A DNA stretch of 64,000 nucleotides from Bacillales bacterium UBA4694 (lineage in GTDB: Bacteria > Bacillota_I > Bacilli_A > RFN20 > CAG-288): contig DHKM01000027.1 in the NCBI GenBank assembly GCA_002404835.1, positions 15,514-79,513 of the forward strand, written 5' to 3'. The notes beneath the pieces are model-generated. The model was given only the letters and a program-made list of their open reading frames with translations, searched no databases and had not been told where the DNA came from. Numbering within the stretch: position 1 is the first letter of the stretch; the number at the start of each line of letters is the position of its first letter. Of the stretch, positions 1 through 64,000 are shown in pieces. Position numbers and translations under genes: made by a program.

Positions 1-620
1 CATATTCTTCACTATTATCTTTATCATTTACGGGATCATCACTTATAGATCTTATTATTAAAAAAGGAATTTTTTGTCTATAACACACCTGTGCGACAGC
101 AGCAGATTCCATATCACAAGCTAATGGGTTTTCAAATTGTGTGTACCATTCTTTCTTTATGTTTTCTTTAGAAATAAAGCTGTCTCCAGATATAATTAAT
201 CCACAGTTTCCTGATTGGCCTAATAAACTTACAGCTTTGTTTTTTAATTGTTCATCTGCCAAAAAATATAATGGACAATCACTCATTTCCCCTACAGGAT
301 GACCAAATTTTGTTAAATCAACATCCCAATAAGCAACTTTATCAGAAACAAAGGTTTGCATTTTACGTAACTGTGAAGATATCGATCCTGCAACTCCAAT
401 ATTGATGACATAGTCAACGTCATGGTTAGCAAAAAACAAGCCCATGGTAAAAGCCATACTGACTTTTCCTATTCCAGACATAAGGCCATATAAAATTACA
501 TTTTTATCTTGATAAACTTTAACTTCAAGTTGATTGCTTTCTTCTACTGTGAAATTTAAAGTATTAAAAAGAGCATCCAATTCTTCTTTTTGGGCCGCTA
601 AAATCAGGTATTTTTTCATT
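1..620 (-). CDS. mtnN: 5'-methylthioadenosine/S-adenosylhomocysteine nucleosidase; C-terminus lies outside the window
   Basis: Hand translation from the ATG at 620 (cat 618-620) is open to the window edge. It reads MKKYLILAAQKEELDALF...LMSGIGKVSMAFTMG...ACDMESAAVAQVCYRQKIPFLIIRSISD. GIGKV, DMES.AVAQV and IRSISD are MTAN/PNP-family hallmarks. The ORF track omits it because it runs off the edge. Confidence 0.85.
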
Positions 621-621
621 T

Positions 622-1071
622 TTAAAACTCTTTTACCGGCTTTTTGCGTTTCCGATAGACTGGCTCTTCTAATGCTTTTACCAGTTTATGTGGGGTATTT
701 TGATAGAGTTCATCAAAAGCAACTCTTTTTCTTTCGTCTTTGGTAAAAAGTTGTATTACAACATCCCCACCGTCTACCAATATCCATTTTGACTCATTTT
801 TTCCTTCGACATGTTTTAATTCTTTGTAATTGGAATAAAGGGCTTCTTTTGAGGTTTCAAGTAAAGCTTTCAAACGATGATCATTACTAGCACTTGCCAC
901 GATATAATAGCTGACAAAAGGGGTGTTGTTTCTGACATCGTAAACAACCACATCATCTCCATAATTCCAACTCAGTTCTTCAGCTATATGGATAGGTCTT
1001 AATGCAGAAATCCTTCCTTTGTTCATTAGCTTGAAATCTTCTTTCTTCTTAATATTTTTAGTTTTAATCAT
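622..1071 (-). CDS. rsfS: ribosomal silencing factor RsfS (iojap family)
   Basis: DDVVVYDVRNNTPFVSYYIVASASNDHRLKAL...WILVDGGDVVIQLFTKDERKRVAFDELY matches the RsfS core. ATG at 1071 follows AAGGA by 9 nt and sits just after the yqeK stop. The ORF extends to 1116, and an internal MNKGR start is also possible. Confidence 0.85.
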   Translation of the reverse strand: MIKTKNIKKKEDFKLMNKGRISALRPIHIAEELSWNYGDDVVVYDVRNNTPFVSYYIVASASNDHRLKALLETSKEALYSNYKELKHVEGKNESKWILVDGGDVVIQLFTKDERKRVAFDELYQNTPHKLVKALEEPVYRKRKKPVKEF

Positions 1072-1072
1072 T

Positions 1073-2038
1073 TTATTTTTCCTTTTCATTAACAATGTAT
1101 TCGTTATACATTTCATTAGTAAACCGATTTCCCGTATAGGAAATGTTGTGTTTCTTAAAATAATTGATTTGGTCTAATAGAACAGAAACAAACCCATTAT
1201 TAAAGGAACTATAGGCTGTTTTTCTCAGCTGTTCCGTTGGAAAATCTCTTAAGGGTTCAACTTTATCAGCTGTATATAAGATCATATCTAACGGAGTCAT
1301 ATTCTGTTTACCTGTACAATGGCAAGCAATAGCCCCTAAAATTTCTTTATTCGTTAAATCAAATTGATTTTTTGCTAATTGGCAGGATGCAAATTGGTGA
1401 TAAGCAAAAGGTTCAACTTCTTTTATATTTTCATCAAACCGAAACCCAATTTCGAATTGTAGCTTACTTTCTAAATCTTTAGAAATATCATGGAACAGGC
1501 CGGCAATAAAGCAATCGTTTTTAATATTATCTAAAGAATTGTTTTCTGCTATTAAATATGCAGTCTTTGCTACAGAAATCGAATGATAATAGCGTTTATC
1601 ATTCAAATATGAATGAATTCTATCACAAAAATAAAGTGACTTTTCGCCTAAAAAAGAAATTAAAGAAAATGGCAATACTTTTTTATACAGTAATTCTAAG
1701 GGATCATGTTCTATAAAAATATTGAATTTGTCAATTTGATTATATAACAACCCTAAAAATTTTAATGAATTGTTAGACAAGTAACCAGATTCGTATTTTT
1801 TTAAATCAATACTAAAACTACTTTCCGGATTTAAAAATTGAATTTGATTTATATTCAAACCGGAAAATCCTATGATTTTTATCAGAAGGTCTTTTTTTAG
1901 TTTTGAATCCAAAATTAAAAAAATATCATAAAAATTTTTAAGGTAATTAACATCATCTTTCAGAATGTTTTGAAGATCATAGAGAAAGAAAGGAGACGTA
2001 GTTATAATCAATTTTCTTTTTGAACTTAATTCACCCAT
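1073..2038 (-). CDS. yqeK: HD-domain phosphohydrolase YqeK with an N-terminal degenerate NadD-like domain
   Basis: The C-terminal ~185 aa carry YqeK motifs: HSISVAKTA, AGLFHDISKD, ACHCTG, ADKVEP. The N-terminal ~135 aa resemble NadD in layout but lack the HxGH motif. Position between yqeH and rsfS matches Bacillus. Confidence 0.8.
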   Translation of the reverse strand: MGELSSKRKLIITTSPFFLYDLQNILKDDVNYLKNFYDIFLILDSKLKKDLLIKIIGFSGLNINQIQFLNPESSFSIDLKKYESGYLSNNSLKFLGLLYNQIDKFNIFIEHDPLELLYKKVLPFSLISFLGEKSLYFCDRIHSYLNDKRYYHSISVAKTAYLIAENNSLDNIKNDCFIAGLFHDISKDLESKLQFEIGFRFDENIKEVEPFAYHQFASCQLAKNQFDLTNKEILGAIACHCTGKQNMTPLDMILYTADKVEPLRDFPTEQLRKTAYSSFNNGFVSVLLDQINYFKKHNISYTGNRFTNEMYNEYIVNEKEK

Positions 2039-3195
2039 TACTTTGTGATATCACTTTCAATTGTCACTTTAACACCCTGGGGAACATAGATATCAAATTC
2101 TTGATCCTTGCCATTGAATTCTATAAACATAAGTCCAAAAACTCGGATTGTGTTAAGATGTCCAGGAATTGCTACAACTGTATTTTTTACCAAATCTTGA
2201 TGTCCTTTGACTTTCTCGGTTTGAATTTCTGTCTTTCCTATTTGGCTATAGCCATCAACCAAAGAATCTGCTTTATTTATTTTACAACGTGAAATCGTCA
2301 TATCATTGGATTTGAAGAATGTTAGGTTTGTCTTGTCCCCTTTTGTCATGTCGATTCTCATCAGATTATACAAAACAAAGGATTGTCCTTCTTTTGTCAT
2401 ATATGTTTCAGGTCTTACTTGGTTTCTAGGTAATACATATTTAATCAATGTGGGTTCTAAGAAAGAAACCATGGAGCTTGAATTATAGATTCCTGGAGTG
2501 TCATAAAGATAAGTTTCTGAATCCAGAGGAATATTAATTACATCCAAAGTAGTTCCAGGATAGGGGCTTGTAGTAATCATCTTTTCTGTTTTATTATTGA
2601 AATCCATTAGTAAAGCATTTATTAATGAGGACTTCCCTACTTGATAAGCTCCGAAGAAATAAACACTTTTTCCACATCTAAGATTTGAAATCTTGGAAAG
2701 TAAAACGTCAATATTTTCATTCTTTGAAACACTAGCAGAAGTTAGAATTATATCTTTTGGTTTGATATTCTCCTCCTCCATTTTTTTCTGGACTTTGGCT
2801 TTGATGAATTCGTCACTATAGTTTTCCGGAAGACAATCTCTTTTGTTAACAACTACCAGCACATTTTCAGGAAGATATCTCCCGATTCCATCTAAAAAGG
2901 AACCATTCAAACAAAATGCATTTAAAACATAAACAGCTAAAGCGTGTTCTTCTTTTGCATGTGAAAGAATAGTAATGTAATCAAGATTGAAATTTTTTGA
3001 TTTACTATAAGATGAGTAATGCCTCAATTTGTAGCAACGTTCGCATAATGTTTCTTCTCCGGACTCGAATTTTTCCGGTGGCACATACCCGATTTCATTT
3101 GGATCTTTATCTTGAAGAATGGCACCACACCCATAACATCTTTTGACTCTGATTTCAGCGGTTAATCCACTATTTTCTTTTTTCTTAAAAAACAT
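2038..3195 (-). CDS. yqeH: ribosome-biogenesis GTPase YqeH (circularly permuted, N-terminal zinc ribbon)
   Basis: CYGCGAILQ...CERC zinc ribbon, then permuted G motifs: VVNKRD, then GAYQVGKSSLINAL, then DTPG. ATG at 3195 is preceded by GGAGG (3201-3205). The ORF's upstream extension to 3222 overlaps yqeG. Confidence 0.9.
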   Translation of the reverse strand: MFFKKKENSGLTAEIRVKRCYGCGAILQDKDPNEIGYVPPEKFESGEETLCERCYKLRHYSSYSKSKNFNLDYITILSHAKEEHALAVYVLNAFCLNGSFLDGIGRYLPENVLVVVNKRDCLPENYSDEFIKAKVQKKMEEENIKPKDIILTSASVSKNENIDVLLSKISNLRCGKSVYFFGAYQVGKSSLINALLMDFNNKTEKMITTSPYPGTTLDVINIPLDSETYLYDTPGIYNSSSMVSFLEPTLIKYVLPRNQVRPETYMTKEGQSFVLYNLMRIDMTKGDKTNLTFFKSNDMTISRCKINKADSLVDGYSQIGKTEIQTEKVKGHQDLVKNTVVAIPGHLNTIRVFGLMFIEFNGKDQEFDIYVPQGVKVTIESDITK

Positions 3196-3712
3196 ATTTA
3201 CCTCCTTTATCGGGGAGAGCATCTCCCAGTTGGTTTTTTTCTTTTAATTTAAGTATCAATTTTTCGTCTCTTTTACGATGAAGACGTGTAAAGAAATTAT
3301 CTTTGTTGTCCAACGGCGTGGTTAAAATCAGGCGAGCCTTAAGCATTTTACACAATTTTCCATCAGTCCTCATTTGATCTCCAACGAATATGCAATCGGA
3401 AGGCTTTAATCCAATCTTTTTCAAATAGTGTTTGACTTTAAAAGGCATGAATTTCATTGAAAACGGAAGATACTTAACCTCTAGATTCTCACAAAACGGC
3501 TTTACTCGTTTTGCAAAATTGTTAGAAAGAACGATAAGTTGAATCCCATATGAATTTAACTCTTGTTTCAATTTGAAGGTCCTATCTTCAGGATGAAGAC
3601 AAAAAGCGGAACATAATGTCTGGTCAAGATCACAGACAAGGGCTTTGATGGATTTGTTTTTCAAATATTCGAGATCCAAATCGTAAATACTCTTGATAGT
3701 TCCTATAACCAT
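3185..3712 (-). CDS. yqeG: HAD-IIIA phosphatase YqeG family
   Basis: DLDQTL (HAD motif I) and FVGDQMRTD (motif IV). It is the first gene of the yqeG-yqeH block. Confidence 0.8.
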   Translation of the reverse strand: MVIGTIKSIYDLDLEYLKNKSIKALVCDLDQTLCSAFCLHPEDRTFKLKQELNSYGIQLIVLSNNFAKRVKPFCENLEVKYLPFSMKFMPFKVKHYLKKIGLKPSDCIFVGDQMRTDGKLCKMLKARLILTTPLDNKDNFFTRLHRKRDEKLILKLKEKNQLGDALPDKGGKYVF

Positions 3713-3745
3713 AAATTATTTCCGCTTATATTATAACCTAAATAA

Positions 3746-6376
3746 TTATTTATTATTGCCCTTTTCGAACAAGTCAAACAAAGAAAGTTGAGCATCCGCT
3801 TTATCTTCTTTGGCTTTTGTAGGTAAGATTTTAGCAGGTTTAGGGGTCTCAATAGGGAAAGTGTCGTCCAAGATAAAGCCAAAGTCATTAACTCCAACAA
3901 TCATCTGAGTACCAATGTCCGGAATGTTTTCTCTCATTTCTGAATTCAAATCGACAGGTTTAAGGTTTGCAAGATCGATGATTACATTTCCGCTTGAAGT
4001 CACACAAGTGAAATAGTTGTTCTGACCTTTAAATTTATCAACTTTTGTAACAGAAATAATTTCTATCGGTTTTTTCTTCAAAATCTTGATTAGATTATCT
4101 TTGGCACCAAGTCGTTCGGTTGTCTCAATAGTATTGGAACTGATCAATCGACAACAACGCCTGCTAGATAAAACCATTAGCAAACACACTTCCTTGGTGG
4201 ATAAAGAAAGAACAGAAATAAGAGGAGTGTTATCAATACCACTAGCAATTGCTTTAACGCCCATTGCTGAAGTAGAAACAAGAGGAACATCGCCCTCATT
4301 GAATCGAGAAATTCTACCTAGTTTATCGCAAACCAATAAATCGCTATTACCACTAGTCAAGCAAACATCAACAACCTTATCGTCTTTGTTCAACAGTTTA
4401 CAAGCACGAAGTGGCTTCTTTGTTAAAGTGATTTGAGAAAATTCAATTAAAGGTGTTCGTTTAATTTTATTTTCAGATGTTAAAATACAAACGTTTATTC
4501 CCTCTTTGAAATCATTGACTAAAAAAGCCTTGACAACTTTCTCGTTAGCTTTTAAAGTGACCAAATTATTCAAATGTTTTCCTTCTTCTCTCCATTTAAT
4601 GTCAGTGAGCATGTATACGGGAAGATATCCATAAGTCCCTTTGTCAGTAAAGAAAAGAATGCTATCATGTGTTGTACACCGATGCAAAAAGACCAATGAA
4701 TCTCCCGGCTTCATCTTGGGTAAATTGATCGGATCATCTTTGTTTGCGTTTGCAGATCCATCATAGGATTTGATTGATGAACGTTTAGCATAACCATCCT
4801 TTGTTATAGCAACATAAACATCTTCTTTGGCAATAAGTTTAGTTGCATCAACATTTTCAAATGATTGTTTCGCATCTAGAATTGTTGTTTTTCTGGATAC
4901 GGAGAACTTTTTCTCCACTTCTTTCAAAACAGATACTATCTCTTTGTCTAGCAGGCTAGGATTGCTAAGGATCGATTCAATATGCTTCATATCGATACTA
5001 AGGTCTTCCTGTTCCTTTCTTAAAGCAAGAATATCAGTGTTGGATAATCGATATAAAGGGAGCATAGCGATAGCTTCAGCCTGTCTTTCCGTAAAACCAT
5101 AATCCGTCTTGAGCATGGTCTTAACACCTTCTTTACCATTGCATTTACGGATTTTTTCGATAAGTTCGGATAGGATAGAATAGGCTTTGATTAAACCTTC
5201 GACAATTTCCATTCGGTCCTTATCTTTTTTCAAATCATAGTTTAAAGATTTTGTCTCAATATCCCGTTGGTGCTCGATATAAGCATCCAAAAGTTCGATA
5301 AGGGACATCGTCTTTGGATGTCCTTTATCTATCGCAAGGAAATTACAGGAAATTGTATTCCTTAAAGCCCCTTTACTCTGAAGGTAATTCAATACATCAT
5401 AAGGAGATGCATTTTCTCTGATTTTGATGACGATGAGAATATCGTCTTTAGCAGATTCATCGATGATTTCTTCGATATTATCTAAATTGTCTGTCTCTTT
5501 CCTTTTGTTTAGAGCAGCAACAAAGTCAATCTTCACGACACCATAAGGAATCTCATGGATGATGATCTCATTGTTTGCTTCATCAACAGAAGTTCTGCAA
5601 TATAGATAAAAATTCTGCGTCCCGGTTTCATAAAGTCTTCTTAACGCTTCTTTATCATCCAGAATACCGCCCGTTGGAAAATCTGGTCCAGGAATAAATT
5701 TCATCAAATCATCTAATGTGCTATTTTTGTGATTAATACGGTAGATTGTGGCGTCGATGACTTCGGCAAGATTATGCGGTGGAATATAAGTCGCTGAACC
5801 AACAGCAATACCGGAGGTACCGTTAACTAATAGATTAGGAAATTTACTAGGCAGAACCGTCGGCTCGAGCGATTTATCATCGAATGTCGGAACCATATCC
5901 ACTGTTTCTTTATCAATATCTTTCACCAAATATTCACTCAAAAGGGAAAGACGTGCTTCTGTATAACGGTTTGCTGCAGCAGGATCATCATCAATAGATC
6001 CATTGTTTCCTTGGAAATCAATCAATGGAGCTTCCATTTTCCAACCTTGAGACAAATGAACAAGGGCATCGTAAATAGAAGAATCTCCATGTGGATGGTA
6101 ATGACCCATAACATGTCCGACAATGGTAGCACATTTGACCGTTGGCTTCGAAAAGAGTTGGCCTTGATCGAACATATCGAAGATTATTCGTCTTTGAACA
6201 GGTTTAAGTCCGTCTCTAGCATCAGGGATGGCTCGGTCCGTAATAACAGCTTTTGCATATCTATTAAAAGCGTTAATAAGAACATCACTCATCTCTGAAG
6301 GAACAATATCTTCTTGATAAGTGACTTTGTTCTGATTTTTACTTTTGGCCACGTTCCACCTCCTCTGCAAATTCAT
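3746..6376 (-). CDS. parC: DNA topoisomerase IV subunit A
   Basis: [17 protein letters not shown] and an active-site Tyr region (ANRYTEARL). No GyrA box (QRRGGKG) follows ITKDGYAKR. It follows parE and lies next to plsY, as in Bacillus. An alternative GTG start at 6352 has GGAGG 6 nt upstream. Confidence 0.85.
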
Positions 6377-8279
6377 CTTTCGTTGTAAAATCTATATTAT
6401 TGTTGATCCAATCTTTTCTTCTATCCGTATCTCTTCCCATGAAAAGGTTGAGTTTATCGTGGGCATCATCGATATCTGCCATCATAACTTTTAAAAGCTT
6501 TCTATGTTCAGGTTGCATTGTCGTCGAAGAAAGTTGCTCGTAATTCATTTCTCCAAGTCCTTTGTAACGATTGACTCGATAACCGCCTTGGCCAAAACTT
6601 GCCTGAGCTTTTTTCAGTTCCACATCATCATAGCAATAGATTTCTTTTTTTGCAGAGTAGACTCGATAAAGTGGAGGACAAGCAATATATACATGGCCGG
6701 TTTCAATAAGCGGACGCATATGTTTGAAGAAAAAAGTCAAAAGAAGAGATTGAATATGGCTACCATCATCATCGGCATCAGTCATGATGATTACTTTGCC
6801 ATAATGAATATCTTTTACTTTGAAATCTTCATCATATCCTGCGCCTATGGTATAAATCAGAGTTGCTATTTCTTTATTTCCCAATAATGTTTTTTCATCA
6901 TCAATATCATTAGTGTTTTTAGGTTTGCCTCTTAAAGGAAGTATCGCCTGGTGTTTTGGATTTCTTCCTTTTTTTGCAGAGCCACCAGCTGAATCACCCT
7001 CAACGATAAAAAGTTCGTTTGCCATATATTCTTTGCTGGAGCATGGCGTTAGTTTATCAGAAAGGTTGAATCCTGATATCTTACTTTTTAAAAGCTCGCG
7101 TTCCTTTTTACGGTCTTCCTCGGCCTTGCTCCTGGCCTTCATTTCGATAATCGTTTTATTTATGACTGCTTCGGCTTCTTGGGTATGTTCTTCAAGATAG
7201 TAACCTAATTTTGCCTCAATTACACTATCTGTAGCATTCAATGCTTCTTTTGTACCAAGTTTGCCCTTAGTTTGTCCTTCAAACTGAAGAAGATGCTCTG
7301 GAACCCATACGGAAAGGACGGCAACAAGCCCTTCCCTGAGACAGTCACCATCCAAAGGAGAATTAGCCCTGACAAGATTATGTTGAATAGCATAAGAATT
7401 GAAACAGGATGTCAAGGCTTTTTTAAGGCCTGTAACATGATAACCACCATCACCAGTTCTTACACCATTTGCAAAACCGATGATCTTTTCACTATATTCG
7501 TCCTTTACAAATCCAAAAACGGTATCAACTTTTATTCCTTCGGAGCTTGTTGCTTCAATATGAATTGGATTGGCAAGACTAGTCTTTCCGGCAGTATGTC
7601 TAGTGTAATATTCTAGTAGACCATTTTCGTAATAAAAATCCTGCTTTCGGTTTGTCCTTTCATCCAAAAGATGGAATGTGACGCCTTTAGTCAAACAAGC
7701 CTGATCATCCAAATGTCCGGCAATACGATCAAAATTCCAGGTGATATCATCAAATATGGTTTTATCAGGATAGAAGCGGACCGAGGTTCCATGTTTTGTT
7801 GTCGGACCAAGATCCTGTAGCTTGCTTGCTTTGCTTCCACCTTTTTCAAATCGCATGAAATGGTCTACACCTTCCTTGAATGAATGTACTTCCATCCATT
7901 CAGACAAGGCATTAGTTACCGCTGCGCCAACTCCATGAAGACCACCGGCTGATTTATAATTGGTTTCATCGAATTTTCCACCACCATGAAGAGTCTGATA
8001 GACAATCTGAAAACCGGTCATGTTTTCCTTTTTGTTATAGTCAAAAGGAACACCACGGCCCTGATCCTCTACTTCCAGAGAGCCATCGCCATGTATGGTA
8101 ACGAAAATATTTTTTCCATATCCCTCATTTGCTTCATCGACAGCATTGTCAACGATTTCCCAAACAAGATGATGGAGTCCAACTGTATCGGTAGAACCGA
8201 TATACATACCAGGTCTTTCTCTGACCGGTTCCAGCCCATGGAGAACGGTCAGGTTATTTGCACTATATTTCTCTGACAT
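6339..8279 (-). CDS. parE: DNA topoisomerase IV subunit B
   Basis: LEPVRERPGMYIGST, GHKL ATPase motifs (DNAVDE, GGLHGVG), Toprim EGDSAGG and the DADDDGSHI motif. Confidence 0.9.
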   Translation of the reverse strand: MSEKYSANNLTVLHGLEPVRERPGMYIGSTDTVGLHHLVWEIVDNAVDEANEGYGKNIFVTIHGDGSLEVEDQGRGVPFDYNKKENMTGFQIVYQTLHGGGKFDETNYKSAGGLHGVGAAVTNALSEWMEVHSFKEGVDHFMRFEKGGSKASKLQDLGPTTKHGTSVRFYPDKTIFDDITWNFDRIAGHLDDQACLTKGVTFHLLDERTNRKQDFYYENGLLEYYTRHTAGKTSLANPIHIEATSSEGIKVDTVFGFVKDEYSEKIIGFANGVRTGDGGYHVTGLKKALTSCFNSYAIQHNLVRANSPLDGDCLREGLVAVLSVWVPEHLLQFEGQTKGKLGTKEALNATDSVIEAKLGYYLEEHTQEAEAVINKTIIEMKARSKAEEDRKKERELLKSKISGFNLSDKLTPCSSKEYMANELFIVEGDSAGGSAKKGRNPKHQAILPLRGKPKNTNDIDDEKTLLGNKEIATLIYTIGAGYDEDFKVKDIHYGKVIIMTDADDDGSHIQSLLLTFFFKHMRPLIETGHVYIACPPLYRVYSAKKEIYCYDDVELKKAQASFGQGGYRVNRYKGLGEMNYEQLSSTTMQPEHRKLLKVMMADIDDAHDKLNLFMGRDTDRRKDWINNNIDFTTKDEFAEEVERGQK

Positions 8280-8315
8280 TGATTCACCTCACCATATAAT
8301 TTTACTTTCTAATGG

Positions 8316-8344
8316 TTGGAAAATAAAGGAAAAACTCGTATAAT
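8316..8344 (+). promoter_or_regulatory. sigma-70 type promoter for plsY
   Basis: TTGGAA (8316-8321), a 17-nt spacer, then TATAAT (8339-8344). It lies 37 nt upstream of the GTG start, with AGAGGG as RBS. Confidence 0.6.
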
Positions 8345-8380
8345 ACCTTTGTTTTTTGAAATTTAAAAGAGGGTTTAAAA

Positions 8381-9112
8381 GTGCAAATATTCTATTTGGT
8401 TTCTTTGGTTTTAGTGGTCATGATTATCGGTTATCTTGTCGGTGGTATACCTACGGCTCTTATCATTTCTGAAAAAATGGGAATCGATATCCGAAAATAT
8501 GGTTCTCATAATCTTGGTGGTACCAATGTCGGAAGGGTAATCGGAAAAAAACAAGGAATCCTTGTCATGGGTCTCGATATCTTGAAATGCTATCTTCCTT
8601 GTCTAATTACCGCTCTATTCTTCACTTTTGTACCGATGGATTTCTTGCCTAATATCGATTGCCTTGTCGAACTGATGGTCTCTGTGATGGGAATCAGCTG
8701 CTGCCTTGGCCATACGTTTACTCCTTACGCTAACTTCAAAGGAGGCAAAGCCGTTGCCTGCTTTGCCGGTTATATTCTATTCACAGCTCCGATCATTGCA
8801 TTAGTTGGAGTCGTCATTTTCTTCCTCTGCTTAAAGTTTGCAAAAAGAGTTTCGGTTGGTTCAATCCTGGGCGTACCCTGCTGTTTCTTAGCATCACTTG
8901 TAACTATGTCCCTTGATTTGACCGTCCTGAATGATAAAACTGTTTATGACGGCGGAGCTTATTTTGGAACAGGGTTCATGATTCATATCACTTATGTTAC
9001 GACCATCACCTGCTTTATTCTCTCCGTTCTTATTGTTTTAAGACATCTCAGCAACATAAAGCGTTTGGCAAAAGGCGATGAACCTGAAACTCACTTCAAA
9101 AAGAACGACTAA
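8381..9112 (+). CDS. plsY: glycerol-3-phosphate acyltransferase PlsY
   Basis: GSHNLGGTNVGRVIGKKQG motif and a polytopic membrane profile. GTG start. Divergent from parE, as in Bacillus. Confidence 0.85.
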   Translation: MQIFYLVSLVLVVMIIGYLVGGIPTALIISEKMGIDIRKYGSHNLGGTNVGRVIGKKQGILVMGLDILKCYLPCLITALFFTFVPMDFLPNIDCLVELMVSVMGISCCLGHTFTPYANFKGGKAVACFAGYILFTAPIIALVGVVIFFLCLKFAKRVSVGSILGVPCCFLASLVTMSLDLTVLNDKTVYDGGAYFGTGFMIHITYVTTITCFILSVLIVLRHLSNIKRLAKGDEPETHFKKND

Positions 9113-9166
9113 TTACAAAAGACTCATCATTTATCAGTTTTCCTATTAGAATTAACAAACAAAAAA

Positions 9167-9226
9167 GTTCTGCTTTGGATTTCAACGTATATGATATTTT
9201 CATACGTTTCCTTGGCAGAATTTTTT
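9167..9226 (+). terminator. intrinsic terminator after plsY
   Basis: Long imperfect hairpin with outer arms ttctgc/gcagaa and inner arms aacgtat/atacgtt, followed by TTTTTT (9221-9226). Confidence 0.55.
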
Positions 9227-9330
9227 GAAATGGTAAAACAAGGTTATAATCCTAAAATATAGAGAGATAGAACGCTTTAAAAAATAATATCCGTAAAATA
9301 ACTTTTTAACGCAAATCATTTTCATCAGAT

Positions 9331-9365
9331 AAAAAAATCACTCCTTGAAATTATTCAAAGAGTGA
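9331..9365 (-). terminator. intrinsic terminator after yneF
   Basis: On the minus strand, TCACTCTTTGAA-TAAT-TTCAAGGAGTGA forms a 12-bp stem with one mismatch, followed by TTTTTTT. Confidence 0.65.
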
Positions 9366-9478
9366 TCTCAGCAATTTAATCAATTCGATTTACGCGTCAA
9401 GGATAAGCAGAACTTATGAACTAAGACGCATACATAATAGTTTTTAACAAAAGATAAACGAAAAGAAAGTATTATTTT

Positions 9479-9727
9479 TTATTTCTTCTTTGTATTTGAA
9501 TTGGCTGCTTCATTGAATGCTCGCATAGATTGATTGATCTGAGCTTCGGAAGGGGTGCGACCCATGGATTTGTATAAGGCTTTGATTTGAGCCTTATTGA
9601 TCAGCGGATGTTCCTTCAGTTCCTTCTTCACCACAGCGCGTGCAATAAAGAAACCGGCTATTGCGCCACCTATCAAACAAATTATAAGAAGGAATACAAA
9701 AAGAATGGTATTGATTTGAAAAGACAT
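9479..9727 (-). CDS. yneF: UPF0154 small membrane protein (YneF family)
   Basis: One N-terminal TM helix (ILFVFLLIICLIGGAIAGFFIAR), then HPLINKAQIKALYKSMGRTPSEAQINQSMRAF, typical of YneF. AAAGGAG RBS. Confidence 0.75.
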   Translation of the reverse strand: MSFQINTILFVFLLIICLIGGAIAGFFIARAVVKKELKEHPLINKAQIKALYKSMGRTPSEAQINQSMRAFNEAANSNTKKK

Positions 9728-9746
9728 CTGTTTTCTCCTTTTTATG

Positions 9747-9774
9747 CAAAAAAAGACCGGTAAAGCCGGTCTTA
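9747..9774 (-). terminator. intrinsic terminator after efp
   Basis: Minus strand AAGACCGG-CTTTA-CCGGTCTT followed by TTTTTTT. Confidence 0.75.
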
Positions 9775-9778
9775 AAGA

Positions 9779-10360
9779 TTAGTTTGCTCTAGAATCATAA
9801 TCGCCCGTATCTGTACGGACATTGATCATCGTATGATTTTTGATGAACATCGGAACCTTGAGCTTATAACCAGTGGAAAGAACGGCATCCTTAGTGGCTT
9901 TGTTGATGGTATCACCAGCTGTGGCATTATCATCAGTTTCGACAACTTCCAAAGCTACTTTTGGAGGCAACTGAATACCAATGATTTCTGTACCGAAATA
10001 AGTGATGATAACTTCAGAATTCTCTCCGAGGAACTGGAGTTCCCATTTGATTCTGGTTTTCGGAAGCTCAACAAATTCATAGGTTTCGACATCCATGAAG
10101 TGAGCAAATCCATCCGGTTCAGCATCAACATAAGACAACTGCATATTCTTCTTGTCGAGGAATGCAGCTTCGACCTTATCGCCACCGAAGAGCATCATTT
10201 CAGTGATAGCACCAGAACGAAGATCCTTAGCTTTGATCTTATGCTTCATCTTGGCCATAGCGGTCTTGTTATGCTCAATATCGACAACAGAAAGAAGGGC
10301 TCCCTTGTAAAGGAAGACTTTACCCGGTGTTAATTCACCGGCATCGATCATATCAGCCAT
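9779..10360 (-). CDS. efp: translation elongation factor P (atypical beta3-beta4 loop)
   Basis: Full-length colinearity with EF-P: VVDIEH..., FMDVETYEFVELP, VVETDDNATAGDT, LKVPMFI, DTGDYDSRA. AAGGAG RBS. Confidence 0.85.
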   Translation of the reverse strand: MADMIDAGELTPGKVFLYKGALLSVVDIEHNKTAMAKMKHKIKAKDLRSGAITEMMLFGGDKVEAAFLDKKNMQLSYVDAEPDGFAHFMDVETYEFVELPKTRIKWELQFLGENSEVIITYFGTEIIGIQLPPKVALEVVETDDNATAGDTINKATKDAVLSTGYKLKVPMFIKNHTMINVRTDTGDYDSRAN

Positions 10361-10393
10361 GTTCGGTTCTCCTTGATTTTACAAAAAGAAGAT

Positions 10394-10552
10394 TTATTTC
10401 TTCTCTTCGTGAAGTGTTTCTTTATTGCACTTCGGGCAATACTTTTTGCAAGTAAACTTCTGCGGGTGAAGTCTCTTGTTCTTTTCAGTCATGTAATTCT
10501 CGCTCTTGCAGACTGTGCAACGAAGAGTGATGTTAGCGCGTTTTTCAGCCAT
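10394..10552 (-). CDS. rpmG: 50S ribosomal protein L33 (zinc-ribbon form)
   Basis: Hand translation gives [52 protein letters not shown] (52 aa). It has CxxC...CxxC, and GGAGG lies 8 nt upstream. It falls below the ORF-track length cutoff. Confidence 0.9.
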
Positions 10553-10590
10553 ATTATAAAACCTCCACTAATAGCTAAATGCAACTTATT

Positions 10591-10619
10591 TATTATAGAA
10601 ACGGAATCGCTTATTTGCA
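10591..10619 (-). promoter_or_regulatory. sigma-70 type promoter for rpmG-efp-yneF
   Basis: Minus strand TTGCAA (10614-10619), a 17-nt spacer, then TATAAT (10591-10596). Confidence 0.65.
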
Positions 10620-10673
10620 AGGAGTTTCGCCCAAATTTTATGATTGTAAACGAGAAAATTGCATAAACTCATA

Positions 10674-10701
10674 CTTGATGTAAAACGAATTCGATTATAA
10701 T
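10674..10701 (+). promoter_or_regulatory. candidate promoter for ispG
   Basis: cTTGAT/TTGATG followed 15-16 nt later by TATAAT (10696-10701), 20 nt upstream of the ATG. GGGAAGAGGA serves as RBS. Confidence 0.4.
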
Positions 10702-10721
10702 ATTGGGAAGAGGACATCATC

Positions 10722-11762
10722 ATGGAAAAAATTTCATTTTCAATCGGAAACAAAGTTATCGGAGGAAATCATCCGATTCTTATCCAAACCATGTCGGACA
10801 GGAAGACCAGTGATATTGAATATAACATAAGGTTAACCAATGAGTTAGAGAAAATGGGGTTGGATATGATGCGTTTTTCCATCCTTGATTTTGAAGACGC
10901 AAAAGCTTTCTCGGAGATCAAAGCAAAAACTAATATTCCTTTGATTGCGGATGTTCATTTTGATTATCGATTTGCGTTGATGGCTATAGATAACCATGCG
11001 GATAAAGTGCGTATCAACCCCGGCAACATCCAATCCGAATCCAATCTCCGACAAGTCATAGCCAAAGCCAAGGAAAAGAATATTCCTTTAAGGATTGGTG
11101 TCAATTCCGGTTCCCTGAACAAATATCGGGGAAAAGGAAAAGACCAGACAGAAGATTTCCTGCTTGCCATGGATGATACGCTTTGTGTTTTTCGAAGCGA
11201 GAATTTTGACCACATTGTCTTATCTTTGAAAACTTCGAACCCGAATACATTGACTGAAATCTATGAAAGGGCGAATCAAAGATACCCCTATCCGCTTCAC
11301 ATCGGTCTGACGGAATCGGGTTTTGGAATTCAGGGAGCCATGAAATCCGCCATAGCTTTATATCCTTTGCTTAAGGAAGGTATCGGTGACACAATCCGAG
11401 TCTCTCTTGCCGATGACCGAATAGAAGAAATCCGGGCCGTAAAAACTCTTTTGGAAGTGTCAGGAAGAAGATTGGATTTACCAAAACTCATCGTTTGTCC
11501 TAGTTGCGGAAGAACTCAAATTGACCTAAAACCAATCTCAAGAGAAATTCAAAACCACCTCGATTATGTATTCAAAGACATCAAGGTGGCATGCATGGGT
11601 TGTCCTGTAAACGGCATCGGCGAAGCAAAGGATGCAGATTTTGGTATTGCAGGAAGTGGAAAAAAAGATGTTTATCTTCTTTTTGCAAAAGGCAATCCAA
11701 TCGGACTTTACGAAAAAAAAGAAGCTATCAACCGTTTGTTCCAACTGATTGATAACTTCTGA
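10722..11762 (+). CDS. ispG: 4-hydroxy-3-methylbut-2-en-1-yl diphosphate synthase (flavodoxin)
   Basis: IGGNHPILIQTMSD, VRINPGN, CPSCGRT and MGCPVNGIGEAKDADFGIAG. Confidence 0.92.
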   Translation: MEKISFSIGNKVIGGNHPILIQTMSDRKTSDIEYNIRLTNELEKMGLDMMRFSILDFEDAKAFSEIKAKTNIPLIADVHFDYRFALMAIDNHADKVRINPGNIQSESNLRQVIAKAKEKNIPLRIGVNSGSLNKYRGKGKDQTEDFLLAMDDTLCVFRSENFDHIVLSLKTSNPNTLTEIYERANQRYPYPLHIGLTESGFGIQGAMKSAIALYPLLKEGIGDTIRVSLADDRIEEIRAVKTLLEVSGRRLDLPKLIVCPSCGRTQIDLKPISREIQNHLDYVFKDIKVACMGCPVNGIGEAKDADFGIAGSGKKDVYLLFAKGNPIGLYEKKEAINRLFQLIDNF

Positions 11763-11768
11763 AATTAC

Positions 11769-13199
11769 TTATTTGGTTTTCTTTTTGTTCCCGTATGTTT
11801 TTTCTATATGGAAGTCTCTTGTATTCCCACCGTTTCTGGCGATATTGGTAAGAACAACCTTCATTCTATGTTTTTCCTTAACCCTTTCGACGGCTTTGGC
11901 CACTTTCTTTTTATAACCCGGTTTAACCTTCCTTGTCTTTGTCTTATTGACAACATGCCGGATTTGTTTTTGAAGAAGCTCGTTGCTTTGGTCTTTCTTT
12001 CCTTTGTTCTTAAACTGATAGACTCCCTTCCCTTTGCGGAAATTATCCTTCGAAAGAATATATTGATCAAATGACGTTCCGCGGCGAATCAAGTCGCGGA
12101 CTTTTTTGATGCTGTTTTCGTCATCTTCGTCATAGAAAACATAGGAATCACCTTCGGAATCAAATCTTCCGGCTCTGCCAGCTCGATGGTAGTAATAATC
12201 CAATTCTTTTGGCAAATCAACGGACACAATATCTGTGACATCCGGAATATCGATACCGCGACTTACATAATCCGAAGCAAGAAGAATGCCATTCCCTAAA
12301 TCATTAAATTGTGTAAGGACTTTGTTTATGTCACGTTTGTCCATTTCCCCATGAACGATGAAATGAGGAATTTTGTTTTCCTTCAGACGCTTATCATATT
12401 CAAACAAATCGGCTTTACGGCTAACGAAAACTATCGTTTTGAACAAATCTTTGTTCAGTTTCAAGAAGGAAATCAAGGCATCATTTGGCGTCAGACCTCT
12501 ATAGTTGACCAAATGATGTTTTACTGTAGAATTAGTGATAACCGAATCGCGAACATCAACGACATTCTGGATTTGGAAAGCTTTCTTTACTCGTTTGATA
12601 TCCTGGATATTCAAAGAAGCGGAGAAAAAAGAAATCATCCTTTTATCTCTGGCATCTTTCAAAGAACCCAAGAAATCATCGAATCCATCGAAAGCAACCA
12701 TATCGCCCTCATCGATAATCACTCTTTTAAGTTCATCGATAGGATAATGAGATCTGAGCGAATCGTACATGCTTGGCGTCGTAAGAATGATTTCAGGTTT
12801 GGATCTAGAGAAATCATTGTTGGATTTGATGATTTTGATAGCTTCCGTTTCATAACCCATAGGAAGCAAAAACATTTCAAAAACACTCTTGACTTGGTCA
12901 AGTAGAGCAACAGTTGGGGACAGAACGACGGCTTGAACGTGACCATCATTTTTCAAATCGTTTATGATAGGAAGAACATAAGCAAGAGTCTTTCCTGTAC
13001 CTGTCAAAGAAAGACCTAGAACATTCTCTCCTCTCAAAAGCTTTGGAATCGCTTTTCCTTGAATATCAGAAAAATACTGGAACTCATTTTCTTTGAGAAG
13101 GTCAATCACTTCTTTTTTTAAATTTAGACTTCCTACAGGAAGTGGTTTATACGAATCATCAAGGGTAATGTTCGTATCTTTGGCTTTCTGTTTTTCCAT
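11769..13199 (-). CDS. DEAD-box ATP-dependent RNA helicase (motif II variant DEGD) with a basic C-terminal tail
   Basis: Q motif FSDIQGKAIP, motif I SLTGTGKT, motif II IIDEGD, motif III SAS, motif VI HRAGRAGR. ATG at 13199 (MEKQKAK) lies just after the aspS stop. The ORF track extends to 13274 inside aspS. Confidence 0.85.
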   Translation of the reverse strand: MEKQKAKDTNITLDDSYKPLPVGSLNLKKEVIDLLKENEFQYFSDIQGKAIPKLLRGENVLGLSLTGTGKTLAYVLPIINDLKNDGHVQAVVLSPTVALLDQVKSVFEMFLLPMGYETEAIKIIKSNNDFSRSKPEIILTTPSMYDSLRSHYPIDELKRVIIDEGDMVAFDGFDDFLGSLKDARDKRMISFFSASLNIQDIKRVKKAFQIQNVVDVRDSVITNSTVKHHLVNYRGLTPNDALISFLKLNKDLFKTIVFVSRKADLFEYDKRLKENKIPHFIVHGEMDKRDINKVLTQFNDLGNGILLASDYVSRGIDIPDVTDIVSVDLPKELDYYYHRAGRAGRFDSEGDSYVFYDEDDENSIKKVRDLIRRGTSFDQYILSKDNFRKGKGVYQFKNKGKKDQSNELLQKQIRHVVNKTKTRKVKPGYKKKVAKAVERVKEKHRMKVVLTNIARNGGNTRDFHIEKTYGNKKKTK

Positions 13200-13203
13200 A
13201 ATC

Positions 13204-14949
13204 CTACTCGCCTTTCTTTTCAGCCAAAGAAGGATCAACCGCGATACCCAAAATATCCGTATCGACTTTGTCAACCTTATTAGGACACGCTGTCATTGGT
13301 TCATAGGCTTTCAAATTCTTTGGGAAAGCGACAATATTTCTGATATTGTCTGTATCGGCAAGTATCATGGCAAGACGTTCTACACCGATTCCGAATCCTC
13401 CTTCAGGCGGAACACCGTATTTGAAGGCTTTCACTAAGAAACCGAATCTGGAATCAATTTGTTCATCGCTGAGACCAAGAATTTCGAAAACTTTCTTTTG
13501 GACATTGCTATCATAAATTCGCAGAGCACCGGAAGATAATTCCTCACCATTAAGAACCGTATCATAAGAAGTGGAGCGGATATCTTCAGGTTTAGTGTCT
13601 AAAAGGGGAAGATCTTCGTCAATAGGTCTTGTGAAAGGATTCGATAATGCTTCATAGTGTCCATCTTCCTCTTTTTCAAACAAAGGCCAATCAATAACAA
13701 AGAGCGGTTTGTAGTCGCCTGGCTTAATAAGACCTAGTTTTTTAGCGTATTCGATTCTTAAAGCACCCAAAGCAGAGCAAGCATAGCTTTCCTTGGCATC
13801 TGCGCAGAGAATCACTAAGTCGTTTTCCTCTAGTTTCAATTGACCGATAAGCTTCGTAAGGTTATCTTCTTTAATATTTTTGACAATACTTCCATTGAGC
13901 TTTCCGCCTTCGTACTTCAAATGAGAAACCCCGAAAACACGGAACTTTTTTGCGGTGATATTGTCTTTGTCCTGTTCTTTTCTGGTGACATTCTTAGCAT
14001 CATTCTTCACAACAATAGCTTTAACGACTTTGCCTTCATAAGCTTTGAATCCGCATCCTTCCAACGATTCGCTGACATCCTGAATGAGCATATCAAATCG
14101 CATATCCGGTTTATCACTTCCATACAAAGTAATCGCATCTTTGTACTTCATACGGTAAAAATCCGGAAGAACTACATTTTTGACTTTCTTGAAGATATAT
14201 TTTAATAGGCCTTCAATTATCTGAAGGATATCTTCTCTTGTAGAGAATGAGATTTCACAATCGATCTGCTCAAATTCCGGCTGACGATCGGCTCTCTGGT
14301 CTTCGTCTCTATAACAATGGGCAATCTGATAATAGCGGTCAACGCCGGCAACCATCAATAACTGTTTATAAAGCTGAGGAGACTGGGGAAGAGCGTAAAA
14401 ATTTCCCGGATAGATTCTTGAAGGAACAAGGTAATCACGTGCCCCTTCTGGAGTCGATCGGATTAATGTAGGAGTCGATATTTCCTCGAATCCGTTGTTA
14501 TCAAGATATTCTCTGGCATATTTGTTCAAAAGAGAGCGGATTTTGAGATATTTCACCATTACAGGTCTTCTCAAATCTAGGTAACGATAAAGAAGACGGG
14601 TATCTTCACTGGCCGTGGTATCATCCTTGATTTCAAAAGGAGTAGTTTCACTCTTGCTGAAGACATGGATGTCATCGACATCGATTTCTATTTTTCCTGT
14701 CGGAATTTCATTATTAGGTTGACTCCTTAGAACTACTTTTCCGTGTGCGGAAATGACGTACTCGGATTTAACGTTTACCTTTTCATAGGTGGCAGGCGGT
14801 ACATTCAACTGGGTAATCCCGAATTTATCCCGAAGATCGATGAAAACGAGAGCACCAAGATTTCTGACCGTATCGACCCAACCACAAAGAGTGACTTCCT
14901 TCCCGACATCTTTTTCATTTAACTCGCCACAAGTATTTGTTCTTAGCAT
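13204..14949 (-). CDS. aspS: aspartate--tRNA ligase
   Basis: 581 aa. OB-fold N-terminus (VTLCGWVDTVRNLGALVFIDLRD) and class II motifs (FYALPQSPQLYKQLLM, QIAHCYRDED, GFGIGVERL). Confidence 0.95.
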   Translation of the reverse strand: MLRTNTCGELNEKDVGKEVTLCGWVDTVRNLGALVFIDLRDKFGITQLNVPPATYEKVNVKSEYVISAHGKVVLRSQPNNEIPTGKIEIDVDDIHVFSKSETTPFEIKDDTTASEDTRLLYRYLDLRRPVMVKYLKIRSLLNKYAREYLDNNGFEEISTPTLIRSTPEGARDYLVPSRIYPGNFYALPQSPQLYKQLLMVAGVDRYYQIAHCYRDEDQRADRQPEFEQIDCEISFSTREDILQIIEGLLKYIFKKVKNVVLPDFYRMKYKDAITLYGSDKPDMRFDMLIQDVSESLEGCGFKAYEGKVVKAIVVKNDAKNVTRKEQDKDNITAKKFRVFGVSHLKYEGGKLNGSIVKNIKEDNLTKLIGQLKLEENDLVILCADAKESYACSALGALRIEYAKKLGLIKPGDYKPLFVIDWPLFEKEEDGHYEALSNPFTRPIDEDLPLLDTKPEDIRSTSYDTVLNGEELSSGALRIYDSNVQKKVFEILGLSDEQIDSRFGFLVKAFKYGVPPEGGFGIGVERLAMILADTDNIRNIVAFPKNLKAYEPMTACPNKVDKVDTDILGIAVDPSLAEKKGE

Positions 14950-14964
14950 TTGACTGTATCCTTT

Positions 14965-16206
14965 CTAAATGGATTCCAATAATTCTGTTTCGGAAATCTC
15001 TTTCTGAGAGCGGTCAGCCATATCCTTAAGCTGGATTTTGTCCATATCCACAAGGACTACTTTCTTAGCACCTAAGCGATCAGCCATCTTGAATGCACCT
15101 CCCATCCCTCTAGAGAAAGAGCATATATTCACGGATTTTCCGAGATTCCGGATGTTATCGGCAATTTCCAAAGCCTTTCCGTCCCTTCTATTATCGATTA
15201 TGAATACATCCAAAGGCTTCTTGTTCTCAAGCTGAACCTTTCTTTCCGGAGTAAGAGAAAGAAGAAGACGCTCGACTCCAAGGGAGAAGCCAATTCCTTC
15301 AAAGTCGGGTCCTCCGATTTGAGCCATGAGGTTTGCATATTTTCCGCCTCCACCGATAGCCCCAACATTCATATTGTTCTTGTCATAAAGTTCCCAAACA
15401 AGTCCAGTATAGTAGTCAAGACCGCGGACAAGTCCATCATCGACGATATAATCGACATGTAGCAAGTCCAATGCTTTAAGAAGGGTATCATATTCCTTCT
15501 TATCTTCATCTGTCAGAAAGTCCTTGATTTTCGGAGCTTTCAGTGCAATTTCCTGATCTTCCGGTACTTTGCAGTCGAGAATTCTCAAAGGATTTGTCTT
15601 CAATCTTCTTTGACAATCTTCGCACATGGAAGAAATGAGAGGCTCAAAATAACGATAAAGTTGCTTTTTATAATTTTCTCTAGACGCATAAGAACCAAGG
15701 TAATTCAGTTTTACCATTACAGGTCTATTCAAAATCTTTTCAGCCGAGCGAATGGAAAGCATGAATGCATCCAAAGCACAATCCAGATCAACTTTGGAAT
15801 CAATAAATTCCACGCCATATTGATTGAACTGTCTCAATCTGCCAGCCTGAGGTCTTTCATATCGGAAAACAGGTCCAAAATAGGAAATCCTAAGAGGCAT
15901 ATCCGGCAGATTGTAGAATTTGTTTTCGACAACCGCACGATTGACACTTGCCGTGAATTCAGGTCTAAGGGTATATTCCTTGTCCCCACGCGAAACAAGA
16001 TCGAAGGTCTCTTTAGTAACAATGTCTGAACTTTCTCCGGTCGTACGATGGAACAATTTGTTTTCTTCGAACATCGGAAGTTCACATTCTTTACATCCAT
16101 ATTGTTTGGAAATATCCATAAGACACTTCTTCATTCCCTGAAGAGCAGCTTCTTCTTCACCGAAATAATCCAAAGTACCTCGCGGTTTTTTTATTTGTTC
16201 TGCCAT
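14965..16206 (-). CDS. hisS: histidine--tRNA ligase
   Basis: PRGTLDYFGEE, LRPEFTASVNR, YFGPVFRYERPQAGRLRQFNQYGVE and GGGKYANL. Confidence 0.95.
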   Translation of the reverse strand: MAEQIKKPRGTLDYFGEEEAALQGMKKCLMDISKQYGCKECELPMFEENKLFHRTTGESSDIVTKETFDLVSRGDKEYTLRPEFTASVNRAVVENKFYNLPDMPLRISYFGPVFRYERPQAGRLRQFNQYGVEFIDSKVDLDCALDAFMLSIRSAEKILNRPVMVKLNYLGSYASRENYKKQLYRYFEPLISSMCEDCQRRLKTNPLRILDCKVPEDQEIALKAPKIKDFLTDEDKKEYDTLLKALDLLHVDYIVDDGLVRGLDYYTGLVWELYDKNNMNVGAIGGGGKYANLMAQIGGPDFEGIGFSLGVERLLLSLTPERKVQLENKKPLDVFIIDNRRDGKALEIADNIRNLGKSVNICSFSRGMGGAFKMADRLGAKKVVLVDMDKIQLKDMADRSQKEISETELLESI

Positions 16207-16311
16207 ATTGTCCTCCTAAACGTTACAAAATACATAATATTATATAATATTCCCATACTTGATGGGCTGTTTTTGGAAATTTTGAATATTTTTAATGGAA
16301 AGCATCAAAGA

Positions 16312-16346
16312 AAAAAGCCCGATTCAGAACAAATGGAATCAGGCTC
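16312..16346 (-). terminator. intrinsic terminator after rel
   Basis: Minus strand AGCCTGATTC-CATTTGTTCT-GAATCGGGCT followed by TTTTTT. Confidence 0.65.
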
Positions 16347-16354
16347 TCTTTTGA

Positions 16355-18571
16355 TCAGTGTATCAAGCGATCGACCTGATAGACACCTTTAACGCTCATA
16401 AGGCCCTGAATGAAATGGGAGAGCGTTTCCTTGTCTCGTACAAGCAAGGTCAGCTGAATCGTCGTCGTATTATTGGAGGGATGATATTTAGCACTGATCT
16501 TAGTACATTTGGCGTTATTGGCATTCAGATTATTCAGCACATCGATCATAAGATTGTTCCGATCATGGCATTGAACATCGAGATCAACAGGATATTGAAG
16601 AGTTTTGGGTGCATTGGGATTCCATGAAACCTGGATAATCCGGTCCTTGATTTCAACTTTTTGGATATTCGGACAATCCGCTCTATGGATTTTCACGCCC
16701 TGGCCTTGAGAAACGAACCCAACAATATCATCTCCGGGAATCGGAGAACAGCAATTTGCCATATTAGACATGATGCTGTCTCCGTTTGGAAGAATGACAG
16801 AATCCGTCGTATTGGCTTTGATGTTTTTTGCCTGGATTTTCCCGGCAATAGCTTCTTCTGAATGCTGCTCGGCTTTTTCTTTTTGGGCAGCCTTGCTTGC
16901 CTCAAGAACCGCACTTGGAGTTACCGTTCTTCCTGCAATCATCAAAAAGACATCATCTGTAGAGCTTGCCTTCAACGTCGCAAGGACATCCTTTCCAAGG
17001 ACATTGTCCAAAGTAGAGGTGATTCCGTTTTCTTTCATGACATCCAAAAGTGCCTGACGTCCTCTTTTTATGGAATCCTCTCTAATATAATCTGCATTTT
17101 GATGGATAAGGTATTTTCTGATCTTTGCTTTAGCAAAGCTGGTCTTAGCTATATTGAGCCATTCGGAATTCGGCTCTGAATTCTTGCTTGTAATAACTTC
17201 CACTATATCTCCAGTTTTCAACTCCTGATTGATAGGAACAAGAGTCGAATTGATTTTCGCACCGCTGAGGTGTTCTCCAAGATCCGTATGAATTCGGTAG
17301 GCAAAATCCAATGGCGTAGAACCGGAAGGAAGGCAAATTACATTTCCCTTAGGAGTAAATACATAAACGTTTGCATCGAAGATATCATGTGAGAGTTCAT
17401 CTACAAATTCCTTTGTGGAAGAACTCTCATTTTCCTCATTCGTAAGTGAGACAAAGTCCTTAAACCAATGTAGTTTGTTTTCGATTTCGACTTGTTCTTT
17501 CTTAGGATCGTAATTAGTCCCTTCCTTATATCTCCAATGGGCAGCAATACCGCTTTCGGCGACTTCATCCATGGCAGCAGTACGAATTTGGATTTCAAAA
17601 AATTTACCCGTTTCCGTTACAACCGTGGTGTGAAGGGATTGATACATATTGGCTTTCGGCATGGCAATATAGTCTTTGAATCTTCCTGGGACAGGTTTGA
17701 AATTGGCATGGATATAACCAAGAATCTCATAACAGTTTTGTTCTGTTTCGGTTATAATTCGCAAAGCCATCACATCAAAAATCTGTTCAAAAGAATAATG
17801 CTTTTGATACATTTTCTTGTAGATAGAGTAAACAGACTTGACACGATCCTTGATTTCAAAGGGGATTTTTGTTGGTATAAGGATATCCGTGATTTCCTTT
17901 TGAAGAGAATTCAAAGTCTGCTTCGCATCACTCATCGTAGAAGAAACTTTATCTTCAATCAATGTATATTTTGCCGGTTCCAAATAATAAAGCGAAAGAT
18001 CTTCCAATTCCGTTTGGATATTATAAAGACCTAAGCGATGGGCAATAGGAGCATAGACTTCCAATGTTTCTTTGGAGATTCTTTCCTGTTTAGCCTTTGG
18101 CTGAAACTGAAGGGTCCTCATATTATGAAGACGATCAGCGATTTTGATCACAATGACTCTTACATCCTTGGCCATTGCCACGAAAATCTTTCGGTGATTT
18201 TCGGCAGTAAATTCTTCATTCTTGTAATCGGAAAGACGGGTAACCTTCGTTAAAGCTTCAACCATGGTGGCGATTTCGGTTCCGAATTCCTTTTCGATAT
18301 CCTGCCGGGTTGTTCCGGTATCTTCGATGGTATCATGAAGGAAACCTGCACAAATCGTTTTCGGTCCTGATTGTAGTTCAGCCAGAATTTTGGCAACTCC
18401 GATACAATGCGTAATATAAGGGTCACCTGATTTTCTCATCTGACCCTCATGCTTTTTCTCAGCATAAAGATAGGCTTTTTGAATCAAAGCCAAATCAGAT
18501 GAATTATGGATATATTTCGAATAGGTGTCTTTGACATCTTCGAAAGTATAAATTGCGTTCTGAATTTGCAT
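16355..18571 (-). CDS. relA: bifunctional (p)ppGpp synthetase/hydrolase Rel (long RSH)
   Basis: 738 aa. HD hydrolase (HCIGVA..., FLHDTIEDT), synthetase (RVKSVYSIYKKM, DVMALRII, QIRT), plus TGS and ACT-like C-terminal domains. Confidence 0.95.
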   Translation of the reverse strand: MQIQNAIYTFEDVKDTYSKYIHNSSDLALIQKAYLYAEKKHEGQMRKSGDPYITHCIGVAKILAELQSGPKTICAGFLHDTIEDTGTTRQDIEKEFGTEIATMVEALTKVTRLSDYKNEEFTAENHRKIFVAMAKDVRVIVIKIADRLHNMRTLQFQPKAKQERISKETLEVYAPIAHRLGLYNIQTELEDLSLYYLEPAKYTLIEDKVSSTMSDAKQTLNSLQKEITDILIPTKIPFEIKDRVKSVYSIYKKMYQKHYSFEQIFDVMALRIITETEQNCYEILGYIHANFKPVPGRFKDYIAMPKANMYQSLHTTVVTETGKFFEIQIRTAAMDEVAESGIAAHWRYKEGTNYDPKKEQVEIENKLHWFKDFVSLTNEENESSSTKEFVDELSHDIFDANVYVFTPKGNVICLPSGSTPLDFAYRIHTDLGEHLSGAKINSTLVPINQELKTGDIVEVITSKNSEPNSEWLNIAKTSFAKAKIRKYLIHQNADYIREDSIKRGRQALLDVMKENGITSTLDNVLGKDVLATLKASSTDDVFLMIAGRTVTPSAVLEASKAAQKEKAEQHSEEAIAGKIQAKNIKANTTDSVILPNGDSIMSNMANCCSPIPGDDIVGFVSQGQGVKIHRADCPNIQKVEIKDRIIQVSWNPNAPKTLQYPVDLDVQCHDRNNLMIDVLNNLNANNAKCTKISAKYHPSNNTTTIQLTLLVRDKETLSHFIQGLMSVKGVYQVDRLIH

Positions 18572-18577
18572 GCTAAA

Positions 18578-19087
18578 TCAAAGATCGAGGATATATTTGG
18601 TTGGAACCGGAAGATTCTTCTCTCCTTGGAGTTCTTTTAAGCGGATGAAAACCTCACATCCAACCGGTTCTCCTCCAGCCTCCTTAACCAAAGAAATCAA
18701 TGCATTGAAAGTACCACCAGTGGCAAGAAGATCATCGACCAAAAGAACCCGATCACCTTTCTTGAAGGATGCACGGGGGATTTCCAAAGTAGCCTGACCA
18801 TATTCAAGATCATAAGTGACTTTATATTTTTCTCCCGGAAGTTTCCCGGCTTTTCTAGCCATTACAAATCCGATTCCCATCTTATATGCCATTGCTGCAC
18901 CGAAAAGGAATGCTCTTGATTCCGGACCTACAATGACATCCGGATGGAATTCCTCAGCAAGAGCAGCCATTTCGTCCACGCAGGACTTGAAGGCCTTCGG
19001 GTCTCTAAGAAGAGGGGAAATATCTTTAAATGATATTCCTTTCTTTGGAAAATCAGGTACGACATTGATAAACTTTTCGTAATCCAT
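18578..19087 (-). CDS. apt: adenine phosphoribosyltransferase
   Basis: FPKKGISFKDISPLL and the PRPP loop VLLVDDLLATGGT. Confidence 0.93.
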   Translation of the reverse strand: MDYEKFINVVPDFPKKGISFKDISPLLRDPKAFKSCVDEMAALAEEFHPDVIVGPESRAFLFGAAMAYKMGIGFVMARKAGKLPGEKYKVTYDLEYGQATLEIPRASFKKGDRVLLVDDLLATGGTFNALISLVKEAGGEPVGCEVFIRLKELQGEKNLPVPTKYILDL

Positions 19088-19206
19088 AATGATTAACTCC
19101 TAACATGAAAATTATACCATTGAAACTTATAAATTCTAGTATTTCAAATTTCTTTCTTAAATCAACTTTTCTGCCATGTGATTAGGAAATATGGTAAAAT
19201 CCACTT

Positions 19207-20067
19207 ATGGTAAAAATCATTTCGGATATCGGCTATTGTTATGGAGTCGAACATGCCATCGAAGTTTTAAGAGAGACAAGGGGAAAAGTCGGGCATGTCT
19301 ATCTTACTCACCCATTAATACACAATAAAAGCGAAAACATCCAGCTAATGGAAGAAAATAACGCATCCATACTAAAAGAAGAGATACCTGGCAAAAACGA
19401 AGGTATTCTTTTTTCTGCCCATGGACACTCAAAAGAAGAGGAAGAAAAATACAAAGGTAAAACGAATTTGTTTGATGCAACATGTCCTTTGATTCTTTCA
19501 AGATATCGAGCTATCGAAAAAAAGAAAAATGATAATATACTTTTCTTCTTTCTGGGGAAACGAAATCATCAAGAAACCATAGGATTCTTGAGCAATTTCC
19601 GTTTCCTTCATTTCATTGATTCGGAAATCGATTTACCGTCTCAATTTAAAGCTTATTCCGATAAAGAAGAATATGCTCTGATTCCGCAGACAACGATTTC
19701 CATGGAAAAATATACGCAAGCCGTAAATCTTCTAAGGGAAAAAGGAAACTTGGTTTATACCCTTGATATTTGCCAGATTTATTATCGGCGGGTAAAACAA
19801 TCTATTGATTATCTGAAAAACACTGACTCTAAAAAATCCGCATGCATCGTTATGGGTGATGTATCTTCAAGCAATGCTCGGGAACTGAAAAAGGCCATCC
19901 AGGATCGTTATCCAGACCTTTTTGTCCAGATTGCCCTATCCATTGATGACCTTGAGATGGATAAAATCAAAGAGAAAAATATATATTTGACGAGTGCAAC
20001 AAGCTGCCCAAAGGAAAAAGTCCTTAGGATGAAAGCTATTCTAGATAATCTTTCAATTTGTTCTTGA
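19207..20067 (+). CDS. ispH: 4-hydroxy-3-methylbut-2-enyl diphosphate reductase
   Basis: GYCYGVEHAI, HNKSEN, SAHGHS, ATCPL. There is no visible SD; an extended -10 (TGGTAAAAT) ends 6 nt before the ATG. Confidence 0.88.
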   Translation: MVKIISDIGYCYGVEHAIEVLRETRGKVGHVYLTHPLIHNKSENIQLMEENNASILKEEIPGKNEGILFSAHGHSKEEEEKYKGKTNLFDATCPLILSRYRAIEKKKNDNILFFFLGKRNHQETIGFLSNFRFLHFIDSEIDLPSQFKAYSDKEEYALIPQTTISMEKYTQAVNLLREKGNLVYTLDICQIYYRRVKQSIDYLKNTDSKKSACIVMGDVSSSNARELKKAIQDRYPDLFVQIALSIDDLEMDKIKEKNIYLTSATSCPKEKVLRMKAILDNLSICS

Positions 20068-20884
20068 TTTCTTTTTCAGCTTCACCTTCTAGCTGAGCGA
20101 TTCTTTGCAAAGAGATGCCATAAGTCTTGGCGATTTCCTGTAGTGTTTCTTTTTTGCAATCAATTCCATGCCGCCTTTTGTAAATATCCTTTTTCTTTTC
20201 ACCAAGTGAATCAAGGGCTTCAAGGAACACTTCGTAAATCTCTTTCTGCTTGGCAGCTTTTGATGGATCGGCACTGTCATCCGGATAATAGTCCTGTATA
20301 GCAACCTTGTCCGGATCAGAATCCTGGCTTTTGTTATCACTGGAAATCACATAGTTACTATATCTTTTCAAATCCAGAACATCATTCAGGGGTACATTAA
20401 GTTCATCAGCTATCTCCTGATCGGTTGGGGTTCGGTCCAACTTTTGAGTCAATTTTTCGATAGTATCCGATAATCGATTCATTTTCAGTTGGACATTGCT
20501 GGGAATCGAGATTATGTGCCTGACCTGTTGGATGTATTTATTCATGCTTGTTCTGATATAAGGAAAAGCAAAAGTCGAAAACATGACGTTGTAACTGGGA
20601 TCGAAATTTTCGACGGCACTCATTAAACCCATGGATCCTTCCTGAACCAAGTCTTCCATTGGAACATGCCATTTTCTTGAATAGCCTTGCGCAATGCGAT
20701 AGACCATGCGTATGTTATTGGTAACAATTTCGTTTCTTAGATCCTCATCCTTAGTAACATGATATTCTTTCAGGTCTTCAATATTCTGTTCTTGAAGTGT
20801 CTTAACGGATTCCTTTTCTTCTTCTTTCAGCTTTTCTTCTAATTCATCGATATCGTCTATAATTTCTTTTTTTGGGTTTTCCAT
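20036..20884 (-). CDS. additional sigma-70 family sigma factor (SigA-like regions 2-4, divergent region 2.4)
   Basis: DLVQEGSMGLMSAVENFDPSYNVMFSTFAFPYIRTSMNKYI (regions 2.2-2.4), IISIPSNVQLKMNRL (region 3), ETLQEIAKTYGISLQRIAQLEGEAEKEI (region 4.2 HTH). Last gene of the dnaG-rpoD-trmK-nif3 unit. Confidence 0.8.
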   Translation of the reverse strand: MENPKKEIIDDIDELEEKLKEEEKESVKTLQEQNIEDLKEYHVTKDEDLRNEIVTNNIRMVYRIAQGYSRKWHVPMEDLVQEGSMGLMSAVENFDPSYNVMFSTFAFPYIRTSMNKYIQQVRHIISIPSNVQLKMNRLSDTIEKLTQKLDRTPTDQEIADELNVPLNDVLDLKRYSNYVISSDNKSQDSDPDKVAIQDYYPDDSADPSKAAKQKEIYEVFLEALDSLGEKKKDIYKRRHGIDCKKETLQEIAKTYGISLQRIAQLEGEAEKEIKNKLKDYLE

Positions 20885-21658
20885 TTAAACCTCCTGGAAA
20901 TCATGCTCGAAATGGAAAGGAAGAATATCAAGGCCATTATCAATAGACAAAAGGAATTCACGCATCCCATTCAAAAACGCATCTTCTTCAACCTCATGCG
21001 AAATGTCTATATAATTGATTTGATATCGCCTTATATCAAGTCTAGTGTGATGAGGACAGTCCCCTGAAATATAACAATCCGCACCACAATCGATAGCCTG
21101 ATGAAACATGGAAGAAGCACCGCCGGCAACAAGAGCAATCCGTCTAATTTCTTTAATTGCACCTGATTCGTAAAAAACGTAGGGAAGTCGAAGCTTTTCT
21201 TTGATTTCTGAAGCAAGTTCTTCAATTGAACAGGTTTTCTTCAAAACGGCAAAACGCATCAAAGAATCCTGGTGTATTCGTTCTACATCAAGTCCTAATT
21301 TCTGAATGACTTGATCATTAATTCCCCCAATTCCCTTATCAAAACATGTATGATAGGAATAAATGGGTGCGTCAAGTTCATTCTCAATCAGAATACATAA
21401 ATCTTCTTTCAAGGGATCTTTTTTCAGAACCTCGCTCTTTTTTCCGAAAAGAAAAGGATGATGGGTTAAAATCAGATCAGGCTGATATTCAAGAGCCTTT
21501 TTGAAACATGTTTCTTCAAAATCAAGGCACAAAAAAACTTTATGTATTTCTTTGTTGGGTTCCTTTTTTCCAATCTGATAGCCAGGGAAATCCCACGCCT
21601 CGCTTAACGTAAAAGGAAAGCGGGTTGATAGTTTACGAATCAGTGCTCTAAGTTCCAT
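20885..21658 (-). CDS. Nif3-like dinuclear metal-centre protein (YqfO family)
   Basis: LILTHHPFLF, YSYHTCFD, YISGDCPHH. Follows trmK as in Bacillus. Confidence 0.85.
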   Translation of the reverse strand: MELRALIRKLSTRFPFTLSEAWDFPGYQIGKKEPNKEIHKVFLCLDFEETCFKKALEYQPDLILTHHPFLFGKKSEVLKKDPLKEDLCILIENELDAPIYSYHTCFDKGIGGINDQVIQKLGLDVERIHQDSLMRFAVLKKTCSIEELASEIKEKLRLPYVFYESGAIKEIRRIALVAGGASSMFHQAIDCGADCYISGDCPHHTRLDIRRYQINYIDISHEVEEDAFLNGMREFLLSIDNGLDILPFHFEHDFQEV

Positions 21659-22266
21659 ATTTTCAGTGCATTCTTTAAAATTTCAATTTCTTCATCTTTT
21701 TCGTGAATACCTTTGGTTTGGATTGAGAGAAGAAGATTCAGTTCTCTCTCCAATTTTTGCTTTAAAAGAAAATCCTTATGATGAAGAGGGAATTTTCCAA
21801 AACGGTCATCGTATTCGTCATGCTGCATTTTACCCTTATAAGTGAAACTCAAAAGGGGATAATAATGTTTTTCAAAAACGTAACATCCAGTTTCATCCTG
21901 GAAACCAAATTCATAAAGTCTTGAGAACAGTTTTTCGGGATCAGTCTGCGGTTCAATAATGAGATGTTTGATTCTTTTCAGTTTGTCCAAATCTCGGAAG
22001 AGAATTTCCTCCATTGTCGAAGCCCCCATTCCCAAAAGGTATACGCCGCTGACATCAGGCGGCATATATTCTAAACCATCGGCAAAAAGACAAGATATAT
22101 TGCAGTTAGACTCTTTGATCGAGTTTACAAGGGTATCAAACGGTCCCTTTTTATTCTCAACTGCATAAACTTTAATTCCTTTTTCTGCTAAATCAATGGA
22201 CAAATAGCCATGATTTGCGCCGACATCCATATAAACGTGACCAGGCTTAGCATAAGAGGAAGCCAC
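21640..22266 (-). CDS. trmK: tRNA (adenine22-N1)-methyltransferase TrmK; the true start may lie upstream
   Basis: DVGANHGYLSIDLAEKG (SAM-binding), ADGL, LLGMGASTMEEIL. The in-frame codons upstream of the GTG at 22266 read KLTKRLSV, which matches the conserved TrmK N-terminus. Confidence 0.85.
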   Translation of the reverse strand: MASSYAKPGHVYMDVGANHGYLSIDLAEKGIKVYAVENKKGPFDTLVNSIKESNCNISCLFADGLEYMPPDVSGVYLLGMGASTMEEILFRDLDKLKRIKHLIIEPQTDPEKLFSRLYEFGFQDETGCYVFEKHYYPLLSFTYKGKMQHDEYDDRFGKFPLHHKDFLLKQKLERELNLLLSIQTKGIHEKDEEIEILKNALKIWNLEH

Positions 22267-22285
22267 GCTAAGCCTTTTTGTAAGT

Positions 22286-23836
22286 TTAGAATTCGTTTCT
22301 AAAATCCTTAAGCAGCTTGGCCCTAGAAGGATGTCTAAGTTTCTTTAGAGCTTTTGCTTCGATTTGTCTAATTCTTTCACGCGTAACGTTGAATTCTCTG
22401 CCTACTTCCTCGAGAGTGTGGGTCCTACCATCCTCCAGGCCATATCTAAGACGAATAACTCTTGCTTCCCTATCGGTCAACTGATCGAGGACTTCGTTGA
22501 TTCTTTCCGTTTCCATAGCTCGATTCGCAAAATCATACGGTGATTCATTGTCTTTGTCGACAATGAAGTCGCCTACATGACTGTCCTCTTCCTCACCTAC
22601 CGGTTTTTCCAAAGAAAGCGGATCCAAAGCAATTTGCTGGATTTCAGCGATTCTAGCCGGAGACCAAGTACCGCCGAGTTCTTCGCTGATTTCCTCTGGA
22701 GTTGGGTCACGATTTAATTTCTGGACAAGTTTCCTTTGGGCGCGTGTTATCTTGTTAATCGTTTCTACCATATGAACCGGAATACGGATGGTTCTAGCTT
22801 GATCGGCAAGAGCTCTGGTGATAGCCTGTCTAATCCACCAAGTAGCATAAGTCGAAAATTTAAAGCCTCTTGTATAGTCGAATTTTCCGACAGCCTTCAT
22901 CAGGCCCAAGTTTCCTTCTTGGATTAAATCCAGGAAATCCATACCACGGTTCACATAATGTTTTGCAATGGAAACAACAAGCTTCAAATTGCATTGAATC
23001 AAAGCATCTTTGGCATCATGACCATCCTGATAAGCTTCCTTTTTATCCCAAATCTCAAAATTGCCATCCGAAGGATAGTCCATATTATCACACCAAGTAT
23101 CAAAATCATAATCTCCGCCATGGCTAAGGTATTCATCGTAAAGTGGTTGCAAATCTTTCCTGGCTTCATCCCCGAGAATAATCCGTTTTGCAAGTTCGAC
23201 TTCTTCATCTTTGTTCTTCAATACCTGATAAGTTCCGATTGCATGTAGATACTGTCTTACAGGGTCAGCGTTTTTAACATCGGCAGCAGGGAAAAGAATT
23301 TCCTCTTCAAGTTCTTCATCTGTAATCTCGTTTTCGGAATCGACAAGTTCAGAATCATCAGTTTCCAAAAGTATTTCATCATCACTTGTCTCAAGTATTC
23401 CTTTGTCTTGACAGAAATTGAATATTTCATCCTGTTCATCATCGTTCAAGACAAAATGAGACAGGACTTTATTAACAGAATCTTCACTTAGAATACCATC
23501 GTTCTTACCTGCTTCTTCAAGAAGTTTTTCTTTTACTTTGTCAAGACCCATAACAAGATCATCCGTCTTTGCTAGATCCTGAACCGTAATTTTTTCATTA
23601 ACCTCAGACCCGGTTTGAACTTCTTCTTTTTTCTTGTTTCCCATAAGAGGAAGCTCTTCGTTCAAAGCTTGGTATTTTGTTTCCGTAGGCTTTGCTAAGC
23701 TCTCCTTTTTTTCTTTGGTCTTCGTTTCTTTCTTAGGTTTACTTTCCTTGGTTTCAGTCTTGCTTTTTTTCTTAGAGACAGTTTTTTTCTTTATTTCTTC
23801 TTCTGGCTCTTCCGTTTTGATTTTCTTTGTTGTCAT
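22286..23836 (-). CDS. rpoD: primary RNA polymerase sigma factor (long Lys/Glu-rich N-terminal region)
   Basis: [87 protein letters not shown]. Confidence 0.95.
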
Positions 23837-23852
23837 AAATATTCTCCCAAAA

Positions 23853-23882
23853 ATAATATGAAAATTTTTTTCCTTATTTCAA
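23853..23882 (-). promoter_or_regulatory. candidate promoter for rpoD
   Basis: Minus strand TTGAAA (23877-23882), an 18-nt spacer, then TATTAT (23853-23858). GGGAG RBS before the ATG at 23836. Confidence 0.35.
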
Positions 23883-23973
23883 GGAAACAAGCAAAGAAAA
23901 CATGCAAAAAGTTAAAAAACGTCAATTATTTAAGTATTTTACCTTCCAATTAAGCGCAAACAATAACAGAAAT

Positions 23974-26193
23974 TCATATTTTCTGAAATTCAATAATATA
24001 GGAGAGGTATTTCGTATAGTCCTGGTTGGACATGGTGCCTCCCTTTTCTTCAGATACGTTTTTCAAGAAATGATAAATATCGACAAGCCGTTGATGAGAC
24101 TTAATATCCTGATCAAATTTTCCTGCATCAAAAAGAGGATCACTGATTGAGGAAACAAGAGAAAGGATACGAATCAGTAAATCCTTTTCATCAGATTCGA
24201 GTTGCGAGCCATCAAAGGTTTCTTCGCCTTTGGCCTCCTGAATAATGTCATCCACATCAAAAAGATCTTCAAATTCCGAAAGTGTCGAAGCTGAATCATT
24301 GTTTTGGATAGTTTCATCGTCTGACATATCGAACAAATCGCTGGTGTCATCTTGAGGGTCACTTGCCTTTTCATCCGCTTTTGCCATATCGCTGTCCATC
24401 AATGACTTCACAATGGATTCATAATCTTTCTTTTCCAATATTTCCAACTGATTATGAGTCAAGTAAAAGGAACCCAAGATCGAATTCAGAACATAAAGAG
24501 GATGAATAACAAAAGAAGAATTCGTTGCCTCAAAAATAGAATAGGCACTCCTTCTTTGCGAAAGAACCACTATCAATCTAGCTTCTACCTCGCAAAGTTT
24601 CTTCATATAATCGACAAATGTAGTTTTTCCAGAATAAGGTAAAATACTGTTTAAAGGGAAAAGAAAATCCTTCTTTTTGCAAAATTCGATAATACGATTC
24701 TCAATCTCTTCATAAGCAGATAGCTGATTATACTTGCATCCAAATTTGTATAAAGAGATATTGAGAAAATCCGGTTCATAGACACGATTTCCGAAATTGG
24801 AACTTCGTCGAATATGCCGAACAAATTTTTTCTCCCGTTCTGCATCTTCCTTTTCTCTTTTTTTGAGTTCAAATTCATTTTTTCCTTTACGGAACACCTC
24901 AAGGATGGAAGAGCTGTCAAATCCAGTTTTCTCAGCTAGAATCTTCAAATCTCTGTCCTGACTCAAAGGATCAAGAGCCAAATAATAACCGGTTATGCTT
25001 TCGAGAAAATTCAGCACTTCCTTTGAATCATTCAAAACGCCGGAAGAGGATACTTTCCTTCCCAAAAGAAAAATAACAGGATCATAAAGTCGATTGACTT
25101 GACGCAAAAATTCATCTTTACCGAATTTTGTAAGCAATTCATCTGCGTCTTTGGCATTCTTAAAAGCCCACTGCATCCTCATTGGTAAGCCAGTTTTGAA
25201 AAGTTCCGGAATCGCCCTTTCGATTCCCAAACGTCCTGGTTCATCTGAATCCAGGGCAAGTCTGACTTCGACACCAAGTCTTTTCAATGTATCGATATGA
25301 TTTGGGGTTAAGGCCGTCCCCATTAAACCAGCCACAGAAACAATGCCAGCCCTAACATAAGCAATGACATCCATGTAACCTTCCACAAGATAAATATAAC
25401 CGACTTTCTTTGCTTCCTCTTTGGCTTTGTAAAAGTGATACATGATTTCTGACTTCTTGAAAAGAGGAGTCTCGGAATAATTTATATATTTTCCTCCGGA
25501 TTGGTCGTTATTGATTTTCCGACCGGAAAAAGCCACGACATGACCATCATTGTCCTGAATCGGAAACATAATTCTATTTTCGTAGCGATCCGCAAGCTGA
25601 CCACCAGAAGAAAGAATACCGGCTGTTTCCAATGTCTTAACATCAAACCCTTTGTTCTCCCTTAGTTTCGTAATCAAGGAAGAAGAGTCGCTAGGAGCAA
25701 AACCAATAGAAAAATGTTCAATCACATCTTTGGTGATTTTTCTATTTTGAAGGTATTCTCTTGCCAATTTTCCTTCATTCGAAATGAGATTCAAACGATA
25801 AATTTCATCCGTCGCCTTCAAAGCTTCAAGCTCTTTTGGAAAATCCTGTTCAATTTTTGGAATTGCTTTTTTAAATTCTTTTATAGATGGAGGCAATTCA
25901 ATATGACAAATAGATGCAACTTTTTTTAAAGCTTCTAAAGCAGATACATGCTCATACTGTTGGACAAATCCAATTGCATCACCCCCATGACCGTCGACAA
26001 AACACTTGAAACTCTGACGATTCGGATCAATCATCATACTAGGAGAGTGATCATCATGAAAAGGGCAACGGCAAACATATTTGTTTCCTTTGTGAATGAC
26101 TTCCTTGCTTCCCAAATAAAAAGCAATGACATCGACAATCGATGCCTTGCTTTTTACGATTTGAAATATATTATCTTTATCCTGATTATCCAC
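23974..26193 (-). CDS. dnaG: DNA primase (variant zinc ribbon, long acidic C-terminal region)
   Basis: CPFHDDHSPSM, a Toprim/RNA-polymerase core (EGYMDVIA, LDSDEPG) and position upstream of rpoD. By alignment the N-terminus starts near the GTG at 26193. The ORF continues to the ATG at 26250, overlapping glyQS by 47 nt. Confidence 0.88.
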   Translation of the reverse strand: MDNQDKDNIFQIVKSKASIVDVIAFYLGSKEVIHKGNKYVCRCPFHDDHSPSMMIDPNRQSFKCFVDGHGGDAIGFVQQYEHVSALEALKKVASICHIELPPSIKEFKKAIPKIEQDFPKELEALKATDEIYRLNLISNEGKLAREYLQNRKITKDVIEHFSIGFAPSDSSSLITKLRENKGFDVKTLETAGILSSGGQLADRYENRIMFPIQDNDGHVVAFSGRKINNDQSGGKYINYSETPLFKKSEIMYHFYKAKEEAKKVGYIYLVEGYMDVIAYVRAGIVSVAGLMGTALTPNHIDTLKRLGVEVRLALDSDEPGRLGIERAIPELFKTGLPMRMQWAFKNAKDADELLTKFGKDEFLRQVNRLYDPVIFLLGRKVSSSGVLNDSKEVLNFLESITGYYLALDPLSQDRDLKILAEKTGFDSSSILEVFRKGKNEFELKKREKEDAEREKKFVRHIRRSSNFGNRVYEPDFLNISLYKFGCKYNQLSAYEEIENRIIEFCKKKDFLFPLNSILPYSGKTTFVDYMKKLCEVEARLIVVLSQRRSAYSIFEATNSSFVIHPLYVLNSILGSFYLTHNQLEILEKKDYESIVKSLMDSDMAKADEKASDPQDDTSDLFDMSDDETIQNNDSASTLSEFEDLFDVDDIIQEAKGEETFDGSQLESDEKDLLIRILSLVSSISDPLFDAGKFDQDIKSHQRLVDIYHFLKNVSEEKGGTMSNQDYTKYLSYIIEFQKI

Positions 26194-26203
26194 GTTAGAC
26201 CTA

Positions 26204-27601
26204 TTACATGACTCTTCTCTTACGGATAAATCCGTTAATATAATCCTCAATCTCGTCTATCTTGATTCTTTCCTGTTTCATCGAATCACGCTCACGGATT
26301 GTGACACATTGGTCATTTTCGCTGTCAAAATCATAAGTGATGCAAAATGGGGTTCCGATGGCATCTTCTCTGCGGTATCTCTTACCGATCGAGCCAGTAG
26401 TATCAAAAATGGCATCATAACTTTGATGAAGAGTGTCAAATACTTTTTTCGCCGGTTCGATAAGTTTGTTGGAAAGAGGCATAACAGCAAGGGTATAAGG
26501 AGCAAGCTCCGGAGTGAAATGCATAACAATTCTGGTATCTTTCTTTTCCTCATCCAAAACCTCTTCATCATAAGCATCACAACAAAGTGCGAGCATCAGA
26601 CGATCAAGACCAAAAGACGGTTCAACGACGTGAGGGATATAACGGGTGTTATCACTTGAATCCAAATAGGACATATCCTGTCCACTTGCTTCCTGATGAC
26701 GGGTGAGATCATAATTTCCTCTACAAGCAATCCCCATAAGTTCACCCCATCCGAGAGACGGGAAAAGATATTCGATATCCGTTGTTGCTTTAGAATAAAA
26801 AGCAAGTTCGGCCGGCTCATGATCACGGAATCTTACACATTCATCTTTGAGGCCAAGCTTTTCCACGAATGATTTGCAGTTATCCTTGTAGAAGTTGAAC
26901 CATTTGTCATCTTCTCCAGGTTTGAAAAAGAATTCAATTTCCATTTGCTCGAATTCTCTCGTACGGAAAGTGAAGTTTCCAGGAGTGATTTCATTGCGGA
27001 AGGCTTTACCAATATCACAAATACCAATAGGAAGCTTTCTTCTCGTTGTTCTCATCACATTTTTGAAATTCACGAAACATCCCTGAGCAGTTTCAGGTCT
27101 TAAATAAACGGTTGAAGAATTTTCTTCGGTGACGCCGATAAAAGTTTTAAACATCATCTGGAACTGTCTGATAGGAGTAAATGAGGTCTTATGACAAGAT
27201 GGACATTCAATTTTTCCGGATTGGACAAGATCATTCAGTTCTTCCTGGGTCATGCCATCAACATCCAAATCTGGCATTTGCTCATGAACAAGTGTATCAG
27301 CACGATAACGGCTGTGGCAGTATTTGCAGTCCACAAGAGGATCATGGAAGTTTGCAACATGTCCGGTAGCCTGCCATACCTTCGGATTCATGATGATGGC
27401 TGGATCAATTTGGACATTGTATTCAATGCCGCGGACAAAATGTCTTAACCACAGGTCTTTGACATGGTTTTTAAGAAGGGCTCCTAATGGGCCATAGTCC
27501 CAGGAATTGGAAAGACCGCCATAAATTTCACTTCCGGGATAAACAAAACCTGATGTAATCAAATGAGTCGTAATTTCTTCGAATGTGTGTTTCGTAGACA
27601 T
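26204..27601 (-). CDS. glyQS: glycine--tRNA ligase (alpha2 class II type)
   Basis: GFVYPGSEIYGGLSNSWDYGPLG, FRNEITPGNFTFRTREFEQMEIEFF, VEPSFGLDRL. Confidence 0.95.
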   Translation of the reverse strand: MSTKHTFEEITTHLITSGFVYPGSEIYGGLSNSWDYGPLGALLKNHVKDLWLRHFVRGIEYNVQIDPAIIMNPKVWQATGHVANFHDPLVDCKYCHSRYRADTLVHEQMPDLDVDGMTQEELNDLVQSGKIECPSCHKTSFTPIRQFQMMFKTFIGVTEENSSTVYLRPETAQGCFVNFKNVMRTTRRKLPIGICDIGKAFRNEITPGNFTFRTREFEQMEIEFFFKPGEDDKWFNFYKDNCKSFVEKLGLKDECVRFRDHEPAELAFYSKATTDIEYLFPSLGWGELMGIACRGNYDLTRHQEASGQDMSYLDSSDNTRYIPHVVEPSFGLDRLMLALCCDAYDEEVLDEEKKDTRIVMHFTPELAPYTLAVMPLSNKLIEPAKKVFDTLHQSYDAIFDTTGSIGKRYRREDAIGTPFCITYDFDSENDQCVTIRERDSMKQERIKIDEIEDYINGFIRKRRVM

Positions 27602-27652
27602 ATAATTTTTACCTCGTTTTTAAACTTTAATAGTATAGCACCTTATCTTCAT

Positions 27653-28381
27653 TTAGGATATGGCTTCTAAAAGCATGGACAAAGAAGAAATTTTCTTGAT
27701 ATCGTAATAATCCATCAAATTCTGTAAAAGGGCAAGAAGGATTTTCTTACCAGGCTCTTTAGGAACCACTTTGGAAACGGTTCTCGCATTGATATCCATG
27801 AAAGCGAATTTTAAAATGTACAATTCGATTGGATTGCATCTTTCTTTTGTGCAATCCGAACAGAGAAAGCCTCCGTCCTCAAATGAAAAATAGACAAGAT
27901 GATCCTTTCGATGGCATTTAACGCATTCTTTCGTATCCATTCGGATGCCTAAATAAGTATAGACGACACCAAGATAAAGAAGAGAAAGGGTGATTAGGTC
28001 CTGATCAGAATTCATTATAAGGAAGGAAACTTCTTCCAAAGGATAGTTGTCCCCATACCTGAAAAAAGCCATAGAAGTTTCTTGGAGAAAAGAAAAAAAC
28101 AGATTTTTTTTCAAATCCAAATAAGAAGCAGAGATATCACTCAAGACATGGGCTTGTTTGGCTATTGCAAAATCATCTTTCGTTCTAGAAATATCGACTT
28201 CTACTAAGTTAAAAGCAAGAAGCATGCATTTCAAATTGCTTTTCATACGATAAATATGAGAGCAAAGAAATCCTTGGATTCCCTGTTTCGTTGCCATGGT
28301 GACAATGGCAGAATCCTCTTTAAAAGCTGATATAGAAAGAACGAGGCCGATGATTCTTTCGTTCTTAGAAGGAATCATCAA
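27653..28381 (-). CDS. recO: DNA repair protein RecO
   Basis: Zinc motif CVKCHRKDHLVYFSFEDGGFLCSDC, an OB-like N-terminus, and position after era with an ATGA overlap. Confidence 0.8.
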   Translation of the reverse strand: MMIPSKNERIIGLVLSISAFKEDSAIVTMATKQGIQGFLCSHIYRMKSNLKCMLLAFNLVEVDISRTKDDFAIAKQAHVLSDISASYLDLKKNLFFSFLQETSMAFFRYGDNYPLEEVSFLIMNSDQDLITLSLLYLGVVYTYLGIRMDTKECVKCHRKDHLVYFSFEDGGFLCSDCTKERCNPIELYILKFAFMDINARTVSKVVPKEPGKKILLALLQNLMDYYDIKKISSLSMLLEAIS

Positions 28382-29250
28382 TCCTCATAGCCGAATTTCT
28401 TCAGATACTTATCGGAATTTCTCCATCCCGGAATGCATTTCACAACCAAATCACAATAACATGGTTTCCCGAAATAGGCAGAAATTGCCGTTTCACTGAA
28501 TTTCGAAATCGTAGAAATCATTTTGCCGTTTTGCCCAATGACGATTCCCTTTTCGGAATCTTTATCGACAATGATGTTGGCTCTCACTTCAATTCCGTCA
28601 TCTTCCTCTTCGACGCTTTTTACGTCAACATAAATGCTGTGCGGAACTTCCTTATCCAAAGTGCGCATGCATTTTTCACGAATGATTTCCGCTATAATAA
28701 ATTCCATCGGATGATCCGAAACCATATCGAGAGGATAATACGTTTCACCTTCGGGTAATTTATCTTTCAAGCAATTTAAAATCGTATCGATGTTAAATCC
28801 GTCTTTTGCAGAAGTTTCGATAAACTGGGCTTTAGGAAGGACTTCCTGATAACGAGCGAGTCTTTCTTTGGCGATATCAATCCGACAAAGATCGATTTTA
28901 TTGAATGCAACAATGACAGGGATATCCTGTTTCGATAATTTTTGTGCAAGTTCAAAATTTGGCGCTTCACTGGCATCAATAACATAAAGAATGACGTCAA
29001 CACCTTCTTTTGCATTTTCAGCATCTCTTAGAAGAATGGAGCCAAGCTTTGCATGAGGTTTGAAAACACCTGGAGTGTCGACAAAAACGATTTGACTATC
29101 TTCATCGTTATAGATTGCTTGGATGTTATCCCTTGTGGTCTGCGGTTTAGAAGATACAGCGAGGAGTTTGAATCCTAAGCATTTATTGATGATTGTGCTT
29201 TTACCGGCGTTAGCTCTTCCATAGACGCATACATATCCTACTTTTTTCAT
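28378..29250 (-). CDS. era: GTPase Era
   Basis: GRANAGKSTIIN (G1), DTPG (G3), NKID (G4) and a C-terminal KH domain (VDKDSEKGIVIGQNGKMI). Confidence 0.95.
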   Translation of the reverse strand: MKKVGYVCVYGRANAGKSTIINKCLGFKLLAVSSKPQTTRDNIQAIYNDEDSQIVFVDTPGVFKPHAKLGSILLRDAENAKEGVDVILYVIDASEAPNFELAQKLSKQDIPVIVAFNKIDLCRIDIAKERLARYQEVLPKAQFIETSAKDGFNIDTILNCLKDKLPEGETYYPLDMVSDHPMEFIIAEIIREKCMRTLDKEVPHSIYVDVKSVEEEDDGIEVRANIIVDKDSEKGIVIGQNGKMISTISKFSETAISAYFGKPCYCDLVVKCIPGWRNSDKYLKKFGYED

Positions 29251-30116
29251 GCTTTGAGGTCCTCTTTGGTAAAGGTGAAAGGAAGTAGTCCTTGCACCGT
29301 AGTAAATAGATGTTTGGTCGTATCCTTATTATAAATATATACTGGGGCAGAAAGTTCCATAAGCTCAGACATTACTTGCCTGCAGCTACCGCAACACGTT
29401 CCAACATTTGAGGAATCGGTTATAACACCAAGGCTAACAATGTCTTCTTTTCGATAGCCGGAGGCGTATGCATGATAAAGAGCGACTCTTTCCGCACACA
29501 TGGTAACTCCATAGGCTGAATTCTCGATGTTAAAGCCTTGCAGGTAGGTTCCATCTTTCATGACAAGGACTGCTCCGACGTGAAAATTAGAGTAAGGTGC
29601 AATTGATTTACTCTGCGCTTGGATTAGGTTCTTGACCAACTTCTTCTGATTCGTATAGAAATCAATGGGAAGATGGTTAAGAATATCGTTTTGAAGAGGG
29701 AACATGATTTTCGCATCCGCCTCTTTCATATGATCATATCCGAAAATATGAAGTAGTCCGTGAATGAAAAGAAAAGCAAGTTCCCTATCAAATGGATGTT
29801 TATATTCTTTTGCTTGTTTTTTTGCAATCGATGGGGAAATCAAAATGCTTCCCAAATCGATGATAGGATCATCCGGATTGAAGTCGGCCTCACGATAGGC
29901 AAATGTAAGAACATCTGTAGGACGATCGATTTTGCGATATTCTTTGTTCAACTTGTGAATTTCTTCATCAGATACAAGAGATAGGGAAACTTCATAATTT
30001 CCTTTTTTTCCCAAACGTTCCAATGTAAAATCAAAAACAGTCTGAAACAGTTCATTCAGTCCCTTTTTCTGATGTGTGTTGTCCAGATAATCCAGTACAT
30101 GCTGATATTCTTCCAT
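29247..30116 (-). CDS. ybeY: fusion protein: endoribonuclease YbeY (N-terminal) plus cytidine deaminase (C-terminal)
   Basis: Residues 1-150 carry EYRKIDRPTDVLTFAY and HGLLHIFGYDH (YbeY zinc site). Residues 155-289 carry APYSNFHVGAVL, CAERVALY and CGSCRQVMSE (Cdd zinc site). Confidence 0.85.
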   Translation of the reverse strand: MEEYQHVLDYLDNTHQKKGLNELFQTVFDFTLERLGKKGNYEVSLSLVSDEEIHKLNKEYRKIDRPTDVLTFAYREADFNPDDPIIDLGSILISPSIAKKQAKEYKHPFDRELAFLFIHGLLHIFGYDHMKEADAKIMFPLQNDILNHLPIDFYTNQKKLVKNLIQAQSKSIAPYSNFHVGAVLVMKDGTYLQGFNIENSAYGVTMCAERVALYHAYASGYRKEDIVSLGVITDSSNVGTCCGSCRQVMSELMELSAPVYIYNKDTTKHLFTTVQGLLPFTFTKEDLKA

Positions 30117-31338
30117 CAGTCTTACCTCCGCATTTAGCCCTATTATTATAAACGAAATGGCTGAATGATTTCACAGAAATATCAAGAGGTTGGCTTAAAG
30201 AATTGATTTTTGTACGAATTTTCGTTTCGTCTAATGAAATTCGAAGAAGTTTATAGAAGAGCATCGTAAAAGATAAGCCTAAAAAAAGATAAAATAGATA
30301 AAAATTAAGAGAATAACGTTTTCCAAAAGCCATTTCCAAAATGGTCAAAATGGATAAAACCAAAGCTTCAAGAATACATAGTGCAACAACGGTTTCCTCA
30401 AAAGAAGAGGCGATATCCCTGGCTTCGAAGAAATATTGAGAAAAGCCTTTTTCAGAAAGTTTTGACCGCATCATTTCCTCTTTTAACGAACAATCGCGAT
30501 CAATTTTGCAATATTTCCCATTCATGAAGAAAATTAGAAAAGAAAAGAAAAGGGAGACAAAGCCAAGAGCAATCACAAAGTTCCCATTGCTTAAGAAGAC
30601 AAAAAAAGACAGTACGGCACTAGAACCATAGCTAACCATAGAACTATAACGATTGATAGTTGAAGAAATCAAAGAAGAAAGGTTTACATAATCGTTATAA
30701 TTTCCGGTGCTTTCCAAAAAAGGGATAAGAATATCCGTATCAATCCGTTTCCTTGTTTTTTTATTCAAAAGCACTTGAATGAAAATAAAGAAGAAAGAAG
30801 AAATCAATAATATTATTTTTATTTCAAAAGCAATTTCTTCTGATAGAAAAAAGAAAAGAAGAGTCATGGACAAAGACTGGAAGACGAAAAGAAGAAAATA
30901 GAGAAGCAGTTCAAGGTTAGAAATCATTCGGCAAGTATCTTTCCGCTTTTTCCGTGAAAACAATTTTGTTATGAGTACTTTGCCGGTATAAACTTTCAAA
31001 AATTCTTCTATGGGCAAAAAATAAACACCAAATTCACTGTCAACAACTTGAATTCTAGACCCAATCCTTTTTGTGATAACAACAAAATGCAGTCTACCGC
31101 TGGGATAAAGAATCTGAGCTATCAACGGATAACATTTTTTATCTATCAAAAACAAATCCTTTTCAAGTCTTCCTTCCACGGAAACATGTACTTTTTCTAA
31201 AGCATTTTTCATGGATAGAAAATCCGAAATTTTCTCGAAAGGGTATGTTTCATACTTCCTATCCTTCATCAATATAGAAAGATAGTTCCTCAAACAAGCT
31301 CGACCGCAATCATCAATCTCATTCTGAAAAATCATCAT
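30052..31338 (-). CDS. C39 peptidase domain plus six-TM ABC-exporter-like membrane domain, with no nucleotide-binding domain (truncated exporter)
   Basis: FQNEIDDCGRACLRNYL (Q-x4-DCG), LHFVVI ... VVDSEFG (His/Asp), then six hydrophobic segments. GGGAGGAA lies 5 nt before the ATG at 31338. The 3' end runs 65 nt out of frame into ybeY. No Walker A motif. Confidence 0.65.
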   Translation of the reverse strand: MMIFQNEIDDCGRACLRNYLSILMKDRKYETYPFEKISDFLSMKNALEKVHVSVEGRLEKDLFLIDKKCYPLIAQILYPSGRLHFVVITKRIGSRIQVVDSEFGVYFLPIEEFLKVYTGKVLITKLFSRKKRKDTCRMISNLELLLYFLLFVFQSLSMTLLFFFLSEEIAFEIKIILLISSFFFIFIQVLLNKKTRKRIDTDILIPFLESTGNYNDYVNLSSLISSTINRYSSMVSYGSSAVLSFFVFLSNGNFVIALGFVSLFFSFLIFFMNGKYCKIDRDCSLKEEMMRSKLSEKGFSQYFFEARDIASSFEETVVALCILEALVLSILTILEMAFGKRYSLNFYLFYLFLGLSFTMLFYKLLRISLDETKIRTKINSLSQPLDISVKSFSHFVYNNRAKCGGKTDGRISACTGLSGQHTSEKGTE

Positions 31339-31383
31339 AAATTCCTCCCATAGACAATGGCCCATGGGAGGAAAAATTGTCCA

Positions 31384-32355
31384 CTAATCCAAAGAAATAT
31401 CTTTAATTCGTTTTTTCTCGAAGATTGATTCCATTGATTCTCTGGCACTTGTTTGTTGGTCCATCTTATAGAACCAGGAATTAGCAAGAGAGCTGGCTGT
31501 TTTATCCTGACTCAAACAAGCAAAAGTGATTTTACCGTTTTGATTTCTGGATTGAATCAGCGGATAAAGGTATTGCAGCAAATCTTCTTCTGTAAAGAAT
31601 CTGCGTTCAAACAAATTTATGTTCTCTAGGCAAAGGACTTCAGAGGAAAGTAGCAAAGACAAATCCCTTCTTGCCATTTGCGAAACCTGAAAGTCCTTGT
31701 CTTTGAGACACTTGAACAAAGAATGTAATTGGATATAAGAAACTTTTTTTCCTTTAGAAGCAAAGAGATAAGATGCAAACATCAATAGCCTCCTAGGAAG
31801 AAGAGGTGCGCTTTGACTATAGAATAAAATACCTCTATTCTTTTTCTCGCTCGAAAAATCTCGGCAACGCAATAATATTTCATTTACCAATATTTCACAA
31901 TCTTTCAATTGAGAGGGAGTTTTACGCATCTGAATCTGCTTTAGCAGCAAAGATGACTGATCATAGATTGCATCATAAGCGACGTCACAAGGAAAAATGT
32001 TATTTAATGTTTTCTCTTTGTTCCTCAAATATTCGCATGGAATTCTATCCATTACGATTGCATCAATATCCTCATCATATCTAGGAGAAAAGCAAAAACC
32101 TTTTGCTTTTTTAGGACAACTGGCATATCCCTTTGTGCAGGAGGAGCAGATTTCATCATCCTTTAAATATAGATAAATATCTCCAACAGAATGGGAAAAA
32201 GTATTTTCCGTTTTCAGCAAGGGTTTCACTTTGCTCTTACAACGAAAAGAATAATCCAAGAGTTGTTTTACTTTGAGTATAAATTCTCTCTCAGTCTTTT
32301 CATCGACTTTTGGGGAAATGATATCCGTGGAAATTCTTTTAATTTCGTTTTTCAT
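31384..32355 (-). CDS. dnaI: DnaI-like helicase-loader homologue with degenerate Walker A/B motifs
   Basis: Directly follows dnaB (ATGA-type overlap), with a Cys-rich N-terminal domain (CSSCTKGYASCP...). The C-terminal half is colinear with the DnaI AAA+ domain, but reads SQSAPLLP where GxxGxGKT is expected and LCLENIN where LDDIG is expected. Confidence 0.5.
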   Translation of the reverse strand: MKNEIKRISTDIISPKVDEKTEREFILKVKQLLDYSFRCKSKVKPLLKTENTFSHSVGDIYLYLKDDEICSSCTKGYASCPKKAKGFCFSPRYDEDIDAIVMDRIPCEYLRNKEKTLNNIFPCDVAYDAIYDQSSLLLKQIQMRKTPSQLKDCEILVNEILLRCRDFSSEKKNRGILFYSQSAPLLPRRLLMFASYLFASKGKKVSYIQLHSLFKCLKDKDFQVSQMARRDLSLLLSSEVLCLENINLFERRFFTEEDLLQYLYPLIQSRNQNGKITFACLSQDKTASSLANSWFYKMDQQTSARESMESIFEKKRIKDISLD

Positions 32356-33599
32356 AGTCCAAGATCCTTTGCGAGTTCACCCATATCTGTTTTTTCTCTA
32401 TCGTCTTTCTTCTCTACCACATCATCATTATGATTTATAACATTCCTCTTTCCTGTCTTTGCTCTTCTGGCCTCATAATCATGGTTAGATAAATAAACCA
32501 TAGCATCATAGCAATTTGTGATGTTGTTTGCACTCAAAGAATAGACAACTTTCTCTATGTAACTTTCACGAAATTCCCGATTTGTATTCTTCAAAGAATA
32601 ATCTAAAGCAACATTGAGCACACTATCATCAATTTGACATTCTTTTTTTAGTTTCAAAAGAAAATCAATCATGAAACCAGCAGGCTCTGCATTAAAATAA
32701 AGTTGGAGGAGCTTTTTCGGGGTTATTGTGGAATAAAGCTGGATCAGTTTACCGTTTTGACCATCGGAAGAATAGTTGTTGGCGTCTCGATCTTTGTGAA
32801 ACGGAACATAGCGTTTTAGCATCTTAACGTCTTTGGCGAATCCATCGAATACAAAAACATCATCTGTTGTCGTATTTTTTAGAATAAGATCACATGCTTC
32901 ATCTTCCGTAACGGAATATATGCTGCAAAGGTCAAGAATATCACCCTTTTCTTCTTGACTGATTTTTCCTACATAGCTCTCTTCCCTAAGTTTTTGGTTC
33001 AGAAGGGGAAAAGAAAAATTAGACTGCTTTTTATAAGCTTTGGATAAATTAAGAAGACCATTGTCTTTTAATACCGCTTCATTGTCCTGAACGCACAAGG
33101 AATAGACATTACGAAATGAAGAACTAATGTCTTTATAGGACTGAAACCCATCATTTGAATTTATAAAGAACCTACTCTTCAACTTCAAATACTGTTTTTG
33201 ATCAACAAAGGAACTTAGGGCGGTTCTTAAGAGTGGATCATCAAAAAATTTCTTGGGAGTGGCAGGAGGCAGAACCTTATAGATATAATTTACAGAATTC
33301 TTACCGTTTATATCTTTTTCTTCTTTCCGCAATGTTTCAAGCAGGCCAATCGCCTCTAAATGGTTCCTTGCATCCAGAAAGCGAACTTGATCCATTCCGA
33401 GAATAGCAAATAAGGTATCATGATATGACATAGAGAGATCAGAAGTATCTAAAGAAAAAGAATATAAAGTTTCATATAAAGAAAAAGCATCCGTTTTGAT
33501 AATCGGAAGATAAAGAAAAGCAATTACTTTTTGATCGGTACTGGATAGAGTAAATTCTCCATGAACACGATAAGTGGAATCCTGTTCGATTATTTTCAT
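32352..33599 (-). CDS. dnaB: replication initiation and membrane attachment protein DnaB (DnaD-domain family, Bacillus sense)
   Basis: The N-terminus resembles B. subtilis DnaB: QKVIAFLYLPIIKTDAFSLYETLY, HLEAIGLLETL, YKVLPPATPKKFFDDPLL. It precedes the dnaI-like gene. Confidence 0.7.
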   Translation of the reverse strand: MKIIEQDSTYRVHGEFTLSSTDQKVIAFLYLPIIKTDAFSLYETLYSFSLDTSDLSMSYHDTLFAILGMDQVRFLDARNHLEAIGLLETLRKEEKDINGKNSVNYIYKVLPPATPKKFFDDPLLRTALSSFVDQKQYLKLKSRFFINSNDGFQSYKDISSSFRNVYSLCVQDNEAVLKDNGLLNLSKAYKKQSNFSFPLLNQKLREESYVGKISQEEKGDILDLCSIYSVTEDEACDLILKNTTTDDVFVFDGFAKDVKMLKRYVPFHKDRDANNYSSDGQNGKLIQLYSTITPKKLLQLYFNAEPAGFMIDFLLKLKKECQIDDSVLNVALDYSLKNTNREFRESYIEKVVYSLSANNITNCYDAMVYLSNHDYEARRAKTGKRNVINHNDDVVEKKDDREKTDMGELAKDLGL

Positions 33600-33798
33600 A
33601 GCTAAATTATATCATCCTTATTAAAAAAGGCACAACAAAATACAAGAGTGAAGAATAAAACCCAAGAAAAAAGCAAGAAAGCAGAGTGATTCCTCTTTAA
33701 TAACTTTATTTTAAACTCGCTTAGCGTTAAAATATTGCCGTTGTATTACAGGCTATTTTTTGTAATGCAATCGCTTCTGTGAGAAAGGACATATCAAT

Positions 33799-35262
33799 AT
33801 GAATTACAGAATCGATAAAAAAACTAAAATTATTTGTACGATTGGCCCATCCAGTCAAAACAAGGAAACAATGAAAAAACTCCTTGAACATGGCATGACC
33901 TGCATGAGACTGAATTTCTCCCATGGTAGCCATGAAGAACATCTCGGAAAGATGAATACACTTCGTCAAATCGAAAAAGAAGAAGGAATCATCATTCCGA
34001 TTTGCCTTGATACCAAAGGACCGGAAATCCGAACTTCCTGTTTCGAAGGAGGAAGTGCAACCTTCACAAAAGGGGAAGAAACGCGGATTTATATGGGCAC
34101 AGAGAAAATAGGTACAAGCAAAGCTTTTGGTGTTACTTATACCGAACTCTTCGACGATGTTCCGGTCGGTGCTCTTTTACGCCTAGATGACGGAAATCTG
34201 GAATTGACTTGCATTAGCAAGGATGAAAAAAAGAGAGAACTTGTGTGCAAGATCGAAAACACCCATACTTGCAAGGATAGACGTGGGGTGAATGTTCCGA
34301 ATGTCCACCTCTCCATGCCGTATCTTTCCGAACAGGATAAATCCGACCTTCTATTCGGTTGCAAAGAACATGTGGACTTGGTTTCAGCTTCCTTCATCCG
34401 ATCAAAACAGGACATTTTTGACATCAGAAAACTTCTAGATGAAAATGGTGGCAAAAACATCATGATCATTTCCAAGGTCGAAAATACAGAGGCTATTGCT
34501 AACCTTGATGAAGTCATCCGTTATAGTGATGGTATCATGGTGGCTAGAGGGGATCTTGCTGTAGAAATTCCACCAGAACAAGTTCCCGTCTATCAGAAAT
34601 ACATGATTGAACAATGCCGCAAATTCGGAAAACCAGTCATTACAGCAACCCAAATGCTGGATTCAATGATTCGAAATCCTTTCCCAACCAGAGCCGAAGT
34701 CAGTGATTGTGCTTGGGCGGTGGAACAGGGAAGCGATTCAGTCATGCTGTCCGGTGAAAGTGCAAATGGTGATTATCCTGTTGAAGCAGTTGAAATGCAG
34801 GCAAGAATCGCTTCCGTTATGGAAAAGCACTTCGATTACATCACTTCCAATCATAAAGCTTTCGAAACGTCGGATAAGACTGTATCTGATGCAATTGCTA
34901 ATTCCGTGGGCGATACAGCCCAGATCATCGGAGCAAAATTAATTGTTTGTTTCTCCGTTTCTGGAAAGACAGCAGTTCGAATTGCAAAAACAAGACCTGT
35001 TTGTCCTGCCTTCGTGGTTTCTTCTGATATGGACGCCTTAAGACATACCATGCTCTTCTATGGAAACTATCCTTATTATGTTAAGAAAGTACCTGAATTT
35101 ACGGAAGAGATGGAAGTCTTGGCTATCAAAATTGCAAAAGATTATAATTTGCCAAACGGCTCGAAGATCATCATTACAGGTGGCACTCCTGTTGGAGCCG
35201 GAAAAACGAATTTTATGAAAGTCGTTACGCTTAATGAGCATAATGAAGATATAGAAGATTAA
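33799..35262 (+). CDS. pyk: pyruvate kinase
   Basis: TKIICTIGPSS, MRLNFSHG, LDTKGPEIRT, MVARGDLAVEIP, TQMLDSM. Confidence 0.95.
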   Translation: MNYRIDKKTKIICTIGPSSQNKETMKKLLEHGMTCMRLNFSHGSHEEHLGKMNTLRQIEKEEGIIIPICLDTKGPEIRTSCFEGGSATFTKGEETRIYMGTEKIGTSKAFGVTYTELFDDVPVGALLRLDDGNLELTCISKDEKKRELVCKIENTHTCKDRRGVNVPNVHLSMPYLSEQDKSDLLFGCKEHVDLVSASFIRSKQDIFDIRKLLDENGGKNIMIISKVENTEAIANLDEVIRYSDGIMVARGDLAVEIPPEQVPVYQKYMIEQCRKFGKPVITATQMLDSMIRNPFPTRAEVSDCAWAVEQGSDSVMLSGESANGDYPVEAVEMQARIASVMEKHFDYITSNHKAFETSDKTVSDAIANSVGDTAQIIGAKLIVCFSVSGKTAVRIAKTRPVCPAFVVSSDMDALRHTMLFYGNYPYYVKKVPEFTEEMEVLAIKIAKDYNLPNGSKIIITGGTPVGAGKTNFMKVVTLNEHNEDIED

Positions 35263-35279
35263 AAAGGAGAAACCAAATT

Positions 35280-36176
35280 ATGAACAAGAATGTCGTCATC
35301 AGTATTGATTGCGGAGGAACCAATCTCCGAGTTGCAGCTGTCGACCAGGATCTGAAAATCTTAGCCGTCCGTAGAGTACCAACCATTCATGACAATCCAA
35401 AACGCTTATACGAAACAATGAAGGAACTTATCGACCAAGTAGCTGAGGAGGCTAAAATCGAGGTTGTTTCTATTGGCGTTTCCATTTGTGGAACAGTTGT
35501 ACACAATAGAGTTGGAAAATGCGGAAATCTCGGAATCGACAGAGGATATGACTTCGCAGAGCTTTTCCACAGAGATTATCCTAAAGCACTTTTAAGAATT
35601 GCCAATGATGCCAATTGTTCCGCTTTTGTTGAAGCGGAATATGGTGCAAATCGAGGATATTCTGATTCATGTTTTATCACGATTTCTTCTGGAATAGGTG
35701 TCGGACTTGTTCATAATCATGAAATGGTAGACCTTCCTTTAGAAGCAGGAAGACTTATGATCAGTTTCAAAGGAAAATATTATGAAGCTGAATATTTGCT
35801 TTCCGGAAACGGAATCGTACATCTCTGTGCCATGAACAATATTATCATCAATAATGCCGGAGATTTCTTCGCTGGTGTCAGAAGAGGCGAACCAAAATTC
35901 GTCCCTGTCTACAATCTTTGGCTTTCCATGTTAGGCATTTGGCTTGGAAACATCCACCTTCTCTTCGATTGCCAATCTTATGCTTTGTCCGGTGGTGTCA
36001 TGAAATCCCAGGATGTCTTCTTGGAAGATTTGGAAAAGGTTGCCAATGCCTCCATTGCCAGCTGGAATTTCAATCCAATCGTTCTTAAAAACGCAAAATT
36101 CGAACAGGATGTTGGTATTGTTGCCGCTGCAAGTCTTGCCTTACACGAATTAGGAATCAACAAAGGTCTTATTTAA
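35280..36176 (+). CDS. ROK-family sugar kinase (glucokinase-like, lacks the CxCGxxGC zinc motif)
   Basis: ISIDCGGTNLRVAAVD (phosphate-1 motif), ANDANCSAFVE, ITISSGIGVG. Lies 17 nt after pyk. Confidence 0.6.
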   Translation: MNKNVVISIDCGGTNLRVAAVDQDLKILAVRRVPTIHDNPKRLYETMKELIDQVAEEAKIEVVSIGVSICGTVVHNRVGKCGNLGIDRGYDFAELFHRDYPKALLRIANDANCSAFVEAEYGANRGYSDSCFITISSGIGVGLVHNHEMVDLPLEAGRLMISFKGKYYEAEYLLSGNGIVHLCAMNNIIINNAGDFFAGVRRGEPKFVPVYNLWLSMLGIWLGNIHLLFDCQSYALSGGVMKSQDVFLEDLEKVANASIASWNFNPIVLKNAKFEQDVGIVAAASLALHELGINKGLI

Positions 36177-36212
36177 AAAAAACAATACTTAACTTAGGAG
36201 TCAATCTAAATC

Positions 36213-38147
36213 ATGAAAATCATTTTACCAGACAAGTCCTTCAAGGAAATCAAGGACGGAAGTACAGCTTTGGAAGCTGCCAACAGCATTGCCCTTTCTT
36301 TAGGCAAAAAAGCCATCTGTGCCAAAGTCAATGGTGAACTTTTTGACCTCAATGCCGTCTTACCGGGCGACTGCAATTTCGAAGTAATCACAAAAGAATC
36401 TCCAGAAGCTCTCCATGTTTTACGTCATTCTGCTGCCCATTTGATGGCTCAAGCTATCTCTCATCTATATCCTGGAACTATGTTTGCCTATGGTCCTGCA
36501 ACAGAAGAAGGTTTCTATTACGATATGAAACTTCCGGAAGGTCAAACCATTTCTGATAAGGATTTTTCCAAAATCGAAATGGAAATGAAGAAAATCGTTT
36601 CTGAAAATCTCAAAATCGAGCGTGTTGAAGTCACAATCGATGAAGCCAAGAAACTTTTCGAAGGTCAGAAATACAAACTCATCCACATTGGGGAATTAGG
36701 CGATAAAGGATGCAAACTTACCGTCTATCGTCAAGGTGACTATCAGGATCTCTGCCTTGGACCCCATATGAAGACTACCAAAGACATCAAAGCATTCAAA
36801 TTGATGTCCGTTTCAGCTTGTTATTTCAAAGGCGATAAAAACAACGATTCCCTTACCCGTGTCTATGGTACGGCTTTCTTCTCCCAGGAAGAACTTGATC
36901 AGTACCTCAAGCTTCTCGAAGCAAGAAAAGAAGCTGATCACAAGAGATTAGGCAAGGAACTCGGTCTTTTCATGCTTTCCGACTATGGTCCAGGACTTCC
37001 TTTCTGGCTTCCGAACGGAATGATCATCCGACATGAACTCGAGAACTTCCTTTGGGATCTGCTTACCAAAAATGGTTATTTATTCCTTAAAACCCCTCAG
37101 ATGCTTTCCCGTGAGCTTTGGGAAACTTCCGGTCATTGGAAAAAATACAAGGAAAATATGTATATAACCAAGGTAGACGGAAAACCATATGCAATCAAAC
37201 CGATGAACTGCCCGGGCGCTATGCTTGTCTATCTCAATGACCTCCACTCCTATCGTGACCTTCCAATCCGTTATGCCGAATTCGGACTCGATCACAGAGC
37301 CGAGGCTAGCGGTGCCCTCAATGGACTTTTCCGTGTCAGAGGATTCACTCAGGATGATGCCCATATCCTTCTTGCTTTCGATCAGATTGGCGATGAAATC
37401 AGAAAATTGCTTAAGCTTTTCGGATATGTTTACAAAGTTTTCGGTCTTCCTTACACCATTGAACTTTCTACACGTCCGGATGTCTTTGTCGGCAAGATTG
37501 CTACCTGGGACAAAGCAGAAGCAGAACTAAAACTCTGCCTTGAGGAAAACGGTATACCCTATCAGATCAACGAGGGTGATGGTGCCTTCTATGGACCGAA
37601 ACTCGACTTCAAGATCAAGGATTCCCTCAACAGAGTCTGGCAATGCGGAACCATTCAGCTTGATATGCAGTTGCCGCATCGGTTCGGTCTTACTTATACG
37701 GATACCGACGGCAGCAAGAAAGAACCCGTCATGCTCCACAGAGCCATCTTCGGATCCTTCGAAAGATTCCTCGGTATCATTACCGAGAACTTCAAGGGTG
37801 CCTTCCCAACCTGGCTTTCTCCGGAACAGGTCAGAATCATCCCTGTCAATATCGAAGACAAGGATATGACGAAATACTGTGAAGCTTTGAACAAGAAGCT
37901 TTTCAAGCATGATGTCAGGACCAAAGTCGATATGAGAAACGAATCCATGGGATTCAAGATCCGTGATGGTCAGACCAAAAAAGTCCCATACACCATCGTC
38001 ATCGGTGAAAACGAGATGAAAGACAAGACAGTCACTTATCGTCTTTACGGTCATCGTGATACCAGAACCGTCAGCGAAGCTGATTTTGTCAAACTTCTTC
38101 TCAAGGATATCGAAGAGAAATATCCGGTCCGTTCCTATCAGGACTAA
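36213..38147 (+). CDS. thrS: threonine--tRNA ligase
   Basis: TGS N-terminus, editing-domain HSAAHLMAQA, class II core (RVRGFTQDDAHI, QCGTIQLD) and a C-terminal anticodon-binding domain. Confidence 0.95.
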   Translation: MKIILPDKSFKEIKDGSTALEAANSIALSLGKKAICAKVNGELFDLNAVLPGDCNFEVITKESPEALHVLRHSAAHLMAQAISHLYPGTMFAYGPATEEGFYYDMKLPEGQTISDKDFSKIEMEMKKIVSENLKIERVEVTIDEAKKLFEGQKYKLIHIGELGDKGCKLTVYRQGDYQDLCLGPHMKTTKDIKAFKLMSVSACYFKGDKNNDSLTRVYGTAFFSQEELDQYLKLLEARKEADHKRLGKELGLFMLSDYGPGLPFWLPNGMIIRHELENFLWDLLTKNGYLFLKTPQMLSRELWETSGHWKKYKENMYITKVDGKPYAIKPMNCPGAMLVYLNDLHSYRDLPIRYAEFGLDHRAEASGALNGLFRVRGFTQDDAHILLAFDQIGDEIRKLLKLFGYVYKVFGLPYTIELSTRPDVFVGKIATWDKAEAELKLCLEENGIPYQINEGDGAFYGPKLDFKIKDSLNRVWQCGTIQLDMQLPHRFGLTYTDTDGSKKEPVMLHRAIFGSFERFLGIITENFKGAFPTWLSPEQVRIIPVNIEDKDMTKYCEALNKKLFKHDVRTKVDMRNESMGFKIRDGQTKKVPYTIVIGENEMKDKTVTYRLYGHRDTRTVSEADFVKLLLKDIEEKYPVRSYQD

Positions 38148-38158
38148 TTCATAATCTG

Positions 38159-38187
38159 CAGTGGATCAATTGATCCACTGTTTTTTT
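38159..38187 (+). terminator. intrinsic terminator after thrS
   Basis: CAGTGGATCAATTGATCCACTG (perfect palindrome) followed by TTTTTTT. Confidence 0.85.
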
Positions 38188-38189
38188 AT

Positions 38190-38226
38190 AAAAAAAAGAG
38201 AAGGCTAGGAATACCTTAGCCTCCTC
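38190..38226 (-). terminator. intrinsic terminator after the ftsL-like gene
   Basis: Minus strand GAGGAGGCTAAGG-TATT-CCTAGCCTTCTC followed by TTTTTTTT. It sits back to back with the thrS terminator. Confidence 0.7.
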
Positions 38227-38271
38227 ATTTTGAAAGGAGTTGGAATTTCACTGCTGGATGCAGGTTACTTT

Positions 38272-38508
38272 CTATTTTTGATTCTTGTATTTGTCGGAAA
38301 CCTTGTTGTTCTGGTTTTCAAAATAATTGATCTGCTGATGATAATCGTTGATTTTATCAGAGATGGAATCATTCTGCTTCTGCAAGGAGAAAACAGCAAA
38401 TCCAAGGAAGATAGACGCAAAAAGGCTCACACAAGCGATGGTGATACAAGTCCTTTTGAATTTCTTCGGCATCTTTTCGACGCCCGTTCTTCTGATTCTG
38501 TCTTTCAT
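38272..38508 (-). CDS. ftsL: FtsL-like small bitopic division protein
   Basis: Basic N-terminus, one TM helix (CITIACVSLFASIFLGFAVF), then a short Q/N-rich coiled-coil-like tail. Directly downstream of rsmH, as ftsL is in Firmicutes. The call is by architecture and position only. Confidence 0.45.
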   Translation of the reverse strand: MKDRIRRTGVEKMPKKFKRTCITIACVSLFASIFLGFAVFSLQKQNDSISDKINDYHQQINYFENQNNKVSDKYKNQK

Positions 38509-38512
38509 GTTG

Positions 38513-39454
38513 CTATTTCCTTTCTATCGCCCGAAGAATACTTGGCTTGCACCGGTTGTTCTCTTCAATTTCTTCTTCAGAAGGAACAAGCGGCTTTTTC
38601 GTAAGCAGTATATATTTACTTTCTTCCTGTCCGAGGATTGGGTGATATTTATCCCCGGTTTGGATCTGAACATAACTCTTCATCGTATTTTTGACAATCC
38701 GATCTTCTTCTGAATTGAAGGAAATGATGACCAATCGGCCCTTCGGATTCAAAAACTCGATGGCAGAAACCAATCCCTGTTTCAGTTCGTCGATTTCCTG
38801 ATTGACTTCATACCTTAATCCCAAGAAGAACTGTTTGGCAGGATGTCCTTGCTTCATCAGTTCTTTTCTAGGAAGAGAAGACTTAATGATATCCACCAAT
38901 TCAAATGTCGTTCTGATTTCTTTTTCTTGGCGAACCTCGATTATTTTCTTCACCACCGGATAATAGATTTTGCATTGTCCGAGATCTTTGAATACCCGGC
39001 ACAATTCCTTCTCCGAGTAAGTATTGACGATATCCTTGGCAGTCAGCTTTGCTTTCTGATCCATTCTCATATCCAAGTCTGAATCATATCGGTAAGAAAA
39101 GCCCCGGCTAGGGTCATCGAACTGCGGAGAAGAAACGCCGATATCCATTAGGATAAGATCAGAGCCAGCAACGCCGGATTGACGCAGTTGTTCAATGGCC
39201 CTTGAATATCTGCTGTGAAGAAAATGAAGCGAAATATTCTTTTCAAAAGGTTTCAGTCTCTCTTCGGAAAAGGATAGTGCATCCTCATCTCGATCGACCC
39301 CATAGAATGAAGAACCCTTCTTGATTCTTTTCAGAATTTCGTTTGCATGTCCGGCCCTACCCAACGTCAGATCGACGTAGATGATTTTCTCTTCCTTGAC
39401 AAAGGAGAGTACCTCTTTCAGCATGACAGGATTATGGTAATTAAACTGACTCAT
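38513..39454 (-). CDS. rsmH: 16S rRNA (cytosine1402-N4)-methyltransferase
   Basis: HNPVMLKEVL, DLTLGRAGHA, LMDIGVSSPQFD, ISFNSEEDRIVK. Confidence 0.93.
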   Translation of the reverse strand: MSQFNYHNPVMLKEVLSFVKEEKIIYVDLTLGRAGHANEILKRIKKGSSFYGVDRDEDALSFSEERLKPFEKNISLHFLHSRYSRAIEQLRQSGVAGSDLILMDIGVSSPQFDDPSRGFSYRYDSDLDMRMDQKAKLTAKDIVNTYSEKELCRVFKDLGQCKIYYPVVKKIIEVRQEKEIRTTFELVDIIKSSLPRKELMKQGHPAKQFFLGLRYEVNQEIDELKQGLVSAIEFLNPKGRLVIISFNSEEDRIVKNTMKSYVQIQTGDKYHPILGQEESKYILLTKKPLVPSEEEIEENNRCKPSILRAIERK

Positions 39455-39455
39455 T

Positions 39456-39890
39456 TCATTTTCCTATCATATCGAAGAGGTCTGTAGAAAAGTCTTCCTG
39501 ACTTTCCGTAACGGACTTTTGATACTGTTCCTTATCCCAAATTTCAAGGTGGTCATAGACGCCTACAAGGACAACGTTCTTCTTCAGCGCTACGCCTTCC
39601 ATCATTCTCTTAGAAAGAGAGATTCGATTGTGGGAATCGATTTCGACTTCCTCCGTGTTACTGGAGAAGTATCTTTGAATTCTTCTGACCTTCGGATCGA
39701 AGCTGTTCAAAGAAAAAATCTTTTCGGCAATCTTGTCATACCCTTCCTTGGAATAGACAGAGAGGCAGAAATCAGGCCCAAGTTGGACGAAAGCTTTTCC
39801 ATCCGAAAAGACATCACGGTACTTGCTAGGCAAGACCAGTCTGCCTTTTTCGTCGATGTTCAGTTCTTTATAACCGCTCAGCATGGCCAT
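39456..39890 (-). CDS. mraZ: transcriptional regulator MraZ
   Basis: MAMLSGYKELNIDEKGRLVLPSKYR, and a second SpoVT/AbrB-like half with DSHNRISLSKRM. ATG at 39890 has a GGGAG SD. The ORF-track extension to 39941 runs through the promoter. Confidence 0.9.
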   Translation of the reverse strand: MAMLSGYKELNIDEKGRLVLPSKYRDVFSDGKAFVQLGPDFCLSVYSKEGYDKIAEKIFSLNSFDPKVRRIQRYFSSNTEEVEIDSHNRISLSKRMMEGVALKKNVVLVGVYDHLEIWDKEQYQKSVTESQEDFSTDLFDMIGK

Positions 39891-39912
39891 GTTTCTCCCA
39901 CTTTGTAACAAA

Positions 39913-39941
39913 ATTATACATTTCTTCCCACAACATTGCAA
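39913..39941 (-). promoter_or_regulatory. sigma-70 type promoter of the mraZ operon
   Basis: Minus strand TTGCAA (39936-39941), a 17-nt spacer, then TATAAT (39913-39918). GTGGG(A/T) repeats lie upstream of -35, in the spacer and over the SD. Confidence 0.65.
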
Positions 39942-40040
39942 GAGATACCCACATGATATTCCTTGTTTTTTTCATGTTATCGATATTTTTTCAAAAAAAG
40001 GGACTTCAAAGTGGTTAAAAAGTAAAAAAATAACCACAGT

Positions 40041-40079
40041 AAAAAAGTGGGAGAGAAAACATATCTTTTCCCACTTTGT
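40041..40079 (-). terminator. second of two tandem terminator-like hairpins after yceD
   Basis: Minus strand AAAGTGGGAAAAG-ATATGT-TTTCTCTCCCACTTT followed by TTTAC. Confidence 0.5.
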
Positions 40080-40088
40080 CCCCCACGT

Positions 40089-40116
40089 AAAAAGCCTCCC
40101 TCATAAGGAAGGAGGC
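40089..40116 (-). terminator. intrinsic terminator after yceD
   Basis: Minus strand GCCTCCT-TCCTTATGA-GGGAGGC followed by TTTTT. Confidence 0.65.
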
Positions 40117-40122
40117 TTTTAT

Positions 40123-40629
40123 TCAAAGATCTAAATCATCCAATTTCGAGAAGGGAGAAGTATTCTTCTTTTTTTCTTTTTCGTATTCAGAATCGGAATA
40201 AACCACGAATTCAGGATCCTTGTTCTTGAATTCGACTTCAGAATAATTGGAAGGAATAGCAGAAAACAAGAGTGCAAGTATACTGCCCCTAAGATCATAG
40301 GCTCCATCTTTGTCCGGAACAATATCGCTGGACTCATTGTCACCGGGAAGAATCGTCACTTCGACATCATCGTTTATTTCGATTTCGTCGATGCGGTCGT
40401 TATCATGGTCATCGATGAGATCGACAAGCGCATATAGGTCAAGACGGATGACATAGCAGTCCTTATTACCGCTTATGGTTTCTTGAACGGAAAGCTCGTT
40501 GAAATCCTCAACATTTGTGAATTTGGCTCTTTCTTCATCCGTAAGGAAGAAATCAACATCGATAGGAACATTCAGCTTCGTATTCGGACTTCCAGGAAGA
40601 AAGATGATCCGATTATCCTTTTCCATCAT
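40123..40629 (-). CDS. yceD: DUF177 / YceD-family protein (large-subunit rRNA accumulation protein)
   Basis: Acidic ~170-aa protein with DGAYDLRGSILALLFSAIP and a C-terminal SPFSKLDDL, resembling the YceD NPFA.LK.L ending. ATGA overlap with pheT. Confidence 0.55.
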   Translation of the reverse strand: MMEKDNRIIFLPGSPNTKLNVPIDVDFFLTDEERAKFTNVEDFNELSVQETISGNKDCYVIRLDLYALVDLIDDHDNDRIDEIEINDDVEVTILPGDNESSDIVPDKDGAYDLRGSILALLFSAIPSNYSEVEFKNKDPEFVVYSDSEYEKEKKKNTSPFSKLDDLDL

Positions 40630-43004
40630 TCACCTCTCAGAGAGATACCCAGATTTGATTTGACGGCTGTGACAATACGTTTGACAGCATCTTCGATTTC
40701 TTCGCCTTTTAACGTCTTTCCCTCTCTTTGGAAATAAAGGGATACACCGATGTAGCTATCTTTTGTCTTTTCATCGACAAAGCGATCGAAAAGGGAAACA
40801 TGGTCAAGATAGGTATCCTTACACGACTTGATCGTATCGATCAGTTTCTTATAGCTGGTGGATTCATTGGCTTTGAAAGAAAGGTCTCTTCTGACTTGGG
40901 TATCCGCGGAGAATTTCACAAATTTCGTCTTAAGACCCTTAAGTTCCAACAGGAAGCCGAGGTCAATTTCAGCTAAATACACATTCTCTTTTCTTAAGGT
41001 CGGATGGACACGTCCGAAAGTTCCGACGAAATCCTTGCCGACAAAAACATCAACGCTGGCATAAGGATGGAAAGCAGGATTCTTGCTGTAAGTAAGACGA
41101 TATCTGGTTTCGGGAATTCCTATTTTCTGGAAAACAGAAGTGATGATACCTTTCATATCGAAGAAGGAGAAATCCTCACCATCATAGTTCTCCGTCTCAT
41201 ATTTCTTTCCAAGCAAACCGACAGAAAGATAAAGATGAGACCCTTTCTTAGGGTTATCGACATTGGAAATTTCGAACAATCTGAGATCAGGATTATTATG
41301 CGTCAGGTTATAATCCATGGTCTGAAGCATACTGGGAAGAAGATCGCTTCTGACGATTTCATGATCCTTTGTCATCGGATTGAGAAGACGATAACTTTCT
41401 TCGTTCGTGAACACGCGAATCATCTTATCCATTTTCTCGTCAATCAATGTATAAGAAAGTATCTCATCGAATCCCATGGAAACAAGCATTTCACGGATTT
41501 CGCGGCGTTTTCTCTGCTCTGGATTCAATCCTCCCTGAGTGATTGGATAATTCTTCAGGGTTGCAACGAGTCTTTCGGCTCCGAAATAACGATATACCTC
41601 TTCATCAATGTCGCACTGCTCCAGAAGATCGACTCTATCCATAGGTGGATATAGAAGATTTCCGACACGACGGATTCGATAGTTTTCGAAAACCTTATTT
41701 GCTTCCTCTTCCGTATAGTTTCCGCCAAGTCTATGATTAAGAAGCTCAAGAGAAAACTCGACAGGTTTTTCCTCATCTTTGACGGCATTGAAAGACGAAT
41801 AGGAGAAGACTTTGTAGGAATCGAGGAATTCCGGAAGAAGACGGAGAGTAATAGCCAAAGCCTCATCTACCATCTTCGGGTTCCTCTCTTTGGCAAAAAG
41901 CTGACTGGAAGGAGAAGAAAGTCCGAGCCTAGCCGAAGTATGCCGCACATTGACATGATAGAAAATACCGGCTTCAATATCAAAATCCTTTGTCGAATCC
42001 GATACAGCTCCACTATCTAAAGCCATGATACCGGCAACAGACACAGGACGATTGCCTTCCATGACAACAAGATCGTCTTTCTTCAGAATGATGTCTTTCC
42101 CGTCAAATGTTTTGACGGAGACAGAATCCAGATTATCGACAACGTGATAATCCCCTGCCTGGTTCTTTTTGGCATCGTACATATTGAGAGGCTGACCAGA
42201 AAGCAGCATGCTGAAATTTCCCAAGTCGACAATAGGTGAAACAGGACGAATTCCGCTTGCGGAAAGGAAGTTCTTTATTCTATCCGGAGTCTTCGCTTTG
42301 ACTTTCACATCCGTGATTCTAAGAATATCGAATCTCGGGCAGGAATCCGTTTCGCTTTTTACTGCAAATTGGGAAGGAATGGCATTTTTCTGGAACTCAG
42401 GTGCCTTTTTCATCGGCAAAGACATCAAAGCCGAGATTTCCCTTGCCATACCAAAATAGCTAAGGCAATCAGGACGATTAGGAAGAACATTGATATCAAA
42501 AATCGTATCATCCAATCCCAAATAGGACAGAACATCGGTTTCCCCGATAGGAGCTTCTTCGCAAAGTTCCTCGATTCCATCCTTTGACGGTGAATTTTCA
42601 TCCAAGGATTCGCTTGGAACTCCGAGTTCAAGAAGCGAGCAGCACATTCCGTCGCTTTCTTTTCCGCGGATCATTCCTTTCTTAATGGTTGCGTTCAAAA
42701 ACGGAAGCACGCAACCTTCCAGGGCCACGATAACCTTGATGCCGGCTCTGGCATTCTTGGCTCCGCATACGATATTCTTGATACCATATTTATTTCCCAA
42801 ATCCACGGTAAGAAGATGAAGATGATCGCTGTCTGGATGCTTTTCGCAGGTAAGAATCTTTCCGATACAAAGCTTGGATGCACTGGCAAGCGGATGCATA
42901 TCCTCGACTTCGAAGCCAGAAAAAGTGAGTCTATCACGAACCGTTTTAGGATCAGTCAAGGATAAATCGACCAACTCAGATAAAAGCTTATATGAAAATA
43001 ACAT
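40626..43004 (-). CDS. pheT: phenylalanine--tRNA ligase beta subunit
   Basis: 792 aa. N-terminal tRNA-binding OB domain (KILTCEKHPDSDHLHLLTVDLG), then B3/4, B5 and FDX-ACB domains. Follows pheS. Confidence 0.93.
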   Translation of the reverse strand: MLFSYKLLSELVDLSLTDPKTVRDRLTFSGFEVEDMHPLASASKLCIGKILTCEKHPDSDHLHLLTVDLGNKYGIKNIVCGAKNARAGIKVIVALEGCVLPFLNATIKKGMIRGKESDGMCCSLLELGVPSESLDENSPSKDGIEELCEEAPIGETDVLSYLGLDDTIFDINVLPNRPDCLSYFGMAREISALMSLPMKKAPEFQKNAIPSQFAVKSETDSCPRFDILRITDVKVKAKTPDRIKNFLSASGIRPVSPIVDLGNFSMLLSGQPLNMYDAKKNQAGDYHVVDNLDSVSVKTFDGKDIILKKDDLVVMEGNRPVSVAGIMALDSGAVSDSTKDFDIEAGIFYHVNVRHTSARLGLSSPSSQLFAKERNPKMVDEALAITLRLLPEFLDSYKVFSYSSFNAVKDEEKPVEFSLELLNHRLGGNYTEEEANKVFENYRIRRVGNLLYPPMDRVDLLEQCDIDEEVYRYFGAERLVATLKNYPITQGGLNPEQRKRREIREMLVSMGFDEILSYTLIDEKMDKMIRVFTNEESYRLLNPMTKDHEIVRSDLLPSMLQTMDYNLTHNNPDLRLFEISNVDNPKKGSHLYLSVGLLGKKYETENYDGEDFSFFDMKGIITSVFQKIGIPETRYRLTYSKNPAFHPYASVDVFVGKDFVGTFGRVHPTLRKENVYLAEIDLGFLLELKGLKTKFVKFSADTQVRRDLSFKANESTSYKKLIDTIKSCKDTYLDHVSLFDRFVDEKTKDSYIGVSLYFQREGKTLKGEEIEDAVKRIVTAVKSNLGISLRGE

Positions 43005-43010
43005 GATTCA

Positions 43011-44057
43011 TCACTCCTTTCTGAACTGCTTGAGGAATTTGACATCGCCGGTATAGAAACGCTTGATATCGTCGATTCCGTATTTCAACATGGCAACTCG
43101 GTCAATACCGATGCCGAAGGCAATTCCTTGATATTTCTTATCATCGAAGCCATTCAGCCTCAGAACGTTCGGATGTACCATACCTGCCCCAAGGATTTCA
43201 ATCCAGCCGGTATGTTTGCACAAAGCGCATCCTTTTCCACCGCACTCGAAGCAGGAAATATCAGCTTCGACACTTGGCTCAGTGAACGGGAAAAAAGAAG
43301 GACGGAAGCGGACTTCCCTCTTCTCGCCGAACAGATGACGAAGAAGAAGAGTCAAAGTTTCCATCAAATTGCTGAAAGTCACATCCTCACTGATGACAAG
43401 TCCTTCGATTTGACCGAACTGATGGGAATGAGTAGCATCATTGTCCCTACGATAGACTTTTCCAGGGGAAATGATTTTGATCGGACCCTTTCCTTTGCTT
43501 AAAGCCATGTAACGGGCCTGAATGGCAGAAGTCTGGGAACGAAGGACCGTGTTTGGATCAATCACAAATGTATCCTGCATGTCCCTGGCTGGATGATCCT
43601 TGGGAATATTGAGAAGCTCGAAATTGTTGGTATCGGATTCGACTTCCGGACCATTGACAACGATATATCCAAGACCGGTGAAAAAGTCCGAGATATCGTC
43701 GACTATGGAATAAAACGGATTCTTACTGCCGTTAAAACAGCCATTTCCAGGAAGAGTGATATCGACTTTTCCTTCCTCAAGCTTCTTCTGAAGCTCCTTT
43801 TCATTGAGTTCCTTTTCCTTTTCCTCGAAAAGAGAATTAAGCCTGTTTTTCAGATTGCCCAAAGCCTGTCCGAATTCCTTCTTCTCCTCGTTCTTCACAT
43901 CCTTCATCATAGAATAAAATCCAGTCAGATCACTCTTCTTTCCCAAAAACTGACCCTTGAAGTTGTTTAAGGATAGTTTATCTACGACCTGTTTGATGGC
44001 CTGTTGGGCCTTGTTGACCTGTTGTTCTGAAATTTCCTTGAATTCCTGTAATGTCAT
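43011..44057 (-). CDS. pheS: phenylalanine--tRNA ligase alpha subunit
   Basis: HPARDMQDTF, YRRDNDATHSHQFGQIEG, FFPFTEPS, AFGIGIDRVAML. Confidence 0.95.
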   Translation of the reverse strand: MTLQEFKEISEQQVNKAQQAIKQVVDKLSLNNFKGQFLGKKSDLTGFYSMMKDVKNEEKKEFGQALGNLKNRLNSLFEEKEKELNEKELQKKLEEGKVDITLPGNGCFNGSKNPFYSIVDDISDFFTGLGYIVVNGPEVESDTNNFELLNIPKDHPARDMQDTFVIDPNTVLRSQTSAIQARYMALSKGKGPIKIISPGKVYRRDNDATHSHQFGQIEGLVISEDVTFSNLMETLTLLLRHLFGEKREVRFRPSFFPFTEPSVEADISCFECGGKGCALCKHTGWIEILGAGMVHPNVLRLNGFDDKKYQGIAFGIGIDRVAMLKYGIDDIKRFYTGDVKFLKQFRKE

Positions 44058-44068
44058 AACTCACCTTT

Positions 44069-45406
44069 CTAATCATTGTCAATCGGAATGACAATGGTAC
44101 CATCGCTGTCATCATCTTCTTCGTCAGCAGCGTCATCCTGTTTTTGATTATCGCCATTTTCTTCAACTGCGAATTCATACACATCAGCAGCCGGTTTCTT
44201 CTCTTCTTTTTCTTTTTCGACAGCCGGAACGGCAACATCATTTTCCACCGGCTTCTCATCGGTTTTCTCTTCTTCTTTCTTCTTGTTGAGAAGACTCTTT
44301 AGGTAATCAGGAAGGGGAGAGGAATCCTGATCCTTCTCCATTTCCTTTTCGGTCCTGGAGATATCCTTCTTTTCCTCTTTTTGGACAAAAGTATTCCTCA
44401 TGTGGGGAGTATCGGCAGAAAAATCCATCTCTTTGACAAAGTCTGTGGCAATAATCGCAATCGTGACTTTATCCTTATAATTCTCATCGTACATGACACC
44501 GAAGATGATATTCGGTTCGTTTCCGCTCGATTCATTGATGAAGTCCACGGCATACTGGATGTCATCCAGCGTGGTATCATCCCCGATTGTAAAGTTGATG
44601 ATCATGCTCTGTGCGCCTTTGATGGATGCCTCAAGAAGAGGGGAATTGATGGCATTTCTGGCAGCATCGATGGCTTTTTCCTTGCCGGTTCCGGTTCCAA
44701 TACCGATCAGAGAAATGCCCTTTCCGGAAAGAGTGGACTTCACATCGGCAAAATCCAAATTGATGATGCCATGCTCAAGAATCATATCCGTAATGGTCTT
44801 AACAGCCCTAGCCAAAACCATATCCGCACATTTGAAGGCTTCCCTAAGCCCCTTTGTTCCATTGTTGAAGACAAGCTTATCATTGCTCACGACGATAATG
44901 GCATCCACATTCTTCTTCAGTTCGGCAATACCCTGAAGGGCATTCAGCTTACGCTGCTTACCCTCGAAATTGAATGGCCGAGTAACAATGGCAAGGACCA
45001 AGGATCCTTGATCCCTGGCTGCTTTGGCAATAACCGGAGCAGCTCCGGTTCCGGTTCCTCCGCCTTCACCGCAGGCCAAGAAGACCATGTCGGCGTCTTT
45101 GACGAGGATCTGGATATCGGAATAGGAATCCTCAGCCGCCTCTTTGCCCCGGCTTGGATTTCCGCCGGCACCGAGTCCGTTGGTAATGTTCTTGCCAAGA
45201 ACATATTTGTTCGGACATTCACTGTGGGCCAAAGCCTGGGCATCCGTATTACAGACAATATACTCGACAAGATCCTTCTTGTCGTTGATCATCTGGTTAA
45301 CAGCATTGCTTCCGCCTCCACCGACACCGATTACTTTGATCTTGGCATTCGTTGTCAGACTATCTGTCGAAAAGACAAGCGGATTTCTTTCATTTTTTTC
45401 TTGCAT
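44069..45406 (-). CDS. ftsZ: cell division protein FtsZ (long Lys/Glu/Asp-rich C-terminal linker)
   Basis: [45 protein letters not shown]. Confidence 0.95.
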
Positions 45407-45418
45407 AATGACTCCTGT

Positions 45419-46579
45419 TTATTTATCTCTGGAAAAGGACTGATTGCTGAAATTTGTATCGCCCTCCTTCTTCTTGGCTTCCTGGATGGTTGTCTGATAG
45501 GTAAAAGAAGAAATCAGGATTGCGCCAAGGCAATTCGCATAAACTTTGTTCCTGGCACCAATTGCCTTGTTGTAGAAAATCATGTTGTCCCTTTTCAATT
45601 CATTTACGAAGTAATTGTCAATATCCTCGACATCGCTTCCCGGTCCTGCCAGAATCAAAGGAACATCTTTACCGGCAGAATGAATCTGAACACATTCCTT
45701 AAGAGAAGCAACCAAGGGGTCGAAAGCCTTTTTGAAGGCATCGCTGGTATCCGACAGGGTTTTCTGGTCCTCCGTGATGAATACAAACCCGGATTCATTC
45801 CTAAGACCGAAAAGGTTCAAGTATTCCAGGGTTTTCTTCACATCCAGAGACAGTGACTTGCTGGCTCGGTCAACCACCTGATCAATGCCATAGCGGATGA
45901 TTTTCGATTCGTTCATTCTACGTTTTGATACATAAGAAAGGTAGGAATAATCCTTTTCAATATCAAGACAGATATAGGAGGAAGGAACTTCAAAGAAATT
46001 TATGAAGCTGATGGTACAAAAAGAAGAAACAAGATAAAGATATATGTCCAGGTGAAGATCACGAAGGATCGATGCATAATGGTTGTAGGATTCCTCATCG
46101 ACCATCTGAGCATCGGCAAAGACTTCCAGTTGATCCGAAAGCGAACCAACAGGAAAAGTATCGTAGTTCTTCTTGTTGTCATCCGCAAAAAGAGAGGGAT
46201 CATCATAGACAATCTTCTTCCCTTCCATCTTTGTCTTCTTGTTGATCTGATTCGTGCAGTTCTGGTAATCAACCTGGGTGATTCTGGAAGAAGGATCGAC
46301 AGTCGTAGATTTACCTTCCTCAGATTTCACCAAAAAACCATCCGGAGGAAGCAGCGCAATGAATACTCCCAAATCATCTTTCAGTTTGCTTTTGGCTTCC
46401 CGAAGAAGAAGCGCAAGACTTTCCTCCGTTTCTTTCTTGTTCAAATAACCCTTTTCGTCGATAGGAATCGGTTGACCTTCCATGGCCTGCAGCGCATAGA
46501 CGGTTCCTTTGAAATAATATCCGGTGACGACTCTCAGCCCACTAGAGGAGAAATCGATGACCGTTACCAAATTTGACAT
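45419..46579 (-). CDS. ftsA: cell division protein FtsA (actin-like ATPase)
   Basis: VIDFSSSGLRVVTG phosphate-1 motif, ILAGPGSDVEDI (resembling the FtsA L.GGG..L.G motif), and position between divIB and ftsZ. Confidence 0.75.
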   Translation of the reverse strand: MSNLVTVIDFSSSGLRVVTGYYFKGTVYALQAMEGQPIPIDEKGYLNKKETEESLALLLREAKSKLKDDLGVFIALLPPDGFLVKSEEGKSTTVDPSSRITQVDYQNCTNQINKKTKMEGKKIVYDDPSLFADDNKKNYDTFPVGSLSDQLEVFADAQMVDEESYNHYASILRDLHLDIYLYLVSSFCTISFINFFEVPSSYICLDIEKDYSYLSYVSKRRMNESKIIRYGIDQVVDRASKSLSLDVKKTLEYLNLFGLRNESGFVFITEDQKTLSDTSDAFKKAFDPLVASLKECVQIHSAGKDVPLILAGPGSDVEDIDNYFVNELKRDNMIFYNKAIGARNKVYANCLGAILISSFTYQTTIQEAKKKEGDTNFSNQSFSRDK

Positions 46580-46595
46580 GTCTTATTACCTCCTT

Positions 46596-47516
46596 TCAAT
46601 ACTGTTTCACAATATCGATGGTATCATTCTGTCTGTATTCGACCTTGAAATGATAAACATCGATAGAATTGCCTTCCGGAAACTTGTATTCCTGCAAGGA
46701 AAGAGTTTCTGCTTGTTTGTTGCAGGCATTCAAAGCTTCGTTCAGGAACACTTTCTGATTGAAAATCTTGTCGATTTTGTCATAGAGAACGTTTTCGAAA
46801 CAGAAAACACGTTCAGTCCTTGTGTCTTTATAAAGAACATCCATGATTTTGAAATTTTCGTTCTTATAGACGACATCCGAAAAACCGTCCAAGACCAAAG
46901 AAGAAGTGTTTTTGAAAGGAGAAAACATTTTCTTCGAAAAATCTTCTCCGACATCCCCTTGTCTTATATGAACCTTAAAAAGTGATCCGGACTGACATTT
47001 TTCACTGACGGTTTGCTTAAGCTCTTTTTTTCTTTCCTCTTCCAAATTCGTATTGTCAATCAGAGAAAGAACTTCATCAAGTTTTTTTCCGGAAGAAAAA
47101 TAACTGATTCCCTCATACTGTCCAAGAGGAAAATCCTCTTCGGCTACAACTTTCCCGGAAAAAACATTGGACGAGATTTTGATACCGGATAAAAGTCCGG
47201 AGGAATTCTTCTCCAGATTCTGCGAAGCCTCTTTTGAATCGAAAGTAAGAAGCGAGGTCTTTTTGTGAACCCCCATCATATAGAAAACATCTTCTTTATC
47301 AAGATTCCTAAGGCCTTCGAAACGAAGAGATTCCACATGAAAGACAGGAAGGGAGAGATAAAGGAAAAGCGAAAGTATCCATAAAAGAAGAAGTACGAGA
47401 AAAAAAGTCTTCTTGTTTCGGTAGTGCGTATTTCTTTTTTCAAGCTCATCATCTATCGTCAGATAGCTTGGCGGAGCCGAAAAATCTTCATTTTTCATTT
47501 GTTGCGTAGATTTCAT
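46596..47516 (-). CDS. divIB: DivIB/FtsQ-like division protein (TM helix plus POTRA domain)
   Basis: TM helix FFLVLLLLWILSLFLYL, then POTRA-like VFHVESLRFEGLRNLDKEDVFYMMG. ATG at 47516 has GAGG 7 nt upstream. The ORF-track TTG at 47552 is less likely. Confidence 0.6.
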   Translation of the reverse strand: MKSTQQMKNEDFSAPPSYLTIDDELEKRNTHYRNKKTFFLVLLLLWILSLFLYLSLPVFHVESLRFEGLRNLDKEDVFYMMGVHKKTSLLTFDSKEASQNLEKNSSGLLSGIKISSNVFSGKVVAEEDFPLGQYEGISYFSSGKKLDEVLSLIDNTNLEEERKKELKQTVSEKCQSGSLFKVHIRQGDVGEDFSKKMFSPFKNTSSLVLDGFSDVVYKNENFKIMDVLYKDTRTERVFCFENVLYDKIDKIFNQKVFLNEALNACNKQAETLSLQEYKFPEGNSIDVYHFKVEYRQNDTIDIVKQY

Positions 47517-47612
47517 TTTTTGCCTCAGGAATATTTTAGCGTAATCAGTCAAATAGAGAAAGCAAAAAAGGACAAATTGAAGAGATTTCCGGAAAAAAGG
47601 GTAGCCTTGGAT

Positions 47613-47942
47613 TTATTTCCGATAGATAAACCTCGTTTGGAATCCGAAAAGCGGGAAATAACGTAAAACCTCCTTCATGCGGATGATGGCCATGCTTTTA
47701 GAAAGAAAGCTTCCCGATGGATAGAACCGGATATAGTTCTTGTCAGTATAAAGAAGTACATAGAAATAACCCGTCCTTCCAAAATCCACGCCTTCCATGA
47801 CAAAGCCCTCCAATTTCCCGCAAAAATTGATGACACAAGTTCGGAAAACGCTATTGTCCATCAAAAAGAACCTCAGATCATCTTTATCCTTGAGCAGTCG
47901 AAAAAGATAATCCCAGTCATCGACGTATTCTCTCTCATCCAT
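47613..47942 (-). CDS. hypothetical 109-aa cytoplasmic protein (no recognisable family)
   Basis: Intact ORF in an otherwise empty gap between recJ and divIB. AAGGAG lies 9 nt upstream of the ATG. No TM helix or signal peptide. Confidence 0.5.
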   Translation of the reverse strand: MDEREYVDDWDYLFRLLKDKDDLRFFLMDNSVFRTCVINFCGKLEGFVMEGVDFGRTGYFYVLLYTDKNYIRFYPSGSFLSKSMAIIRMKEVLRYFPLFGFQTRFIYRK

Positions 47943-47970
47943 AAAAAATGCTCCTTTTTAGAAGGAGCAT
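47943..47970 (-). terminator. intrinsic terminator after recJ (contains the SD of the next ORF)
   Basis: Minus strand ATGCTCCTTC-TAAA-AAGGAGCAT followed by TTTTTT, then the ATG at 47942. Confidence 0.7.
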
Positions 47971-48030
47971 ACATCAATTCGAAACAAAAAGAAACTGCTG
48001 GGAAAAAAGTCGGAAGACATAGGAACAAAT

Positions 48031-49611
48031 CTAGGACGAAAACGACTTTGAAGCAAGAAGGACATAACTGGTCTTCCCGTTGAAGACCTCTTTCTTGAAC
48101 TCTCCGACAAAGGTGATTTCCCCTTCAGCATTCCCATGGATGCTTTCCGGAACGCCGAAAAATGTGATTTTCCTGGAATGGGCTCTGTCGAAAACAAATG
48201 TTGCTTTCTTAGAATCAGCAATCACTAGACTTGTCTTGGAAACCGTGATTTTGAACTGAGGACTTGGAAAACCTTCTCCGAAAGGAAGAAAATCGTTCAG
48301 GATATCGAAATTTTCCTGATTCAGGTCTTCAAAGGAGATCTCGATACTTTCATCCTTTTCCTTCGGAAGAAGCAGTGCCTGTTTTTCGATTTCGGTTGAA
48401 AAAAGAAGGGCAACCTGGAAATAGTCCTGCTTGCGAATCGTGACTCCACAGGCCTGTGGATGACCACCACAAGTGACAAAATATTTTCTGTTTTTATTCA
48501 AAAACGAAACCATATCATACCCGGATGGAACACGGATAGAACCCGTAAACATATTTGTATCTTTTTCATCCTCCGCAAAAATAAGAATCCCTTTGTTCTT
48601 TTCGCGAAGAAGGCGGTTGGCAAACAGACCACATAGTCCGGAAGGACCTTTGACCATCGAACAGAAAGAATGGGTGCTTTCGAATTTTTCTTTTTCCTCA
48701 ACCCTCATTGCTTTCACAATCTTCTTCCGTTCATCGTTCGTCCTAAGGACAAAGTCGGAAAGTTTCAAAACGGATGGAAGGTTATCTTTATCCATGAGCA
48801 GGGCACAGGCATGGTTTGTTGCCATAACGTCTTTCTCAATCCTTCCAACGGAATTTAAAGACGGTATGATTTTGAAATTGAAGTCATCGTAAGTGATTTC
48901 GGAATGATTCGGTCCGATCAAGGAAATAAGGTTGGGATAAAGATGTTTTTTTAAAGAGGAAAGGGCGATTTTGGCAAGTTCAAGATTATTTCCAGTCATT
49001 GGCATGACATCCGAGAATACAGCAATTCCAGAAAGAGTGGCCAGATAACAATCAAACCGCTTAAGAAGTTTGGATGCAACAAAGAAACATAGACTTGCCG
49101 CAGAGCAATTATAATCGATGAACGGAGTCAGTTTTTGGTGAAAGATATACTTTGTATCAGGAAGTTCCTGAGAAAGTTCATGGTGATCGATGATGATCAC
49201 CTCCATTCCCAGCTCTTTTGCCTTTTGGATTGCCTCAGAGCAGGTAATGCCATTATCTACCGTGACAATCAAGGAATAGCCCTTTTCTTTAAAATCCTCA
49301 ACCCGGCTTTTGCAGATGCCATATCCTTCCCGATAGCGGGAAGGAATAAAATACCCAGGATTCAGGCCTCTTTCACTCAATGCCCTTTTCAAAATAGCGG
49401 TAGAAGTAAGCCCGTCGACATCATAATCTCCATAAATCACGGTCTTTTCTTGATCACGGATTGCTTTTTCCAATCTAGAAACGACTTTCTCGAATCTTTC
49501 ATCACCAAAAGGAGTCTTCAGATTATGAAAAGACCCGGGGAGCTTGCGGCTCCTCAGGTCATCCAAAGTGATTTGATAATGTTCGAGCAAAGAAACAAGA
49601 AACGTACCCAT
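48031..49611 (-). CDS. recJ: single-stranded-DNA-specific exonuclease RecJ (short form)
   Basis: DHH motifs IYGDYDVDGLTS, VDNGI, IIIDHH, and DHHA1 GGHPQACG. Confidence 0.88.
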   Translation of the reverse strand: MGTFLVSLLEHYQITLDDLRSRKLPGSFHNLKTPFGDERFEKVVSRLEKAIRDQEKTVIYGDYDVDGLTSTAILKRALSERGLNPGYFIPSRYREGYGICKSRVEDFKEKGYSLIVTVDNGITCSEAIQKAKELGMEVIIIDHHELSQELPDTKYIFHQKLTPFIDYNCSAASLCFFVASKLLKRFDCYLATLSGIAVFSDVMPMTGNNLELAKIALSSLKKHLYPNLISLIGPNHSEITYDDFNFKIIPSLNSVGRIEKDVMATNHACALLMDKDNLPSVLKLSDFVLRTNDERKKIVKAMRVEEKEKFESTHSFCSMVKGPSGLCGLFANRLLREKNKGILIFAEDEKDTNMFTGSIRVPSGYDMVSFLNKNRKYFVTCGGHPQACGVTIRKQDYFQVALLFSTEIEKQALLLPKEKDESIEISFEDLNQENFDILNDFLPFGEGFPSPQFKITVSKTSLVIADSKKATFVFDRAHSRKITFFGVPESIHGNAEGEITFVGEFKKEVFNGKTSYVLLASKSFSS

Positions 49612-49612
49612 A

Positions 49613-52420
49613 TCAGTGACGGAATTCGTTCATACCGACAATGATCGTCTCGTGCGGACCTTCAGGATCCACATAGCGCGTTCCATCAGGAGCGAATTCA
49701 TTCGGATTCTCGGCAAGAGTAGCTTCTTTCTTCTTTTCATCCATCTCTTGAGCCTTCTTATCATTTCGCTTCTCTTTCCTGTTGTTGAACCAATCGCTGA
49801 AACGACGGAAGGAAATGTGGGAAGTGCAGAGAAGATAGAACGGAAGGGCAAAACTATAAAGAAGGACAACAGCCAAGATGGCAAGGATCACACCAAGAAC
49901 AGTCATAGAAAGCAAAGAGGAATCGACGAAGACAAACGGAACGAAGAGAACCAAAGAAGACAACACCGGAACAAAGATCATGACCTTGTTGCGTTGGATA
50001 AGACTGTTGAGAATATCCTTTCTTTCTTCTTCAGTAGCCTTTCCTTTAAGTCCAAGTTCCTTGATAATGGTCTTGTTTTCATGGAACAGAGGGACAATAA
50101 GGAAGTCGAACACAAGATTCAAGGCAAGAACGGCAAAGGAAACATAAGGATTGAAGCTAAGGTGTGAAAGAGCAAGAACGCCTATCGACAAAGAAGCAAA
50201 GGCAGTTCCAGAGGCAATAATAGTAAGGAACATATTGAGTCCGAAACGGACAAAAGCATACACAGAAACAAAGCAAGCCAATAGGAAGAGGACAAGGAAC
50301 AGGTTGTTGATATCGTGTCCGAGATTGATCGGAGAGGTTTCCTGCGAATAGGCAACAAAGGAATCAGCCTTGTAATTTCCATCATTGATTGGATTGATGA
50401 TTTCATTGCTGACTTCGACATTACGTCCAGTATCCAGCATGCCATCTTCCAGAGCTTCCAATGCAGTCTTATTCGAGTCTTTCAAGGATTTGATGTCATT
50501 AAGGTTCTGCAAAGTGTGTACGTTGAAGTAATTGACATAATATTTGATTCCATCATCGTCATACTTCTCGACGACATTGACAAAGGCAGTATTGGCTTTG
50601 TAGACAATCTTGCCCTCGGTTTCTTTGGATGAATCGGAAACGATAGCAAAGGAACCATCTTCTTCTCCCAGTTTATTCAAATAGGCAAGATATGTTTCCG
50701 AACTCTCGAGTTTCGAATAGGAATTGTTGTATGTTGCAAATTCAATAGAAAGCTGATAGGAATGGGCATAACTGCCACTATTGTTGAAGAAGGAATTTTC
50801 TCCCTTTCCCAAAGCATAATTCATCGGAAGAGATATTCCTAAAGTAAGGGCAGCAATGACAGCCGACACATATAACGGAATTCTACCTTTCTTCCCGGCT
50901 TTGACAAATTCCTTCTTTTTGTCGGAATTATCCGAAGAGTTTTTCTTGAAGGAGAAATAGGGGCGATTATCATCTTTGACATCTTTGCAAAGCCAGTAAG
51001 TAGCCCATTTGTTGAGGAACGTCGTAATGATCCAACTGAAGAGGACACCGACCATGACGGCACCGAAGAAGGTCTTAAACGATCCTAACGAAACAAGGAA
51101 ACCGAACAAAGAGCCAAGGAAGAGAACCAAAGCAGTATCTAGCCCAACAAAGAAGGACTTACGATAACCTTCGCGGTTGGCTTTCTCAATGTCCCTTCCT
51201 TTCTTCAACTCGTTTTTGACGTGCTGGAAATAGTTTGCGGACAGGAAGATGGAGAATACAGCAACAACACAAAGTCCTGCAATACCGGCAATAGAGAATT
51301 CAAATCCAAGAAGATTGAAGAGAATGACGGAAATGAACAGGGAAGCAAGAAGATTGATGCTGGAAGTGATTCCGCTGAAACCATAAAGAGCAATGAGAAG
51401 AACGGCAATGACAAGAAGAGCTACGCCGAAACCGATATAGGTCTTTTTGAAAGCATTGCTGCCAAAGCCGGCATAGATAGCATTGGAGTATAGATAATGG
51501 ATATCGAAACCATAATCTTCACTGTTGAGCATGCTGACCATAGCACGTGCGGAAGAAACGGTGAATGCATTTCCGTCTTTGTCGCTGGTCAATGCAATCA
51601 TCTTGTTTTCGGAAGAATAATTGGATGTATCCAAAACAGCAATAACCTTCCTGGAAACTTCCTCATCAACTCTCTCGCCACCGTATCCATAGGCCTTGTT
51701 ATAGGTATCCTCTTTGGTTTTGTTCTGCCAAAGATAGATCTTCGTTTCCTGGGAATCAGAAGAATCGGAAGAATCGGCATCTTCATCGCTGGCATATTTG
51801 CGGTTGGCCGATTTGCTGTCTTCCGTCTTTACATCATCCTTATGAGCAGTTGCAGCATTCTTGCATTCAGTGATAAGCTGATCCATCATTGTGGTGGATT
51901 TTATGCAGATGCTCGGATAAGGAGTAGTTCCGTTATAAACAAGCTTGGCAACGGGATCATCGAACAATTCGTTTCTATCCTGGTAGTAGACATGATCGTC
52001 TCCGACAGTCGCCATGGACAAGGAACCATCGTAGGAAAGGACCTGTTTGACATTGTTGAGTTCTGTATCAGAGAGAGGTGAGAAGGTGACGTTTATCTTA
52101 TAGCCTTCGCCTTCCTTTTCCCCGCTTGTGATACCTTTTACAAGCTCGACTTCGGCATTTCTCACACCAAGGTCATCAAGCCTCGCCATGATTTTGCTTT
52201 CGATATCGATTTCATCCAACTTCTGAATGGAAGGGTTGAGGTTAGGATAATTCGAAATGGAATAATCGTTATCTTCTCTTTGAGTCAAAGAAAAAGTAAG
52301 CTGGGTAGATTTTCCGTACTCCATGGCATCCGTCGTGGATTCGAAAATCGTCTGAGTGTTGAAAACCAAAGTACTGATCACAGTCAGCATCATCACAATA
52401 TAAGCTAAGAAACGACGCAT
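49613..52420 (-). CDS. secDF: protein translocase subunit SecDF (fused, enlarged extracytoplasmic domain)
   Basis: Two six-TM RND-like halves, e.g. AGIAGLCVVAVFSIFLSANYFQHVKNELKKGRDIEKANREGYRKSF. Large acidic extracellular insert. ATG at 52420 has GGAGGA 8 nt upstream. Next to recJ, as in Bacillus. Confidence 0.7.
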   Translation of the reverse strand: MRRFLAYIVMMLTVISTLVFNTQTIFESTTDAMEYGKSTQLTFSLTQREDNDYSISNYPNLNPSIQKLDEIDIESKIMARLDDLGVRNAEVELVKGITSGEKEGEGYKINVTFSPLSDTELNNVKQVLSYDGSLSMATVGDDHVYYQDRNELFDDPVAKLVYNGTTPYPSICIKSTTMMDQLITECKNAATAHKDDVKTEDSKSANRKYASDEDADSSDSSDSQETKIYLWQNKTKEDTYNKAYGYGGERVDEEVSRKVIAVLDTSNYSSENKMIALTSDKDGNAFTVSSARAMVSMLNSEDYGFDIHYLYSNAIYAGFGSNAFKKTYIGFGVALLVIAVLLIALYGFSGITSSINLLASLFISVILFNLLGFEFSIAGIAGLCVVAVFSIFLSANYFQHVKNELKKGRDIEKANREGYRKSFFVGLDTALVLFLGSLFGFLVSLGSFKTFFGAVMVGVLFSWIITTFLNKWATYWLCKDVKDDNRPYFSFKKNSSDNSDKKKEFVKAGKKGRIPLYVSAVIAALTLGISLPMNYALGKGENSFFNNSGSYAHSYQLSIEFATYNNSYSKLESSETYLAYLNKLGEEDGSFAIVSDSSKETEGKIVYKANTAFVNVVEKYDDDGIKYYVNYFNVHTLQNLNDIKSLKDSNKTALEALEDGMLDTGRNVEVSNEIINPINDGNYKADSFVAYSQETSPINLGHDINNLFLVLFLLACFVSVYAFVRFGLNMFLTIIASGTAFASLSIGVLALSHLSFNPYVSFAVLALNLVFDFLIVPLFHENKTIIKELGLKGKATEEERKDILNSLIQRNKVMIFVPVLSSLVLFVPFVFVDSSLLSMTVLGVILAILAVVLLYSFALPFYLLCTSHISFRRFSDWFNNRKEKRNDKKAQEMDEKKKEATLAENPNEFAPDGTRYVDPEGPHETIIVGMNEFRH

Positions 52421-52556
52421 CGAGGAAATCCTCCATTCTAAGCACACTGCTTTTAATTATTAAAAATATATACTTGAATAATCTAACAAAAACGCATCCT
52501 TTTTACAAGGAATAATTCATAGGTATAAGTAGAAAAAGACCATTTTCGGAAAAGTT

Positions 52557-53588
52557 TCAGTCAACAGAAGACGGAACCGGTATTTTCAGGTGTTCGTAGG
52601 CTTTTTTTGTCGCCACTCTACCTTTCGGGGTGCGATTGATCAATCCGATCTGTACAAGATAGGGTTCATAGACTTCGCTGACGTTTTCCACGCTTTCCCC
52701 GATTGCAGAGGCAATGGAAGAAAGACCGACAGGTCTGCCATTATACCGATAGATAAGACATTCCAGAAGCCGGCGATCTGTTTCATCCAGCCCAAGATCG
52801 TCGATGGAAAGGAATTTCATGGCCCGCTCTGTCGCCTCTAGGTCAATCGTATCCTTTCCTTCAAATGTAGCATAGTCTCTTACACGTCGGAAAAGGCGGT
52901 TCGCGATTCTCGGCGTCCCTCTTCCGCGAACAGCAATCTGATACGCGGCTTCCAAAGTTATAGGAAAGTGTAGTGCCTTGCTGGTTCTCTGGATGATATT
53001 AAGAAGTTCTTCCGGAGTATAGTAATTCAATCGGAAAAGAATACCGAAACGATCTCTTAAAGGCGCCGAAAGACTGCCGGCATCGGTTGTAGCACCGACC
53101 AAGGTAAACGGCGGTAAAGGGATGTTGATGGTTCTAGCATCCGAACCTTTTCCGACGATGATGGATAGATTGAAATCCTCCATTGCCGAATAAAGTACCT
53201 CCTGTACAATAATCGGCATTCGATGTATCTCGTCGATAAAAAGAACATCTCCCGGGTTGAGCGAAGAAAGAATACTGGCAAGGTCTCCGGTCCTTACCAA
53301 GGACGACCCGTTTGTGGTCTTGATATCGCTTTCAAGTTCATTGGCAATGACATTGGCAAGAGTCGTCTTGCCAAGTCCGGGAGGTCCATAGAAAAGAACA
53401 TGGTCCAAAGATTCTTTGCGCTTCTTAGCACCCCAAATAAAGATGGAAAGTTCTTCTTTGATGGCTTCCTGTCCAATATAATCGCTTAGTTTCTTCGGAC
53501 GGAGCGAAACATCGATATCATCGATCTTTTCCTTCAGTTCTTTAAGAACAGAGCCTTCTTGAAGATTGTCGTTCTCTTCCTTTTTCAT
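52557..53588 (-). CDS. ruvB: Holliday junction branch migration helicase RuvB
   Basis: [48 protein letters not shown]. Confidence 0.96.
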
Positions 53589-53589
53589 G

Positions 53590-54156
53590 TTATTTCTTGT
53601 TGAGGTTCTTCAAAGCAATCTGAGTATACTGCTCCACACTGAGCCCCCTTTGATCGATGGAGGAAATCGCATCCTTGATTTCTTTTTCTTTGAAACCGAG
53701 ACTCCGCAACACTTCCGTTGCATCATCAAGATTCTTATCGATCGTCTTCGCTTCAAGATCAGCCATCTCCAAATGTCCCTTCAGATCCAAGATAATTTGG
53801 CTGGCAGTTTTTTTTCCGATTCCGGGGACCTTCATGAGAAACAAAGTATCGCTCTGCTCTATGGCTAATCTCAGTCTCTGGGCACTGGTTGCCTTGAACA
53901 TATTCAAGGCGGTTTTAGGTCCTATCCCTTTGACACTGGTAATCGATTCGAAAAGATTCTTTTCCAACAAGGACTTGAATCCGACAAAATACTGTTCGTT
54001 CTCATTATGAACAAAACAGACAAAGACAAACATCGTCTCACCAATGGGAAATTCATCCACATGGGCAACCAAAACGTCATAGCCGACGCCTTGGCATTCG
54101 ACTACGACAGAATCCTTTGTATGCATACCGATCAGGCCATGAAGATAATAATACAT
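53590..54156 (-). CDS. ruvA: Holliday junction DNA-binding protein RuvA
   Basis: MYYYLHGLI...[11 protein letters not shown], and HhH motifs [10 protein letters not shown] and [17 protein letters not shown]. Confidence 0.93.
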
Positions 54157-54201
54157 AAATGCCCCCTATAGAGAATCGACCTCGAAAAGAAAATCCGTCC
54201 A

Positions 54202-55488
54202 CTATTCGTAATAATCGAATTCGTAATCGTCAAGGATAACGGTATCTCCAGTATGGGCACCGGCTTCTTTGAGTCTTTCATCGATTCCGATCCGATCAAG
54301 ATATCCCAAAAGACGATCGATTCCTTCATCCGTCTTCGTATTAATAAGATGGTAGGTACGGACAACTCTTTCTCCTTTGATTTCGAAAGTATGTTCATCA
54401 ATCCTGACAATCTGATATTCCGGAATCTTACCATTGTCCATGGCTTTTGCAGAATAGACCTTTTCTTCCGATCCATCCGGTTCGGAATTTTTCAGATCCT
54501 TAAGCTTGGCCTGGGAAACAAGGGTATAAAGACGTTTTATCAAAGGTTTTAATCCTACGCCGGTCTTTGTGGAAAAGGAAAATACTTCGTATTTCCCCTC
54601 CAAGGATTTTTTGAAAGCATCGACTTTTTCCTTATCGTAATCCTCATCGATCTTATTCAAACCGACCACCATGATTTTGTCTTTCATCTTGGAAGAGTAT
54701 TCGTCAAGCTCGTGGTTGATTTTTTCGAAATCCTCATTCAAGGAAGTGTCTTTTGTGACATCCAGGATATGAAGGAGAACTCGACAACGTTCGATATGTC
54801 TCAGGAACTGGGTTCCAAGGCCTCTTCCCTGACTGGCACCATCGATAAGGCCGGGAATGTCCGCAACGACAAACCTTTTATCGACATTCACGAAGCAAAC
54901 ACCAACCATAGGCTCAAGAGTGGTAAAAGGATAATCCGCGACCTGTGGGTTGGCTCTTGTGACAGCACTCAAAAAGGAGCTTTTCCCAACATTGGGATAT
55001 CCGACAAGTCCGACGTCGCCCAACAGCTTGAGTTCGAAATAGAATGTTTTTTCTTGCCCAGGAAGACCGTTTTCGGCAAAATTCGGGGTTTTTAGCCGAG
55101 CATTCTTGAACATGGCATTCCCTCTCCCACCTCTTCCGCCTTTGACAGCCAGATAGGTATCCCCTTCATGGTAGAGATCTTTCAGGACATGCCCCTCTTC
55201 ATCTTCGATGACAGTCCCAATCGGAACGTAAAGCGTTATATCTTTGGCATCTTTTCCGAATTGAAGCTTCGTCCTTCCATTTTCGCCAGGCTCTGCTTTG
55301 ATGGTCTTTCCGAAGCGGTAATCAGCCAAGGTATCGACACTCGAGGAGCTTTTTATGAAGATAGAGCCACCTTTACCGCCGTTTCCGCCATAAGGGCCTC
55401 CTGCTTCTACACACTTTTCCCTACGAAAAGCAATGGCACCATCTCCACCCTTTCCGGATACCAGGGTAACTTTCACCTTGTCATTCAT
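54202..55488 (-). CDS. obg: GTPase Obg/CgtA
   Basis: The Obg fold (VSGKGGDGAIAFRREK, GGNGGKGGSIF), G motifs GYPNVGKSS, DIPGLI and NKID, plus a C-terminal OCT domain. Confidence 0.96.
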   Translation of the reverse strand: MNDKVKVTLVSGKGGDGAIAFRREKCVEAGGPYGGNGGKGGSIFIKSSSSVDTLADYRFGKTIKAEPGENGRTKLQFGKDAKDITLYVPIGTVIEDEEGHVLKDLYHEGDTYLAVKGGRGGRGNAMFKNARLKTPNFAENGLPGQEKTFYFELKLLGDVGLVGYPNVGKSSFLSAVTRANPQVADYPFTTLEPMVGVCFVNVDKRFVVADIPGLIDGASQGRGLGTQFLRHIERCRVLLHILDVTKDTSLNEDFEKINHELDEYSSKMKDKIMVVGLNKIDEDYDKEKVDAFKKSLEGKYEVFSFSTKTGVGLKPLIKRLYTLVSQAKLKDLKNSEPDGSEEKVYSAKAMDNGKIPEYQIVRIDEHTFEIKGERVVRTYHLINTKTDEGIDRLLGYLDRIGIDERLKEAGAHTGDTVILDDYEFDYYE

Positions 55489-55508
55489 AGAAACCTCCGT
55501 TTTTTGTG

Positions 55509-55539
55509 AAAAAAAGAAGCTTCGGGAGACCCCGAAGCT
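55509..55539 (-). terminator. intrinsic terminator after rpmA
   Basis: Minus strand AGCTTCGGGG-TCT-CCCGAAGCT followed by TCTTTTTTT. Confidence 0.8.
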
Positions 55540-55557
55540 AAAGTTTTTTGATTCGAA

Positions 55558-55866
55558 CTACTTTGCAGTGACTTCAGGTTTTGTCGGATAGACAGAAACC
55601 TTCTGACGATGTCTGTCAACTCTTTCGAATTTGACATAACCATCGATCAAAGCAAAGAGAGTATCATCTCCGGCTCTCTTGACATTATTGCCAGCGTGGA
55701 TTTTCGTTCCTCTCTGACGATAGATGATTGAACCGGAATGGCACCACTGTCCATCAAACAGTTTGCAGCCAAGTCTCTGGGCATTGCTATCACGTCCGTT
55801 TTTCGTGGAGGTGACACCCTTATGGGATGCGAAGAGCTGGATGTTAAGTTTAAATCTCAATTCCAT
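55558..55866 (-). CDS. rpmA: 50S ribosomal protein L27 with a cleavable N-terminal propeptide
   Basis: [12 protein letters not shown]|[21 protein letters not shown]... Confidence 0.95.
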
Positions 55867-55868
55867 TT

Positions 55869-56183
55869 TTAACCTTCTTTCCTGGAAACTTCGACTTTTA
55901 CTGTATCGGGATAAGCCTGACTGATAGTGACGAGCTGAACCATAAGAGTTTCCAGAACGATCTTATCGTGTTCGTTAAGCTCAGATAGAGCAACAACCGA
56001 AGAATCACCTTCTTTTACTTTGAATCGAAAGCATTTTTCATCCCTGAGGGCATTCAATGCACCGACAAAGCATGAAGAGACACCGGCACAAACAATATCC
56101 TTGCCAAATCCCATGTCTCCATGTCCTTTGACGGAAATGGATCTCACAGAATCCCTATCCTCAACAACCGACACAACAATCAT
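55869..56183 (-). CDS. prp: ribosomal-processing cysteine protease Prp (YsxB/DUF464)
   Basis: SVKGHGD...DIVCAGVSS (His/Cys dyad). Lies between rplU and rpmA. Confidence 0.88.
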
Positions 56184-56186
56184 AAA

Positions 56187-56501
56187 CTACTTGATTTCGA
56201 TAGCTTCGATTGCAACTGCAGTATAAGGCTGACGATGTCCACGATGGACTCTGACGTTAGACTTGGCCTTGTAACGAAGAACATGAATCTTCTTTTCACG
56301 GCCCTGCTTGACAATCTTGGCTTTCACACTGGCATCCTTGACAAACGGTTTTCCGAGCTGGACTTTCTCGCCATCTTCGACATAAAGAACTTTGTCGAAA
56401 ACGACTTCAGCATCCTTCTCGCCATCGAGTTTCTCGACGAAGAGAGTCTGACCAACTTCGGCTTTAAGCTGTTTGCCGCCGGTTAAAATGATAGCGTACA
56501 T
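56187..56501 (-). CDS. rplU: 50S ribosomal protein L21
   Basis: [25 protein letters not shown]...[12 protein letters not shown] at 56501 has AAAGGAGG upstream. The 34 extra N-terminal codons in the ORF track lie in the leader. Confidence 0.95.
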
Positions 56502-56610
56502 GTGCTTTTTGCCTCCTTTATCAAATTCTAATGACTCGCTCTTGTGGTCCCTTTTCAGGAGTTTCATACCACTTTGATGCGGTTGTAGGCTATTGGAGGC
56601 CATACAACGT
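56502..56610 (-). promoter_or_regulatory. structured 5' leader of rplU-prp-rpmA (possible L21-leader type autoregulatory RNA)
   Basis: A leader of about 110 nt with a strong hairpin, GTTGTAtGGC-CTCCAATA-GCC-TACAAC. Firmicutes are known to carry a conserved L21 leader here. I could not check it against the covariance model. Confidence 0.35.
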
Positions 56611-56615
56611 CTAAT

Positions 56616-56644
56616 AGTCTATCAAACAAAGTACAATAATTCAA
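56616..56644 (-). promoter_or_regulatory. candidate promoter for the rplU operon
   Basis: Minus strand TTGAAT (56639-56644), a 17-nt spacer, then TAGACT (56616-56621). Confidence 0.4.
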
Positions 56645-56655
56645 TGATTTTTAAA

Positions 56656-56680
56656 TAAAAAACTGCGGAAAATCCGCAGT
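56656..56680 (-). terminator. intrinsic terminator after the Sel1-repeat gene
   Basis: Minus strand ACTGCGG-ATTTT-CCGCAGT followed by TTTTTT. Confidence 0.75.
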
Positions 56681-56685
56681 CAAAA

Positions 56686-57792
56686 CTAATGTAAGACAAA
56701 GAACAAAGGATCCTGAGTGCCCTTGACTGGATCATAGCCGAGTTTGGCAGCATATGCTTCATGCTGCTTGGAAAGAGCCATATCCTGTCTGGAAGCATCG
56801 ATTTCAGCCATGTTGTGATAGGCAATGCCAAGTCTTCTTTCGCCGGCAAGAGAATAGTAACGATAGGCAACGGTAAGATTCTTCGGATCATTGACTCTGC
56901 TTCTGAAGCAGTCGCCAAGATAATTCAAAGCATAAGGATAACCTTTTCTGGCAGAATCCATGATGAGATCATGACCCTTCTCATCATCCTTGAAGAGGTA
57001 GCTATTATCAAGATAAATGAGACCGAGCCTGTATTCCGCAGAGGCCGAGCCGCGGCTGATGGCAACCAAGTAGTATTTTCTGGCCATATCAAGATCGCGT
57101 GCAAGAAGGGAATTATAACCCTCATAAAGGAAAGCTACAAGAATAGCAGCTCTGGTAGATCCCTTTTCGGAAGCGGCTTTGGCAAGTTCGATACCATCGA
57201 GACGTTCCTGTTCGGTGGAAGCCGGATTGTCTATCATACGGATAGCCTGCAGAAGCATTTCTTCCTCGGAATCCTCTTTGAGAAGTGGGATGTCGGTCGG
57301 ATAGACGATTGCATCCGGATTTTCGGAGGTCTTGACCTCTTCGACAGGTTTCTCCTCCGGAGTTTCCTGAGCAGTCTCCTGAGTAGGCTGTTCCTTTTCC
57401 TTCTCGATCTCCTCGACCATCTTGGCAGCAACCTCATCGTCGTTGTCCTTGCAGGCAAGACGATAGTATTCCAAAGCACGTTCCTTATCCTGAGGCTCGC
57501 TTCCTAAGGCATAATAATAGTAATCACCTAAATCGTGATAATCCATGGAATCACAGTCTTCCTGGAAAAAATAGTTGCAAGATGCATCATAATATTGTCT
57601 TGCCATTTCAGCATCCGGTTCAATGCCGGTGCAACCTTCTCTCACGATACGTCCAATTTCAAAATAGGACTTACCTTTTTTGTCGGCTTTGCGGGCCGAT
57701 TTGTTGATAAGAGCAAGACCTTTGTTGACTTTCTTGCCTTCTTTGACCATCTCGAGACCAGCTTCAAGGTTAGAATCCATTGTATATGCCAT
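56686..57792 (-). CDS. Sel1-like (SLR/TPR) repeat protein, cytoplasmic, with an acidic central linker
   Basis: Repeated A..YY..A/G..G...A...LG..Y units, e.g. MARQYYDASCNYF, ALEYYRLACKD, MARKYYLVAISRGSASAEYRLGLIY, GYPYALNYLGDCF, AYRYYSLAGE. No signal peptide. Confidence 0.65.
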   Translation of the reverse strand: MAYTMDSNLEAGLEMVKEGKKVNKGLALINKSARKADKKGKSYFEIGRIVREGCTGIEPDAEMARQYYDASCNYFFQEDCDSMDYHDLGDYYYYALGSEPQDKERALEYYRLACKDNDDEVAAKMVEEIEKEKEQPTQETAQETPEEKPVEEVKTSENPDAIVYPTDIPLLKEDSEEEMLLQAIRMIDNPASTEQERLDGIELAKAASEKGSTRAAILVAFLYEGYNSLLARDLDMARKYYLVAISRGSASAEYRLGLIYLDNSYLFKDDEKGHDLIMDSARKGYPYALNYLGDCFRSRVNDPKNLTVAYRYYSLAGERRLGIAYHNMAEIDASRQDMALSKQHEAYAAKLGYDPVKGTQDPLFFVLH

Positions 57793-57831
57793 ACAAAACG
57801 CTCCTTATTATCCTCTTTCAAAGATATACTA

Positions 57832-57860
57832 ATTATAGTTTCTAATGAAAAAGTTTTCAA
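57832..57860 (-). promoter_or_regulatory. consensus sigma-70 promoter for the Sel1-repeat gene
   Basis: Minus strand TTGAAA (57855-57860), a 17-nt spacer, then TATAAT (57832-57837). An AAGGAG RBS follows. Confidence 0.7.
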
Positions 57861-57870
57861 CATCCGACTA

Positions 57871-58527
57871 TCATTTTCCGGAAATTTCCGCCTTCTTAGC
57901 AAAAAATCCGGACATATACGAATAATTTTCACTGCCCAAAACCATAAAACCGACCATTCTGGCCTTTTTCTCAATCAGAATCTGACACAACCTATGATAG
58001 CAAGAAATGTCCGCTTCACTGAACTGGGGATTACCGCTAGGATGATTGTGAACAAAAAGCATCCCATCTCCTGCCAAGATAGGTAAATGATCGAATATTT
58101 CATAAGGAAACTGTATTTTGTCATAAAATCCAGAATCCTTCCGAACAATATGTTTTACTTTTCCATCCCGAGACAAAAGGAAAATCAGAAGAGCTTCCTT
58201 TTTTCTTTTGTAGAAAAAGGTCCTAGTCTGAAGAAAACAATCCTGGCAGGAGTTGATTTTTCCGATTGTCATCAAGGAAAAGCGTCTAATGAACTCTAAC
58301 GAAGTCATAAGCCGGAGACGTTTGACCTGCCCGATTCCGTTCCCATGTACCAAGCCTTCCCATTCGAAAAGGATGCTGGAAAGGCCGTGGTATTTGTCCA
58401 TGGTTTGCTTCGACAGGCTTAGGACGTCCGACTTCTTGCCACCTGTCTCAAGGACAAGCGCAAGAAGTTCTTCATCCGTCAAGGAGAACAATCCGCAGGA
58501 AAGTGCCTTCTCCCGTGGCTTCATCAT
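57871..58527 (-). CDS. radC: RadC-family JAB/MPN-domain protein (UPF0758)
   Basis: KPREKALSCGLFSLTDEELLALVLETGGKK (HhH N-terminus) and the HNHPSGNPQFSEADI JAMM motif. Confidence 0.88.
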   Translation of the reverse strand: MMKPREKALSCGLFSLTDEELLALVLETGGKKSDVLSLSKQTMDKYHGLSSILFEWEGLVHGNGIGQVKRLRLMTSLEFIRRFSLMTIGKINSCQDCFLQTRTFFYKRKKEALLIFLLSRDGKVKHIVRKDSGFYDKIQFPYEIFDHLPILAGDGMLFVHNHPSGNPQFSEADISCYHRLCQILIEKKARMVGFMVLGSENYSYMSGFFAKKAEISGK

Positions 58528-58709
58528 TCACCCCAGGAAAATTCGAATCCGCCTGGAAGTTTTGTTTTTCCTTTTTTCGACATGAAGATGCGGTAAACAA
58601 CAACAGCAACAACCCCTATAGCAAGAAGAGCCATGATGGCAGAAAGGGTGATCGCTTCACCACCTTTCGTGTCCATCATCTCCTGATCAGTAAGAATTCT
58701 ATGATCCAT
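58524..58709 (-). CDS. 61-aa peptide with a double-glycine-type leader and one hydrophobic helix
   Basis: MDHRILTDQEMMDTKGG|EAITLSAIMALLAIGVVAVVVYRIFMSKKGKTKLPGGFEFSWGE. AGGAGGT lies 8 nt upstream of the ATG. The stop overlaps the radC ATG (ATGA). Confidence 0.6.
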   Translation of the reverse strand: MDHRILTDQEMMDTKGGEAITLSAIMALLAIGVVAVVVYRIFMSKKGKTKLPGGFEFSWGE

Positions 58710-58760
58710 ATTAGGATACCTCCTATAGAAAATGGACCATAAAAGCAGAAAGCGTCCAGC

Positions 58761-61343
58761 CTATTTGGAGTACTTCTTTAGCTCATCAAGGAAGGATTGA
58801 TATTTTTCCTTCTCGCTCTTGACCTTCTCCGGATTTGCTCTGGAAACAAAATTCGGATTATTGAGCATCTTTTCGCTTCTTTCTATTTCTTTTTTCAAAA
58901 ACTCGACTCTTTTTTTGATTTTCTCCTGACTGGCCTCATCCTTGCTGTCATCAATAGCCAATGCGAAACTAGGCAGGTAAAGATAATCGTCCCTCTTATC
59001 CTGTGTAAGTACAATGCTCTTTGCAAAAGCAAAACGGGTAAGATAAGGTACCACGGCATCAAAGTTTTCCTTTCCACCACTGACTTTCAGGTCAATCGGG
59101 GAATTCGGAGCCAGTCCAAGTTCCGATTTATGGTTTCTCACAAGACGGATAGCCTCTCTCAAAGAAAGAGCAAGATCCCTTGTTTTCTTGTCAATCTGAT
59201 ATCCGCTCAAAACCGGATAGGATTCCTCATAGATGGACTTCTTGCCGAAAGGAAGATAAGAGTAGATTTCCTCGGTGATAAACGGAGCAAACGGGAAAAG
59301 GACGATGAGGATTCTCTTGAGAATATCATAGAGAACATTGTAAGTGACTTCCTTGTCCGTATCTTTCAAAGTCAAAGCGACTTTGGAATACTCCAAATAT
59401 TCGGAACAGAACTCATCATAGACAAAATGATATACATAATCGGCAGCCTGGCCAAGTTCATATTTATCCATATTGGTCTTGACGTTTTCCAAAAGTCTGT
59501 CTGCTTCATCGTAGATAAAACGGTCAAGATAGGAAAGCCTGGATTCATCGATTTTCTTCGGAACAAAGTCGTCTGGGAGAAGAGAAAGGATATAACGCGA
59601 AGCATTCCAGACTTTGTTTAGGAAATTATGAGCGTTTTCGACCTTATTGTAAGAGAAGTTGATGTCCAAACCCGGAGTTCCGCCGGTAGCAAGAGCATAA
59701 CGGAGAGAATCCGTTCCATATTTTTCGATCACTTCGAAAGGATCGATTCCGTTTCCTAAGGATTTAGACATCTTCCTTCCTTGACTGTCACGGACAAGTC
59801 CATGGATATACACTTTCTTAAATGGCATTTTCCCGGTGAAATGTAGACCTTCGAAGGCCATTCTTTCAACCCAGAAAAAGATAATGTCATAGGCAGTGAC
59901 CATAACATCAAGAGGATAGAATCTCTTGAACAGAGGATCTTCACAATTCGGCCATCCCAGGAATGCAAAAGGAGCAAGAGCAGAAGAAAACCAAGTATCC
60001 AAAACATCCGGATCCTGACTATAGACTTCCGGATCCATAGGATCTACCGAGCAGACGACTTCGCCGGTATTTTTGTTGGTATAGACAGGGATTCTATGTC
60101 CCCACCAAAGCTGACGTGAAATACACCAGTCATCAGTCTTGGAAAGCCACTGGTAGAAGATATCCTTGAATCTTTCCGGGAAAAAGACCGTTCTCTGATC
60201 GGTATTCTGAATTTCCATAACCGCTTTGCTCAGGGCATCCATCTTAACAAACCACTGTTTGGAAAGCATCGGCTCGACAACAGCTTTGCTTCTTTCGGAA
60301 TGTCCGACATTGTGAACGATGTCTTCGACCTTGATAAGGTCACCCTGCTGCTTGATTTTCTCTACGATTTTCTTTCTGCAGGCATAACGGTCGAGGGAAA
60401 CATATTCCTTCGGGCAGTTCTCGTTCATGGTCGCATCTTCGTTCATGGTCTTCACGAATTTCAGACCGTGGCGTTTGGCAATCTGGAAATCGTTCGGATC
60501 ATGGGCAGGAGTGCACTTCATGACGCCGGTACCGAATTCCTTGTCGACATAACGGTCGGCAATAAGAGGGAGAAGTTCGCCGTTTGCCGGATTGATGACT
60601 TTTTTCCCTTCCAGGCCCTGATAACGTTCGTCTTCCGGGTTGAAGCAGACCGCCTGGTCACCGAACATCGTCTCTGGACGGGTAGTTGCCACTTCCAGAT
60701 AGCGGGAATGGTCTTCAAGCCAATATTTGAAATAATAGAATTTACCGTTATCCTGGCTATATACGACTTCGATATCACTGAGAGCCGTCTTTAATACCGG
60801 ATCCCAGTTGATGATTCTTTCCCCACGATAAATAAGCCCTTCGTCATAGAGTCTCTTGAAGACAACATTGACTGCTTTCACCATTCCAGGATCCAAAGTA
60901 AATCGTTCCTTGGAATAATCCATGGACAGACCCAAGGCTTTCCATTGTTTGGTGATGTAGTCCCCGTGTTCTTCTTTCCATTTCCAGGCTTCTTTCAAGA
61001 AGCCTTCTCTTCCAAGCTCGTATTTGTTCTTTCCCTCTTCCTTCAACTTTGCTTCGACTTTAGCCTGAGTGGCAATGCCGGCATGATCCATATCCGCGAG
61101 GAAAAGGACATCATACCCGCAAAGTTTCTTATAACGGGCGATGATATCCAGAATCGTGGTATTTGTCGCATGTCCGATATGAAGGATACCGGTAACATTC
61201 GGCGGAGGAACGATCATCGAAAACGGAGGTTTGGAGAGATTCTCTTCCCTCATAGCCTCAAAATAACCGTTCTTTTCCCAGAATTCCTCTTTGCCAGCTT
61301 CGGAAATCTTGCTGTCATACGCTTTTGCCATTTCTTTTTTCAT
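58761..61343 (-). CDS. valS: valine--tRNA ligase
   Basis: PPPNVTGILHIGHA (HIGH), KMSKSLGN (KMSKS), a CP1 editing domain and a C-terminal coiled coil. ATG at 61343 (MKKEMAKAYD) follows the T-box leader. The ORF-track start at 61373 lies inside the leader. Confidence 0.95.
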   Translation of the reverse strand: MKKEMAKAYDSKISEAGKEEFWEKNGYFEAMREENLSKPPFSMIVPPPNVTGILHIGHATNTTILDIIARYKKLCGYDVLFLADMDHAGIATQAKVEAKLKEEGKNKYELGREGFLKEAWKWKEEHGDYITKQWKALGLSMDYSKERFTLDPGMVKAVNVVFKRLYDEGLIYRGERIINWDPVLKTALSDIEVVYSQDNGKFYYFKYWLEDHSRYLEVATTRPETMFGDQAVCFNPEDERYQGLEGKKVINPANGELLPLIADRYVDKEFGTGVMKCTPAHDPNDFQIAKRHGLKFVKTMNEDATMNENCPKEYVSLDRYACRKKIVEKIKQQGDLIKVEDIVHNVGHSERSKAVVEPMLSKQWFVKMDALSKAVMEIQNTDQRTVFFPERFKDIFYQWLSKTDDWCISRQLWWGHRIPVYTNKNTGEVVCSVDPMDPEVYSQDPDVLDTWFSSALAPFAFLGWPNCEDPLFKRFYPLDVMVTAYDIIFFWVERMAFEGLHFTGKMPFKKVYIHGLVRDSQGRKMSKSLGNGIDPFEVIEKYGTDSLRYALATGGTPGLDINFSYNKVENAHNFLNKVWNASRYILSLLPDDFVPKKIDESRLSYLDRFIYDEADRLLENVKTNMDKYELGQAADYVYHFVYDEFCSEYLEYSKVALTLKDTDKEVTYNVLYDILKRILIVLFPFAPFITEEIYSYLPFGKKSIYEESYPVLSGYQIDKKTRDLALSLREAIRLVRNHKSELGLAPNSPIDLKVSGGKENFDAVVPYLTRFAFAKSIVLTQDKRDDYLYLPSFALAIDDSKDEASQEKIKKRVEFLKKEIERSEKMLNNPNFVSRANPEKVKSEKEKYQSFLDELKKYSK

Positions 61344-61520
61344 AAAAAAAGCCTCCAAGTTGAAGGGACGCACCTATAGTGCGCGGTACCACCCCTCTTC
61401 GGCATAACCGCTCTCTTTCGTCAAAGGCTCCAAGACGACTCGGAAGTTCTGACCGCTCTTTTCCACCAAACAAGAGCTCTCTCTGGATCAGTTGTCTTCT
61501 TCCCTTCTTTTCAACGCCTA
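61344..61520 (-). promoter_or_regulatory. T-box leader RNA (valine specifier GUC) controlling valS
   Basis: Minus strand AGAGGGGTGGTACCGCG (T-box motif, plus-strand 61382-61395). AG-bay AGAGAGAG (61477-61484). Specifier-loop GUCGUC (61434-61439). Antiterminator GAAGAGGG/bulge UGGUACC/GCGCAC-UAUAG-GUGCGU/CCCUUC. A downstream CCUUC-AACUU-GGAGG hairpin plus U7 precedes the ATG. Confidence 0.85.
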
Positions 61521-61558
61521 GAATATTGTAAAGCAAAACAACTTCCTTGAAAAGAAAA

Positions 61559-61591
61559 AGAAAAAAGGAAACGACCAAAATGGTCATTTCC
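61559..61591 (-). terminator. intrinsic terminator after engB (overlaps its stop codon)
   Basis: Minus strand GGAAATGACC-ATTTT-GGTCGTTTCC followed by TTTTTT. Confidence 0.75.
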
Positions 61592-62171
61592 TTGTAACTT
61601 TAAGGATGTCCTGCCGTATCAGATCGAATTGTCTTTCATCTTTTGCAGAAGAAACAAAACAGGAAACCTCCGGTTTTTCTTCTTCGACCTTCTTGATCTG
61701 AAGATCAAGGAAATGTTTTTCCGAAGTATTCAGTTTGTCTGCTTTAGTAAAAATATAACTATAGTTCAAGCCCAGTGATTCCAGGTAAGAGGCAAATTCA
61801 AGGTCACCTTCCTGAAGAAGCCTTCTTGAATCGATCAGAATATAGATTTTTCTTAGCCTTGGATTCTCTTCGATAAAATCCTTCATCAAGCCTTCGAATG
61901 TATCTCTTTTAAAGGAAGCAAAGCCATATCCTGGTACATCGACAAGATAGAAACGCGAATTGATCAGAGCATAATTGACAAGTTGGGTTCTACCCGGCTT
62001 CTTGCTGGTCTTCATAAGAGACGGCATCTTGGTAAGCGAATTGATGAGAGAGGATTTGCCGACATTGGATCTTCCCATTAGGGTAACCATCGGTTTATCG
62101 TTGAGGAACTGCTCCTTCTTAGCAGCAGAGGTAACAAACGAGGCCGTTTCGAACAATAACTTATTCGCCAT
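61584..62171 (-). CDS. engB: ribosome-biogenesis GTPase EngB (YsxC/YihA)
   Basis: GRSNVGKSSLINSL (G1), DVPGYGFA (G3), TKADK (G4). Follows lon, as in Bacillus. Confidence 0.93.
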   Translation of the reverse strand: MANKLLFETASFVTSAAKKEQFLNDKPMVTLMGRSNVGKSSLINSLTKMPSLMKTSKKPGRTQLVNYALINSRFYLVDVPGYGFASFKRDTFEGLMKDFIEENPRLRKIYILIDSRRLLQEGDLEFASYLESLGLNYSYIFTKADKLNTSEKHFLDLQIKKVEEEKPEVSCFVSSAKDERQFDLIRQDILKVTRK

Positions 62172-64000
62172 CGTTTTCTTTTTTGGAAGCCTTTGTCGTT
62201 TTCTTCCCTTTTTCTTCCTTGTTACCAGTCAGCTTTTCGATTTCGGCCTTTTTCTTGTATATATCTTCCATGAAGACTCCACTGAAGAGATCTTTTGCCT
62301 TTTTCACTTCGACAATTTCAAGATTGTCGGAAATCTCTTTGGGCAGTTCCATGCGATCCTTATGGTTTTCGCTAGGGATGAAGACGGTCTTAATATGGTC
62401 CCTTACCGCGGCATTTGTCTTTTCCCTAAGTCCGCCGATAGGAAGAGAATTGCCACGGAGGTCTATTTCACCGGTCATAGCGACATCATTGCGAATCCTG
62501 GTTTCCGTTATGGCGGAAAGAATGACAAGGGCAGTAGCGATGCCGGCACTAGGACCATCTTTCGGAGTCGCACTTTCCGGGAAATGGACATGGATGTCGT
62601 GAGTGGCGAAGTAATTCGGATTGATTCCAAGTTCCGTAGAGATGCTTCTGACATAACTCAAAGCAGTCTCCGTAGCTTCCTTCATCACATCTCCGAGGTT
62701 TCCTGTCATGATGAGAGAGCCTTTTCCAGGGAAGGTATTGCATTCGATTTTCAGGACTTCGCCGCCAGCCTGCGTGTAAGCCAAGCCATTGATGACACCG
62801 ACCTGAGAATCATCGACGTTATGTTCATGATAGAAGATTTCGGCTCCCAGGTACTTTTTGACAAGAGGAACATCGACAACAATGCTCTTGTTGTGTTCAG
62901 GATCATTAAGATAATCCACGGCAAACTTACGGTCGATAGTACCAATCTGCCTTCTGAGGTTTCTGACACCAGCTTCCATGGTGTAATACTCGATGATGTA
63001 ATCCAAAGCTTCATCCGTCCAGGTCATCATTCCAGGCTTGATTCCGTTTGCCTCTTCTTCAAGATGGATAAGATGAGTCTTCGCGATTGTGACCTTCTCG
63101 AATTTCGTATAGGTGTTCAATTCAATCATTTCCAGACGATCGAAAAGGGCACTAGGGATTTTGGAAATGTCATTCGCCGTGCAGATGAAAAGAACCTTGC
63201 TCAAATCGAAGCTTTCGTCAAGATAGTTGTCCTTGAAGAACTGGTTCTGTTCCGGATCGAGAACCTCAAGAAGAGCACTGGCAGGATCACCATGGTATCC
63301 GCCACCGTCAATCTTGTCGATTTCATCCAAAAGGAACACAGGGTTATTTGTTCCGCATTTCTGAAGAGACGAAATGATCTGACCAGGCATAGCACCGATA
63401 TAGGTTCTTCTATGTCCGCGGATTTCGGCTTCATCGGAGACACCGCCCAATGCGACTTTCACAAATTTTCTTCCCAAAGCCTTGGCAATGGAAATGGCAA
63501 GGGAGGTCTTACCGACACCAGGAGCACCATAGAAGCAGAGAATCGGAGCTTTCAGTGAATTGGTGAGCTGTTTTACGGCAAGATACTGGAGGATTCTGTC
63601 CTTCTGCTTTTCAAGGCCTTCATGATTTTCATCCAAGACTTTCTTGACATTGGCAAGATCATCGTTATCCGTGCTGGAAACTTTCCAAGGAAGAGTCGTA
63701 ATCAGATCAAGATAATTGGAAAGCACACTGATTTCCTGACTTCCAGTCGGCATGCCTTTAAGCCTGGTGATTTCCGAACGAATACGTTTTACGATATTGT
63801 CCGGGAATCTTTCCGGATGATCGGCAATGAGTTTTTCATAGGCATCGATTTTGTCGCCGCCGTCGAATTCCTTGAGCTGGTCTTTCACGACCTTCATCTT
63901 CTCTCTCAGTACATATTCACGCTGATTTTTATCAATTGCTTCGGAAACCTTCTGCTGGATATCGAATTCGACTTTGCTGTCGAGATTGAAACGATCGAGA
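62161..64000 (-). CDS. lon: ATP-dependent protease Lon (LonA); N-terminus lies outside the window
   Basis: GAPGVGKTSLA (Walker A), FLLDEIDK (Walker B), and protease-domain PKDGPSAGIA with the catalytic Ser. The frame stays open upstream of the track's ATG at 63897 (..QREYVLREKMKVVKDQLKE) to the window edge. Confidence 0.95.
   Translation of the reverse strand, partial: LDRFNLDSKVEFDIQQKVSEAIDKNQREYVLREKMKVVKDQLKEFDGGDKIDAYEKLIADHPERFPDNIVKRIRSEITRLKGMPTGSQEISVLSNYLDLITTLPWKVSSTDNDDLANVKKVLDENHEGLEKQKDRILQYLAVKQLTNSLKAPILCFYGAPGVGKTSLAISIAKALGRKFVKVALGGVSDEAEIRGHRRTYIGAMPGQIISSLQKCGTNNPVFLLDEIDKIDGGGYHGDPASALLEVLDPEQNQFFKDNYLDESFDLSKVLFICTANDISKIPSALFDRLEMIELNTYTKFEKVTIAKTHLIHLEEEANGIKPGMMTWTDEALDYIIEYYTMEAGVRNLRRQIGTIDRKFAVDYLNDPEHNKSIVVDVPLVKKYLGAEIFYHEHNVDDSQVGVINGLAYTQAGGEVLKIECNTFPGKGSLIMTGNLGDVMKEATETALSYVRSISTELGINPNYFATHDIHVHFPESATPKDGPSAGIATALVILSAITETRIRNDVAMTGEIDLRGNSLPIGGLREKTNAAVRDHIKTVFIPSENHKDRMELPKEISDNLEIVEVKKAKDLFSGVFMEDIYKKKAEIEKLTGNKEEKGKKTTKASKKENDGE

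Follow-up and report, generated by a model that had tools for sequence, protein, structure and literature searches.

Double-glycine leaders and peptidase-containing ABC transporters (PCATs) are familiar from bacteriocins, pheromones and toxins, which they serve as accessory machinery. In the window studied here, that is, the whole stretch of 64,000 nucleotides from Bacillales bacterium UBA4694, a small open reading frame with a leader of this kind lies inside a housekeeping unit (Table 1), which raises the question of what such a peptide is doing there. On our best reading, which draws on sequence comparison, the small gene would encode the precursor of a housekeeping micro-membrane peptide, descended from a precursor of the class II bacteriocin type with its double-glycine leader.

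Table 1. Features of the window discussed in the text, in order of position
Feature	Positions	Strand	Remarks
C39 peptidase with six-helix ABC-exporter-type membrane domain (C39-TMD)	30052..31335/31365	(-)	427 aa, ATPase-less PCAT homologue
radC (UPF0758 / RadC JAB domain)	57871..58527	(-)	Pfam RadC and UPF0758_N matches
Small gene	58524..58709	(-)	61 codons and stop; encodes a conserved single-pass membrane peptide, either whole or as its precursor
Mature part of small protein	58527..58658	(-)	Codons 18-61: invariant EAITL, TM helix AITLSAIMALLAIGVVAVVVY, basic juxtamembrane stretch, C-terminal LPGGFxFxW
Leader-like N-terminus	58659..58709	(-)	Codons 1-17, MDHRILTDQEMMDTKGG, double-glycine type: L-12, E-8, M-7, T-4, G-2, G-1
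N-terminal tryptic peptide of full-length small protein			MDHRILTDQEMMDTK
Shine-Dalgarno AGGAGGT	58718..58724	(-)	8 nt before the small-gene ATG
valS	58761..61343	(-)	51 nt upstream of the small gene, no terminator between
T-box leader with terminator hairpin	61361..61523	(-)	RF00230, 72 bits, E 6e-15; Rfam gathering score of 93 not reached

The small gene is real, looks translated and is under strong purifying selection. An earlier reading made from the letters alone (hereafter, the sequence-only reading) had taken this frame between valS and radC for a true gene with a strong Shine-Dalgarno site, and both claims held: our translation is the same, an exact AGGAGGT occurs in only seven places of the window, each on the gene strand, and a GGAGG-type site at the same spacing precedes every orthologue at the 39 genome loci and 70 metagenome loci where the gene is conserved. 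We collected 122 distinct orthologues; their loci, more than 100 in number, belong to uncultured Bacilli of order RFN20 and related groups. The search of relatives for a small frame upstream of radC was positive, and almost all orthologues lie between valS and radC. The dN/dS is about 0.19 in the mature part and 0.68 in the leader. Among relatives the small proteins share 50-78% identity, compared with 24-42% for RadC and 43-85% for ValS, the conservation of the mature part being on par with that of ValS. No real match was obtained in the Pfam search, nor any match in plasmid or phage collections, and these small proteins (about 120 distinct ones) are currently annotated only as hypothetical. 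A match in Pyrinomonadaceae (L040) was set aside as chance. A type I toxin was also considered, and was rejected in view of the strong Shine-Dalgarno site, the fixed synteny and the strong purifying selection.

The surroundings of the gene are those of a housekeeping operon. A promoter-like site (61553..61525) and a terminator-like site (61366..61352) stand ahead of valS, which likely starts at the ATG at 61343 rather than at the GTG at 61373. At the gathering score the window gave no Rfam match, and no tRNA was detected in it. The T-box controls valS and probably also the small gene and radC. Co-transcription with valS, as proposed in the sequence-only reading, is probable, the terminator scan having found no terminator-like site in the gap between the two, and by its position the small gene is probably expressed together with both valS and radC. 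Its TGA overlaps the first ATG of radC (ATGA, 58524-58527), and this tight coupling, noticed before in the window, is seen in most relatives: the gap to radC is mostly of -10 to +11 nt, and radC follows directly in all 39 genome loci and in 58 of the 70 metagenome loci. Across more than 100 loci the gene is surrounded by valS, radC, a Sel1-repeat gene, rplU, lon and engB, which agrees with the earlier placement of the gene in a housekeeping unit and not in a bacteriocin locus. Its position in this conserved block is fixed across all sampled lineages, with ValS diverged to about 40% identity. In this sense, the small gene belongs to the core, being present in single copy and with a fixed place in an ancestral block of Firmicute genes.

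The N-terminus is where the likeness to bacteriocin precursors resides. The published rule for recognition by C39 peptidases is L(-12)x3E(-8)L(-7) followed by GG, GA or GS; residues -4, -7 and -12 of the leader are seated in a hydrophobic groove, and in LahT150 the change of L-7 to Asp or Lys strongly impairs cleavage (PMC6363468). The 17-residue leader of the window protein, with GG at its end, is in the range of the class, whose leaders have about 15-30 residues and close with GG, GA or GS; the protein comes from the only free-standing frame in the window with such a leader pattern. Position -12 is L, I or M in about 100% of the sequences and -8 is E or D in about 90%. Position -4 is V, T, I or L in 96% of the GG-type sequences and His in half of the non-GG type, while -7 is Glu in 45 of the 94 GG-type sequences. 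The pattern of a double-glycine leader fits the window protein (L, E, M, T and GG at these positions) and the 94 distinct orthologues that carry the GG pair (77%); it does not extend to the 28 of 122 (23%) in which the pair is none of GG, GA or GS (VG 14, TG 5, PG 3, GN 2, GK 1, also SG, IG and CG). Orthologues upstream of radC without GG, which the sequence-only reading had named as evidence against itself, are found in part of the family. Gly at -1 is kept in 119 of 122, and 25 distinct orthologues have V, T, P, S, I or C instead of the Gly at -2. The non-GG lineages are abundant, one variant occurring on up to 436 contigs, and they present a different conserved motif, (N/Q)H(Y/V)(V/T)G. These 28 orthologues imply that canonical C39 cleavage at this site is not universal, unless the specificity of the enzyme co-evolved.

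In the searches with leader and bacteriocin models, TIGR03949 scored 20.1 bits (E 4e-4) against the window protein, under its curated cut-off of 21.5, and TIGR01847 did not match it. Among 52 family members (E<0.01), TIGR03949 matched nine (best E 1.6e-5), TIGR01847 two and a lantibiotic leader model two. The small protein resembles the class IIb family of TIGR03949 (lactobin A/cerein 7B) in its leader and in the start of a hydrophobic core rich in small residues; it differs in that the match spans residues 5-36 only, LPGGFxFxW has no counterpart in the model, and the gene has neither a partner peptide nor an immunity gene.

The mature part had been described as one hydrophobic helix with a basic patch, and the family data agree. 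The core helix has 21-23 residues and a net charge of about +0.7, and the best 19-residue Kyte-Doolittle window has a family mean of 2.7. A PDB profile search with the family returned generic transmembrane helices only (e.g. TLR4). The basic residues lie on the C-terminal side of the helix; on average the leader has about 3.0 acidic versus 2.1 basic residues, and the C-terminal tail 3.2 basic versus 1.2 acidic. By its sequence, the protein answers to the description of a small single-pass membrane protein, with one hydrophobic helix of about 20 residues and flanking charges. With so classic a transmembrane helix, followed by a tail that is both basic and aromatic, the mature part is not a typical secreted bacteriocin. 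Other membrane-associated classes were discarded. The G|EAITL junction is unlike the G|FTLxE or G|xTAIEY of type IV or Flp prepilins, and there is no Pfam pilin match. For a sorting signal of the LPXTG-like sortase or GlyGly-CTERM type the small protein has no cargo domain, and sortases are absent from RFN20 (PMC10868615).

A putative partner was sought in the only C39 domain of the window, whose presence 27 kb away was upheld (PF03412, 32.5 bits versus a cut-off of 22). Its gene is, by sequence, a plausible partner in spite of the distance. The AlphaFold2 (AF2) model has a pLDDT of 89.4 and six long helices, and its top 13 Foldseek matches are all PCAT1 chains, over about 455 columns that comprise the peptidase and the membrane part and nothing else. 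Some 50 residues past TM6 the protein ends, and ybeY begins at once; the Walker A/B and LSGGQ nucleotide-binding domain is absent from it, and no ABC signature motif was found anywhere in the window. An exhaustive HMM search gave 128 cluster representatives at E<1e-10, nearly all of 380-435 aa and matching end to end, and few distant members were among the matches listed in a profile search of a set of 5.8 billion proteins. Of the roughly 170 members, which carry at most a generic C39-domain name, the catalytic Cys is kept in 169/169 and the His in 171/171; Q, C, H and D are invariant in 62 diverse ones. Their genes are always immediately upstream of ybeY, in a ybeY-era-recO operon. No frame with a GG leader was found beside the gene in 8 loci, which leaves it without an adjacent substrate, and no C39 gene was found within 5-10 kb of the small gene in about 110 loci. 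Our literature search brought up no publication that links C39 to ybeY or describes PCATs devoid of the nucleotide-binding domain, and for 'double-glycine' with 'radC' it gave streptococcal competence regulons and not the small gene. A contig from a second species (ERZ27271093:k141_613477) carries orthologues of both the small gene (82% identity) and the C39-TMD gene (about 56%), 27 kb apart and on the same strand as in the window, and assembly ERZ27279212 has both on two contigs; this co-occurrence was seen in the window species and one or two close relatives only.

With these elements, we tentatively favour, at somewhat less than an even chance, that the small protein is a core pre-peptide which would be trimmed by the ATPase-less PCAT homologue and kept in the membrane. 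The 61-residue product would be complete before its hydrophobic segment leaves the ribosome, which would imply post-translational handling. Its acidic, amphipathic N-terminal helix may dock on the cytoplasmic C39 domain (30052-31335) through L/M at -12, E at -8, M/L or E at -7 and V/I/T at -4, and the cut would fall after the Gly that precedes the invariant EAITL. As there is no ATPase to power export, the hydrophobic core of 42-46 residues would not be released as a soluble product but would leave the transporter-like cavity for the membrane. It would remain as a single membrane helix, the basic and aromatic tail (Y-K/R...LPGGFxFxW) lying at the cytoplasmic interface. The data show a real gene under purifying selection, the leader pattern, the PCAT fold without its nucleotide-binding domain, the invariant catalytic residues, the situation of both genes in core operons and their presence on the same contig in two species; pairing, cleavage, final location and cellular role are what we infer. 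Against this reading count the 28 non-canonical pairs, the Glu at -7 in about half of the GG-type sequences, the window protein falling under the TIGR03949 cut-off with no TIGR01847 match, and the narrow range of species in which both genes were seen together; an ATPase may also be supplied in trans from elsewhere in the genome.

A second reading, the main rival and in our view only a little less probable, is that of an uncleaved bitopic micro-membrane protein, whose likeness to a GG leader would come from ancestry or convergence. The acidic N-terminal helix would have its function outside the membrane, in an N-out orientation given by the positive-inside rule; the Gly conserved ahead of EAITL would serve as a hinge, and the C39-TMD protein would act on something else. 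The charges of leader and tail fit such an N-out/C-in orientation, the family profile matches canonical transmembrane helices and the housekeeping operon suits it; also, near-universality is limited to the Gly at -1, that at -2 being replaced in 25 orthologues, and the separate motif of the non-GG lineages suggests an N-terminal segment with a function of its own. This reading, however, has to accommodate L-12, E-8 and the hydrophobic -4 and -7 residues spaced exactly as in C39 substrates, the match of several bacteriocin-leader HMMs to family members, and a leader that evolves far faster than the core, as expected of a disposable recognition tag. It would also leave unexplained a C39-TMD protein which is catalytically intact by its residues, universally conserved and substrate-less in the same small genomes. 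A partnership with RadC is compatible with either the trimmed or the uncleaved form and excludes neither. The small protein, processed or not, would be a membrane anchor or partner subunit of RadC, the coupling setting their ratio; we find this unlikely. The sequence-only reading had put forward such a partnership, and the part that stands is the adjacency of radC in most loci with its narrow gap, the pair staying together even where valS is not upstream (L004-L007, L039, L077, L090). The strict form is weakened by lineages that keep valS and the small gene with no radC beside them (L085 and L087, valS-small-sel1; L110-112, valS-small-rplU), and RadC evolves much faster than its supposed partner.

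The conventional proposal of the sequence-only reading, an exported class II bacteriocin or pheromone, fared worst and seems to us very improbable, whether the exporter were a complete PCAT elsewhere or the C39-TMD protein with a separate ATPase. What speaks for it is the leader consensus with GG in the window protein, the near-threshold match to TIGR03949, and a size and small-xxx-small pattern (A19, S/T23, A27) which we take to be like those of some two-peptide bacteriocins. Yet a single-copy gene held in one place of an ancestral housekeeping block while ValS diverged is not what this proposal predicts, and neither immunity, transporter, accessory nor regulator genes were found within 5-10 kb in more than 100 loci. 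The core is a full-length transmembrane helix of low net charge, and its conservation exceeds that of the leader, contrary to the usual pattern in bacteriocin and RiPP families; the gene is absent from plasmid and phage collections; and the nearby C39 protein is ATPase-less in a window with no ABC ATPase signature.

Returning to the trimmed, membrane-retained peptide, its leader in the window protein and part of the family (L at -12, E at -8, hydrophobic -7 and -4, GG) resembles those of PCAT1-CtA, ComA-ComC, LahT-LahA and the class II bacteriocins, and the C39-TMD protein is like PCATs in its Q/C/H/D cysteine peptidase fused to a six-helix exporter-type domain with a PCAT1-like structure. It is unlike PCATs in having no nucleotide-binding domain. 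Unlike in double-glycine systems, peptide and protease are encoded 27 kb apart in separate housekeeping operons, a strongly conserved transmembrane helix takes the place of a variable secreted cargo as the peptide core, and the canonical Gly pair is missing in 23% of the orthologues. The C39-TMD protein shares with the HlyB type an N-terminal C39 fold on an ABC-exporter membrane domain. As described in the parts of the literature on which we draw (PMC6363468, PMC11026475), C39-like domains of HlyB type have lost the catalytic Cys and kept the ATPase; relative to those descriptions the C39-TMD protein would be the reverse, with catalytic residues kept and ATPase lost.

Both halves look like core genes in a large, uncultured branch of Bacilli from guts and digesters, some of them wall-less. 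By its residues, the transporter half appears to have lost the motor and kept the protease. It is conceivable, and we advance it with reserve, that a bacteriocin-secretion module was domesticated in RFN20 and related Bacilli with reduced genomes as a hitherto unrecognised housekeeping system, in which the ATPase-less PCAT would serve a conserved 44-residue membrane peptide as its own leader peptidase, and perhaps also as its membrane insertase, the specificity of the protease having co-evolved away from Gly-Gly in the VG, TG and PG lineages. If the pairing is true, machinery for export can turn into a device that matures and inserts a membrane micro-protein, nature offers a PCAT that works in the absence of ATP, a natural series of non-Gly-Gly sites becomes available for studies of C39 specificity, and two families (about 120 distinct small proteins and 170 C39-TMD proteins) are assigned to something testable. 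If it is wrong, the small protein is still among the best-conserved unannotated micro-proteins of these genomes.

A dedicated cysteine protease, Prp, removes an N-terminal extension from the core protein L27 in Firmicutes. This is a precedent for a housekeeping protein with a short propeptide and a universally conserved cysteine protease of its own to remove it; Prp, however, is soluble, and has no relation to the present case in fold, substrate or cleavage motif. The genes rplU-prp-rpmA lie 2 kb downstream in the window.

The 61-codon ORF between valS and radC is a genuine, highly conserved gene. Its retranslation agrees with the sequence-only reading, of which every checkable detail was correct: the strong ribosome binding site (AGGAGGT occurs exactly seven times in the 64 kb, always on the minus strand, which is the gene strand), the ATGA shared by its TGA and the radC ATG, and the T-box control of valS without a terminator before the small ORF. 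A scan of the 51-nt gap between valS and the small gene found no terminator-like site. The valS leader clearly matches RF00230 with 72 bits (E 6e-15), but this is under the Rfam gathering score of 93, so that Rfam with default settings reports nothing for the window. Among 5.8 billion proteins, a word-indexed search gave 49 relatives of 57-66 residues, none of them with a functional name. Scans of one genome per species and of metagenome contigs provided 39 relevant and 70 small-gene loci respectively, and pooling these with the protein matches yielded 122 distinct sequences. A GGAGG-type site lies at the same spacing in every orthologue. Within the same genomes, identity to the window proteins is 50-78% for the small protein, 43-85% for ValS and 24-42% for RadC.

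Features of the small-gene and ybeY regions in window coordinates
Feature	Position	Strand	Remarks
C39-TMD ORF (C39 peptidase plus membrane domain)	30052..31365	-	start probably M11, position 31335, giving 427 residues
ybeY-cdd fusion	29247-30116	-	one 289-aa ORF
Sel1-repeat protein gene	56686-57792	-	368 aa
Promoter-like site of Sel1-repeat gene	57860-57832		TTGAAA-17-TATAAT
radC	57871..58527	-	Pfam RadC and UPF0758_N
Small ORF	58524..58709	-	MDHRILTDQEMMDTKGGEAITLSAIMALLAIGVVAVVVYRIFMSKKGKTKLPGGFEFSWGE
Shine-Dalgarno AGGAGGT	58718..58724	-	8 nt 5' of small-gene ATG
valS start	61343		probable ATG
valS T-box leader and terminator hairpin	61361..61523	-	RF00230

Substrates of C39 peptidases carry leaders that end in GG, GA or GS and a recognition helix L(-12)x3E(-8)L(-7), whose positions -4, -7 and -12 fit into a groove of hydrophobic residues; with LahT150, Asp or Lys in place of L-7 greatly reduces cleavage, whereas substitutions at E-8 are tolerated (PMC6363468). 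The proposal that codons 1-17 form a double-glycine leader held in part. Position -12 is L/I/M in nearly all of the 122 distinct sequences, -8 is E/D in about 90%, the GG pair is present in 94, and -4 is V/T/I/L in 96% of the GG-type sequences; many deep-branching members have textbook leaders, e.g. MRKLNDEELAKISGG. However, about half of the GG-type sequences carry Glu at -7, and the loss of the pair, named beforehand as contrary evidence, was found in some orthologues: at -2, 25 distinct ones show V, T, P, S, I or C instead of Gly (NHYVG, QHVTG, TIVPG, SIRCG and others), and three have GN or GK. Non-GG lineages are common, with 436 contigs for one variant and 394 for a second. Those among L048-L117 have, ahead of EAITL, a conserved motif that is particular to them; it typically reads (N/Q)-H-(Y/V/I)-(V/T)-G and places His at -4. 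In profile searches, TIGR03949 (a class IIb bacteriocin model) matches 9 of 52 representative members (best E 1.6e-5), and TIGR01847 and a lantibiotic leader model two each; the window protein, with 20.1 bits, stays just under the TIGR03949 cut-off of 21.5.

The core (codons 18-61) starts with an invariant EAITL, followed by a hydrophobic helix of 21-23 residues (best 19-residue Kyte-Doolittle mean, 2.7) that terminates in Y-(K/R). A tail of about 21 residues, averaging 3.2 basic and 1.2 acidic, bears the motif LPGG(F/W)xFxW. In the alignment E18, G53, F57 and W59 are invariant, and conservation reaches 90% or more at G17, A19, T21, L22, Y39, F42, P52 and G54. A sequence profile search of the PDB returned single-pass transmembrane helices only, e.g. 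TLR4.

The C39 domain reported 27 kb away was confirmed by PF03412 (32.5 bits, cut-off 22). It is followed by six long helices and a short tail; the protein lacks a nucleotide-binding domain, and the ABC signature motif occurs nowhere in the 64-kb window. When 1.8 billion cluster representatives were searched exhaustively with an HMM, 347 relatives passed E<1e-3 and 128 passed E<1e-10; nearly all have 380-435 residues and align over their full length; the sole protein of ABC-transporter length (696 residues) among the best 150 matches aligned via the C39 domain alone. In 62 diverse members, with identity as low as 18%, Q, C, H and D never vary, and the catalytic Cys and His are kept in 169/169 and 171/171 sequences. 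For the AlphaFold model from that alignment (pLDDT 89.4, pTM 0.82), the best 13 Foldseek matches in the PDB were all chains of PCAT1, a peptidase-containing ABC transporter (PCAT), with peptidase and membrane domain aligned; the C39 domains of LahT and ComA, on their own, ranked next. The gene lies immediately upstream of ybeY in nine independent contexts, in the order (rpsU or dnaB-dnaI)-C39TMD-ybeY-cdd-era-recO-glyS-dnaG-sigA; in the window the ybeY start falls inside its 3' end, with a 65-nt overlap. These genomes thus keep, as a core gene, a motor-less PCAT that is catalytically intact by its residues. The family has about 170 members, always directly upstream of ybeY where examined (window, L044-L047, L118-L120, L131-L133), and NCBI names them only 'cysteine peptidase family C39 domain-containing protein' or 'hypothetical'. 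The fusion of YbeY endoribonuclease with cytidine deaminase is common to the close relatives L047 and L118-L120; in the deeper L044-L046, L131 and L132 the two are separate, overlapping genes.

The small gene adjoins the C39-TMD gene in no locus examined, and no candidate substrate gene was found beside the latter. Both lie on one 156-kb contig of a second species (ENA ERZ27271093:k141_613477), the small gene near 121.4 kb (82% identity) and the C39-TMD gene at 148.7-150.0 kb (about 56%), 27 kb apart on the same strand as in the window. Assembly ERZ27279212 has both on two contigs. Same-genome evidence covers the window and these two assemblies, which come from close relatives and not from deep or non-GG lineages. 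The link is therefore circumstantial and rests on an orphan protease (without nearby substrate) and an orphan leader peptide (without nearby protease), both core genes of the same clade.

The reading that we consider most likely, still tentatively, is a core pre-peptide whose leader the ATPase-less PCAT would bind and cut off, leaving the hydrophobic core in the membrane. Its main rival, a possible though less favored one, is that no cleavage takes place and the leader-like helix is one of the functional elements of a bitopic micro-protein; the main argument for it is that a fifth of the orthologues have lost Gly at -2. The exported signal or bacteriocin-like peptide suggested earlier is not supported, and secretion as a conventional bacteriocin or pheromone is unlikely: by its anatomy the core appears to be a resident membrane helix (net charge about +0.7) and not a diffusible cationic bacteriocin. 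Additionally, the core is much more constrained than the leader (pairwise dN/dS 0.19 after the Gly pair versus 0.68 before it), and bacteriocin and RiPP families usually show the reverse. Under either main reading the protein may act as a partner of RadC, but the data do not require it. GG-leaders and PCATs are known components; here they stand in a configuration of which no description was found in the annotation or literature searched.

Relatives do keep the small ORF upstream of radC, which lies directly 3' in 39/39 genome and 58/70 metagenome loci, as a rule with a gap of -10 to +11 nt; valS is directly 5' in 34/39 and 58/70. Neither neighbor is obligatory, as the orders valS-small-sel1 (L085, L087), valS-small-rplU (L110-112) and tyrS-EamA-small-radC (L004-7) denote. 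L077 and L090 (9009-12222) have dnaB-dnaI-YqfD-small-radC-M23-M50-rplU, where the small gene has a YqfD-like sporulation gene on its 5' side and radC on its 3' side, and SpoIVFA-like (M23) and SpoIVFB-like (M50) genes come next; therefore, spore-forming relatives too carry it. This block is preceded by pyk, then dnaB-dnaI, and the same dnaB-dnaI precede the C39-TMD gene in the window. The widely common order is lon-engB-valS-small-radC-(Sel1 protein)-rplU-prp-rpmA-obg-ruvAB-secDF-recJ, which is a shortened form of the Bacillus subtilis block valS-folC-comC-spoIIB-maf-radC-mreBCD-minCD-spoIVFAB-rplU-prp-rpmA-spo0B-obg. One locus comes from Candidatus Enterosoma, of GTDB order RFN20, family CAG-288 (PMC8035907); peptidoglycan is predicted absent in this family (PMC10868615), in agreement with the absence of mreBCD after radC. 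Most close relatives keep the Sel1-repeat protein (41-70% identity) downstream of radC, and its gene has its own strong promoter-like site just past the radC stop. The 64-kb window holds no tRNA genes, and nearly all of its genes are on the minus strand, with few exceptions such as pyk-rok-thrS (33.8-38.1 kb).
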